From contig OZ038378.1 of the NCBI GenBank assembly GCA_964036045.1, forward strand, positions 184,574,001 to 184,638,000: a DNA stretch of 64,000 bases, written 5' to 3'. Positions 1 to 64,000 of the stretch are shown piece after piece. The notes under the pieces were generated by a model. That model saw only the letters and a program-made list of their open reading frames with translations, did no database searches and was not told the origin of the DNA. The translations under genes were made by a program, and so were the position numbers. This stretch comes from Eutreptiella sp. 'Long Island Sound 2002' (Eukaryota > Protista > Euglenida). Every line of letters begins with the position of its first letter. Within the stretch, counting starts at the first letter, position 1.

Positions 1-3000
1 ACACAGTGGGACTCTCGTTTCCCTAGCTTCCCACCAGAAGGCGGGTTCAGTCATGAGGTCTGGGCAGTGGTTGGTTGGCCCGGTTCGGTGACACCCTCTT
101 TCTCCCTGACAGGGCGGGGGCCAGGCGGCAAACCATTTCTGGCTGGGGTTCCTTCTTCCTCCCCCTCCCCAGGGGGGATGGGTACGTTGCAGAAAAAAAA
201 AACCCTCGAGTCGTTTTAGGGAAACACCTGTTATCTTGGTACAATGATGCAGGTCATGTGGGCAATTTGGCCGTTCCTCGCTGGGTTACGTGTTATTTCA
301 ATGCCTCCCCGCACTGGGGATCCCGAGACGGCAAGGGCTGTGCAGCCATATTGTGTCCTTCATGAACCCGCTTGGAGGGAGATTCGACATCCCTGCTCAT
401 CTCATAGCACCTCCGGTGTGAATGCAGTACAGGGTTCGGCCTGAGGCTGGCTACCGCTATGGTGTACGTTGAGAGGACCACTGACCATGGCTCCTGTTCT
501 CCTGTGTGCCGCATGTGGGTGGGTGACGGGCAGGGCTCTCTATTGTCATCCGTCTTTCTGATGCTTTTTATTTCTTTCCTGCGGATCACCCTTTGGGAGC
601 GCTCCAACAGCTGCTCAACCGCCGTCATGCCACTCTAACCGCCACCGGTTACTGTCCATCCAACCGCCGTTGGCCGGCCCCCCCGCCTGCCATCCGTTAC
701 CGCCTGAATATGATTGGGTGTAGGGTCACCCTCGTTCCCTTTTTCCCCTTTGAATTTGCAGCGTCCTCATGGGCGGGCGGGTGGATCGTTGGAGTCTGGT
801 GTAACGCACGAGGGCGTTCGCATCGGCATTTGGTTTTATGGACCTCAGTAGCTATCGCCCGCTGGAGGGAGCGCGCCGCAACGATTGGGGCAACACGGGG
901 CAGGCGCACCATGTGCTTCGTGCTTTGTTTTGGATGCCTGTGTGTGCGGAAGGCGCTGTTACTGTAAGGCAATGGCCAGAATGTCGTATCAATGGGAACT
1001 GGTGGACAGGCGGACCCTAAAACTGACCCTGAGCTAAGCGTTGAAACCCTGCGGCGGGGGCTGGTAGCGGTGCGGGGCCGTCCCTGAGCAGATTTGCTTG
1101 CCCTCCAAGCAGCGGTCTGTTGTGAGTGGCCCTGGGCACCCCATGCGTCTCCGCCTGCTGGTGGTGCCTCTCTCGCTTTTGTGCGTGGGGGGGGGGTCAA
1201 CCGTACGATTGTCACCTCGAAAGGTGTGCACGGCGAAAGTACTCCCCCGTCGCAGAGGCAACAAACCCCTTCCAGACGACACATTTTGGGGTGTGCAGCA
1301 GTATTCCAACCCCCCCCCCCTGCCTTTGATGGATTTTGGGTTTGCATCATGACGCAGGACTGTCTCAGGCGCCATCCTTTGACCCCACACTTCTTCAGGA
1401 ATGAGGGATTCCTCCATTTTTTTCCGCGAAGGGCAGCCTGCGGTTTTGGGTGGCGGGACTGCCGTTAACCGACGGTGGTTGATGGGTCAACCGACGCCAC
1501 TTGCCCTGTAGCAGACAGCAGATACTGGCCGGGCGGTGCACTGTTGACTTCCAGGTGTGCCTGAGTCCGGCAGTTTTCTTTTTCCTTCTTGGCGCTACGG
1601 ACAACCCTGGTTGACCGTCAGGTACCATCGAGCGCCTGGCGCTGCTTGGCCAGCTATGCACCCGCGGACATCTGGGGGTTCGATGCCTGTTGAAAGCTGT
1701 TGGGAGGATTGCCCTCGACAAATCCACACCAATGACGGTTTATGTCCTTTGGGTAAATCAGGCCAGTGGTATTCTCCCTTTGGGATCGGTGCATGTCACC
1801 ACTCGGAAGGTATAACCGTAACCTTGTTTCTGACTGTTGATTTCTTTGCGTCGGGGGGCGGGGGATGCATTGCCCCTCTCGGCCCTGGCGCTAACCATTG
1901 GTTGGATGGGCGTGACGACACCGTAGCCATACGTCCTCATTACAATTGTGCAAAGCCTTTGGAAGTCCACGGCAAGCCTGGCATGTGCAGGTGAATGAAC
2001 TTAGTCACGACTCAGATGGATGCGGTCTGTGGGGTGCGTTTTGCGGCTTGGGCGGGGCAGTTCTGTTTGGTGGCAATGATAAAAGGCAGATGGCAGGGAA
2101 GCCGGAGCCGAACGGGCCTTTTTGTGGCACATCACCCCCCGTGTAATGCCTGGCTCAGGCAGACCCCAACATGCCTTTGGTGGTCCTTTGCAGGGGTAAC
2201 AACTGCACATCCCTGCAATGAGCCTGGGGGATCGTGAAGAAGAAGGGGGTGTGCGCGCAGATTTGCGTGCCGAGGGTGGGTGCGCTGAGGGGCACCGCCG
2301 TTCTCAGGTGTGAGCTCTGGAATCACAGCATGGGTGCCCGAGTTGTGGCGGCAAGTTCCTGACGTGATGGGGTTGTTGCTCAGGGATTTTGTGTCCAAGT
2401 GTCGAACAGAAGCAAGCATTCTGTGAGGCAGTGTAGCCCATGTGTGACACATTCATGAACGTCAGGTGGAGTGTCCCAGTGGTGCCCACCGTTTTTGGTG
2501 GTTGTGTTCCAGCAGGTATGCTGTCTGACCTGGGTAAACATGGCACATGTTGCACAAAGTCAGAACCCCCCCCCCCACACACGCGCATATCTGTCTCAGT
2601 ATGGTAACATTTGTTCCATTGTTCTACTGAGGTTCTGCTGGCCTCTCCAGGCCTGCATGGGAGAACAAAGGTGCATGTTCTGCAGGTTGAGGAGTGCAAT
2701 GCCTCCTTTGCTTCCTTTGCTGTTCAGTTTGTCATCTCATTCTCTAATCAATCATTTTAGATCAGGTCTTAGCCCCCCCCACACCCCCCCCCCTTCCCAT
2801 ATGCCTACTGACCCCGGAGACCCATGTTGGTGCCCCCCCCTTAATATGGTTTTCGCTCCCCACGCCACTCCCCACACATCCCATGTGTATGGCCGTGTGT
2901 GGAGCATAGGGGGGTGGTGAGGGGAAACGTGCAACGATCGGATACTGCACGCGGTCTGTGGCGGTCAGACACTACAAGTAGACACAGTCTCCCAATAGTA

Positions 3001-6000
3001 GACACTGTCTGCATGTTGTAGACGAGAATTCTTTTGCTGGTTTTGAGGTGTGGAGCGCTGCATCTTACGGCAGTATTGTATGTGAGGCACAAGATGCTGA
3101 GGGGGGGGTGCGGGGGGAAGGTGATGTGTGGACAGGCAAGGGGGATCAGGGGGGGAACGGGGGGGGGGGGGCTTTGTGCAAATGTGCTTGATATCACTTG
3201 ACTTTTCTCTTGTGCCAGTGTTCTGATAAAAGGTTTTTTCAATGGCCAACAGTTCGCATGTTTTGTGCAAAACGAAAGTCAATTTTCCATAGTCTGCGGG
3301 TTTATTCATGCCATTTTACTTGTGGAATGCAGGTCCAGAGTCCGGATGCTCATCAGACCCCAGGTAAATTGCACAATGATTGAAATTTCAGTCTTGTCCA
3401 ATGGCAGCCACAATTCCTTTTATCCAAATTGTGACAGGTGATGCACAATTTGTGTGCCTCTGGTGCAGCTTGCATGCTACGGGTATGGTTGTGCGCACTC
3501 CTGCACGTGTCGGTACGCATTGTACATACACACACCAATGCAAAATGTCTTTGTCCCAGGCAGGGGCACAGGGTGTCTCCAGATATGCTAAGCAGGGTCA
3601 GCGGGAATACTCCACAACCCTCCACAACCATTGAGAGCCCTCCAACTGATTGAGCAGACAGGGGTTGATCTGGGCAGAACTGGGCGCCGGGGGTGCAGCC
3701 AAACACTCTCACAATGAATCGAATCTGAAGCGCTTGGTGTCGCCTTTGTGAGGGATTCTAGGCAAACTGGGGAGGGCTGAATCAGATTCACCAACCCTTG
3801 TTGGCCTGTCCTGGGATGTGCTCTCTGGCATTGTTGCTCCCATATAATTGGTGACTTGGACGATTGTGAGCAGCTGCCTCCCACACGCCATTTTGCACAT
3901 CTCCTGCGACCATTTCTGGTTTTGTAAGAGTGTCCACGGGAACAAAACCCAACCAGTGCAGCTTGGTCTTTCTTGATTTCCTTCGTTGAACCTTTCAGTG
4001 GGCTGCTAAGGTCACCTGCAGTGTTCCATTTTTTGCTGCATGGCACCATCCAGGTGAGGCCTCCTTGGTCAGCATTCCAATTGTACCATATTTCACCACA
4101 GCAGCACCTGACGGGTGCATTTCGTTCGGGTTATTGGCCAAGAGCCCAGCATATCACAGCAGCCTGTTCTTTTCTTGTTGCTCTCAAGGGGTTTTCAATG
4201 TACAGTAGGGCCACTTTTGTGATGAAGCAATATCCCTGCGTTTATTTGGAAACGTGCATACGGCCTTCAGCTGGTTCCCTCCCCTGAGGGGGGGGGGGGG
4301 GCGGGTAGCCGCGGCCGCCACGCCTCACGGAGGCAGCGTAGCGCACAACGCAGAGGCAGCATAGCACACAACGCAGTGCAGCACGCCAGAGCCGGCAGAG
4401 GCACACAATGAAACTCGCCAGCACACAACAGCACACAGCACACAGTACAGCAGAGCAAAGCAAAGTAGTGTACCACAACAACAGCGGCGGACAGCCATAC
4501 CACCCACCGTGAGCACCAACACCAGCCCAACACCCAACACCCAGGGTGGGGGCCAGACCCACCACACGGGCACTTCACCCACACACAGCCACCACCGCCC
4601 ACAAACAAGGCACGCAGCTGGAGCATCACCAAGGGCCCACGACCCCACGCCCCAACGCCAACACGGCGCCCACCACACACACAACAACTAAGGCCACATT
4701 TACACACAACATAGAAGGGATGCTTCCCTGATGCACTCCCAGGAGCCATCACCATCCCGACCACACCGGGAGGAGTCTCCCGCAGCCCAGATGGGCTGTT
4801 TGCGCAACAAGAGCGGGAGCCCATTGGGGGCAGACCAGCCGTGAGGGGGGAAAGGACATATGGTGGACGGCCGGGACAGCGCGTGGAGGAACAGGGTGCC
4901 TGGGCCTCAGCACACAGGCACACAACGAGGCAGGCTATGGACGGCTTGTGGACAGAGGCGCGTGGACAGCAAAAACAGTCACCCCGGCAACGACCAGCAC
5001 ATCCTCAATATACCAACTATTGGGTGCCGCTGACGCGCAAACCGCACACCATGCCACATTCAGCACAGCCCCAACACACCAACTACTGGGCTCCGTGAAC
5101 GCCGAAATGACACCAACAAGAGCACAGGCCGCAGCAGCCAACAGAAAGCAGCAACCCAACGCAACATGCGAAGGAAAAATGGGTGACTGTCCACTGCCCC
5201 ATAAAGGAAGAACAACCAGACGGAATGTCACACAGGGGGGGGGGGGGTTTGTACTGCCAAGCCTTATTCGTAGCCACCTTTTTGTTTGAACTGTTGGTCA
5301 AAGTGCTCTGATTCAGGCACAATGCCCGCCATTCAGCATAATCCATCTGGGAATCATCATAATCACGTGCTGTTCACGAGGAAATCAAGAAAATAGTGGC
5401 AGAATGTGTCAGTCCACTGGTGACACTCCCAGTACAGTAGTGGCTGCATGAATTTTGTTGGCAGGTCACTTTTGCTCACCAAAATGGTTTTTTGCGTTGT
5501 TTTCCCTGCTTTGATTCCTTTTTCTTCAGACATGACAGCCACACAGGCCATGAAAACTCGTTCGTATGGATAATAAAGCAACATCCGCAGGGCCCAAGAT
5601 TTGCCTAAGAGCAATTCTCTCTGAATTGGAAATTGCACTGCGAGTGCTACAAGCGAGGTCATCACCAAGGTCCAGATGCAATCTTGTTTTTTTTAAGAAC
5701 GAAAAATCAGCCAAAGAATTTACAAGGAAAAGAGATTACACTGAGAAATATCACTACAAAAAAAGAGCAACCGTAATTTTTTTTTGGAAGCCTAGTTTTT
5801 CTTGCGGGGTTCACAGTTTGTTGGATTTAGGGGATATTTCTCCACAAAGTGTTTTCTAGTTTTTTCATGCTTTGGATATGTATTTGGACTGGGCTTTTTG
5901 GTATTTGCAGCAGCTGAATGCTGCTTTGTTTGTGTTGGTTTCGGCTGTTGTTTCATGTTACGGTTTTTTTGTGGGCTGCAATGGGTTTTTTGTCTCCCCC

Positions 6001-6639
6001 GACATTGCTACCGTGAACCACCGTTGGCATAGCAAAATCCATCGTTTGCTTTGCCATCAATCTTTGTTGCATTGATGCTCTTGCTAATGTGATGGTATCT
6101 TTTTCCCGAAAACAAATATGTCTCAAATTATGTTTTGTTTAGGCTTGATGTTCTGAGGCAATGTGGCTTCACGTAGATACCGCGACCAATCTTGTGAAGC
6201 GAGAAAACCTCTGTTGCTTTGAGCATGTCCGCCTCGCATGGAATATGGCCACCCTGCACATCCATCAAAAATCACACCATTCCAAGAAGGAAGCATTTTT
6301 GTGCAACCAAGTGACATCAAAGCACGTCCAAGTATTGGTTTAAATTAAGCATCTACCGTTTATCAATCATCAATCACCATCAAAACTGCTGAAAAGCAAA
6401 CACGTTTATTTTGGGCCATAATAGTACATGGTTTCAATATTTGTACACACCCACAATGTTCCGACACCTTTGGGGAAAACTTTGCGACATTCATCTACCC
6501 GGCAAGGCCCGCAAGCCTGCGGCATCTGTCTACAAATTGCTGCGAACCGGACCAATATTTCATATGCTTTTGATGGTTTTCTATTATGTTACATTTGCAT
6601 CCACATTTTTCGGGAACATTGCATCGTAGATACAATGTA

Positions 6640-6819
6640 GGGCATGGTACCTTTTGCAAAAATTGAAACCTCTTGCCTTTTTGCGAAGGAGGTAAGACGT
6701 TTTATGTGAACTTTTTCTAGGAGTTTGTCAAAGAAACCGCTTAAAAACCAGAAAGGCTACCTCTTTTGAAAAAAGGTAACCTCTTAAACCCTCTTACCTC
6801 CGAAACCTGTACCATGCCC
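6640..6819. mobile_element. MITE, 180 bp, with 11-bp TIRs and TA target-site duplication (Tc1/mariner-like signature)
   Basis: The left end is TA|GGGCATGGTAC (TA at 6638-6639) and the right end is GTACCATGCCC|TA (TA at 6820-6821). The TIRs are exact reverse complements and the interior is non-coding. Confidence 0.75.
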
Positions 6820-9266
6820 TAATACAATTTGCACACAGAGATTTCTTCTATTTTGCTAAGGTGAAATGACCATGAAGGAAAAAGAGTCTCACCTTTGTAG
6901 TTGTCAAAGAAAGTAGCACAGTGTTGGTGTTGGGCAAAAAAGGAATCCAAGTGAGCATTATCATGCGCAAAAGATGTGGGCGATTCTCTGAGCAGTGGTT
7001 AAAATGGCACAGGGTAGCCTTTTATCTATTTTTGCACCTCCTTTCTGTGGTGTGAGTATTAGCCTTCCATCTTGCTCATGTAAAGTTCAAAAAACACAAA
7101 GCACTGAAGTGATATGAAAAATGACAAAAATGTCTTGAAAAAAGTAATTTTGTCTGTGTTTTTTAAGCGAAAACTTGTTTGACAACGAAAAATTGCCCCG
7201 ACTGCTTTTTTTTGCAAAATACATCCATCTTTTTACTCATGGTTCGGGTGCTGAAGGCTTTTATCACTGGATACCCAAGCAAACCACACATTAAATATCA
7301 CGCACCCATGGAAAGAGAGAATAGGTACCACACTCGATATTCAGTGTGGCTTGCATTATTGTGTGAAGATGAAATGGTGTCACAAAAAGCAGAATAATCA
7401 GCCGCAATAACTTCTTGGTTGTGCAATTTTTCCAAAAAAGAGGGTTGTTTACACAAACATTGTGGTTCATGGGGTTCCACTCTGAAAAGGCCATTTGGTA
7501 TTTTCAAAAATCAGGGCGTTCTTGGTAAATTCGCCGCAAAAGAAGCACACCAAACAAGATTCCCCATGGTAGCCATTTTGGCTGAATGGTTGGTAGTGTT
7601 GGTTTCTCGGTCACGTGTCGGGGTCATGGCCCACATTGCATAGGTTTTCTTGGGACTGTCTGTGGGCGCACAATTTCTTGATCGGCTCTGTTTTCATTCC
7701 AGCCTGCGAGAGTGATAGGTACATTTTTGATTTTTGAGGCAGACTTTGGTTGTGGACTAGGCCCAGATTAGAGAGGGGAGGGGGACGCAATATGGAGACC
7801 GAAGCAACTTTTGGAAGAGTATTTGGTGGGATCAGCTTTTATTTAACGTCAAATGGCTCCACCTGGGGAGTGGATGCATCGGGGCACAATATTGTGTGTG
7901 TGTGTGTGTGTGGGTGGCTCTGCTCTCCCAGCGCCACAGGTCCCCTTTCCTTCGGCCAATGCACATGAAGCCTGCGAAACCCCTGCCTTCTCAGGGTCCC
8001 CATGGTGTGGATTGCCTACCCTTGTGGATTTTCCTACCGATTTCCCCTACCGTTCTGTTTCCATACCCTATGGGGTTGTCCTACCCTTGTGTATTTTTCC
8101 TGCCCCATGGATATCCTTGGGGAACCACAGCCATTCCTGCCCAGCCACCAGCTGGACTATAGGTGCTTGGTTGGGCCAGACAAATCTGTACGCTGCAGGT
8201 GTGTGCCGCATCAGGTGCTCCCCCACAACCCGACCCTGGAAATAACCACCATGACTCACCCCATGGGTGCCTGGACCTGATTTCCAGGGATCTGGTGTAT
8301 GCTGGCTCACCAGGGGCTCCTGGGTTGTTGGATATTGCTGGATATTGGTTGCTAATGTCATTGGAATATTGTTTGGTGGTATTGTTGGACTTTGCTGGAT
8401 GTTATTCAAGGTTGATGGTGTTTTTTTTGAATCTTTAGCATTCAGATGGTGGTGTTCTGAACCCTGCGCAATAGATTCATTGGGTCAGCATTCATCGGGT
8501 CGGCATTGCCACAACGCGTAAGGTCGGCATGCAACAGATTTGCTCTGCAAAGCAATACCACCTTACACATGACCAAAATCAACAAGAGATATGCTCATGA
8601 TGTGGCAAATGTAAAACAGCAGGCACCAAAAAATTACTCAAAAAAGGCATGGAAACGCAGATACATGTCATGCAATGCCATTGTACACGGGTTCATGATG
8701 GACAAACGAGTTCATGATGGACAAACATATAAACAAACGATGGGTTAGAGACTCATTCTTTCATATCTTTTTTGCACAATACTTCACCAAGAAAATTGAG
8801 TATAAAACTGCACAGATTGAATGTAGAAAAAAGAATGTGCTGCAACTGCAGGCCTTCGAAATGCTCTACAACACACAATCAATCCAAATCAGGTGGCATG
8901 GTGAGATGCCCTGCAATACAGTTGGCACTTGCTGACCATGAGCCCAAAGCTTACTGCCGATGGTGCAAAAATGAATCAAAGAGGAAAGATTCATTTATGC
9001 TCAGCCACCCAGTATTGCACAATGCTTACTTGTTTCACTACATGCAAATACATATAAACTTTTGTTTCTCATTAATCAGTGAATGCATCCGTGAGTGCAC
9101 AAAAATCCAACTTGCACATCCATACTACCAGTAACACCAAGGCACAAGCGCATACACAAAGCACATGCAGACGCACAAACACACACACACACCCACACAT
9201 ACACAAACACAAGTTGTGACAACATGCAAAAATCAATCAGAACAGCAGCAGCAACATCAACAGCAC

Positions 9267-9297
9267 CAACAACAACAACAACAACAACAACAACAAC
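9267..9297. repeat. (CAA)n microsatellite, preceded by CAG/CAA- and CA-rich tracts, downstream of the calpain stop codon
   Basis: Direct reading: caacaacaac... run at 9267-9297; (CA)-rich tract at about 9175-9210. Confidence 0.95.
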
Positions 9298-9431
9298 GAA
9301 TGTTGAAGCAAACCAACCAAAGTAGACGGACACGGAATGGATGTTATATATATGCGTTGAACCCACCAGTTGAAATATTATGCTATCGCTCATTGCTCAG
9401 CGTGGTAATTGCACCTTCGATGCTTGCCATA

Positions 9432-9680
9432 TTAGCGCTTGAGGAGCTCCAAAAGAAGGCCTTCCATCAATTTCTTAAATTCCACCAGCCTCACTCGATA
9501 CGTACGGGAAGAAGAGCCATTCTGCAAAGCAGACCACTGGTTATCAAAAGTTTCAGAAATCTTTTTATTGGAAGTGATCACTTGTTCAATTGCTGATTGT
9601 GTCCGTTTCTTGTCCAACCTTCCACTGCCGTACCGGTCTTGGCTTTCAAAAGCATCGCTGACCAAACGGTTGTACTGATC
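9432..9680 (-). CDS. Calpain exon 6 (terminal), degenerate EF-hand pair
   Basis: Acceptor tttcctgcacAG|GAT is phase 0, matching exon 5. Translates DQYNRLVSDAFESQDRYGSGRLDKK...VRLVEFKKLMEGLLLELLKR and ends TAA at 9434-9432. Confidence 0.7.
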   Translation of the reverse strand, partial: DQYNRLVSDAFESQDRYGSGRLDKKRTQSAIEQVITSNKKISETFDNQWSALQNGSSSRTYRVRLVEFKKLMEGLLLELLKR

Positions 9681-10928
9681 CTGTGCAGGAAATACATGCA
9701 AGGGAATGCAGAGAGTGAGGCAGCGGGTCAGGGAGGAGGTCCCAAAATATGTCCCCCAAAATGATCGCAACGCCGTACTGGTCATTTTGAGGTATCCATG
9801 TTGGGGCAAAAAAATTCTCTTTGGGGGAGCTCTCCGGATGTGAAAATTCCATAATCATAATTTAAAACACGGAAAATATTTTTCTGGAGGATTTGGACCG
9901 CTGTGGGCGAAACCTGTGACGCAGGTTTCCTTGCGCCCTAGTGGCACATTTGTGCCCTTGTGATGCACAGTCGACGAGGGCTGTCTTTGTCCATATCTGT
10001 GTGTCGGTGCCCGTGTTTGTTTATGTGTCTGTTTGTATCCCTTACCGGCCCCCTTTCAGGTTGGCGAAGCCTACAGCAAACCCTGGCCACTGTGGCAAAC
10101 ATGACGTTGACACGCTTCAACAGATTTCTTACTGCGTACCATGTGCTAGTCCACGTCCAGCATGGTATTGATGGAGATCCTCGTACGTTGCCACTACACC
10201 TCAATCATGCCACGTGTGCTTGGAGCCGACATACTACTAGTGTACGGCCGCTGAATAGGGTTTCGTCGGGGTTTCGTGGGGGTCCGCCCCGTACCAAGTG
10301 CCTCTCGTTAATATCGGCTCCTGTCGCAACCGCAGCTCAGCGGGAACCGGCTGCGTCCCGTGTTCTGCTCAGTAGGATCCAGTCTGACCTGGCGGACGCT
10401 GCCGGCAAATCTCATTTGGGACGAGAACAAAGACTTCGTTGTGCATTTTGCTGACATCCTCGTGCTTGACATTCACCCGCGGGGGTAGTCGAGTGCAGTT
10501 CTGAACCCCAACACCCACGGTGAACGGGGCTCCGCAGGGCGGGCGGGGAGGAGGGGCTGTTAAATTTCATTCTGAGCATTTTGAACACACACAACTCAGG
10601 AGACGAAATCCCGTTCCCCATTCACCACAATGAAAATGAACCAGGGCGTTCCGGCAGATGCACAAATGCACCAGCGAAGGCACCCGGCGGGCAGTGTAAG
10701 ACATGGGACAACGGATGACGACTGCTGTTCCTAGTGGCGTAGGGAGGGTTTCCGGCCCTGCACGTGACCCACCCACCCCATTCAGGTCGTTCCTTGCCTG
10801 TGGGACCATGACAATCATCTCCGTCCGACAGCACCTGCGGCATCGTCTGCGTGTGAGCACCGTGCTCATATTCTCACCAGCGCCCGCAGAGCATTTCAAC
10901 CCAAGGCAGGTCTGCATTCACCACACAC

Positions 10929-11069
10929 CTGATTGGTCACACCCAATGCAGCCATGATCTTCTCCTCGGTTGTCTTGCCAGTGGACTGGACAGCAGCTGA
11001 TTCAGCAGCAGGAACATCAGTGACGATTTGCCCTCCCGCACTTGCAGGCACTGCCACGGCAGGAATTTC
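10929..11069 (-). CDS. Calpain exon 5, Ala/Pro-rich linker
   Basis: Acceptor ttttctgcgtccAG|GAA and donor CAG|GTGTGT; 141 nt, phase 0-0. Encodes EIPAVAVPASAGG...TTEEKIMAALGVTNQ. Support is splice signals and phase only. Confidence 0.55.
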
Positions 11070-12434
11070 CTGGACGCAGAAAACCGGGCAGCAACCAGTT
11101 CGCAATTTCTATTGCGCTTCCCGCTGTGCACATCACCAGACATAAGATGAAAAGAAGTCCTTTGGGGAGCCCCCCCCCACCACACACACACACACACACA
11201 CACACCAGCACCCGGTGTAGGAAAGGGTAAACAACATGTGAAGAGGGTTGAAAACATTACATTCATTCGTTACATTCAGAAATTTCCATTTTTGAGGGCG
11301 GATCTCAAACTTCCATCTTTTAGTTTTGAGCTGCAAAGGGTGGAAAAGAAGGTGCACCAGTCCCTTGGAAGCAGGGCATGTCCACTGTCAACATCCATAG
11401 GCCTAAGTACACAGGTCAGGGGCTGGGTTGGTGGGCCGATCACGAGTTCAGGCGCCCAGCCCCCTGTTGCTACCCCCCGCCTCTGGCGGCCGAGAGGGAC
11501 GAGGTCGGGACTAGGTGTCTCCCAAGCTCGCCCTCCCATGCACCCGGCCAGGCGCCCTACACCCCCCAGCCAGTTCCATCGGGACTGGCGCCCCTGCCAG
11601 CACCCTCTCTCCACCTGTGGCCCTGACGCCCCGCTCCCCCTTGATCCCCTGTGGGGCTGCTACCGCGCCCAGCTCCCGCCCGACTGTGGCCGGCCACCGG
11701 CCGAGGCCCCGCAGCTTACCCCCCCACGCCCGGCGGGGGCAGGGGGAAATTGTGATCCCCACCCTCCCGGTCTCCCGATCCACCGACCCGCTCCCTGCAA
11801 TGGGATTTGCACAGGACTTATGGGCCCTCTTGGAACCAGGATTGGGGAAAAACAATGTGGCGCCCGCCGCCTCTGAGAACCCATCAGTGTCGACGACATA
11901 TATACAGCAGACGATGAATTCTTTCTCAATCCGTGTTACCTACCCACGCCTCATGTTCCTGGAAGGCAGAGCTGAATATCGGCCAGCTTCTGGGGAGGCG
12001 TCGGGCTGAACTATCCTGGGTGCCGTTGCATCCACACATGTGCAAGAATGATGGCTTTGTGCTTCTGCAATGGAGGAGCGGAGCCTTCATAGTGGGGCGA
12101 TGGGGCTCACAGGTTTGCATCCACAAATGATTGCCAAATGTCCAACAGCGGTGACCCCATATGTGGAGCTTGGTGCGAGCCGTGTTTTGTGCATCTTTGC
12201 GCATGCCTTTTGTCTTCGACTTGGGCCACGTGAGTTTTGTGTCGACATGTCGGGATGCTCACTGGACAAGATTGATCCTACTTGTACTTCGTGAGACCTT
12301 GCGTGCAGATGTGGCAATCCTGCACGGACTCGTTCGTAGTGTGGCCCTGTGTGCACATGCAACCGTCACTGGACGCCCGTCGAGCCTCGCCGCGTCCAAC
12401 CACCCTGCGCGACCGGCAAATGCGACAAGCACAC

Positions 12435-12784
12435 CTCTCCTGCAGCCTTTGCCTGCTCTACGCTCAGCGCTTTACTTGGGCCATCGGAAAAGCGGAATAT
12501 GGAGACTCCGGATTGTGCAGGGGCATGCACACGGACATAATAGCCAATGCCAGAAGAGTCAAACACACGCGGGACCAGACTGTAGTATCCGGGCTCCAGG
12601 TCCAATTCATGGAACAGCGTGCGAGTCCTGTCTTTTTCAGTTTGGACCTTGCGGTCCAGGCAATCCCTCAATCCACTGTACTCGTCGGGCAGTTGGGTCA
12701 GCTTATAAATCGACAAATTCATCGTCGAAAAGCGGCCGTTTTTGCGGATGTGGTGATCAGTCTTTGTCAAGGGATCGTCCTGAC
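12435..12784 (-). CDS. Calpain exon 4, domain III (C2-like/CBSW)
   Basis: Acceptor ccttggcAG|GT is phase 1, matching exon 3; donor GAG|GTGTGC. Contains ELDLEPGYYSLVPRVF, resembling the domain III LxPGxYxIVP motif. Confidence 0.8.
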
Positions 12785-14968
12785 CTGCCAAGGCGAAGGG
12801 GATGCATGAGCGGGCAAATGCGCGCGAGCTGGTGCAGTGTGGCGTGCAGCGATGCCATAGCAGGCGCATGAGTGCAGTGGGGGGGCGTGCCATAGAAGCT
12901 GAAAGAATATGCCGGTGGGAATCCTCCACGGCAAGAGGGGGGGGGGGGGTCACTTGGGGCCCTGGGCCATTGCAGCCAATTCACCCACCCAATCACCCAT
13001 AGGTAAATTTTCTTCGGAAAAAATTTAAACTTAGTACGAGGCCCCGAAATTGGAAGCCGGTTTTAGGGCTGTTTTTTTGGCTTCTGACATCCCACACTAA
13101 CGCCCCCCCCCCTCGTACAAGAACACGCAGTCAAAATAGGAACACGCACGCATGCTCTTAATAGTGTGTCCAAAATAAGAACACACAGCCCATCCAGCCC
13201 GTTCCTGGATGGTTGCCGTTATTTCCTAGAGGCTTCTGCATGGTATTCGTCAACTACAATGAAATGCCTGGCTCCTTGGCAGGCTTGTGGCCCGCCTAAA
13301 TCATCCCGACTGCCCTTGACCCTTGAATCTTCGGAGGCAAAACCAGAGGCAGGCCTGTGCCTGAAGCAGAGGGAAGGCACAGAGCGCCTGTAAAACCAGC
13401 TGGTGGCAGTTGTGAGCAATCGGAGAACAGGAGCTTGCGGTTACAAACTGCTGGGACTGCAGTTGGAAGCGGTTGGGGCGGGCCTAGCATTTAACTATAA
13501 GTGCATCTTTATTCTCTATGCCAAACCTGGTTAAACCTCAAGACACACACTGTGTCTGAAACAGAAAACAGAACATCATGTCAGATAATCACAGGGCCCG
13601 GGGGGGGGGGGGGGCGCTGAAAGGGGTAGATGGGACAGGCAGGGACGATGGGAGGCACAGGGGTGGTTCCAGCACAGACTAGCAGCCACCCCAGAGGGGG
13701 GGTACCCCAGATTGGAAAGCTGTTTATGGCAGTGCGCCTCTCAAAAACGCAAACCAGTGCGTAAACCCATACCAACTGGCACACTTAGCGTCGATGGCGA
13801 ATACCCCCTCAAACGAGCACCTCAAAACCATCCACACTCCAAGTCAAAAAGCACCAACAGCACACCACAATGGTCCATGGTTCTTGATAGCCCTTACCAT
13901 CTTTGGTTGCCCTCAATAACCCTCCACAACAAGATCCTGTCCTCCATCACCGTCCAACATGCTCTACCTCCCGCAACCCTCAATGTGCGAAATGGCGGAC
14001 GGCTTCCCCGCTGGTCAGGCCTACGCTTGAAACGGGGGGGGTCTGTTTTTCTCTTTGACAGAAAGGTACCTATGGCCTATTTAATGGCCACTGGCGAGGG
14101 CCGGCTCTGTTTCATGTGCAAGTGTGTGCTGTTTACGTATTCCTAAGCCAAAGGAGAAAGGTGTTTTCAGCAGGTGAGGGTGGGACAGTCGTCCCTCTGC
14201 TCACAAAGGCTGCTTCGGCCCCTTGGCGTCCCTCCCATGCCGGCGCCAGCAATGCTTCACACAACAGCAAGCAGGAGGCAAAAAGGCTCCCGTGCGAGAA
14301 ATCGAAGCCCGGCCGCCCGGGTCTTTAACTTGGAAATCCTAACCACTAGACCACACGGGATTTCTGAGACGCAGAGGCCCTCAGCAGCAGCGGGAAAGGG
14401 GTGTGCTTCCGGTGTCTTTCCCAATACAGCGAAAATTGGAGCGTGCCCAGCACGGCTGCCGTGAGAAATGTGACAGGGCCCGGGGATTCCGGATCACCAA
14501 GTGGTACCCGTCAGCGGATGCGCCGCATTCCAGGCATGTCGCCTTTTCGCATTTTCGAGGAACCACCCGGGGCACCTCCTCAGCCCGCAGGCTGATACCT
14601 GGTTGTGGGTAGGCTCACGGGAATAGGGGATGTCGGGGGCGGGGGGGGGGGGGGTGCGGAGCATTTCGAAAAATTGTAAAGGGGTGCTGAAATTTGTTTC
14701 GGGTATGGAGGACTGTGGAGAGTTGCGATTGCTGACAACAATTGTTGACAAACTTCTTCAAGTATACAAACGTGTCACCAAATTTAAACAAGAGTCGACA
14801 ATAATGGACAATGGTCTACATGTGCGGACAAGTGTGTGCTGGTGTCGACAGATGTCAAAAGGTGTCACAGGTGCCGACAAGGGACGCTTAGTGAGTCCAA
14901 CAATCTGACAAGGGTCATCACATTGAATCCACAAATGCAAACCCAGATTACACAGCAGCATCGCATAC

Positions 14969-15123
14969 CAATGCTGAAAACCACGTTCTTTAATGGCTGG
15001 TCAACTTTCAAGATGAACGTGTTGTTTGCCTGCATGTCGTATCGTGGAGCGGTTCCAAACATACTCAGGCAAGTAGTATCATACTCGAAGTATCGAGCCA
15101 CATCAATATCAGTGAAGATTTTC
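14969..15123 (-). CDS. Calpain exon 3, end of CysPc and start of domain III
   Basis: Acceptor ctcgtttAG|G is phase 2 and restores YFR-KIFTDIDVARYF; donor ATT G|GTATGC. Confidence 0.8.
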
Positions 15124-16009
15124 CTAAACGAGCAACAAAGACCTGCTGTTTCGTGTGGAGATGCCATTAAACTTTTGGCGGCCGGGGAGTGGGGAAAATG
15201 GAATGGGGTGGGGGGAATTTTGCGATTTTGAGCCGAAAACCCCCATTATCCGGGTCCCGAACCTGTGGGGCTTGCCGAGGCTGTGTGGAATGAGGCGTAA
15301 TTGTGCCAGATGCCAAATGCCATGTTGGGGCTGGGCTGGGCAGCAAGACCATCATGAGTGGTCCAATCAAACTGTAGTCCAGCATTGAGAAGCGTCCGCA
15401 TGCGAGGAGGGTGCACGCTTTTGGGGGCATGCTTAGGGACCCAGCGAGTGCCCGCTGAATCTTGCTCACCCCAGTTTGGGGGCTCATGCAATCTAGTAAA
15501 TTACCGTGTCACGCAACCGGCGCCCAGTGCAATGTCTTTTGTGTTGTCAGGCGGGCAGAGAATTTTAGTATCATGACCCCTGACGGAAAGTCGGTGGAGA
15601 TCATTTTACTTTTCTCAAGGCCAACGACAACCGGCGTTGCTGGGCCTGCCTGCCTCATGCCTTTCACAGAGTAGGCGGTGTCAGACTTCTATTGGCCTCC
15701 AGGAGAGCCAACATCACCCTACGAGATGATCGCCCCCGCTCGCACTATTATGTTCCCACGTATTGTGCCTGGGCAGGTAGCATACATCGATGGGTGGCCA
15801 TTCTCAGCCCCCCCGCATGTGCCTTTATGACTGCACCACCACCAGCCTGTTGCTTAGACCCACATCAGAAGAATTTTCCTCAGGGAAAAACGAAATTTTG
15901 TCAGGGGGCCAGAAATGGTGAGGCGGATTTTAGGTACACAAACTCTTTGTTGGCATCTGACCCCCTCCCCCCCTTGGGGGGTTTTGGCATGACGCCATGG
16001 TGTGATGAT

Positions 16010-16250
16010 CTTGTCTGCAGCTGGCGGCGCCTACTGGCCGATCGCCATTTGCTGCCCTTCCCTTGGACCCTTTCCCTCCATAGGCGGTGGTGCCCATCGG
16101 CTTCTCACCACCCTTTGACCTTCCTCTTCCTCCTTGCCCTAACCTTCCCTCTCCCCTCCCCTTTCCCTTCCCTTGGCCTTTCCCTCTGTAGGCCGCAGTG
16201 CCCATCGGCCTACCCACACTCCTTCCCTTCCCTTTCCCTTGGTCGGCTGG
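16010..16250. repeat. Dispersed purine/pyrimidine-skewed repeat cassette; related copies at about 34045-34150, 46560-46735 and 63340-63510
   Basis: The copies share sub-repeats like agtggtgagaggccgatgggcac(c/t)gccacct and, in several copies, agggagagag...aaggaaaggacaag, in either orientation. Confidence 0.75.
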
Positions 16251-17534
16251 GGGGGGGGGTCCGCCACACTGAGCAATAGCCTGACCAACACACATGCATG
16301 ACTGAATGCTATCAAAATAGGAGTTTCTATAAGTAGCGGAGCGGAGTGGCTGGCAAACGAATGGAGCCCAGCCACTGCATCTCCCAAGGCTTTCACATAT
16401 TCCAAAGCCCCTTTTTGGTGACTTCTGGACAGCAGGTTCGGCGGAGCACTAGCCATTTGTGATGCAGATTCACTCAAACAAGAAACATACCCTGTTTCCC
16501 TGTTTCCCACACGAAATTGACTGACCTCGAAATCCCCCCCCCCGTAAACTGGACAAATTCACCGCGCGTTCGGGGTGGTAATGTTTGTTACATTTTTGCG
16601 TACGGGCCTGATCGATCCTCCCAAACGCACAAAGTAGGGCTTTCATACAGACGCTTAAAAACATTCCAGTTAATAACCTTCATGCTTTCCGAAACCCATT
16701 TTCCTGCATCAATCAAAGGTCCACAGTACTATCCTGGACACCATATTGGATGGTGTGGATGCATGTGCAAAAAATCCTGCCTCAAATCCAACACCCAAAA
16801 TGACCTCGCAGAGGTTGTTAGATCAAAAACCACGGGGGCTTGCATCTAGAGGGGGGGGGGAGTTTGCCAGGGGACGATTTCAACGGGGATAATTTCGGAA
16901 GGGGAAAATTTCGCCACCTCCAGGAATCCTGAAGCTTGCTGATATTTCCTGGTGGGCTCTGGATGGCTCCTCTTATTTCCTGGTGGGCACTTTCAAAATC
17001 TTGGGCAACACGGCATTCCAATGCATTCCAGTCACACAACCACTGCGTGTTGTAAAAAAAACACATCTGAACCTTCCCTTTGAACCTTCCTTCCTCCGGG
17101 TACACTGCTGCACATTTCTGACTTCTCAGCACTCACCTGCATCTGAGTTTGCAGTAAAGTTGTTGGTCACACGCTGCGAAAAGTTCGCCGAGGGGAAAAT
17201 TTTGCCACTTTTCTGAACGGCGAAAATTTCCCTGCGAAATTTCCCCCTCCCCTGTGCAGGAAAACGCCACATACCACCTTTTTGTGCCCATAAGCGCACC
17301 AAACCTCAAGGGGTGAAGGCAGTTGAATCCCTTGTAACCCCCCAGATGAAACCCACTTTTGGGGGGGGGGGGGGGTGCGGGTCCGGGGGGATCGAAAGAC
17401 GTGAATCGTTTGGGGTTTTCGATTTTTGGTCCCCAAAAAAGCATTTTCGGGTCATGAACTGTGCACACCCCTGTCCTGTCCCTCTGCGCCCACCCACTTG
17501 CCACGACAGGCAAACCCTGACAGTGCTTGCATAC

Positions 17535-17998
17535 CGGAAATAATCCCAAGGCATCCAAAATGCGCCATCCGCCTTCATCTCCGGTGCCAGCTCCCGCTTG
17601 TGGATTGGATTGCGATTCCATTCCGAAGAGCGGTCAGAATATGGGCCCGTCCACTCCGCATCGTTGCCCCATGGGTTGCGGACCCGGACAAACGCCTGCC
17701 CATCACTGGTCACGGAGCACTTCAATACCGAGTAGGCATGGCCTTTGAACAAGCCGTACACTGCCCCCTGTTCACCCGCACGGCCGGCGCCGGCGGCTTC
17801 TCGGACGTGGTTCCCAACAGCGCACCCCAACACAGTGAGGGGGTCGTCGCAAATTGCCTTGAAGGCCGAGTGGTCCGACCCCCCGTACTTCTGCGCATCT
17901 TTTCTGCGCAGGTCCAAAGTATAGGCCAAGCCCCCGGTCAAATCCTCCAGAGCTTGTCGGGTCCAACCCCCATCGATGGAATCCCAACAGAAATGGAC
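17535..17998 (-). CDS. Calpain exon 2, CysPc subdomain IIb with catalytic His and Asn
   Basis: Acceptor gatatgcAG|GTC and donor CG|GTATGC. Motifs ALEDLTGG, GHAYSV, VRVRNPWG, EWTGPYSD and DGAFWMPW. Confidence 0.93.
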
Positions 17999-19503
17999 CT
18001 GCATATCAGTGGAAACGCATGATGGGGACAGGCAGAGGGAAGGAGCATACAATGCTTTGGACGGGGTGCTCATCTGCGGGGCTGTGGATGTGCATGCTGT
18101 TGATCTTCCCGCTGCAGGTGCCGGGGTAGTTGACGAGGCTGAGACCCACCGGGCCGTAGATGCCACGGCCGTGCGTGCCAGGGGCGCTCCAGCCGGACAA
18201 CTCTAATCATTGTGACCACGCCCCATTTGTCAAAACCCCATGATGTAAAATCGTCCTTTTGCGGCACCTTTCCAGGCACAAGGCAAACAAACACTTGGTT
18301 ACAACGACCAGTGTGAGTACACAACTTGCAACACTTGCCAAGCTCAATGCCGTGTCCGTGAATGCCGCCGTGGGTTTTGTTTCGGTTTGCCACCGGCGCG
18401 CACGCGTGCGGACCCAACAAGCTTGCGAGTCTGTGTCACTTCCTGGGAACTTGGGTTGTGACAGCGGGGAATCCTCCGCGCAGGAACGGCCGCACCCGGT
18501 GCCTCGGAGACACAGAGTGATTGTACTCCAAGTTCATATGATTGGTGGTCAATGATGGCACTATGTAGTGCACAAGAAGCCGCCCCTGCCCCCCGACATG
18601 AGCATGGGAGGGTGGCGCTACAGGCCGGGCACGGGGGCGTAGGGGTGCACCCCTCGCACACCACATAATGGAGGGGTTTAGGGTGTGTACGGTCCGAATC
18701 CGGGAGTTTTTGAGGTGTTTTCGCAGGATAATCTTTTGCAATTCAAAAAAACCGAAAAAAAAATACCTGCGCCCAAAAATGCAGAATCAAAGGGGGTTCC
18801 ACAGATTCCGACCGGGTACTCTGGTACCGGTTATGCATTATACGGATAAATCATACGGATAAATCAGTCAGTGGATGTCCATAATCGCCCTTTCTATGGT
18901 AATCGGCCCGGACTTCCGTTACATTTCGACTCAATCCCTGGTATCCGCTTGCGGGTTCCTGGCATACTTGGCGCTCACACCTGCCATGGCAGGTGTCGGG
19001 CGGCATGGCGCACAAAGCCAGGGCAGGCACAGGGTTTCTACGGCTCGGCGGCGGGCCTTGGTCCAGAGCCCCCCACAAGCGTCCCCTCAAAGGGGGCTCA
19101 ACTGAACGGAACTCCGGGGCAGGCCCCTTCCGTAGTCTAAGGTATCCATTGAAAACTGCTGAAGGGTCCCGGACGCCTGAATGGTGGGAAACGTGCTTAA
19201 ACAGCACACGTGCAGCCCCAAATACCCAGCTGAATGGCACTCAGGAGTGTAGCCCCAGGAGCCTCAGGAGTGTAGGAAGGATGTGTGGGTTGATAGTCCC
19301 TTGTTTTCTGCAATCGACCGGTCCACAGGATTCGTACGACTTTCGCAATTCCCCTCGTGGGAGGGGCCCCCACAGACCTTCCCTGCACAGCAAGCTCTCC
19401 CGTCACGTTACGTGCCATGCCCCTGCAGCTGGAAGGGGCCCATGTGCAGGCCTGAGATGCCAGGGCAGAGCAAGAATCAGCGGGCTGTGGCACAAACAGA
19501 TAC

Positions 19504-20481
19504 CTTTGCGTAGGCCTTTTCAATGATCAGTGGCCAAAGTTCAGGCTCTGTGCCTGGTGATGCATATTGTGGCCAGACGTTGCCCCTGTTATCCGATGAA
19601 ACCGCAATCCAGTCATCCACAATCACCCACTCCCAGCCACCGTTTTTGAAAAACATTACGCCATATACCCCGTGTTTCACGTTCGAGTACACAAATAATC
19701 GTTGCAGAGGCTTCATGGATACAGCAGTGCTGCATGCAAGAGCACTAACAGCACCAATGTAAAAGCAATCCCCAACGGCACCCTGTACGATGTCGTTTGC
19801 CTGAATTCCTCCTGAGAACAGAGGAGCCCCTGGGTACAGCTCAGAGCTCCTCATAGCTTTGAGTGGCTCTGTCACGGTGCAGTCAGATGGGCAACCTTTG
19901 GGATACATGCTGTTGCGCTTGCCGTACCAAAAGTGTTCATCAAAGAATGGCTTGCCGTCTCGTTCGCACTCGGCAACAAGCTTTTTGCACGCGGCGACGC
20001 ACTTGTTTGCTGCATAATTGAACTGGCCTGCCACAGTGCTGGCATAATCCTTCTTCAGTTTAGCAGCCTTGATTTCTGAGCTGGTCACTTCAGCTGTGGT
20101 CACCCCATTCCCTTGCCGTTTGACATGGTATACGGAGGGCCGCAGCCTGGGGTCTCTTCTGCAATACGCAGGGACGTTCCACTCACCAAGCCCTAACTCG
20201 GCAAATGGATCACCTCCGTACTTCAAGGCCTTCATCTTGACAGATCCTTGCGAGACGTGCTCTTGGGCAGCAGCCCTTGCTTTAGCTCCTTTTCCATTAC
20301 TCCGTTCAACTCTCTCAATTAACTCCCGCAGCAGGGGCTTGAAATCGTCTGGCTGGAATTCGATCAGCTTTTGAACAAACATGTCCACGAATTGGGGAAC
20401 GTTATTTTCGTTCAAGAAATCCCGGATTTCTTGCTCGTCCATCTTTCCACCTGCATCTGGGGCCATACCTCCTTGCATCAT
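19504..20481 (-). CDS. Calpain exon 1, N-terminal RIIa/DPY-30-like docking domain plus CysPc subdomain IIa with catalytic Cys
   Basis: ATG at 20481; motifs PFFDEHF, DIVQGAVGDCFY, WEWVIVDD and LWPLIIEKAYAK; donor AAG|GTATCT. The N-terminus FLNENNVPQFVDMFVQKLIEFQPDDFKPLLRELI resembles a D/D domain. The frame is open upstream to 20607, so an upstream coding exon is not excluded. Confidence 0.93.
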
Positions 20482-20521
20482 TGCAATTAGACCAAGCAGA
20501 AGATGGAGGGACAACCCCTGC

Positions 20522-20545
20522 CTAAACAACAAAAGCACATAATGT
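20522..20545 (-). promoter_or_regulatory. Splice-acceptor-like site about 40 nt upstream of the calpain ATG (5'-UTR intron or trans-splice acceptor)
   Basis: The minus strand reads tgtgcttttgttgtttAG, with AG at 20523-20522. Confidence 0.4.
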
Positions 20546-21578
20546 TCAAGGAAAAAACCCGTTGTAGCTTCAAAATGCTGACGCCCGTTTTCTGGCGAAA
20601 GACCCAACGTCGTGCGACAACATGGGAAGTGGACAGGCTTTTCGGAGTGCCATAGGGGTAGCCACGTGTGGGAGCCTTAGCCCTACGAATCCAGGGGCTT
20701 CCCTCATTCCGAGCCCAAATTAGAGTTCTTCCAAACCCATACACCAGACAACAGTAGTCATTAGTGCAAGCACTCCCCGCACTGCTGCTGGGCTGGATAT
20801 TTGCAACTAAGTCAAAGCGCAACTCAAATTAAGATGCAGGTTCAAGGAACGTCTGCACAAGTTGCAGTGACGACACAGAAAAGTTCACGGAAAATCCAAC
20901 CTCATGCCGTGCAATAAAAAAACGTTGGAACATGGTAGAACGTCCAAATCTGATTGGACAAGCACTCACCTGGATGACACACAGCCATGGAACTTTCTGA
21001 GTTGCTGCCCCTGGTCGTGCTCACACAAAACGCAGTGGCAGGCGTGAGACCGTTAAGGCGACAAAGGGAGCTTGTGTGGTGTCATGCTTGTGCCTGTTTC
21101 GTTGACTGCCACGCGCACTGTGGCACAGGCAGCAACCCTGAGAGTGCCGACCCTTCACTTAGCCGCCTTGCCAGCCATGCTTCGGGATACGTGCACACAA
21201 GCAAAGCAAATCCGACCTCCTTCCTGGTATTCCTGGTATGGGCAAAGACCAAATCGTGCCTTGGGTGCTGTACCACGTACCGCATGCCAATGGCAGTGAA
21301 GATTGAAGCGCTGAAGTCAAGTCTTTTGGGGGGGCTTGCAAGACCCTGCTGCATTACCTCCGATGCATTAGTTGCACCCCCAAGTTACTTGTACTTTCCA
21401 TTGCATTGCACATGCAACACTCCATTTCCGATGGCAACAACAACATGGGATAACAAAGTAGTCTATCAACGTTTGACATCCACTTGCTACGCCAGTGATT
21501 TTGTATATATTATAACTACTTTACAGTCAACTTTACAATCCCCAGAGCGCACACGGCAAGATTGCGGCCACCGAAATT

Positions 21579-21630
21579 CGCAAGTGTTATCCGGAGAAAC
21601 GCGTTTTCTCCGGATAAGGGCTTATCCGGA
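21579..21630 (+). repeat. Left outer TIR of the foldback element
   Basis: cgcaagtgttatccggagaaacgcgttttctccggataagggcttatccgga is the reverse complement of 26513-26564 except A21616/C26527. Confidence 0.95.
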
Positions 21631-21910
21631 GAAAATTGGCGCGGAGGCGCCAGAACAGCCGCAGAACAGCCGCCAGAGTCAAAAACGTCAAAACCGGGAT
21701 CGAACCGTCTCTGGCGGATATGGCTAAGCAGATACGGGTCCGCAGGCAGATACTGTGGATACGAGCACGCGCGTCAAATTTCAGGCCTACAGTCCCTCGA
21801 AACGTCCCTCGAAACACTGTGAAAAGCGGTCTGTAGACCAATTTTCCGTGAAATTTTCACAGCACAAGTGAGTAGTGTGAAGTAAATGATGAAATCCATT
21901 ACATTGCCAT

Positions 21911-24511
21911 TGTTCATGCACACCAAAAGCATGTCCGTTTTGATTTTCATCCGTTTCTCCCTCATGTTTCATGCACCATCCATCTATGCTTTTTTTTATC
22001 CGTTTTCGATCTTGGTTATTCGCCATCATTGACCCATGCGCAACCTCCCCTTCAAAACAATGTTCAGCCATGTTCATGTGTTGTTCCATCCATGCACACC
22101 AAAAGCATGTTAGTTTTGTTTTCATCCGTTTCTCCCTCCTATTTCATGTCCATCTATCCTTTTTTTATCCATTTCCCTCATTTCCATATTTTGATCTTGG
22201 TTATTGGCCACATGACAACTATCCCTCCCCTCTTTTGCCATGCACAACCTCCCCTTCAAAACAATGTTCATCCATGTTCATCTGTTATTCCATCCATGCA
22301 CACCAAAAGCATGTTAGTTTTGTTTTTCATCCGTTTCTCCCTCCTATTTCCTGTCCATCTATCCTTTTTTTATCTATTTCCCTCATTTCCATATTTTGAT
22401 CTTGGTTATTGGCCACATGACAACTATCCCTCCCCTCTTTTGCCATGCACAACCTCCCCTTCAAAACAATGTTCATCCATGTTCATGTATTGTTCCATCC
22501 ATGCACACCAAAAGCATGTTAGTTTTGTTTTCATCCGTTTCTCCCTCCTATTTCATGTCCATCTATCCTTTTTTTGTCCATTTCCCTCATTTCCATATTT
22601 TGATCTTCGTTATTGGCCACGACAACTATCCCTCCCCTCTTTTGCCATGCACAACCTCCCCTTCAAAACAATGTTCATCCATGTTCATGTGTTATTTCAT
22701 CGATGCACACCAAAAGCATGTTAGTTGTGTTTTTCATCCATTTCTCCCTCCTATTTCATGTCCATCTATCCTTTTTTTGTCCATTTCCCTCATTTCCATA
22801 TTTTGATCTTGGTTATTGGCCACATGACAACTATCCCTCCCCTCTTTTGCCATGCACAACCTCCCCTTCAAAACAATGTTCATCCATGTTCATCTGTTAT
22901 TCCATCCATGCACACCAAAAGCATGTCACTTTCGTTTTCCCCTCCTATTTCATGTCCATCCATCCTTTTTTTATCTATTTCCCTCATTTCCATATTTTGA
23001 TCTTCGTTATTGGCCACATGACAACTATCCCTCCCCTCTTTTGCCATGCACAACCTCCCCTTCAAAACAATGTTCATCCATGTTCATGTGTTATTCCATC
23101 CATGCACACCAAAAGCATGTTACTTTCGTTTTCCCCTCCTATTTCATGTCCATCCATCCTTTTTTTATCCATTTCCCTCATTTCCATATTTTGATCTTGG
23201 TTATTGGCCACATGACAACTATCCCTCCCCTCTTTTGCCATGCACAACCTCCCCTTCAAAACAATGTTCATCCATGTTCATCTGTTATTCCATCCATGCA
23301 CACCAAAAGCATGTTAGTTTTGTTTTTCATCCGTTTCTCCCTCCTATTTCCTGTCCATCTATCCTTTTTTTATCTATTTCCCTCATTTCCATATTTTGAT
23401 CTTGGTTATTGGCCACATGACAACTATCCCTCCCCTCTTTTGCCATGCACAACCTCCCCTTCAAAACAATGTTCATCCATGTTCATGTATTGTTCCATCC
23501 ATGCACACCAAAAGCATGTTAGTTTTGTTTTCATCCGTTTCTCCCTCCTATTTCATGTCCATCTATCCTTTTTTTGTCCATTTCCCTCATTTCCATATTT
23601 TGATCTTCGTTATTGGCCACGACAACTATCCCTCCCCTCTTTTGCCATGCACAACCTCCCCTTCAAAACAATGTTCATCCATGTTCATGTGTTATTTCAT
23701 CGATGCACACCAAAAGCATGTTAGTTGTGTTTTTCATCCATTTCTCCCTCCTATTTCATGTCCATCTATCCTTTTTTTGTCCATTTCCCTCATTTCCATA
23801 TTTTGATCTTGGTTATTGGCCACATGACAACTATCCCTCCCCTCTTTTGCCATGCACAACCTCCCCTTCAAAACAATGTTCATCCATGTTCATCTGTTAT
23901 TCCATCCATGCACACCAAAAGCATGTCACTTTCGTTTTCCCCTCCTATTTCATGTCCATCCATCCTTTTTTTATCTATTTCCCTCATTTCCATATTTTGA
24001 TCTTCGTTATTGGCCACATGACAACTATCCCTCCCCTCTTTTGCCATGCACAACCTCCCCTTCAAAACAATGTTCATCCATGTTCATGTGTTATTCCATC
24101 CATGCACACCAAAAGCATGTTACTTTCGTTTTCCCCTCCTATTTCATGTCCATCCATCCTTTTTTTATCCATTTCCCTCATTTCCATATTTTGATCTTGG
24201 TTATTGGCCACATGACAACTATCCCTCCCCTCTTTTGCCATGCACAACCTCCCCTTCAAAACAATGTTCATCCATGTTCATCTGTTATTCCATCCATGCA
24301 CACCAAAAGCATGTTAGTTGTGTTTTTCATCCATTTCTCCCTCCTATTTCATGTCCATCTATCCTTTTTTTGTCCATTTCCCTCATTTCCATATTTTGAT
24401 CTTGGTTATTGGCCACATGACAACTATCCCTCCCCTCTTTTGCCATGCACAACCTCCCCTTCAAAACAATGTTCATCCATGTTCATCAGTTATTCCATCG
24501 ATTCCATTTTT
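21911..24511 (+). repeat. Left-arm tandem array, 13 monomers of about 176-205 bp, pyrimidine-rich strand
   Basis: Anchor caccaaaagcatg at 21921, 22097, 22301, 22506, 22708, 22913, 23107, 23301, 23506, 23708, 23913, 24107 and 24301. Confidence 0.97.
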
Positions 24512-24583
24512 CGATTCCATTTTCCCTCCGAATGGTTGTTGCGTTATTGTCACAGGGTTGTAGGAAACAAAACATGAGTATAC

Positions 24584-26184
24584 AAAAATGGAATCGATGG
24601 AATAACTGATGAACATGGATGAACATTGTTTTGAAGGGGAGGTTGTGCATGGCAAAAGAGGGGAGGGATAGTTGTCATGTGGCCAATAACCAAGATCAAA
24701 ATATGGAAATGAGGGAAATGGACAAAAAAAGGATAGATGGACATGAAATAGGAGGGAGAAATGGATGAAAAACACAACTAACATGCTTTTGGTGTGCATG
24801 GATGGAATAACAGATGAACATGGATGAACATTGTTTTGAAGGGGAGGTTGTGCATGGCAAAAGAGGGGAGGGATAGTTGTCATGTGGCCAATAACCAAGA
24901 TCAAAATATGGAAATGAGGGAAATGGATAAAAAAAGGATGGATGGACATGAAATAGGAGGGGAAAACGAAAGTAACATGCTTTTGGTGTGCATGGATGGA
25001 ATAACACATGAACATGGATGAACATTGTTTTGAAGGGGAGGTTGTGCATGGCAAAAGAGGGGAGGGATAGTTGTCATGTGGCCAATAACGAAGATCAAAA
25101 TATGGAAATGAGGGAAATAGATAAAAAAAGGATGGATGGACATGAAATAGGAGGGGAAAACGAAAGTGACATGCTTTTGGTGTGCATGGATGGAATAACA
25201 GATGAACATGGATGAACATTGTTTTGAAGGGGAGGTTGTGCATGGCAAAAGAGGGGAGGGATAGTTGTCATGTGGCCAATAACCAAGATCAAAATATGGA
25301 AATGAGGGAAATGGACAAAAAAAGGATAGATGGACATGAAATAGGAGGGAGAAATGGATGAAAAACACAACTAACATGCTTTTGGTGTGCATCGATGAAA
25401 TAACACATGAACATGGATGAACATTGTTTTGAAGGGGAGGTTGTGCATGGCAAAAGAGGGGAGGGATAGTTGTCGTGGCCAATAACGAAGATCAAAATAT
25501 GGAAATGAGGGAAATGGATAAAAAAAGGATAGATGGACATGAAATAGGAGGGAGAAACGGATGAAAACAAAACTAACATGCTTTTGGTGTGCATGGATGG
25601 AACAATACATGAACATGGATGAACATTGTTTTGAAGGGGAGGTTGTGCATGGCAAAAGAGGGGAGGGATAGTTGTCATGTGGCCAATAACCAAGATCAAA
25701 ATATGGAAATGAGGGAAATAGATAAAAAAAGGATAGATGGACAGGAAATAGGAGGGAGAAACGGATGAAAAACAAAACTAACATGCTTTTGGTGTGCATG
25801 GATGGAATAACAGATGAACATGGATGAACATTGTTTTGAAGGGGAGGTTGTGCATGGCAAAAGAGGGGAGGGATAGTTGTCATGTGGCCAATAACCAAGA
25901 TCAAAATATGGAAATGAGGGAAATGGATAAAAAAAGGATAGATGGACATGAAATAGGAGGGAGAAACGGATGAAAACAAAACTAACATGCTTTTGGTGTG
26001 CATGGATGGAACAACACATGAACATGGCTGAACATTGTTTTGAAGGGGAGGTTGCGCATGGGTCAATGATGGCGAATAACCAAGATCGAAAACGGATAAA
26101 AAAAAGCATAGATGGATGGTGCATGAAACATGAGGGAGAAACGGATGAAAATCAAAACGGACATGCTTTTGGTGTGCATGAACA
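24584..26184 (-). repeat. Right-arm tandem array, 8 monomers, inverted relative to the left arm
   Basis: Eight copies of catgcttttggtg between about 24782 and 26174. Mirror coordinates sum to 48095 for outer monomers and 49095 for inner monomers. Confidence 0.97.
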
Positions 26185-26512
26185 ATGGCAATGTAATGGA
26201 TTTCATCATTTACTTCACACTACTCACTTGTGCTGTGAAAATTTCACGGAAAATTGGTCTACAGACCGCTTTTCACAGTGTTTCGAGGGACGTTTCGAGG
26301 GACTGTAGGCCTGAAATTTGACGCGCGTGCTCGTATCCACAGTATCTGCCTGCGGACCCGTATCTGCTTAGCCATATCCTCCCCGATGCCAAAATCAGCC
26401 TTTCATCCGTAAAATTTTCAGAGAAAATCCAGCCGGAAGGTTTTACTCCCTCCCGCGCAGCGCCGCAAACAGGTGCCGCAAACGCGGGAGGCGCCTGGGC
26501 CCCCCCTACCGG

Positions 26513-26564
26513 TCCGGATAAGCCCTCATCCGGAGAAAACGCGTTTCTCCGGATAACACTTGCG
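26513..26564 (-). repeat. Right outer TIR of the foldback element
   Basis: Reverse complement of 21579-21630 with one mismatch, followed directly by the TSD copy. Confidence 0.95.
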
Positions 26565-26749
26565 ACCGAAATTCCGGTCCGAATTATCGCGCACATCTAT
26601 ATCCCAAGAAATACCTCGCATGCTGTTTGCGTGTGCTTTATTGTAGGAGACGTAAGTCGTTCAAGATCTCTTTTTGGAAAGATTTAAACGCACAGAAGTG
26701 CCTTTCTTGTTCGTCGTTTCGTGACACATAGTGTGCCACTGCGGCCAAG

Positions 26750-26767
26750 CTTGTCTTGTTTTGGCAG
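26750..26767 (+). promoter_or_regulatory. Splice-acceptor-like site 7 nt upstream of the FYR gene ATG
   Basis: cttgtcttgttttggcAG|ttcccca ATG. Confidence 0.45.
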
Positions 26768-26774
26768 TTCCCCA

Positions 26775-29444
26775 ATGAAACTGAACCTGCCGCTGCAGCT
26801 GGGCAACGGCGCGGTGCTTTTGGACACCGGTGTTGTTGACTGGCACCGCCCAGCATACCATTCCGAACGGTACATTTACCCCATCGGCTTCAAAGTCGCA
26901 CGGCTGCAGGATTCCTACATCAATCCACACAAGAAGGTCAACTATTTGTTCGAAGTTATTGACGGGGGCGACGAGCCCGCTTTCCGAGTCACATCGGAGG
27001 ATGATCCGGGAAACCCAGTTGTTGGCAAGCCCTCTAGTAATGTGGCGCAGATTGCGCTGAATCGCATCGTTGATGGGAAGCTAAAGCATGGGCTGCGTGC
27101 CACGTACCGGAAGGCCGTTTCGGGACCACACACGTTTTGCTTCGATCGACGGGAAGTTGTGGAAGCTCTGGCAAGATTGCCCGGTGCAGAAAAGTGCAAG
27201 AAATACGACCAGAGGATCGTGCTATCGAGCGCTGCAATGACTCCATACCAGAGATATCAAGCCCCGAAGACGCTGCCGCCACCAGCTGAAGAGAATGACA
27301 AAGCAGACAACGATGCTTCACGTAGGAGTACAACGCGACAGAGATCCCTGCAAGGGCAGAAGCGGAAAGCCTCGGATGCAGCCGAGTCAGAAAGGAAGCC
27401 GAAGCGGGCCAAGGACGCGGAGCAAGATCGCAAGCCGCGGAAGGAAAAACAGCCTGAAGTCAGGCCAAAACTGGCGGCCAAGGTGGAAAACAAGAGTCGG
27501 CCCGCACAGGTTAATGCAGCAGTGCCCACCCAAGCTCCCCGCGAGGATTTTGGTATGACCAAACTGCTTTCAACTTATTTTAAGGTTGAAGAATCTCGGG
27601 CGGCTTCTGCGGGACCGGGATCGGTTCTCGAGTGCTTGACATTGTGCCAGCCAGCAGAACTGCAGAAGAAGATTTACCAGCAGTGCTTGCAGTGCACCGA
27701 CGAAATTGGAACCTCATCCACTTCCAGCTCACAGAGTAATGTCACGTGTATGCTGCGTTCCGTTTGTGCCCACCCAGAATTAGGACTATCTAGCATCGGA
27801 TCTCTTTCCGCCGATCAACGTGACAAGTTGCTTCGGGAATTTCCGGTGTCTCTTGAAAACGAGTTCTCCCCGAAGTTGATGCTAGATTGCGCGCAAACAA
27901 GAGACAAGTGGATTGCGATGAGTCCCAAGATTTCCGTGTTGAGCACTCTCATCGAGCATTGCTTAGCCGAGGGGGAGTGTATGGTTGTCTTCACGGAGTC
28001 GGATTCTTCGTTTCACGTGGTTGCGAAAGCTCTCGCTGTGCTAAAACGGGATTTTGTAACAATCTCAGAACTCACGACGCATCATTCACTGCTGCACGAT
28101 ATCCTGTCGTTGCCGCAGAACGAGACAGGTCAGTCCGCTTATTCGAAACACATATTTCTGTGTAAGATGGCCAGCGTCCGAGTCCCGTTGTTCTTTGTGG
28201 ATAAAGTTGTGTTCTTTGACGCCCCAGTGGACAAGGTACACGAGCGTCAGGCGATGGTGTCGTGTGTGAATCCGACGACCGGGAAGAAGAAGGTGCATTT
28301 TTACCACCTCGTACTCCTGAAAACCGTGGAGGAAAGATTCTGTGCTGGCTCTTGGTTCATGCATTACTGCGGTGGCACTACTGTGCCGTCATCGGACACA
28401 CCGGAAGTAACGAAAGAACTGTCGTCCAAAGGAGCCTTTCTGTATAGTCCAGAGGACGTTCCTCAATCCAGGATTCGTTCCGTGCAAGACGAGTTCCTTG
28501 GGAAGTTCACTTCTCTTCTGAACATCTTCAGAGCCCCAAGACACGCAGTTGCGAACACCCGGGCTCATGTTGCTGCAGATTATTTCACAGTCCGGTCTCA
28601 TAAAGCACACACACATGAAGTGAGAGCCTCTGATTTGCCGGAAACTTGCGAAGAATTTTTGGCCGCTTTCCCTGCCTCGAAAGATGGGGAGAATGCTCGG
28701 GCGTACACAGGGACTTTAAAATCCCGCTTGGTGTCTGGGCGTGCAGGGAAAGTAAACGAAGCGGTGGGATCAACAGAAGCCAAGGATTCTGACAGAGCAA
28801 CCGGCGCTTGTGACTCAACCGGTGCGAAGACAGCAGATTGTCCCAAAGAAGGCAGCAGTGCTCCCGCGAACGCAGATGAGGCCTCCAGGGTTTGCGACGC
28901 AGCACGAAATTTGTCCCTCCTGGCCGGGCAAATACCTCCGACGAAGCATCATGTCGCATCCCTTCAAAGCAATGCAGACGCCAGTTTCCACCTCCTTCCG
29001 CTGGGCATTGCACACCCCCGGGCTGTGGCAGCGTCGATTGCAGCCGTGAGAGGGATGGTTTTGTTGAGTGAAAAACCTTGCGCCGAATGGCACCAAGATG
29101 CTCTCAGTGATCTCGCCAACTTGCAAAAACGCTCTGAAGAAAGCGAAAGCAAGCCCCCACCAGCGAAAGTTCGCAAAGTTCCTGGTGCCTATTTGTCTCC
29201 TCGAGTCCAGTTTCCCAGTGTGCTTGCTCCGTTGGACACCGAGGAACAGAAGACGCTGGCTGGCTTTCAGAAGCAGCATGGCAAAAGGACAGAGATCCAG
29301 TCCAAGCTGCAACAAATGGAGAAAGGTGTCGGTGAGCAGGAGCTGTCGCTGGATGCCGAGGAAACGAGGCAACGCAGAGTTGTAAAGACTCTTGCCAAAC
29401 GTCATTCAGAACGACGCAGCAAAGGTGCTATTCCGTCAAGTTGA
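26775..29444 (+). CDS. Intronless 889-aa protein: FYRN/FYRC domains, basic linker, degenerate SNF2-family helicase C-terminal lobe, C-terminal coiled coil
   Basis: Long uninterrupted ORF. The N-terminus matches the FYR pattern (YHSERYIYPIGFKVAR...YLFEVIDGGDEPAFRV...SGPHTFCF...EALARLPGAEKCKKY). The middle follows SNF2 lobe 2 order (QKKIY, LRSVCAHPEL, SPKISVLSTLI, VVFT, VVFFD, QA, VHFYHLVLLKTVEE). Confidence 0.9.
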   Translation: MKLNLPLQLGNGAVLLDTGVVDWHRPAYHSERYIYPIGFKVARLQDSYINPHKKVNYLFEVIDGGDEPAFRVTSEDDPGNPVVGKPSSNVAQIALNRIVDGKLKHGLRATYRKAVSGPHTFCFDRREVVEALARLPGAEKCKKYDQRIVLSSAAMTPYQRYQAPKTLPPPAEENDKADNDASRRSTTRQRSLQGQKRKASDAAESERKPKRAKDAEQDRKPRKEKQPEVRPKLAAKVENKSRPAQVNAAVPTQAPREDFGMTKLLSTYFKVEESRAASAGPGSVLECLTLCQPAELQKKIYQQCLQCTDEIGTSSTSSSQSNVTCMLRSVCAHPELGLSSIGSLSADQRDKLLREFPVSLENEFSPKLMLDCAQTRDKWIAMSPKISVLSTLIEHCLAEGECMVVFTESDSSFHVVAKALAVLKRDFVTISELTTHHSLLHDILSLPQNETGQSAYSKHIFLCKMASVRVPLFFVDKVVFFDAPVDKVHERQAMVSCVNPTTGKKKVHFYHLVLLKTVEERFCAGSWFMHYCGGTTVPSSDTPEVTKELSSKGAFLYSPEDVPQSRIRSVQDEFLGKFTSLLNIFRAPRHAVANTRAHVAADYFTVRSHKAHTHEVRASDLPETCEEFLAAFPASKDGENARAYTGTLKSRLVSGRAGKVNEAVGSTEAKDSDRATGACDSTGAKTADCPKEGSSAPANADEASRVCDAARNLSLLAGQIPPTKHHVASLQSNADASFHLLPLGIAHPRAVAASIAAVRGMVLLSEKPCAEWHQDALSDLANLQKRSEESESKPPPAKVRKVPGAYLSPRVQFPSVLAPLDTEEQKTLAGFQKQHGKRTEIQSKLQQMEKGVGEQELSLDAEETRQRRVVKTLAKRHSERRSKGAIPSS

Positions 29445-32400
29445 GGCTTGCCTGTACACAAAAGATCAGAACAGTTGCACATTCCAGCTTTTTGGCTTCA
29501 CTGAAGTCCTGCGGCTGCACGCTTCCTCCAATGGGAAAATGCATTTGACGAATGATTATCAAGTCAGGACCAGGCTGTGCTTCACTCGCAGAAGGACTAT
29601 TCTATCCAGTGTGTGGTGTGTCAGAGCCTACAAAAGAGAAAAAGCAGATCACCTTTCAAGTATCTTCCTGTTCCTCAAGGTTTTTTAATGCTTGATGCGT
29701 GCAGTGGTAAACGTTTCGTGGGGTGTTGTCCGGGCCGGTCGATTGGCTGGCCAACTCGTTTAACCCGCCCCCCCCGCCCCCCTCCACCCTTGCTGGGTCG
29801 ATGATCGTAATTAGGTCAGGTGGGGTGAGGTCCAGCTGACAGGGCGTGTATTTGGCAATGCATGTTCTTCGGTTTTCAAGCTTGCTTTCATGCCCCCCCC
29901 CCCCGTATGAGCTGACTGACAGGATTCTATCAATACAATGCAATGAACTAATTAGCCCCCCCCCCCCCCCCCCCACCATGAGCTGACCAGACAGCCCAAG
30001 AAACATTCGATGACCGCAATGTTGCGGTGAACTCAAGGCAATATTCGGCACTGATCTGAGGAGCGCATGCCTGTGCCCGGGGGGGGGGGGGGGGGATACG
30101 TCAGCTAAGTATCCAGCGCTTCATTCCCCATGCCCATACGAACGGGTGCCAGGTTCCTCGCCGGGGTGCCACAAAGCGAACAAACATCCTGGCTCATGAG
30201 ATGTCTGCTTGAAATCCACGCACGACGTTGGAAGATTACAGTGCAAAAATGCCACAGCTGTTTCTACCTTCATGGTCCACCCCAATACTGCAGATACATC
30301 CCACATATCTGAATTGCTTTCCAGCTAACACTAGGTCTGGTCATGACATCCACGAATACCCCTCCGTACACCGTGTCTTGATGGGTGCATTTGCTGGTGT
30401 ATTCAGAATGAAATAACCGCATTTGGGGACCAGGGCCAAGTCCTCATTATTGGTCGTTGCCATTACATCATCCTTGATTTGGATGCGCCCCTGCTCATGG
30501 CCCAAGCGTGGCAATGTGCTTGGGGGCAAAACAATTGCAGGGTGGGCGGTCGTGGCCTTGGTTCCTTCTTCAGGGGTGGCAGGTTTCTTCTTCAGGGGTG
30601 TCCCCAGCTCTGTGTTTGGGCTGCTTTTTCTTTTGCCAGAGCCTCCTTCATCTTACATTTGTTCAATCAACAAATGGGTGTGTTTCTTCAGAAAGGAGGG
30701 GGCGGGCAAGACTGCTGCACCTGACCCCATAAACCAACCTCCCATTTGGTGAGAGTCGGGTCCGCGTGTCCCTCTCCGTCACATTTTCGCGTGCATTTGC
30801 CTCAGTCCTTTTGGGGGATCTCACCTGCAATGGGTTTGTGGAGAAGGATGGGAAGGATTCCGGGCGGCCCAGTTTTGCACGTCTGGGCATTTATGTGGCA
30901 GGCTGGGCCTGATGTGCTTTGAGGGAAGGGGAGGGGAGCTGCTTGGTCACTGTCAAATCAAGAGACCAGTCTGAGGGCCCCCGTTCTTTGGTCACCCTTC
31001 AATCATTGACCCTCTCCAACACCAGCAGTAGGTAATGCTTTGGTGCCCCCATTTGAACCGATGTTACATTTTTTAATCCTGTGCATAGAGCTCTCTGTGT
31101 AACCACCTGACTTGTTGATAGATGTTGCCACACACGCTGGCTGCACCTGGATCCCTTTATATTTTGGTGAACCAGGCGACCCCTTTCCTCTCTGTGTCCA
31201 CGTGTCCGGAGCTCCGTAATTTGGAGAATGGCAGATTACATATCCAGTTTCCGAGCGAGCGGTTTGAGTGCATTCTGGCCACCAGAATCCATCGGTGCGG
31301 TTGTATTTTCTCGTCTTTTCGTAGATATGTCATGCCCAAGACCTCCCAAGACCTATTGTAGTCTGCTGGCTAGTCCATCCACTGGGAAACTTGCTGACAG
31401 AACAATGCTGCTAATTTTCTTGACCTCAACCCGGCCCCCACCCCTGTGTTTTAGGGTTCTTGATTCTTCTTTTGTTGTCCATCTCCTCCTGGCTTCGCTT
31501 CTGCCGCCCACACACATCCATGTGCAGATCTGCCATGAACGTACCAGAAAAAGGAGAATCAACCCTCTGGGTCCAGACCAGCCCCCCCCCCTTCCCGTCG
31601 CTCTAAAATGGCAACCTAAACATTATGGAATTCCCTCCGTGAAACGTGCACCCACATGCCTACAGGCATCAGGAAAATGTGACCCAGCACTTAAACGTTC
31701 ACAGTTGCATACAATATAAGGCTGCAGGAATTTCCAACAGTGTTGCAGTCCAGCAGCATGGTGACGCGATGTGTTTTTCTGTGGCCTCCAATTTTAACCA
31801 ATGAACAAGGTTAGGAGGAGAATATTTGGTGGTTGAGAATTCTATCCGAGGCTTTTTGATTGTCAGTGATGGGAGCAATTGTGTACCATACAGAAAAATT
31901 GGAGGACTGGCCACTCTGGTGTTTTATGCTTGCTCAGGCAGTATCTGTATATATGCGAACAATGGCAAAGTCCTCTCTTAACCCTTCTTGGATGCAAAGT
32001 TTTAACCGTTCCAGCCGTTCCAGCCCTCGTTTCCCTCCTTTCCCAAATGCATTCATGTTAAAGAAGGAGCGAGACCCATGAATGTTTTGTTTGACTTGCA
32101 GTATATAGATTACATACATTGTGTGCGCTTACAGCTGAAACGGCACAACCAAACTCTTCAAGGTCTGTCTGTAACTCACATCTGCATCGCAACACCGGCC
32201 ACAAAATCTTTGTACGAGAACACTCGCTGGGGAACATTCACACCCATGTTGCCTCCAGTAGCCCTGGATGGGGTCTTTTGTTGCTGTTGCAGCCCTCCCT
32301 GCAGACTACAGCACGACGCTGCTGTCATGGTGGGCAATTCTCACCTCAGATAACCGCCAGTCATTGGCTGTGGTTGCGTGCTGTTGAATGGGGTTAGATG

Positions 32401-32518
32401 GGGTTGGGGGTTATTGGGTGTTGCTGGACAGCGTTGGTTGTTGGTGGAGGTTTTTGGATGTTGCTGTACAGTGTTGGATGGTCTGGGCTGGCATTGGATG
32501 TTTTCGGATGTGTTGGAT

Positions 32519-32609
32519 CGGCGGGCGTCATTTCGTCCTGGGCGGGTGCCACTTGGTCCGGAGCGGGCGTCACTTCGTCCGGAGCGCGCATCACTTTGTC
32601 CGCAGCGGG
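32519..32609. repeat. Short minisatellite, about 4 copies of a 20-21-bp unit (gagcgggcgtcacttcgtccg-like)
   Basis: Direct reading of diverged tandem copies, embedded in a TGTTGGA-rich low-complexity tract. Confidence 0.8.
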
Positions 32610-33170
32610 TGTGTTCCATGGTGTTCCGGGTCATTGGATGGTGCTGGAGGTTGGTTTGTGTTGAAGGACGTGAGAGGTTGGTTAGATGTTGGATCAATTG
32701 GGGGTTTCAAAAGGGGGGGGGGGGCACGTACATACCTCAGATTTCCTTGAGTCCCTTTGTCTTACCGTTTCTACGACATGCTAGCTGGAATGGAGATTCC
32801 AGCAAAGCGAGATCTTCTTGGCCTAAGTGAAAGAATTCTCAGCAGTACTGTGTTTTTTTTTTGTCCTGGGTGTGTTGCTGCTCTCCTTGGCACATCAGTG
32901 TGTATGCACTGGTCTCTGGGTGGTTCTGGGCCCTGCTGTAGAAATGATGCCCAAAAACAAGGTGAATAAGAAATTGGAGACACTCAGGCAGGGGAGCTGG
33001 ATATCAGGATATTTTTATGCAGCAGTTGCTGCAGCCTACTGGCACTGTCCGTGTTCCTTGTGGAATGAGTTCTTTGTCAAACACGGGCTGACATTTATGT
33101 ACATTGTCAAACAAAAATTACGTTCTGGTAACATGACCTGCACTGAATACATGCTCTAAGTGTAGGTGTG

Positions 33171-33171
33171 G

Positions 33172-33227
<56 letters not shown>

Positions 33228-33256
33228 CGCGTGTGTGTGTGTTTGAGTGTGTGAGT
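33171..33256. repeat. Compound (GT)n-(GC)n-(GT)n microsatellite
   Basis: Direct reading. Confidence 0.97.
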
Positions 33257-34462
33257 GTCTTCTGACCTTTACCTGAGGGATGGGAGCACGGAGCGGAGGG
33301 ACAGCTGACCCATTGTGCCCCAAATCCAAAGAATATTGCAGCTCGCATGAGCTTAATGCTCTCCAACAAGCGCCCAGCTGCATCTAACATGAATTTTGTC
33401 TAACTCAAGTTTATGACATTTTCACATTCAGCCTATCTCTTGTGCCAGTGCTCGTTTTTTGTATGCTGGCCTACCATACATAGGGGGAGCGGTAGCGCGC
33501 CGGGCATCTTTTTTTTTACCATTCCCTCGTGCCTGTTTTTGCCCCCACCTCAACAAACAATTTGGAGTACCTTCTCGCCGTGTCTAAGAATTTGGCCCAT
33601 CCTTTGCACCCAGTTTATGACGATGGCAAGGGTGGTGGTTGGAAGTGGTGGGAGTGACATTTTGTGTTGTTGAATTCTCATATTTCGGCTTATACAAGGT
33701 GCCTTGCAGAGAAGGTTTGCGGTCTGGTGCGGTCTACTTGGGGGACTTCCCAAGGTGAGGATAAACTTGGGGCTAGAGATATGATACTTAATACAAAGGT
33801 AGCGCATGGGGCAAACATTCCCCCATGCACCCCACCTGCTGCAAGTGTTATGAACGTCGCAGTTTGAGTATTATTTTTTTAATGAGATCATCCCCCCCCC
33901 CCCCCACATACCACCCTAACAAAACGCTTGCGCACATAATAGAAACACTTCCGGTGATACCCCTCCCTCGTCCGTTGCCCTTCACCCGCAACACAAAGCT
34001 GTGAAACACGGACAGTCTGGGGTCTCTTTTGGCACAACCTACCAAGGGCCACAAGGGGGGGGAGGGCATTCAGTGGTGAGAGGCCGATGGGCACTGCCAC
34101 CTATGGAGGGAGAGAGATCAAGGAAAGGACAAGAGTAAGTGGGAACGCTTCCCCCGCAGCACGCAGTTTGGGTAATTATACCATATTGCAAGCGGAGTAG
34201 TGCTGCATACATACACACATTTTTACATATTGTTTCCCCCTCCACACCACTTTTCCTTCTTTTTTTATTGGTACATTCTCCTTTTTGGGCCTCTTTCTTT
34301 CACAAATGGTGCACTTGATTCCCTACCCAACACAATATGGGCCCACAAGACCACATTGGTCAAGTAGCCTCTTCTCCTTTCGTCCCCGCACTTGGCGTTG
34401 GGGGGCCCCAAGAAGGCGGGGGTTATGGGGGGTGCATTTCGCAAAGTGAGACTATTGGGGCA

Positions 34463-34652
34463 TCTAGCCGTACTAGAAACCCATACTTTGTGATTCTCAG
34501 CGGTGTTGTTTCATAGCAAGTTTTGACGCTTGCATGTTCCACATCGGGGATGTGGCATTTTTGGATTTTCACCCATTTTCACCTAGTTTCACCCTTTTTC
34601 ACACATTTTTTGCTCATTTCCACCACATCCACTCTAGGTTGATTTCTCCCCA
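34463..34652 (+). repeat. Dispersed repeat module with a second diverged copy at 42911-43100
   Basis: Both start tctagccgt(a/c)ctagaa(a/c)ccca and end taggttgatttctccccac. Both loci also carry tagcgcgccgggcatctttttt and aaaggtagcgc...gcaaacattccccc motifs nearby. Confidence 0.8.
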
Positions 34653-34886
34653 CCCACACATTGACACACACATATCACACTGGTCGAGGGGCAACACACG
34701 GACCCACCCCTAGCCTGCACTGTGGGCCTCACCAATGGGGAGCGACCCGACCCGGGGACACCAATGTGGCCATACAGGCTCAACCGGGAGACCTGGTAAA
34801 AATGGTGAAACCGCACACACACACACGCGCAGTTTGCGCATGATTTAAATGTCTTGGGCGTCACACACACACACACAATTTGAGCG

Positions 34887-35706
34887 TTGATTGAAAATTT
34901 TGGGCGTCACGCACACACACACGCACACGCATACACATATGGCCACGTCAGGCGACAAAGACGAGCGAATGGCAAGAGGCGCGCACACACACACATACAT
35001 ACGGACGACCACTGGTCACGAGCGTGCACACACATCAGTACGCGAGAAGACGAGTGCAGACAGAGGGCGCGTGTACAAGATTTTTTGGCAGACCTGTCGG
35101 ATGCGGAGTCCGTGCCAGAATTTCTATTGGACTCCACAAAGATTCATGCCTGGGCAGATGGGTCGGAGATACGGGGTCGGGCAAGATTCGGGTCTTCGGG
35201 CAAGATTCGGGTCTTCTTTCCACATGCAGAATATGATGACATCAGCGAGCCGGTGGTGGGACCACAAACAAACAACAGGGTGGAGGTATTGGCAGTCAGA
35301 GCAAGACTCCGCACTATGCGCAATACCCAAGAGTTGTGCATGTACAGTGACTCTAAGTGGTGTGTCGATGTTTTTTTGTAATGTGCAGTTACATAAACGC
35401 CGCGGTCGGATGGTGAAAGGTAAGTAGCTAGCCAGTCAGGCACCATGATGATATATGGGAGGATATATACCAGTTATTGCAGGACAGGACAGCGCCAGTG
35501 TCCGTCATCCATGTGTATGGGCAGAATAAATTGGTATATAACGAGGCGGGAAATGCCCTAGCTAGGGCCGGGGCAGCAAAGTCATCGGTACACAAAACGG
35601 TACGGCCCAGGGGGCCCACGGAAGATGGACCGAGGGCTAGGAGGCAAAAGCACACAAGAACAAGAGGAATAAAGAGGCAGGCCGCGGTGCTTTTTGAGGG
35701 CGTTTA
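34887..35706 (+). pseudogene. RNase H relic, probably retroelement-derived, frameshifted
   Basis: Motifs HAWADGS, PQTNNRVEVLAV, YSDSKWCV, then in another frame VSVIHVYG..NEAGNALA. Frameshift near 35378; the last catalytic Asp is lost; an 18-bp internal duplication sits at about 35180-35215. Confidence 0.85.
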
Positions 35707-37098
35707 AAAAGGATGTCTAGGATGCAGATTTTTTTTGGGGTTGGAGATTTAAGAGTTACAGGGTTGTGAACGCTGTTTCAGGTGAGGGGTGCTAATCAAG
35801 TGTATAAGTGCTTGCGTGGGAAAATCGCAAGGCAACACCAGAAAATTGTGACCACACACGGCCGGAAGCAGCACAACAGTCGGCCTTCATTGTATTCATG
35901 CATCTCAAAATTGTTCTTTTTTTTTGCAGATAAGCAATGCGCGCGCAGGTTCCCCTTGACTGAAGGAACATGCCTTTCTCACCCCATTGGGATAACATGG
36001 TTGAGGGATGTGCAAGTGGACCTTGTAATTTGCAATAATCTACCCTAGCTAGACGTAATTGCTACCTTCCCTTCCCATAAGACATCATGCAAAATGTAAT
36101 AGGCCACAAACCTTCTTCACATCCTTTGTTTGGCAGCAAAGGAAAGCCTTAGACATGCCGTCGTGTTGCAAGGGAAAGCCCACTTGCCCAGTCTAAACAT
36201 GCCCTCTTGTAGGTCCTTCAATTCATCCTCACAAATTCTAACTTCCAAACCCCTCCCAGACTTCTGTGTTTGCTGAATCTTGAGGTCGGAGCATCCCATA
36301 CAGACATACAAACAAGGGACACGTTCATCAATAATGGGATGAAGATTCACACCCAGCGGCTGCCCGGCAGGACCCCGATTGACACGTCAGAGCACACCAT
36401 GAAAAGCTTGCTTTTGCAGTGGGTTGGCATGAGGTGCGATGAACGGGGCAGCAGATCGTTTCATCGGGGGTGATGTTGCTAAGTGAGGTCCAAACATGTG
36501 ATTCAGTTGAGGAGCCGCTGCCTCTGCCTCGGGTTATCCTCTTGGGCCCCCTGGCAGCTAAGTTTTGCCCCGCAGCAGTGCATAGCGAACCAGTGGTCGC
36601 AATGCAGCAGGTGGACAGTGCTGACGACAGTGTTGTTGACGTGCCGGCTCGTCCTATTGTTAATGCCGCACTTGCCCAGGCTAGAGTTGATTGCGCACCT
36701 CCCCCTCCCGTTGCCCAAGCCCCACAGCCTTCCAGAAGGGAATGGCGGGCAAAACAAGCGACTGAACGCGAGTTGAGGGCTGCCAAATGCACTGCTTTGC
36801 TTTGTGCAAATGACTGTGAGGACCTCAGAGAATATTTTTTCTGCGTTTGTTCATATCAGTTTCTTGGAGTCCTGGGTTGCAACAAGTTTGTGAGAATTTG
36901 ACTCGTCCAGATGAGGTATTTGGTGTACATTGTAGTGCTGCCACCCCTGGATTGAGCACAAAGTGTGCCGGCTTCTCATGCCATAAAATCTCATGTGTAG
37001 CCACCACCTAATCGCAGAATTTTCACTGTGCTTTGTGGATTGCTTTCCAGAAGAACGATCCACTGTAGAATGCTAGCAAGTGTAGCATCACACCATAT

Positions 37099-37365
37099 GT
37101 GAGATTGTGCTGCACAATGCATTACACCCCACGGACGAAATTGGGTGCATACATTATCCTCAGCGCCCAGGACACTGCTAAACGATGGAAGTATAGAGGC
37201 TGGAGGGGGGTTTGTGGCCCTGTCACCATCAATGCACTGTGGGAGGAGGTAATCAGTGAGCTTGACAAAACCAGGACGCGGCGTACAGTGGGTCAAAGTC
37301 CCATTGTTCTTATGATGCCCATTCACAAGCCTTGTTTTGACCAGCGAATAATGTGCTTTGATTGA
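37099..37365 (+). pseudogene. Decayed RNase H fragment
   Basis: AKRWKYRGWRGVCGPVTINALWEEVI aligns with AQK..W..WVGSNGLVSHVDLWEEIL of the 62340-62870 relic. Confidence 0.45.
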
Positions 37366-40300
37366 GACAGGTGACACACCACACACACATAGACCCAGCA
37401 GCAGGTGGAGCATGCCTCAGAGGAAGGGTGGAGGCTGGTCCATGTGGATGGGTCATCAAAGCAGCCTTGGAAAGGTAGGAAAAATCGGGTGGGGGGGGGG
37501 GTTTGGGAGAAAAAGTGTTTTGGTATGCGATTTTGTCAGCCATGACACCGGGCTAGCATCGCTGGACCCAGATGCCAGGCTTTTCAGTGGCCAAGTCAGC
37601 TAAGGCACCAGGAATTCCGGAGTGGGGCTGGGCAAGCAAAGCACTGGGAATTCTGGACGTTGTCCATGCTGCCCAACATGAGGTGATGGGTTCTGTTCTT
37701 ACTAGCATCCAACACCAGGAATTGGGGGCCAAGCGGCTGGCTGCAACACCATGAATTTGGCTTCAAATCAGCAAGCAAGTTGCACCACCACTTGTTGTTG
37801 GCATGCAGCTGTGGCAAGTGTTGCTAGGAGTTGCGGAACTTTACAAGATCACATGCACCTTGATATTGTTGTGATCATGGACCCCTTGTTTGTGCGTGTT
37901 CTTGTTATTGACTTGGTCAAATGATGCTGGTGCACATATTGGCCTGCTGCTGACGAGCCTCCTCCTTCGACAGCTGTTGTTCTTGTCATTTGATCCTATT
38001 ATGGGGATATACAAGGAAGTGGGCCGTAAGTCATTGGATGAGATAGTCAAGATGGCCTTGTTTGAGAAAGCCACTCCGCAAGCGGTGTGTCTCATCTATG
38101 CAACCGTACCCTTTCGGCTGGCACCATGCTCTGAGTCTCATTTGGATTGAACCCGAAACCTTGAGTTATTCACACCCTGGTGATACAGCAGGTGTTATTG
38201 ATGATTCAGCCACAACAGACCTCCATAGTTTCTTTATGGTCCTGTGCAGTGTGTGAATGATGATTCCGCCGCATCCCCATCATGGTCGTTGAGGGACATG
38301 TGGGCAGAGCGCACAAGGCAAGGGAGCGTGGACACAATTAGGCACCAGGTGCGAATTTTCGCTGGTGGGGGCTTGCTTTCGCTTTTCATGCTTGTGCTTC
38401 ATGCCCACAGGGAAGCCCACGGGCGTGGCAGTCTCCTACTGCATATCCTGGTTTCAGACTCAGCTAATGCTCACTGCATTTCAGATCTGCTACCATATTT
38501 GTGTGACCATCGAAGAAGTGGACAGCTCTGATATTTGACTCAGAGAGGTTCCAAGAGGTCTTGAGTCCCATACACTGAGCAGGCTATGCCAGCTCATCTT
38601 GGTCTGGACCAAAAGAGAAAGCTTTCATCAGCGCTCTCTGCAAGTGGTGAGATCAATAGGAACATCGTGGTGCCATTTGTAGCCAGGTTTTTCACTCAAC
38701 AAAACTAAGCTATGCAGCCGTTTTTGCATGATGGGCCGTTGCACGTTGGCATATATGGAAATGAACAGGCGGCTAGATTTGTGGAGGAAGGGAAGGTGAG
38801 GCGTTGGGTGTGTTTCGTAGAGTGGGTGTCAAGCTGCATGGTCTAGGGTTAGAGGAGATGTCCAATGGCAGCTTGCGTGACCCGACCGGGGGGAGGGGGG
38901 GGTCTGTAAGGCAGTAAGTGGTGTGGTTGTGGCACAGATTGCTCTTGCCCTGACAGTCCCAGGTCGTTTAGTAGCGGGGATGCATCAGTGGAAGACAGGT
39001 TTCCAAGCGCTAACTGTCTGTTCCTGCAGCCCAGGGAGGCCAAGGAAAGGAGGGCACAAGTTTGGGGAATGTGAGCATGGTGCATGGCAGTGCTTGTCTG
39101 TAGCACACCTGTGCAGCCTGGTGTTGCACCCCGCACAGTCATTGCACAAAATGCCCTTGCAAGGGTATGAGGGAAACGAAGACGCGGTGCTCACAATGCG
39201 CATTGTAGGTGCGTATATATGTTTACATGAAACACTAGTTTGCCACCGACTTAATCCCTTTCAGGGAACTAGACCGATGGTACAAAGAAGTATGACCTGT
39301 ATTAGCTGCATTGGGTTTCATGAATGTGTTTTTTTTGGGTGTATGGAGCTGTGAGCTCTGCCTTTTTTGTCATTCTTGCATGTTCATTCCTTTGTTCGTT
39401 GAAGTGCAGCCCAGATTTATTTGTTTTGCTGTTTTCTTTCGTCCCCCAATTTTGTGACCGACAAAAGGCTGTGTGGCATCAAATTGGTCTTGAACCCGCA
39501 CAAGAAGCGGACAGAGGTAGAGTGGAGGCCTCCATTGTTGTATGCTCACCCCTCAGGCCACCGCATCCCTGCCACCCTGAAAATCTGACAGAAAATGCAT
39601 AAAATAGCAACTCTGAGCAATGAGCAAGCGGTGCGCATGCGGTGCTACACATGGTGCACATGGTGCACTTGTTTCCCTCCATGGTAAGGTATGCAAGAAC
39701 GCTGACGGTGTTTCAAATCATTGGCAGCCACTCCATCAGACTGCAGGGACACCCCTTGGCTCGATAATTTGGCCCCACAAAGGGGCAACACTGCAACATA
39801 GAGAAGCCCTTATCCCCCACCCCTACAAACCGGAAGTACCGACCAGCAAAAATGTATCGCACTGTTATGGTTGAAACACCCCCTCCCCTGGTTCCCCAGA
39901 TTCCTCCTCCCCTCCCTTCCAGGGGCTGTCAAACTGGTCATCCTGCCTCCCTGCACCCCCCCCCCCCCCCTTCCATGTGTGGAGGATTCCCCCCTGAAGA
40001 GGTGACCGAGTACGTGCACTCGGAAGAACCAATCGGCATAGTCACTCAGCCTTTATGGCGCACACACCCCTCCCGCCCTACTAAACGTCTTGATGCTGTG
40101 CTGTATGCAGACACCGCTCTGAAAAGCAGGAAGTTCTCACTCATTTTCCCAAACCAATTTGCATCAACATTGCTCCGGCTTCTTCACCGTTCCCTCTTCC
40201 TTTTTAAAGTTCTGTGCCTTTGGTGGTTGCAATTCAGTAGTTTTAGTAGATAGGTTCACTTAGCACACCTTAATTCGGTCTCATTCCCTTTCTCGCTATC

Positions 40301-40408
40301 CTTTTTTCCAAAAACTGTCTGCTTCTCCCTTTTTTCCGGATGTTCTGTCCATGTGCATGAGCAGTGTGCCTCATATGGGAGATGACGTTCAACAGTGTCC
40401 CTACAAAG

Positions 40409-40558
40409 GCCCTGCACTCTTCATTTTCCTGCCAATGCTGTGAACGTGATTCAGGTGGCGCAGATGTGGCTGCATCATCATGACTATGCCATTCAGTACG
40501 TTGGGAAAGTGCTGTCGCGAGCCGCATACAGCGCACTATCTCCTCGGCTTCAACAGAA
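40409..40558 (+). CDS. Candidate exon of an uncharacterised gene
   Basis: Open frame PCTLHFPANAVNVIQ...VLSRAAYSALSPRLQQ ends at AA|GTATGC (phase 2), a donor type used twice in the calpain gene. The acceptor is weak. Confidence 0.25.
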
Positions 40559-41753
40559 GTATGCGTTTTGTGCGCTGTGTGTTCCAGGCATGTGTTTGGG
40601 TGGTACCAGGGCAGGCTGTTGGAATATCCAGCGGTGGGGTTTGGTGGTGATTCACGTGGCCAAACCGCCGGCTGGCTGGGTGCACTGATTGTTAGTCAGC
40701 ACCATAAGGTATGTGCTATGGTGCTCCGGTCTGCTGAACCGCCCGCTGGTACCAGCCCGGGATCCTGTATTTGGCTAGCGGAGACCACCACCGCACAGCC
40801 CGATGAGCTGCAGGCCGTGGCGATTGTTGTTGCTGCGGCACGTTTACCACCTCCGCCACTTCCGGCATCCAGCTGGCATCCGCATCCCAGCATCCAGTTG
40901 GCATCCGCATGTCCCGAACAAAGCTCATCTTGCTCCCTGCTCTCGTTGGCCCAGATTTCCGCTCGGATCTGGATGAAGTGTTAATGCGCAGTCATGGGAG
41001 GGGGCTGGGAGGGGAACAGGGCTAGGCAGCAGGCATGAGAGAGGAGGGGAGGACAGGTGAGTTGCGCGCTCCTCCTGGTGCTCCCTGTCCAACTCCTCCC
41101 TACTCATACCTATCTTTCCATACCCGCTACAAGGCACTCTCTGATAACAAGGAATTCTGGGTCACCAACACTCGCTATCCAAGAAGAGCGTAGGATCACC
41201 TGCAGGCACAGTGCAATGTTTAGGAATTGCCCAAAAATTCAACATGAGAGCTGTTTCAGGTTTGGTTGGGGGCCATGCACCATACCCATGGAGATGGACT
41301 GGGCCACGAATCCCATCAATCCTCTAAATTAGGTCAACTCCCCCCCCCTTTTGCTGTGTTGCTGATCATGCTTTTTTTGTCATTGCAAATCCAACCAGTC
41401 AATCCTCTAAATTAGGTCTTACCACTCTCACCCAGTGTGGATGATGATTGCCCTATTATTCCTGCCCTGTCTGCCGCTCCCCCTGACCATCTCCACCTGG
41501 GCTGGCTGCTCTTCGCTGCGAGGAGGGAGGGCTGTTTGCTTGTAAGAGAAATGACAAGTAAAGCTGAAACAGCAAGTGAAGGGCTCCACAGTAGAACCTC
41601 GGGAGTGGGCAGAACAAACAAATACTATTCCCAGGGAGAACAGCAGATCAGTGCCCACAGGCAGATAGTCAGATAGTCAGAGGGTGCAGATATCAATCCA
41701 AATTGTGTTGGGTGGTGACAGGGGGCAGAGGGAAAAAGGCTTGTGAAATGAGA

Positions 41754-41979
41754 TATGGCATGATCTGCAGCGAGTCAAGAATACATTCATCATTGAGAAA
41801 AATGTGGGGGATCAAGTGTAGGAGTGAGAATGAAGGAGTGTATACATTTTCTGCCTCTTCTGCTTCTTCTTATGGCATGATCTGCAGCGAGTCGAGAATA
41901 CATTCATCATTGAGAAAAATGTGGGGGATCAAGTGTAGGAGTGAGAATGAAGGAGTGTATACATTTTCTGCTTCTTCTG
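41754..41979. repeat. Tandem duplication, period 117 bp
   Basis: tatggcatgatctgcagcgagtc... starts at 41754 and at 41871; the copies are nearly identical. Confidence 0.95.
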
Positions 41980-43099
41980 GGCTGGCGTGGCTCGTTTGGT
42001 GTCTGTAGCTGTACATGAGTGCACAAGGATGTCACAAAGTGTGAGGTGGGGGTCGATGAAAGATGGTAGGCTACGGTGTAGATGCAAACCCAGTGCTGCG
42101 GCCTGCTTGATGGTTGACTGCTCTTCTCCTATGCCTGCCCCCTTTCCGTTCCACCAAGGGATGCCAATCAGTCAGATGCTAGGAACCCTGCTGTGGCTGG
42201 GCTTCACATAAGGGGCCTTACACTCAAGCCTGCAGCCAGGCCTGGAGGGTTCAGAGATGGACCCCCCCCCCCCCACCCTTTTTTCCACCTCAGCACACTT
42301 TGGTGCACGCTGCAAATGGATGCTCTCATCAAAGTGCGTGGTGTACATGCAGGCCCTTTTTTTAGTGCCTCGCACACCCTCCCCCGGGGGGGGGGGGGGG
42401 CTAGCCTTTTCAAAATTGTGGGTGCCTACTTCAGATCCCCCCCCCCCCTGTCCCCCTGGGTGGGGGTGGGTCCATAGTGGGTAGGCTGCCTTTCAGTCCG
42501 AGCTGTAGATGACGTGTTATACTTTTGCTCCCATTTTGCCCTGGAGCCATTTTGCTCCCTGTGACAGCTCAACATGAAAGTTCTGTGTAAATGCGGCATG
42601 CACATTTCTGACCATGCCAATGACACTTGAAGTCTGGAGACTGCCAAAGTGATCAATAAAACGATTGGCATTGGTGGTTGGTGGGTGGCCAGGTGCCTCT
42701 TGGGTTCCAAACCCCCCCCCCCCCCCCAACCTTAACCTGGGGTGGGGGTAGGACAAGTGCTGTGCCTGCTTGCCAACAGTGGGTGCCTCCTTTCCCAGGG
42801 GGAGCGTTAGCGCGCCGGGCACGCGCCGGGCATCTTTTTTGACCCGTGCCCCACCGGTGACCTAGGGGGTGCACTAAGCGCAGTGCGCGCGCAGTGCAAC
42901 TATTTGCACGTCTAGCCGTCCTAGAACCCCATGCTTTGTGATACCATGGGCATTATCGTTGTTTGACAACGGGTATTTTGATGCTTCTTTCACATTCGGG
43001 ATATGGTATATTTGGATTCTCACCCAGTTTCACCCATTTTCATCCATTTTTTGCTCGTTTCCACTACATCCACTCCTTACTAGGTTGATTTCTCCCCAC

Positions 43100-43185
43100 C
43101 ATGGGGACCCCGAGAAGGTAGGGGTGATGTAGCCATTCCGCCCAACTTTGGGCCCCTGAGAAGGCAGGGGTGATGTAGCCAATGC
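43100..43185. repeat. Dispersed repeat with two ggggtgatgtagcca sub-repeats; related copies at about 7978-8000 and 61805-61885 in the opposite orientation
   Basis: Shared cccctgccttctcagggg / cccctacc...ggggcccaaa..tgggcggaat motifs. Confidence 0.7.
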
Positions 43186-43849
43186 CGAGTTTGCGCTTCG
43201 TTCTTGTGATGTGAGGCAGAAACGCCGTCCAAACCGCTTGCGGCTTGGGGACTCATTACCATAGTGAAATCTATGGGAAATGTAAAGGCAAAGTTTGTTA
43301 AGTACAATACAAATGTCATTTGGAGTTGATGAATTCACAGCTATTCCCTAATTATGCAACGCGCTTTGTAGGGAAGGTGCGCAGTCCATCATAGTCTATT
43401 TGGGGGGCCTTCTCCATCAGAGGGTAAATCTCGGGCTGAAGTCGGGATATTTAATAGAAAGGTAGCGCGCCAAGCAAACATTCCCCCCCATTTTGCCCCC
43501 CCCCCCTCCCCCGTTGGTAAAAGAAGCCCTGCGCACATCATAGAACAAACTGAGAGTGTTCCACAGCATGAAAATTCTCATGTTGGATCCCAGCATGCAT
43601 TTGCTTCCACTATCCATCTGATCTGTCTGTCCCGTGACAAAACCCTCATAAAGTGGCAGTCTGAGGACCATGACGTGCCCTCTCAGCTCAAGTGCACCCG
43701 AAAACCTGGGTTTTGGGAACATTTTTTAGTCATGGGAAAAACTTTTTCGGCGCCTTCAGCACATGCCATACACTGTGTACATATTGCTCCATGTGTGCTC
43801 CATATACCTTGTTTTCCAGACTACCATGCTCGTTGTCAATGTATTTCAG

Positions 43850-44066
43850 CTCTCCAGTCCCACCGTCGCCACACGCAAAACGTGAAGACGTAATTGACGC
43901 TTTGCTCTATTTTAGGTTCAAAGATGGGATCACCGGTCATACAAGGCAAAAAGCCTACAATGAGGCACAAAAGGCATATGCCACACTTTTTTTTAAAGCG
44001 TACCAATGGCCACACTGTTCGAGTTTGTTGCGTGGCACAAAAAAGGGCCACACGCGACCGGTTCAG
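43850..44066 (+). CDS. Candidate exon of an uncharacterised gene (module copy 1)
   Basis: Acceptor gtatttcAG|C (phase 2); SPVPPSPHAKREDVIDALLYF...TRQKAY...FFKAYQWPHC; possible GC donor CAG|GCGAGT. Confidence 0.4.
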
Positions 44067-44773
44067 GCGAGTCTAATTCTGACTGACAAGAAAGATCACT
44101 GTCATATGAGATGGTGAATGTCCCGCTTTGTTGTAGTTGTTGTGTATTGGTGAGATGTGGGAACCCTGAATCGACATCCAATGATGAATTTCCTTTGTTC
44201 ACGGCCGACAACATGACATTTCTATGTGCTGAGTTGTTCATTCTCCAACAATTTTTCTGTTCCCTGTGGATTGGGTATGTTCCGGCGGGGGGGGGGGACT
44301 TCCCCCCTCCCCTGGACCCCCTCCCCCCCCCCCCCCGCCCCGCTCAAGCAAGTCCTTGGGGGGGGGGGGCGGGACACGGGTGCCCTCCGAAGGAAGGAGG
44401 GGGGGGGTTGGGAAAACGGGCTGTGTGGGGCCCCTTGCTTTATGTGGTTTTTAGGAAAACTGTTGGCGGTAGAGGCTCCAAAAAAAAAAATCACCTCGAA
44501 GAGAGGTTGTTAGATCAAGCGCAGGCGCGGGCGTCGTATACCCCCCTTTTTTGTGGTCATTCGCGTAGCATACCCCAAGGCATGATATTTGATATCCAAC
44601 CCCTTGTAAAATCATTATTTTGCCCAATAAGACCATCCCCCAAAGGATTTTTTGATTCTGAGGCCTCTATCCCCTAAACCTGGATAACACTTTTTTGACG
44701 GGGGGCTGGGTGGGGGGGTCAAAAGTTTTTGCTGAGAAGGTTCCATGCAATGGGAGACACATTTGTGTCACAT

Positions 44774-44945
44774 CCACCCCCGGTCGAATGGTAACGCACC
44801 CAGCTGCAGATTTTTCGGTCGGCGGTTCGAATCCTGGTGCGTGGACGACGGCGGCGGAGCCGCTGCCGTATTGGCCGCACCAAGGTTCGAACCGTCGATC
44901 AAAAAGTCTCTGGCTGCCTGCATTACCATTGGGCCACTGCCAATG
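44774..44945. repeat. Imperfect palindrome of two tail-to-tail tRNA-like units
   Basis: Symmetry about 44858/44859 holds from 44782 to 44935. Each arm has an A-box-like (c/t)gg(t/c)c(g/c)aatggtaa and a B-box ggttcgaa(t/c)c(c/t). The plus arm has ctgcaga in the anticodon position. Confidence 0.8.
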
Positions 44946-47900
44946 CTGACGTCGGTTGTTCTCCCCACTGCTTGGAACCGTGTCTGCCACTGACAATAAG
45001 CCAAAGTGTGTGTTTCTGTCTGACTGACTGCTGGCCTGTCTAACTGACTGACAGCCTCTCTTTGAGGTGCACTGCCGAAGGCAATAGAATTTTCTGGCCT
45101 CTTGAGGGATATGTTTTTTTTGTTTTACCCTATGTATCTGTGCTCAAAATACTCAGAATTTTGTGGAGAATTCAAAAATGGGTGAAGAACACAACAAAAC
45201 CCGACCTGTGGATTGGACCTTGGCTGATGGAAGCTTGAGCTGAGGGGAAATTTTTTTTGAAAAAAATTAGCCCCACTTGTGTATGTTCAAAATGATCAGC
45301 GCTTCATGGGGATCATTTTGAGGTATGTATGCTGGGGTACCCACTGATCCCCCCCTGGGACCCTGGTGGCTGACCGCACGACCTGCTTACCCCCCCAATA
45401 TTGTCCCGGCACGGCGACCAAGGAGGGGGCTTTGGGAAAATGGGCTTCCATGTCACCCCCCTCCCCTTCACAAAGCAATTTTCTTCCCGCCTAGTATGTG
45501 CATCATGTGTATGTGCCCAATATCAAACCCAAACCTGATGCATGCCAGTGATTTGCCTACTCTTCACTGCAGCATCTGATTTTACACAGTCCGTTTTTCG
45601 TTATCCCAGTATTCCGTGACAAAGGGCTTTTCAATGTCATCGTCAATAACCACAGAGATCTAAGTATAGTCTCTCCATTGGGTGAGTATCAAAAGCAAGG
45701 AGATTTGGTTCAGGTGTGCACTGTGTGATGCTTTTGCATTTTTCATGGTTGCAACTGGCGGGGGTGCAGAACAGCATCAAGGAGACCCGATGTGTGTGCA
45801 AGGTGTTTGTTTCTGATCATACTCATGTAACATCAGCCAGACCTTTCAGCCAATTTCAGTTTCCTCCAGAGGACTCCTTTTCTGCTGTGTGTCGCTGGGT
45901 TAGCAGGGGTTGGTTATGGCCCCACTCCCCTTCTCCACTCACACACTGGGGAGGCCGAAGGCTCAAATACCTCCAGACACTTTGTGGAACGGTGGCAAGC
46001 CAACTAACCGAATGGGTGAGGTAGCCAGAGCAAGGAATATCTAATTCGCGGACGCGCTCCATTGTATCCCGGCGCATGTTGGAGGAGGTGGGGCAGCAGA
46101 TGCAAATGGGAAAGCCCTCAACTCCCTTGACAACAACAATCCCCAACATCACCCTATGACTGCACCATCACCACCCACCCAAAACATCCCCACCCATCAC
46201 TCTACACCACCCCCCAACTACCACCCCAGGTGGCACCCATGCCACACCCGGGAATGGACACACAATATACACACCATGAACACAAGTGGGGGGTGGCGGG
46301 TGGAGTGGGGGGGGCACATGATGCGCTCGCCACAAGGAGGACTGAGTGCGGGAACGGACAGGTGGAAGGTCGTTATGTGCCCCTGCTGGGGAAGCGACCA
46401 CGCAAGTGAACATCCGGGAGGCCAAAACCCGCCGCTGGGCAGGGGTTTCCCATCGCCAGTGAAGGGTGTCCACTTGGGCCCACCTAGCCAACGGCGAGGC
46501 CCTCCTCTATGTGAACCTGACACAGAGCAGTGAAACAGGGACAGTCCAGGGGCTCCGACAACCTGCCAAGGAAATGGAAGGGTGAATAGGGAGCTAAGGA
46601 CAGGCCAGGCAGGGAGAGGGAGGGCACTCAGTGGTGAGAGGCTGATGGGCACCGCCACCTACAGAGGGAGAGGGAGCAAGGAAAGGACAAGGACTAAGTG
46701 GTGAGAGGCCAACAGGCGCCACCAGCTGCAGACAGCAACATAATGAGGTGTCATGCCATGTCGAGTGCATTGCCTCAAGTTTGCATTTATCTTGGCATCT
46801 GCCTCTCCCAATTTTCGAATCTCCACTGAATAGATTCTCTCAGTGGTTCAGCAATGCTTTGCCTGGGACCCTTAATGTGCAGAGGGAAGCCCCAAAAGAA
46901 ATTCAGGGGCACCAGCTTGTCAGCTCTACACCTCTCTGCACAGCCTCACATGACAATGCAGTTTTTCACTGAGTTGCAGAAGAGCAAAGGGCTCGTGCTA
47001 ATGAGGTCAGAGATCAAAGACAAGGTGTGCAGCCATGGATGGCCCTTTCTTTCTTGTGTCAGTTTAGTTTGTTTGAGCGCCCTTGCATTGCGCTGCAGCG
47101 GCGGCATATGTGCTGCCGTAGATGTCCCTGCCACAATTCTTCTGAGGAGCTCAGGTCCAATGGCAGATACAGAGGGACAGAATGAAATGGCATGACCGCA
47201 CAATGTCTCAGACAGAAGATCACAGACAGAAGATCAAGAAACCACAGAATGGTAGTCTCCGACATTCCTCTTGGGAAAACCAAATTGAAGAAAAAGAACA
47301 GTTTTCACAAACCCCCAAAACAAGCCTGGAAAGACCCCGATTGACGTGACCACAAGCGCAACCGCTTTGTTGTAACTTCACCTTGCTGAGCCTTGCAGAA
47401 GGGATTTAGGAAATCGACTGACGTGCCACTAAAAATCCCAGTATTGAAGACAAGAGTCAGATATGCTCCCTGCAGCCAGGACATCATGCTCTCCTTGTTT
47501 TCAGCCTGGTCGAATCGTGCCATGCGTAGGCGCACACAATTCTGCCCAGTGCTTCATGCTTGGGCCTAGAGCACAAAGCGACCGATCCTCTCGCAAGGGA
47601 TGTATTATCGGATTTGGGCTGGAATCTTTCTGCATGAGACCATGAAATCTTGCGGAAAACTCGACAGCAAACCCCATCCAGATGATCCACAACCGCACAA
47701 TCCAAACCAGTGCTTTGCAATGCTGTTTTGCAAAGGAGAGATGCAAATTCCCCGCACACATTTCAGGACCCGTGTGCCTTATGATTAGCTTCACCATGTC
47801 AAAGCTGTGATTTCGCCTGCTGGACGGTGCTCTCATGGCATTATCCAAACATCAACCATCCTAGCTCTCCGGACTGTGGAGACCTTCCAGAGAGCTCCAA

Positions 47901-48547
47901 TTTTCCTGCTTTTCCATCCGGAGAGTCCGGAGAGTAAACAATTTTCTTTGCAAGGTCCTCTTCAAGGTTCATTTTGGGTGTTTAGACAAGGTTGGGCTTA
48001 AAGCTTTGCGGTGATGTCATTCAGGGTGTCCCCCTTAGTCCTTCACTATTGCTCTGCACTTCATTTTTCATTTGTTCCCTCTTTGTAAACGCACATGGTC
48101 CCACCAGCCTTTTGGCCACACAATGGTACATTGTACATTGCGAAGAGGGAAGTTATTCGGTCATCCGATTCACAAAGTTCCAAGAAGTTGCAGGAATGGA
48201 GGTTTGCCGGAAGATCTGGGGATTACTTTGAAACCTCAATACTCTGGTAACCGGAAACCACGCTGGGCCGATGTTGATCTTGTGCATATGTACAAATGTG
48301 CCTGCCGAATTCTTGCCATTCCACATTCGAGTGCTCATTTTCTTTTTGGAAAAGGGTGCAGTCAGACAAACAAGAGAATATGAAGGAGGGTACGCACAAG
48401 GCATATGTCTCCTTCTGCTTCAATGGTGTGGTCCCACCACCGTAGACCCTGAGACAATGTTCAAAGAGTTTTCCCAACGGCATTCCTTGTTGTGCTTCGT
48501 ATGTGAAATTGGGCACTTGCATACTATCTGTACCGTTATCAATTACC

Positions 48548-48650
48548 ATTTCCCCCCGCTTTTCACCGCTTTCCCCGCTTTTCCCCGCTTTCCCCGGCTT
48601 TTCCCCGCTTTTCCCCGCTTTCCCCCGCTTTTCCCGCTGTTACCGCTTTT
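48548..48650. repeat. About 10-bp minisatellite (ttccccgctt)n
   Basis: Direct reading, roughly 9 diverged copies. Confidence 0.9.
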
Positions 48651-48839
48651 ACACACCGTGAATGTCATCCGGAGAGGTGTGGAGATGGAGAGCTAGGATG
48701 CCTGAAATATTGCAGTGACGAGCGAAATTTGGGCTGTGCAGATTGCAATGTAACTGGCAACAATGAGCGAACAACGCTACACGCTGGGCTGATGGTCATG
48801 GTCATGATCAGGGATGTTGATTCAGATGCATACTTGGTG

Positions 48840-49432
48840 CTAACACCTGCCAAAACTTTTTGTGACACATGCCGACACCTGCCAAAACTTTTTGTGACAC
48901 CTGCCGACACCTGCCAGAAATTTTTGTGACACCTGCCGACACCTGCCAAGACTTGTTGTGACTTGTGTGGTGTGCATGTGTGCATGGGTCAGTGTCGTCT
49001 TCTCTTTGTCAGTGGTGATTTTTGGTTGCATTGTGTCACAGGCACTTTGAATCATGTTTCCCATTTTTCAGAGGGACTGTTGGGTGGATAACCAGCCCCT
49101 AGCAAGCAGTCCCTCCCAACCTAGAGAAGCTACAGAGCAGGTTACGGAGGCTCAAGAGGCAGCTCCCACGTCACAGGCAGCTCCCACGTCACAGGGGCAG
49201 TCTGTGTGCAGTCCGTAATCCATCAGTCCAAGATATATTTCTTTTCTTTTGCGGAACATGGCCTGGTTTTCCTCTACATGTAAGTCTCTGGATTGTGTCT
49301 GTGTGTGTGTTTCCATGTGCTTCTGCCAAACTGCCTGACACCTGCCGACACCTACCAGAAAAATTTGTGACACCTGCCGACGCCTGCCAAAATTTTTTGT
49401 GACACCTGCCGACACCTGCCTTGGCAGGTGTT
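48840..49432. repeat. Two clusters (48840-48960 and 49330-49432) of gtgacacctgccgacacctgcc repeats, plus an 18-bp doublet at about 49158-49193
   Basis: Direct reading. Confidence 0.85.
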
Positions 49433-49956
49433 GGTGCCAAGTATGTTCAGATGATGGCTGGTGCATCCACACTAAAGTTGGGATGTCAGCACCATTTGTT
49501 GCATGGCACGGCTTTTCGGCAACACGGGGTGCTTTCGCTTTCCCATTTCAGCTCATGACCCCGCACGTTTCGGATAGTCACGGCCGTCAAGGCTTTGTTA
49601 CACACACTGATTGACTGCTTGTCTGTTGGTGGAGCTAGGCCATCAATGGCGGTCCATAAATATCGAATGGGCCGTGAAGGCTGAGTTGCACATGCTGATT
49701 ATGTGTCAGTCAGTCAGTCAGTCAGATTCCCCGTACGCATGGGAACTCGTTTGCTGCAAGGCGGTGCATACCTGTCTTCCTCCACCGCCTTTGTGCAAAT
49801 GCAAACTGACAGACACACAACACACCCAGCAGTCTCGTGCACCTTTATTCACCAGTACCAGATTTGATCAATGGCTTATTTGAAATGAGAGGTGGGAACA
49901 GTTGTCAAAACGGTAAACAGGAGGTAACAGGAGGTAAACGGGTGGAATACACACAG

Positions 49957-50070
49957 GGTCAATTTCAACGGCATATTTTTGAGTCTCCACCAGCAGAGAT
50001 CCCTCCTTCTGCAAAACGATCTATCTACGCATCACTTGCCCTCAATAGCCTGCATGCTGAGACGTGCTTT
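49957..50070 (+). CDS. Candidate exon of an uncharacterised gene (module copy 2, first part)
   Basis: acacacAG|GGT; GQFQRHIFESPPAEIPPSAKRSIYASL...ETCF|GTAAAG. Confidence 0.4.
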
Positions 50071-50113
50071 GTAAAGCGCTGCAATTTGGAAGCTCTGCAT
50101 CCCTCTTCTGCAG

Positions 50114-50368
50114 GTTTTGACACGTCAAGATGCATATCACATCACTACCACATTCTTGAGATATTACACGTACCCCCATTGCTTTGCATTCGTGGAGGAG
50201 TTCAACAAAAACTCGAACCAGTTTGATTTTCATCGGTACCTGCGGCACATGAAGGAAGATGCCAAGCAGTGGTCTACTCAGAAAAGTTTGCATCACATCG
50301 ACATCTTGGATAAAACTTTCACATGGTCAGACCGGCCCGGCAAGATTGACACCCCTGGGACCGACTAA
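50114..50368 (+). CDS. Candidate terminal exon of an uncharacterised gene (module copy 2, second part)
   Basis: Strong acceptor ccctcttctgcAG|GTT; VLTRQDAYHITTTFLRYYTYPHC...GKIDTPGTD then stop. Confidence 0.45.
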   Translation, partial: VLTRQDAYHITTTFLRYYTYPHCFAFVEEFNKNSNQFDFHRYLRHMKEDAKQWSTQKSLHHIDILDKTFTWSDRPGKIDTPGTD

Positions 50369-51741
50369 ATTGATCATATGACGTCACATTTTGCCCACAT
50401 TTGCTTGACCTACGATGTTCCCAGTTCTGACCATTTCTCATGGTGGCAGATCCATGGATGTGTCACTGTGCAGATGCATTGACATGTGCAACTACCCTAC
50501 CCAAGTGCGGCGCTGTCAGCAGCGACAACTCCACCGGGTGGATGCCCTGGGCTGACCAATAGATACACCTTTTCATCGGGGGGACCTTGTAGGGCGCGTG
50601 GAGGGTCTCAACAGGCACAATCCCCCCTTTTCCTTCATTTTTTTGCTCTGTGTAAAGACCAATGCCTAATTGCTTGGTGCACTGGCAGGTGTGTTCCTGC
50701 TGCTCGACGAGAACGAGATCAAAATCAAGAGAGGGGAGGGAATGAAAGCCGGTAAAGCTGCAATTGGATCCACTCTACAGGTCAACACAAAAAGCATACT
50801 CTTGGGGTTCTGATAAACCCTGAGCTGCCTGTCCTCAATTTCTCCCTGTTCTGAGTTCCCCAAGGGCACTGAGGACAGACACTCAGAGATGCACATGGCA
50901 TCTGCTGCACGTCAGAGCAAGGGTTTTCTCACATCTAATTCGCACAGTTCTCGAGTCACCACAACCCAGCAGCGCTTTATTCAGCTGTGTATTTAGATTA
51001 TTGCACATGTAAATTACATTTTGCACCGAATCACAAAACTGTTGACAACACCCATTACAGCCCACATTTGCTGAATCACGTTCTGCATGGGTTCCTCCAT
51101 CTACTGGTATCTCATCATCATCATCATTATCTTCTTCCTCATCAGGGTACCCCGTTGTGCTATTCATGTATCCTCACCTGATAGTTCTGCTGGGTTTGAT
51201 TTTCTGCAAATTATGATCTTTTTTTTGCAAATGGGGTGGTGGCATAAGATAGCTGCACTGTGGATGCTTTTGAAGATGCAGTCTATCATTAGATCATGCA
51301 GTTGTGTTGAGCGGTGGCATATTCATGAGATATGGCCAGGCAGAGTTGGTTGCTCTGCGCCCCAGTTTTTGGTTTACATATTTTGGAGGTTGAATGCAGA
51401 TGTATCATCATTCTTTGCAGTGCATGTATCATCATTTTTTGCAGTGCATTCAATGAATTTTGCACCAGCACTCTTTGACCAGGTTGATGACAAAGACAAC
51501 AGTGAATGAATGACCAAAGTGATTGGATGGTGTTGTTGTTACAGTTCAGTGCTGGCCGTGGCTCGCAAACCCTGAATGCCGTTGTGCTACTGCATTTCTG
51601 TTTGCCTGGAATGTGGACCATCACTAACACTAAACCCATTGCTTTTTTCTTTGTTGCAACAAAAATTTTTCCAAAGCAAGAATAAGAATTTTTATCAAAA
51701 GTGGTTTTTATTGACTGGAAGCTGTTGCTTGTTTCGTTCGC

Positions 51742-51939
51742 GTCCCCCCCGCTTTTTTTTTCTGCACTCCCATGCACTTCATCGGAAATGAAAAGATTTG
51801 GTTAGCGCTGGGAGGTCCCACCTGGATAGCTGGGAACCGTGTCCCCCCCGCTTTTTTTTTCTGCACTCCCATGCATTTCATCGGAAATGAAAAGATTTGG
51901 TTAGCGCTGGGAGGTCCCACCTGGATAGCTGGGAACCGT
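51742..51939. repeat. Tandem duplication, period 99 bp
   Basis: gtcccccccgctttttttt...gctgggaaccgt starts at 51742 and at 51841. Confidence 0.95.
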
Positions 51940-52998
51940 GGTGCAAAAGATTTTGGGCATGTCTCCTTTTGCACTTTGTGGCCTATTTTCTTTTGGTTAC
52001 CGATGCAAATGTCAGTAGAAAATTTTGTTTATGAAAATGTATGTGGCCTTTTTTTTTTTTGGTCCAGTGTTTTTTTTGTTTCCTGTGTTTATGTTTTGAA
52101 ACAAGCTTTTTTGTAAAATGCCCCTGCATTGTTGGTTTCACAGTTGCATTTGGATTTTCTCCACATGTAGGTATGCAATGCATATTTCTGTTCATTTTGT
52201 TTTGTGTACATTGTTGGTCCACCCATTGCATTTGTGCCCGTTTTTCTATTCTGTTTGGTACATCTGTGCACAGTTTTCAAAGTGTCCATTCGCTTTCAAG
52301 GATGATGCACAGTTCTGCTACCCTAATGAGGAACAACGCAGCACCTGGTTCATATTAGGATAGATTTTAATGAGGAACATTTGCAGCATCTGGTCGATAT
52401 TACGGTACGGATTTATCCGGAGTTCCAATACAGCATTTTATAACCTTGGACCATGGGTACTTTGAGGGGTATGTATTTAAAGATCAATCAATCAACTTAT
52501 TACCGTAGGTTACTTTGGCTGGCAAGCCACTTGGTAAATTTTGGTTTATCAAGTGGGACCTATTTGGCGGTTTGGTCGCTGTGGACACAGGTGTTTTTCC
52601 CGTGAATTCTGATGGTAGAAGGGTCAGGGCGCAAATGTGGAAAAAAACAAAAGCCCAATGGTTAGAATCGGTTAGTCAAGGGTAATTTGACTAGATCTTG
52701 CACCATTTTTCATGTGAAAATTGATTTCTTTTTGAGAAAATATGGGATGAAAAACGTCGTAGTGTAACAGCGATAATGGGCAGGTCAACCTATTGAGGTC
52801 CTACACGCCGTGTGTACAGGGGTCAACGCAGGAACAGGACGTGGCGGAGCCCAGGCCTCACCTTTAGTGTAAACGGCGTGAGAGAAGGACCCGTGCCAGG
52901 GGCTCAGGTGTCTTCACTGTGGGCCCTCCCGTGCCCTTTGCCTGGGGTCTCCGATCCTCTCGCGGGCGCAGACACTCTCCCCTTCCTTTCATCCTTTG

Positions 52999-53200
52999 GC
53001 GGCATCACAACGGCCGATCTGGTGAAGCCCATAGCGAAAAAGTCGCGTGCTCCTGCCTGGTGATGGCATCGTCATACCAGTGCTCTACTTGCTGTGCCGG
53101 CCCTCGCAGCCCCCCGACTTCGCTAAGGGTTGCTTCGGGTGGAGAGGCTTGGCAACTCGGCTTGCACCAATTGCTTACCCGCGGGTGTGGGACAACGGTG
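52999..53200 (+). pseudogene. Possible non-LTR retrotransposon reverse transcriptase N-terminal fragment
   Basis: ITTADLVKPIAKKSRAP, then after a frameshift PGDGIVIPVLYLL...W...RLAPIA. This resembles the LINE RT start (it..el...k.kaPG.DGi ... rPIa). No YADD region follows. Confidence 0.4.
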
Positions 53201-56174
53201 TGCCGAGGGCTGGCTGCCCCCCCCCCCCCCTGCCCTCCTTTGCGGGGCTGCCCACTGAGTGCCTTCCTGCGCCTCCCCCTTGCTCCCCCGGAGTGGATGC
53301 TCCAATCGTAGTGGCGGCTGCGACACCGTTGTGGCCATTCTTCCCTCTTCCAGTGCCCGGCCATCGGCGGCAGCGGGGGAGGAGTCGGGGGCTAGGTGGG
53401 CTGTCGCGTCCTCCTGGAACGGGGGAAGAAACTCGGGAGAGGGAGTAGGGTGACCGCTGCTCGGCTCTTGCTCACAGAGCGGGGAGGCAGCTTGGGGGGG
53501 GGGGCTTTGCCCCCCCCCCCCCCGCTGCATCCTTTGCTGTCTTGTAGGGCTTCTGCTTGCACTAGGCCCCGTCCGCAGGGCCCCCCTCCGACGCTCGCTT
53601 TCTACCCCTGCCCGGCTCTGTTCAGTTGTCTCGCTCATGGGCCACCGGCGAAAGAACCGACAGCGCATTCTGGTCCCCCGGCTCACTCCGCCGCTGCAAC
53701 CGGCAATGCATGCCTCTGGCAGCGGAAACCCGCTTTGCCTACGGCAGCATCCACCGCACAACGGGTACCGTCCTCTCGGCGTGAGCTAGGCAAGGGACGG
53801 GGCTCCACAGAAAGGCTGTGCTCCATGCATGGGGCGCCGTCATGCGAGCGCTGCCGGGCAACGGGCCAGGGAGACACAGCGGCCACCCACGCCAACAGGA
53901 GCGCCAACAGGCCGGGTATTGTACGTCACGCGACTGGGTTGCTGGCCGCGCCGCCCCCGAGCTGGCGGACTGTTCTCCCGGCCGCGCCGGCGGGTAGCGC
54001 ATCCGTCGTTGCACCCGCTGGTTTGGCTGTAGGGGCGCCTTGCCCGCTGGTGCCGGGAGAAAGAATCCTGCTAAGGAATCAGCCATTGGCGCCGCATGTC
54101 GGGGTTTGCTCCGCCGCCGTTCCCATTGCGTAGCACACTGCGCCGCCAAGCCCTCAAGCATCCTCACCATCTCGCCGCGGGCGGCTAATGGAGATAATGG
54201 GCAAGCAATATGGTGCAATTTTTTGGCGCAGAATGAATCATGAAGCCATAAGCAAGCACAAAATGGAAACGTACATGTCGCCGTACAGGCCACCGTGCGC
54301 CCAACAGTGGTTGCATTGGAGAAGATAGGTGACAATAGTAGATAAGCTACAACTGCTTACAAAGAGATGCAAAACAAAGCAAATGTTGCGGATGGTCTAG
54401 CTGGTGACAAAAAGTGCGCAAACGGACATGCATAAAGCAAACAATGCAAGGCGACACTGGATCATTTCTCTGCAGAAGGTTTGGAGAATGGGACCCTACA
54501 GAAATAGAATGAAGATGTGGGACAGGCCAATGCTAGTTTTGAGAATCCACGGGCTTAATGCGGTAAACTTTAAACTGCCCTTTTTGCCTTAAGCGGAAAG
54601 ATGAACGTTTTGGTGATAGATTTTACATTTTAAGAGGCCGTCAAAATTCAATGGCCAAAAGATCGAAGTCGATATAAGTGGCCGATTTCCTGTCTTTTGA
54701 AGAAAGAACAAGTTTTAGAAGCTAAATTTGTCTTATCGCTATTGTGTTTTCAATGAATAAGGCCCAAAAATTAGAAAAACTTGTTTGACTTTGCAATGCA
54801 AAATCGCATTACCGGGAAGGGTTTTTGACTTTCGAATGTCGTACTTTTTGGTTGCAAATCACAAACGGCAATAGAAAGGTGGATAGCCCTTTTTTTTTTT
54901 TTGGGTGTGATGCACAGCACTTTTCATCTCTATTCGTTGAAACTCATGGGGTGTGCAATTGTGGTATGCACTATCTCACGAGCGACCAACAGTTCAAATT
55001 GCGGACCGCATTTTCAGTCATGTTTTTTTTGTTTTTTTTTTGGGAGGTTCCGGTATAAAGTGTTTTCAGAAAAATCGATTTCTTATTAAAGATACGAACA
55101 CAATACATGTTACAAACAATGCTCTTTACAAATGCAAAAAAAACAAAGAGACACATACGATACAATTTTGAAGCCATGTTTTCTAGCCATGCAAAATTGT
55201 CGCCAAAAGAAAACATATTTGTCACTCACTCTATCCGGGGCGTATCTTTTCTGAACATTGGGTTTCAAAGCGATCACGATGGGTGACTACGGCTCCGACG
55301 CGTTAATAAGAAACCACTTTGTAATAAATGAGGCACAATTTTGGACTTGAACATTAAAAAAGTCGTCGAATTTAGATTTTTTTTGTGTAGAACACACCGT
55401 GAGACTCGACCTTTTTTGCTGAAAAATAACAAACCGTTGAGCCGTTGGTAGACCGGAGGATGTCTTCCAGTGCTTATCACATTTCATTCTACAACACCCT
55501 AAGAAGCTGCACATACAAGGTCAATATAGCCTCTCATTTTTTTGGAGCCACACTGGATGCTTTGCACTCTGTGCATACTAGTGCAAATCCTATGTCCGAA
55601 CTTGAAAAATAATTTTGCTGCGATTTCGTGATTACATTGGTATTTCGGGTGTACCATGCTCTGCCAAAGCTAAAAAACATTCCAAGTGTTGTTGTCTAAA
55701 AGTGTAATAGCTGTGCACACAGCGCGCACAAATCGCACATCATTTGTTCCATAGGTCAGCTGAGATGCTGTCGCCTTAGTCCATTTGTAATTAAATCTAT
55801 TGCATTTCTATGTTTGCAAACCCAAATGTGAAAAAGCTTATTTTCGGAATGAACATTGGGTTCCATTTTACTTTGGCTTGTACCGCTCTGCATCGTTGTC
55901 GTCTCCTTCGGTATTGGGTTGAATGCAAAGATATAAAAGAGTAGGATCAAGTGAGGACAAGTAGAGTGGGACAAAGCCATAAACAACAAAAAGCATTTTG
56001 TACCGGCGGTTTGGCACAAAATAACCAAAGCAAACAAATAGATTGAAACACACCTAGGTCTCTGTCATAGAAAAAGAACATTTTGCAACAGCAATTTGTC
56101 ATAGATGCATTAAACAAAACCAACAGGGTGAAACACTTTTATTATTACGTAATTGAAAACGAAGGCAAATATCC

Positions 56175-57070
56175 ATTTTGTGTCCACAAAAAAGACAATC
56201 CGGTGAATACCAAAAAACCTCCAGCTTCATACCAAAAAGCCCCCCATTGCGACGCAAAATGTACCAAAAAACCCCCCGTGGGAGGGTTTTTAGTACATTT
56301 AGGGGGTTGTGTGGTTTTTTTTTGGTACATTTTCGGGAGTTTTTTGATATTCGGCCGGGTTTTTTTTGGTATGTTTTGGGGGGTTTATTGGTACATTTCG
56401 GGTTTTTTTTTTTTGGTACATTCTGGGGTCTTGTGGTACATTTTGGGAAGGGGTTTATGGTACATTTTGGGGAGTTTGTAATACAATTAAAAAGGTTTTG
56501 CGTGCAGATTTCAGGCATGGAGGTAGGAGAGGGAATGGAAGGTCATGGAAGTAAATGTGAGTGTTTTGCCTCACATTGCTCTTTGAATGCGCGTTGCAGG
56601 GGAGCGTGGTTTACAGGCAGCTGATACACGGGGTGAATTGCCGTCTGGGGTAGGGATGTTTGACAGGGCTAGGTGCAGGTTTATGGCTGTTGTTGGGGCA
56701 TGGGGTCTGGGATGGTGCTTGGGACATGTTTAGGGGGTGCACATGGACACAAGGTTGGGACGGGGTTTGGGATGGACAAGCTTCAGCAATGGGGTGCAGG
56801 AGGAGGGTGTGAGGGGGGATGGGGGTGTGGGTTTGTAACCAAGTGGACGCATGGCTGCCACACGGTTCCACAACAAGGTAGAAAGGGTGTTTTTGGTGAT
56901 GCATATAGGATTCGTGGGGGTCTATTCCGGCAAAATCAATAGGGATTTTTTTTGGGACAAACGGGTTTTTTTGGTACATTTGGGGGTTTTTTTGGTACAT
57001 TTTTTTTTGGTTTTTTTGGTATCTTCCGGGGGTTTTTTGGTACATCTTGGGGGTTTTTTTGGTAGGCACC
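56175..57070. repeat. Two clusters (about 56175-56480 and 56940-57070) of ttttggtacattt-type repeats; the first is partly palindromic
   Basis: aaatgtaccaaaaaacccc at about 56257-56277 faces gggtttttagtacattt at about 56286-56302; many ggtacattt copies follow. Confidence 0.8.
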
Positions 57071-59903
57071 AGGGCACAATCCCCCAGCATACTTTCTTAT
57101 TCATGGGTTTTTGCCCCCCTTGGGATTCGGCCTTGCTGCAGGCTTGGGTTCTTGATCTGGGTGCTTCTTAATACTCAGAACATACTGTACATTATTTGGA
57201 GCAATGCTCTGTGAGACGGAGCTGCTGAAGGCAACTGAATGAACAACATGGCTGCAATCACCTCAAGCAAATCGGAATATATTCAAATGACCCACCATGG
57301 TAAAACATGTGCCACTGCTAAGAAATACTTCACAACACTGCACAAGCTCACCAATGGCATACTGAAAGGCTTTGGAACTCCAATTGCTTAAATGGTTACA
57401 GCTGGAAGCCACTGCAAGAGAGACTTCCTCGATATTCAGTTTGCAATCACAAAAATCTAGTGCCCTTGGCACAATCACAAACGAACAGATAAAATTCTTG
57501 GCTGCTCACAGTTTAGAGCATGACTGACTGTGTGGTAGAGTGGAGTCAGCACATCATAGCTGAACTGGGCCGCAACACAGAAACCTGGTGCACCCATGCT
57601 CTGTGCCCCTCCCATAACCTCATTTTTGGTTGCCCACTCAAAACCTGGGTTTTCTCTGCTTAACCCAATCACCGGCTGGCAATTTGTAATTGGCACACAG
57701 GTCCCAGGTTCAAATGGTGCTGCACATAAATATAGTGCCCCTCACCCCTTGCCCCATGCGCGCACCCCTGACCCCATCTAAGCCCTCGCCAACTGCTTGG
57801 ATGCTTGATTTTCATGCTCACATCTACGCACAATCAAATCAATGGATCATGCATCCAGCATGCTTGAGGTCCTTTGAACTTTCACTTTGAACCATTGAGG
57901 ATCCCATAGCCCAACAACACTGTACGCCAGTAAATCAGAGAACAGCTGCCGTTGGGAGGGGTGCATGGGGATGGGGGATTCAAGGGCCAAATGCCCCCAA
58001 AAAGAGCTGCTACACATCAGCCGTCAGGCCGCCTCAACCTTGAAACCCCCTGTTGTGAGCGTTTCCTATACTTCACGTTGCTAAGGGGGGTTCCTGATTT
58101 TTGCGCACCGCTGCACACCCGGATAGACACCCTTCGGTCCCCTCTCCACAATTGGGTCCAATAGGGAGGATTTGCGGCTTTCTGGCCAGAACACCCCATT
58201 TGGAAGTTCCTTGCTCCAATGAGAGTGGCCCCGTAGTCCACCAAAACTTCTCCATCACTGAACCAGAATCATCCAAATTTGTCCAGAATTTGTTGAGAAG
58301 AGCAGAGAGGGGCAGGGGGCGTCTGGACAAAAAGACCCTCCTCCTTTGGTCCCCGACAGGAAGTCTGTGCATCTCAAATACAACGGTGTTTGGATCGAAT
58401 CCTACCATGTGGACGACAGTGTTGCCCTTTCAACTAGTACAAATCTGTCCATGGTGTGGCGTACAGGACATGTGCGTACAGGACACGTGACACACCAAAG
58501 ACCAGGCACCACAAGGCATGCAACACCGTAAGCGACAAGTTTCATGCTAGACCTTGGAAAACTTTCCGACTCAATCAGCCCCTTAAACAGGAGGGGGGGC
58601 CAGGCGGCCGGATCCAGGGGGGATGGGGCCTCCCTCCTCCTTCGGCATTCAGCAGTTTGAAGAAAGCCTGCCTGCACCACATCATTTTTGCGTGACATTG
58701 TGCTAAGCAACAACTGCAAAATGACATTGTACCTTCTTTTGGAGATTCATACCACATTTGTCTTGCTCTTGAAAAAACACATGGACCAGCATGCCAACCA
58801 TTGCATGGCACCATGCAAAGTGGGATAGTTCTTTCGGGTGGCTAACGAGCACATGACACCACAGTACCAATAACGGGGCAATACAATAAACCAGGAGAAC
58901 CAGAAAGCACACAAGCCCCCGGAATGCACTAGTAGAAGCCGGCCAAATAATTGGACCCTTTGCTGTGCTGAGCCCACAGAAACGGAGAAAAAATGTGATG
59001 ATCACAAGTGCAGTTCAAAAAACATCCATGAAACGTATGGGAACCCTCGACACATTTGGCATACATCTGAAACAAACAAATAAATAATGAGTGAACATGC
59101 ACACAAACCAAAGGTGACCTGTGAAATGTTGGTTGCATTTGGGAATCCCTGAATGTGGACAAAATGTTTGCGATTCTGTACATACCTTGAGTATTCTAGT
59201 GGCTCAGCAACTGAAAAAATGAGTATCAGATTTGCCCCTCGAAAACCAAAGCGCCTTCAAATGTGAAGCCTGGCAGAAATGAGTGTGCCCCTCGAAGTAC
59301 GCGCAAACTATCCCTTCACTTGGAACGATTTGAGGAATCATTGACCCTCACACACTGCCCAGCCTTTCGGTTTCAAGCACGCCACATCCACGAAACAGAA
59401 GGGTAGCTTTCTGCAGCTACCGTGCTGCGCCCCTGTTTGCTACCACCGCTCAGCGGGCCCTGTTGCCCTATTGCAGCATGCCCTTTTGCTGATGTAATGC
59501 AGCAGGCCTTTTGCCACACTGAAGCGGTCACGAACCCTCACCAGCCCCCAGGAGTACAGACGGGACATCGAAGAAGGGTCGAAGGAAGAAGGCGGAGATA
59601 AAGTCGCACGCAAAAGATCTTTACTCAAGGCACACACTCAGGGCTCTGGTTTCCGTTCGGTCAGTGTGTGTACACACCCTGGGCTGTGCCCTTTTGTACA
59701 TGGGTGGCTGTCCTTTGTTGAACCTCGCAGTGGTGCACTGATCTCGTTGTTGACGAGATGGGGATCAACTCGCCATGCATCAAAAATCGCACGCAAAGGT
59801 CGTGCGAACAGTGGGGTTCCATAAGTGGCCCATGGGAGAGTATCAAATTCGATAGGGACAAGTCGCGGGGCATATCCAGACGAGCCCCTCGGGGGGCAGC
59901 CAA

Positions 59904-60729
59904 CTACAAAAGCCCCTGCGGACCTTGCCCCATACCCATGGGTGGAGCCCCTTGGCCGCCCCTCAGTCCCATCATCTCCTGACTCGACCCCATCCCCAGC
60001 ATCCCCTGACTGGGCTCAACCCCCGTCATCCCATAGCTACTGCCCATCCCCATCATTCCTTGGTGACTACCCAAACCCACCATGCCTTGGCTGGCCCCCA
60101 CCCCTGTCATCCGTTGGGTCCCATCCATCAGCAGGGCTTGGCCGCCCCCCATCGCGAGCTGGTTTGATCCCATGTGTACCATGCCCTGGCCACTCCCCAC
60201 TGGTATCCCGTGAGCGCTGTCTATGCCCACCACCCCTTGAAATCCCACCATTCCCTGGGCCATGCCCGGGACTCCATACCCCTGCGACATATCCACATGT
60301 CCGCCAAGATACCCCATAGTTCCGGTATACTGTTGTATCTGAGCCATAGGAGTCGCTTCAAGTTGAACGGCAGGACTGGCACTCATGGCAAACGAGAGGA
60401 ACATGGATTTCGTGCCGGGAACGTTGAAATCCATGCCGTTCAAAGCCATCAGCGCGTGGACAGCTGCTTCCTTGGACACCATCACCACATTGGCCATGGA
60501 CGGCTTCTTGCGGAAGATCTCAGCGTGCTGTACCCCATATGGTGCAAACAACTCTTGCAACCTCTGAGACACACAAGCGATGAGGGGTCGGATGCAGATT
60601 CTTCCTCCAGTTTGGTTGTGAAAGGTCGCGCCTGGATGACGGCTCAGGCTCACACCTAAGCATCCCGTCAGGCATGCTTGGGTGACACGTCAGGTGCCGC
60701 CTCGGCAATGCGTCAGGCGAGCACAACAA
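59904..60729 (-). pseudogene. PTB/hnRNP-L-like RRM followed by a Gly/Met-rich repeat tail; frameshifted at the RRM start
   Basis: One frame gives NWRKNLHPTPHRLCVS, resembling KNI.PPS..LHVSN. A second frame gives LQELFAPYG...MANVVMVSKEAAVHALMALNG...LSFA followed by SQGMxGMG-type decapeptides. No introns are evident. Confidence 0.55.
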
Positions 60730-61971
60730 TGACGCATCTAGCTCACTTCTATGTCAGCCTCTATGCCTCTATGTTTGCGCACATGCTTGTCCTGTGTCTC
60801 ACTTGGGCAGAAATTGCGGCCCTAGGGATAATTGGCACGACCCCCCCCACCCCCCCATGGCCCTCCCATACCTCGCAGTCGGCCCAAATTGAAGCCCTTA
60901 CAAAGCGAGGATGCAGGCTGTGGGCTGGCGCCCCATTTGGGAGCCAGGCAGTGGCCATGGAGTCACGGCCCCCGCACGACCGCTCAAACTCGTTTGGGGT
61001 TGGGGGCAGGGGACACAGGGTCAAGGGTAGTGAGGTAGGAAGGTATGTCTGTCGCTCTCTTGTAGGCCGACGGACGATGTGAAGATCATACCCCCAGCGC
61101 TGGGGGAGGAGACTGTGGACACATGCCACACTGGGAGCCAGGACCTAGACGGTAACCTGGCAGGTGGTCCCTCCCTCCCTGAACCTGCAGGCTTGCGGGC
61201 CTCTGCTGGAGGATGCAGGGGGCGGGATCCTCCTGCGGATGCTGTACACTAGCTCAAAATCAGGGGGGGGGGCGGGCAGGGCTTGCTCCTTTTATGCAAA
61301 TGCAGTGGTGTGCAGGCCTCCGGATCCAGGAGCGGTGGTCCTGTTCCCTCTGCAGCTGTGGGCTTGCCCTCACTGGTGTGCGCAACGTGTCACATGTGTG
61401 GCGTAACGGGGTGGCTGGTACACTTGGGTCTTGCGCCTCTTCTGGTTCCTCTTCCCCCATTCCCAACAAGGACTGTTCGTCAAAATCCTGCTCCCCATCC
61501 TCTTCTTCCTCTACTCTACCTACCCAGGGGGGCTGGCAGAAAAAAAAAACCTGGCACCACCGTCCCTTTTTCTGGGGGGGGTACCCCCGGAGGGGGAGGG
61601 GGGTGCGTAAAACAAACTTGTGAAAATTTTTCCGGGCCCAAAAAAGTGAGATTTCTTGAAATCTATCCCACTCCTTCGAAATTGGAAGGTGCAAGTAAGA
61701 TACTTTTCAAGGTCTCCATTGATATTCTAGCCGATATGGGTGGTATTTCTGTTTAAGGGCCCCACTCAGGCTGAACCATGCCTTTTTTCACGATGTCGCT
61801 CTTTGTGGCTGCATAACCCCTACCCTCTCGGGGGCCCAAAAGTGGGCGGAATTGCTATGTAACCCCTACGTTCCCCCCAAAAGGGGACAAAATCAAAGCA
61901 CCACACAGCAAAAAAAAATGGGAAAATTTGGTTTGCCTTTGTGTCCCAATCTGTGTTGGAGTTCCTACACA

Positions 61972-62046
61972 TTGCCCGCAGCAAGATTTGAACCTAGGAT
62001 GTTGCAAACACAGCGCCACTGCTTTTCCACTCAGGTATAGGCCAAC
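61972..62046 (-). other. Degenerate tRNA-like (SINE-head-like) sequence
   Basis: The minus strand reads tacctgagtggaaaagc (A-box-like) ... ggttcaaatcttgctgcgggca. The 3' end resembles the 44774-44945 units (ggttcgaatcctggtgcgtgga, ggttcgaaccttggtgcggcca). Confidence 0.5.
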
Positions 62047-62339
62047 TCTGACAACCCTCTGCTTGGTGATGATATTGATGATGGTATTAATATTTGGTCC
62101 AACATGTTTTTCATCCATTATTGAGTTCTCCTGAAAAGTCTGAGTATTTTGAGCATAGACACATGGGGTGAAAAACCATTTTTTCACCCTCTGCCGCATC
62201 AAGAAAATTTTCTTATGGCGCCTTTGGCGTCGACGGTTGGGGACTTCCCTGGGCTCTGCTTGCGAAACAAATTTCTGAACAAGTGCACTACCTTTTTTTG
62301 GGGGGTACCCCTGTAGGGGGGGGGGGGGGGGGCACCGGC

Positions 62340-62870
62340 CCCCTGTACGTACCATGTTCACTGAAATGTGTCCAAAAAGCATGGGGGATTTTCGGCGTCC
62401 CACATCTGCTAGCTCATCCGCTTTGTGGTTCCCTTGAATGCCAACGTGGGACGGCACTTGTAGCCAATGGACTTTGTGCCCACAGACCTCCAAAAGTGTC
62501 AAAATTTCCTCCCACAAATCCACGTGACTCACTAGCCCATTAGACCCCACCCACCAATGCCATTTCTATTTCTATTTCCATTTCTATTTCTGTGCTTTTC
62601 CTAGCGCCCCATCCACCACCAGCAAAGAGTCCGGGCATATGAGTGTCTGCTTGCCTGGTGTTTCCCCCTGCAATGCCCCCAAAGCCGCTCAGAGCTCTCC
62701 TCGATTGTTACTTTGCCTTTCATGTACCAGTATGGACTCCGCCGTGTCTCGGTCATCGCCAAAGAATACACCGTATCCCCCCACTTGACCTGCGGGGTGG
62801 GTTTCAAATAACCCACCTAGAAAATTATTTCCCATCTTGCCTGCAAATACCTTGCAATGAAGCGCTCATA
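62340..62870 (-). pseudogene. RNase H relic, probably retroelement-derived, with in-frame stops
   Basis: Frame reads GGYGVFFGDD...QSNNRGEL*AAL...PDSLLVVDG...DLWEEIL...VPSHVGIQGNHKADELA. TGA at 62691-62689; further stops come from an AGAAAT hexamer expansion at about 62560-62590. Confidence 0.9.
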
Positions 62871-64000
62871 GTACTCGCACGGTTCCTTTTTATGGAGTTC
62901 CTTTTCTTTTGTCATTTGCTAAGCTTTCACCAAGGTTGGTGGCATTTGATCTTGGGCCTCCATCGCCCTTGGGTGTCTCAGGCACTCCCCGGGGCCCAAT
63001 GCTTCAAATGCCTGGATCATTGATTGTGTTTCCATTCACGGGAAAGGGGGATTCGGATGTTTCAACCAACCCACCAGTACCTCCAAACATAGCTTCAAGA
63101 AATGGTTCCATTGGGTGGTGGGGGGGGGGGGGGCATGTAGTCGGAAGTTATGGGTTGTTTGGAGCCGCCAGCGGGCCCTCACTACTGCCCAATACATTAG
63201 CCATAGGGCGGAGGACACAGATAATGCCGCTTGCTCCCAAAGGATCTCCTGTGGGTCCTCTGCCGTTCCCTCATCCAGGTGAAGGGAGGGGGGGGGGGGG
63301 GGGCAGCATGATACCTTGTTGTGTTGCTGTCTGCAGGTAGCACCTATTGGCCTCTTGCCACTTACCGCTGCCCATCCCTTGAACCCTTTGCGTCCATTGG
63401 TGGTGGGGCCCATCAACCTCTCACCACCTTGTGCCCTCCCTCTCCCTCCTTTGCCTATCTTGACCTCTCTGCCTATCCATCCTTCCCCTTGGCAGGTTGT
63501 GCCAATGGAGCCCCCGGACTGTCCCTGTTTGATTGGCTTTGTGTCGGGTCCACACAGAGGAGGGCAACTACCCTAGCCATTGGCCAGGTGTGTCGAAGTA
63601 CCCACCCCACACCGGCGCTGGAGGAACCCTCTCTCAGCGGTGGTATTTGGGCCCTGGGGTGTCCGCTTGTGGGATACCTTCCCTGACAGGGGCGCTTAAC
63701 AACCTTCGCCATTCCCTTTCTCGCGCTCAGTGTGTTGTGCCTCTAGCACCCGTCGCAGCACTAGGGCCACTCAGGGTGATGGATGGGGATTGGTGTTGTA
63801 GTGGGAGCTGCGGGCTGGGCCGGGCCATGCAGGGCGGGGCGGGGGGTTCCCCCCTGCGTTGGTTAGCACAAGTGGTCCTTCCTTTTCGCCTGTCTCCCAA
63901 CCCTGCTCAGCCTTGTCCAGCCCTACCGACGCACACACAAGGCTGGTAGACCGTCCCTTTGCCTTGCGTTGGTGCACACAGGGGCAGGCAAACCGTCCCC

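Follow-up and report, generated by a model that had tools for sequence, protein, structure and literature searches.

The Foldback-type elements, represented by FB in Drosophila and Tm1 in nematodes, are grouped with Mutator, and a target-site duplication (TSD) of 9 bp is the size commonly produced by MULE transposases (PMC3169594). FB and Tm1 are each defined as a family by short tandem repeats (10-31 bp, ~14 bp) that extend toward their ends. In Drosophila virilis, the foldback Tetris/DAIBAM shares its ends with a MITE, carries arm repeats of ~220 bp and is flanked by TSDs of 8-9 bp (PMC4079207). Two maize systems show inverted duplications of transposon sequence: alternative transposition of Ac/Ds generates composite insertions with inverted TE duplications (bioRxiv 10.1101/2020.01.07.897926), and in Mu killer a part of MuDR is duplicated in inverted orientation, with TIRA present twice (PMC3440606).

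The element analyzed here lies in a window of 64,000 nucleotides from the euglenid Eutreptiella sp. 'Long Island Sound 2002'. In our reading, to which we assign a probability of about 0.78, it is a single-copy, nested and rearranged chimera of three dispersed repeat families with Mutator-like features, the arms of which were probably mirror-duplicated locally. It is neither the founder nor a member of a foldback family, since its parts come from distinct families and its composite junctions are found only once.

Organization of the element

The element measures 4,986 bp and is flanked by 9-bp direct copies of ACCGAAATT at 21570-21578 and 26565-26573. The left copy is flush with a terminus that is fixed by ~30 other copies in the genome, and the right copy is flush with the end of the element. 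The outer-family left end begins with CGCAAGTGTTATCCGGAG and occupies 21579-21715 of the plus strand (137 bp), including the left 52-bp terminal inverted repeat (TIR; 21579-21630). At the other end, the motif CCGG followed by the right TIR proper (26513-26564) covers 26509-26564 on the minus strand. The two TIRs match at 51 of 52 bases, and the 21-mer terminus has two occurrences in the window, where none is expected by chance.

Between these ends, the usual interior of the outer family is replaced by the left part of an inner element, present twice in mirrored orientation, together with a piece of a third repeat. The left arm, on the plus strand, opens with the 77-bp terminus and TIR of the inner family (GGATATGGCTAAGCAG..., 21716-21792), followed by a unique subterminal region, termed A (21793-22033, 241 bp), and by satellite (22034-24511), the last partial monomer of which ends in TCGATTCCATTTT. 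The right arm lies on the minus strand and consists of satellite (24584-26061, 7.3 monomers), followed by region A and the same left-type 77-bp terminus (26062-26379), which stops precisely at the terminus of the family. Between this arm and the right outer end lies a fragment of a third dispersed repeat (26380-26508, plus strand; 129 bp), with the fixed family end ...GGGCCCCCCCTA.

The structure described in an earlier note, which was made from the letters of the window, is borne out to the single base: the perfect 9-bp TSD, the 52-bp TIRs, the inner inverted repeat (2,796 bp at 21716-24511 and 1,796 bp at 24584-26379) and the ~200-bp monomers (194-205 bp) that make up most of its arms were all recovered. 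The lack of coding capacity was likewise upheld, as none of the ORFs of the element contains a Pfam domain, and the long ORFs that span the satellite are mechanical. Its description as a non-autonomous element of the cut-and-paste type with a genuine 9-bp TSD is retained. The surrounding sequence is single-copy in the genome, and a paralogous empty site or alternative haplotig was dropped from consideration. A long ORF begins ~150 bp downstream of the element; in-silico excision of the element restored no convincing gene.

The outer family

The ends of the element belong to a family with at least 848 candidate sites at first look in the 2.28-Gb genome. The best 40 copies scored all align from the exact first base after the TSD, and homology sets in precisely at CGCAAG in ~30 other loci. 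In 12 complete copies the TSDs were perfect 9-bp repeats in nine cases and matched at 8 of 9 bases in two more. Many copies of the TIR are thus bordered by 9-bp duplications, and the possibility, raised in the earlier note, that no other copy would carry one is disposed of. The alternative of a 7-bp TSD with T...A termini is refuted, because the flush repeats are 9 bp long and both the family termini, which start at CGCAAG, and their TSDs fit that length. The 9-bp TSD is consistent with elements of the Mutator/FB type, Mutator duplications being about 9 bp (8-11), and not with Galileo/P, in which the duplication is 7-8 bp.

Ordinary members of this outer family are non-autonomous, non-palindromic and free of satellite, with lengths of ~1.0-1.5 kb. 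They share an interior of ~0.8-1 kb at 88-95% identity, which is absent from the window copy. Positions 21579-21688 (110 bp) are 100% identical to other copies, and the family is consequently young. The 27 bp that adjoin the left arm (21689-21715) are outer-family interior, from which ~45 bp that ordinary members possess have been deleted. A tRNA-like module, suspected from a GGGATCGAACC motif, was discarded: ARAGORN found no tRNA in 12 loci or in the window, and the Rfam search for such a module returned nothing at E<=0.1.

The outer and inner families resemble non-autonomous, MITE-like MULEs in their 9-bp TSDs, TIRs of 52-110 bp, non-coding sequence and many very young copies, and in a host genome that is rich in MULE DDE transposase genes. 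The window copy differs in that it has lost the ordinary family interior and holds other repeats instead. These are two other dispersed repeats and not captured fragments of host genes, as would characterize a Pack-MULE.

The inner family and the third repeat

Region A together with satellite was detected at no fewer than 25 loci, all of which begin at the same terminus, with identities of 94-100% over region A. Two complete copies (L048 and L052) each measure 2.1 kb, contain a single satellite array and are bounded by the same 77-bp terminus as the left arm in the window; both have perfect 9-bp TSDs. Ordinary members thus carry one array in one orientation only and are not palindromic. Pairs of inner-family TIRs are spaced 1.6-20.6 kb apart, the widest pair delimiting a 20.6-kb candidate element at C19:46297878-46318522. 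A 6.1-kb relative, represented by L067 and L077, includes a second satellite and low-complexity ORFs, in which no domains were found.

The third repeat is present in at least 40 copies in the genome and ends at the same base in all 11 loci examined, with differing flanks. A 5'-truncated retroelement was first considered and not kept, as the copies also differ by internal deletions. Its ORFs have no Pfam match, and an inverted copy of its terminus was not found within 1.5 kb.

Transposase candidates

Candidate occurrences of the MULE domain PF10551 number at least 739 in the genome; 150 of them score above the Pfam cut-off, many of these in open frames of ~1,000 amino acids. None of the 150 scored matches adjoins any of the listed outer or inner termini, the interiors of the copies examined have no Pfam match, and the check for TIR copies that carry a transposase, which the earlier note had suggested, yielded none with either terminus. 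The assignment to Mutator consequently draws on the length of the TSD, the structure of the TIRs and the abundance of MULEs.

Arms, center and junctions

The two arms differ by a single mismatch (at 23576) and by an exact tandem duplication of 1,000 bp in the left arm. The left array (22034-24499) contains 12.3 copies and the right array (24596-26061) 7.3 copies in the assembly sequence; both the copy number of the satellite and the inversion itself are as given by the assembly. The monomers of the left arm measure 204, 205, 202, 205, 194 and 194 bp, after which comes an exact repeat of five whole monomers (205+202+205+194+194, i.e., 1,000 bp), such that the satellite shows perfect periodicity over 1,164 bp. 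The right arm mirrors the left without this duplication.

The center of the palindrome (24512-24583) has the 72 bp attributed to it previously, although it is not unique throughout. Its last 51 bp (24533-24583, minus strand), which belong to the right arm and have no partner in the left, are the ordinary sequence that follows the satellite in a long subgroup of the inner family, and they continue identically in four other copies (L033, L046, L047 and L050). The remaining 21 bp belong to the junction proper (24511-24532), in which TCGATTCCATTTT, a 13-bp sequence duplicated in tandem, appears for the second time (24511-24523) and is followed by a 9-bp filler, CCCTCCGAA (24524-24532). This junction has no second occurrence in the genome. 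Rfam matches to the miRNA precursors MIR7723 and MIR837 at 24420-24675, on both strands, were far below the gathering scores and were set aside; they reflect the long perfect hairpin at this position.

The mirror unit is bounded on either side by the exact inner-family terminus but is not surrounded by a TSD (2 of 9 flanking bases match). Among the best 40 matches scored per search, the nearest other copy shows 13 mismatches and 2 indels relative to the arms in 1,847 bp; the arms are clearly closer to each other than to any other sampled copy.

An origin of the inverted arm, or of the additional 1,000 bp, in chimeric palindromic long reads or in mis-assembly of repeats is quite unlikely. Such an artefact would accord with the near-identity of the arms, the exact length of the extra block and its 1,164 bp of perfect periodicity; the length is, however, that of five whole monomers, as expected from unequal exchange. 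Chimeras that arise from missing adapters are symmetric and lack a spacer, whereas this palindrome is asymmetric, with one arm running 51 bp beyond the satellite and with a 13-bp duplication and a 9-bp filler at the junction. Moreover, each arm meets a different and sensible flank, and matching TIRs and a perfect TSD frame the element in unique sequence on a contig of >197 Mb.

Comparison with foldback elements

The earlier note had proposed a member of a probably undescribed foldback family. The non-autonomous character and the 9-bp TSD survive from that description; the family does not, as the ordinary members are non-palindromic and the junctions unique. A bona fide family, defined by satellite-filled TIRs and recently transposed as a 5-kb unit, would be in keeping with the intact termini and the perfect TSD, and with an architecture that resembles Tetris/DAIBAM. 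As in that system, monomers of ~200 bp occupy long inverted arms, the ends are common to a short MITE-like family, the TSD is of 9 bp, the sequence is non-coding and 'complete' copies are few. In Tetris, however, the arms, repeats and termini belong to one family and the architecture recurs, while the arrangement in the window is unique. Here, each arm starts from the entire terminus of another family, which is itself non-palindromic, has 9-bp TSDs and is nested within the first; nor are ordinary copies of either family foldbacks, those of the outer one being ~1 kb long and free of satellite.

With FB and Tm1 the element shares the 9-bp TSD, the tandem repeats inside long and composite inverted arms, and the occurrence of non-coding members. 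Unlike the repeats of FB and Tm1, those in the window are 194-205 bp long, lie at least 455 bp from the ends of the element and derive from another element. This copy has inverted satellite-filled arms, which the ordinary members of both families lack, and the 9-bp TSD is found at the outer ends, whereas the inner mirror unit has none. In addition, a fragment of the third repeat is present on the right side, and none of the three diagnostic composite junctions has a second copy in the 2.28 Gb. Since cut-and-paste transposition leaves no donor copy, a single copy is compatible with one past move of the composite. This is the remaining claim of an otherwise largely refuted foldback family, and overall such an explanation appears unlikely. 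What the TSD demonstrates is integration of the outer ends at this position, and not transposition of a foldback element.

Origin of the chimera

According to the preferred reading, a one-off nested chimera, Mutator-like (MULE) DDE transposases would have mobilized the inner and outer families in trans, and the mirror unit would have formed locally, its edges cut by transposase and its center closed through end-joining. Of the possible routes, one aberrant transposition event of the 'alternative' or sister-chromatid kind is the most probable. The Ac/Ds composite insertions offer a parallel in their inverted duplication of a partial transposon, exact termini and repair-type internal junction; they differ in that Ac/Ds belong to the hAT superfamily, and in the window the mirror unit has no TSD and no demonstrated flanking duplication or deletion, and the mechanism is inferred. 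Alternative transposition alone leaves the unrelated flanks and the missing TSD of the mirror unit unexplained; an extra deletion, or some more complex course of events, is needed. The loss of the outer-family interior could represent a deletion tied to the same event. A later unequal exchange would then have placed the 1,000 bp of satellite into one arm. The element can be mobile only if a transposase still recognizes its outer ends or its pair of identical inner termini.

Second in likelihood among the routes would be two closely linked insertions in inverted orientation, followed by deletion of the sequence between them. As a separate explanation, of lesser weight, the inner family may have inserted twice independently by local hopping, in opposite orientations and with the outer element and the third-repeat fragment as its respective targets, and a subsequent deletion between the two copies may have removed both far ends. 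The likeness of the arms would then stem from a common master copy or from gene conversion. By ordinary steps, this sequence of events produces exact termini at both edges, unrelated flanks and no shared TSD; it also accounts for the differing satellite copy numbers and the asymmetric end-joining center, and the inner family is a young one, its copies being 97-100% identical. Against it, two insertions within ~1 kb and a deletion are required, and the arms show one mismatch in 1,796 bp as opposed to the 13 mismatches and 2 indels of the closest sampled copy.

Possible silencing and significance

The structure also resembles Mu killer, in that an inverted terminal duplication of a (probable) Mutator-type element includes two copies of the same terminus, with a length of ~4.7 kb and a transcript, if one is made, that could fold into a long hairpin. 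In Mu killer, however, the duplicated part is transposase coding sequence, and the hairpin RNA and the silencing effect have both been demonstrated, whereas in the window it is non-coding satellite. By analogy, the mirror-duplicated transposon end might act like Mu killer and silence the satellite-bearing Mutator-like family, a suggestion that we regard as highly improbable. Read-through transcription, possibly from the neighboring gene, would produce a hairpin RNA with a ~2-kb stem, from which small RNAs would be derived. If this holds, the locus would be a transposon 'vaccine' that arose naturally in a euglenid; to our knowledge, transposon control in this group is essentially unexplored.

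As a structure, the element is ordinary transposon debris, and nested and rearranged non-autonomous elements are well known in plants and insects. It calls for caution in one respect: a TSD that flanks a palindrome is no proof of a foldback family. At the same time, it provides a clean natural case of an inverted duplication with exact transposon termini, the type of product generated by alternative transposition, which can seed silencing by hairpin RNA. For one published assembly of Euglena gracilis, probably not the assembly used here, unclassified repeats are reported at 32.7% (PMC11252322). In the present genome, the repeats of which are largely unclassified, two young and apparently still mobile families with 9-bp TSDs and a third repeat are now defined, and a 205-bp satellite is seen to travel within a transposon in variable copy number.

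Organization of the element

In a 2.28-Gb eukaryotic genome the window occupies C1:184574001-184638000, and its hairpin-shaped element (4,986 bp) is bounded by 9-bp duplications of the target site (TSDs; ACCGAAATT, 21570-21578 and 26565-26573) directly outside the inverted termini. The outer terminal inverted repeats (TIRs) of 52 bp (21579-21630 versus 26513-26564) are identical at 51 of 52 bases, and the window holds two copies of the 21-base terminus, versus zero expected. Internally, two inverted-repeat arms of 2,796 bp (21716-24511) and 1,796 bp (24584-26379) enclose a 72-bp spacer. Most of each arm consists of satellite monomers of 194-205 bp, the left arm having 12.3 copies and the right arm 7.3. 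An earlier note had described the same structure, and the coordinates agree exactly. No family was matched in a Pfam search of the long open reading frames (ORFs) crossing the satellite; these frames are a by-product of skewed base composition, and the element is non-autonomous and non-coding. Matches on both strands to the Rfam plant miRNA precursors MIR7723 and MIR837 (window 24420-24675) fell far below gathering scores and were dismissed as artefactual, being produced by the long perfect hairpin in the middle of the palindrome.

A 907-aa ORF (26721-29444, plus strand) starts ∼150 bp downstream of the right TSD, which places the element immediately upstream of a gene or in its 5' region. When the element was excised in silico, no ORF spanning the site was restored. 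By genome search, the left flank has a single copy, and the assembly therefore shows no empty site or alternative haplotig.

Source of the termini

The left end, used as a genome query, yielded at least 848 first-look candidates, the best 40 of which were scored, all at 98-100% identity. Nearly all of the scored matches begin with the base that follows the TSD (a few 1-2 bases earlier, one five) and end 110 bp into the element. Twelve complete copies of this outer family, including that of the window, were delimited within the fetched loci; 11 of them are 1.0-1.5 kb long, and the TSD is a perfect 9 bp in nine (window included), matches at 8 of 9 bases in two and is absent in one. Flanking duplications at other TIR copies, to which the earlier note had looked as a test, thus exist, and its alternative reading of a 7-bp TSD is excluded, since the family copies start after the 9-bp duplication.

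Ordinary members share an interior of ∼1 kb (88-95% identity); with the window copy they share no more than the 110-bp end and a TIR of 52-64 bp. Outer-family interior with a deletion of ∼45 bp fills the 27 bp that separate this end from the left arm (21689-21715). On its left side the window copy thus retains 137 bp of the family, on its right side 52 bp, and the rest is missing. The family that supplied the termini is ordinary, abundant and non-foldback.

The outer TIR holds its own near-perfect palindrome of ∼26 bp (TCCGGAGAAACGCGTTTTCTCCGGA; 21590-21622, with the mirror site in 26513-26564), which appears as minus-strand self-hits in every copy and may be a transposase binding site. One 1,465-bp variant, L008:146-1610 (G000:C3:80961207-80962671), carries the 110-bp end and adjoining region at both ends, indicating that TIR extension by inverted duplication occurs in the outer family too.

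Source of the arms

Window 21716-22033 plus satellite was found at no fewer than 25 loci (94-100% identity), and in all copies the start base is constant, with the terminus GGATATGGCTAAGCAG. The first 77 bp also occur alone and inverted, 1.6-20.6 kb away, and are therefore the TIR of this inner family. Two copies of 2.1 kb each, wholly inside fetched loci (L048 and L052), comprise in order a TIR, the 241-bp unique region A, a single one-orientation satellite array, a unique stretch of ∼0.8 kb and the second TIR, with perfect 9-bp TSDs (AAATCTGGG and GCAAAATGC, respectively). The arms thus come from a second transposon family, which is not palindromic.

In longer relatives, the sequence following the satellite is that at window 24533-24583, and further in, toward the other end, lies a second, different satellite with a unit of ∼159 bp (L067:1-158). 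Its arrays (e.g., G000:C13:40040128-40042751 and C1:35109926-35113024) are located 1.5-4 kb from unpaired inner-family termini (C13:40044275 and C1:35114548), such that long members carry distinct subterminal arrays at each end. Two inverted inner-family termini 20.6 kb apart (G000:C19:46297878-46318522) form a candidate long member, possibly autonomous.

The third repeat and contacts between families

The right flank of the mirror unit is a 129-bp piece (26380-26508) of a third repeat, of which at least 40 copies exist; the end base of this repeat is identical in all 11 loci examined (...GGGCCCCCCCTA), and the flanks differ. At another locus, L056 (G000:C8:37035530-37035832), this fixed end stands 66 bp into the 110-bp end of a further outer copy, oriented relative to it as it is in the window; outer-family ends may be preferred sites for insertion of the third repeat. 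The outer and inner families are also in direct contact at a second locus, where an ordinary outer element with TSD TAAATTCAG lies 2 bp from an inner-element terminus (L042:1745-1894; G000:C4:~106430236-106430248).

The mirror unit and its origin

In the window the left part of the inner element is doubled mirror-wise, and both outer edges are the exact inner-family terminus. The flanks of this unit are unrelated (GTCTCTGGC, outer-family interior, versus TCCCCGATG), so that no TSD flanks the unit itself. Between the arms there is a single mismatch (23576) and an exact 1,000-bp, five-monomer tandem duplication in the left arm; over 1,847 bp, the right arm and the closest other copy among those sampled (L046, on C18) are separated by 13 mismatches plus 2 indels. 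Either one arm was therefore derived from the other, or both have a common source, or they have been homogenised. The centre is asymmetric: the right arm extends 51 bp beyond the satellite into ordinary inner-family sequence, the left arm ends with satellite, and the two are linked via a 13-bp tandem duplication (TCGATTCCATTTT) and a 9-bp filler, a signature left by end-joining or template switching rather than by homologous exchange.

These features also bear on whether the mirror structure is an artefact, which we consider very improbable: the centre is asymmetric and contains filler, the two arms adjoin different and sensible flanks, the whole is framed in unique DNA by a perfect TSD and matching termini, and the extra 1,000 bp amount to five whole monomers. 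This internal evidence argues for a real structure; least secure among its details is the number of satellite copies.

The three composite junctions, where the outer interior meets the inner terminus (∼21715/21716), at the centre (24511-24532) and where the inner terminus meets the third repeat (26379/26380), were each searched against the whole genome and found at the window locus only, with one side alone matching elsewhere. The composite is therefore a single-copy structure, a mosaic of three families inside outer ends that integrated at ACCGAAATT in the manner of their family.

The edges of the mirror unit are of transposase type and its centre of repair type. We favour a single aberrant transposition, which would have acted on the same end of sister copies and been followed by end-joining, because exact termini, near-identical arms and the junction are all explained in one step. 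Analogous composite insertions, in which Ac is duplicated in inverted orientation, are produced in maize by alternative transposition (bioRxiv 10.1101/2020.01.07.897926). Alone, however, this route leaves the unrelated flanks unexplained. These are well explained by its main rival, in which two copies hopped locally and inserted in opposite orientation, and the DNA between them was then deleted; this route in turn requires unusually alike arms. The composite was assembled either in place, inside a resident outer element of ∼1 kb, or elsewhere, with one move here.

Mobilisation

Both families are probably mobilised in trans by Mutator-like transposases, given that their TSDs of 9 bp are of the length that MULE transposases commonly generate (PMC3169594) and that MULE DDE domains are abundant in the genome (at least 739 candidates, 150 above the Pfam cut-off, many within open frames of ∼1,000 aa). 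About 15 PF10551 MULE-domain matches on one strand of G000:C16:6449067-6815995, spaced ∼12-50 kb apart and most with an identical 338-aa open frame, look like a tandemly amplified block holding a Mutator-type gene.

Relation to known foldback elements

The closest described architecture is that of Tetris/DAIBAM of Drosophila virilis, with ∼220-bp repeats in long arms, MITE-shared ends and 8-9-bp TSDs (PMC4079207); FB/Tm1-type elements are classed with Mutator (PMC3169594). In both, foldback architecture recurs as a family trait. This is not so for the window element, which is therefore not filed as a foldback family member. The earlier interpretation thus holds in that the element is real, young and non-autonomous, has a 9-bp TSD and shows Mutator-like features, but not as regards membership of an undescribed foldback family: ordinary outer members are non-foldback, inner members are non-palindromic and the three junctions are single-copy. 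The element is a one-off chimera of nested, rearranged elements. Its closest functional analogue would be Mu killer (PMC3440606), in which part of a Mutator element is duplicated in inverted orientation and one terminus is present twice. The constituent families are probably undescribed, but the kind of element is already well known, and the significance of the finding is modest.
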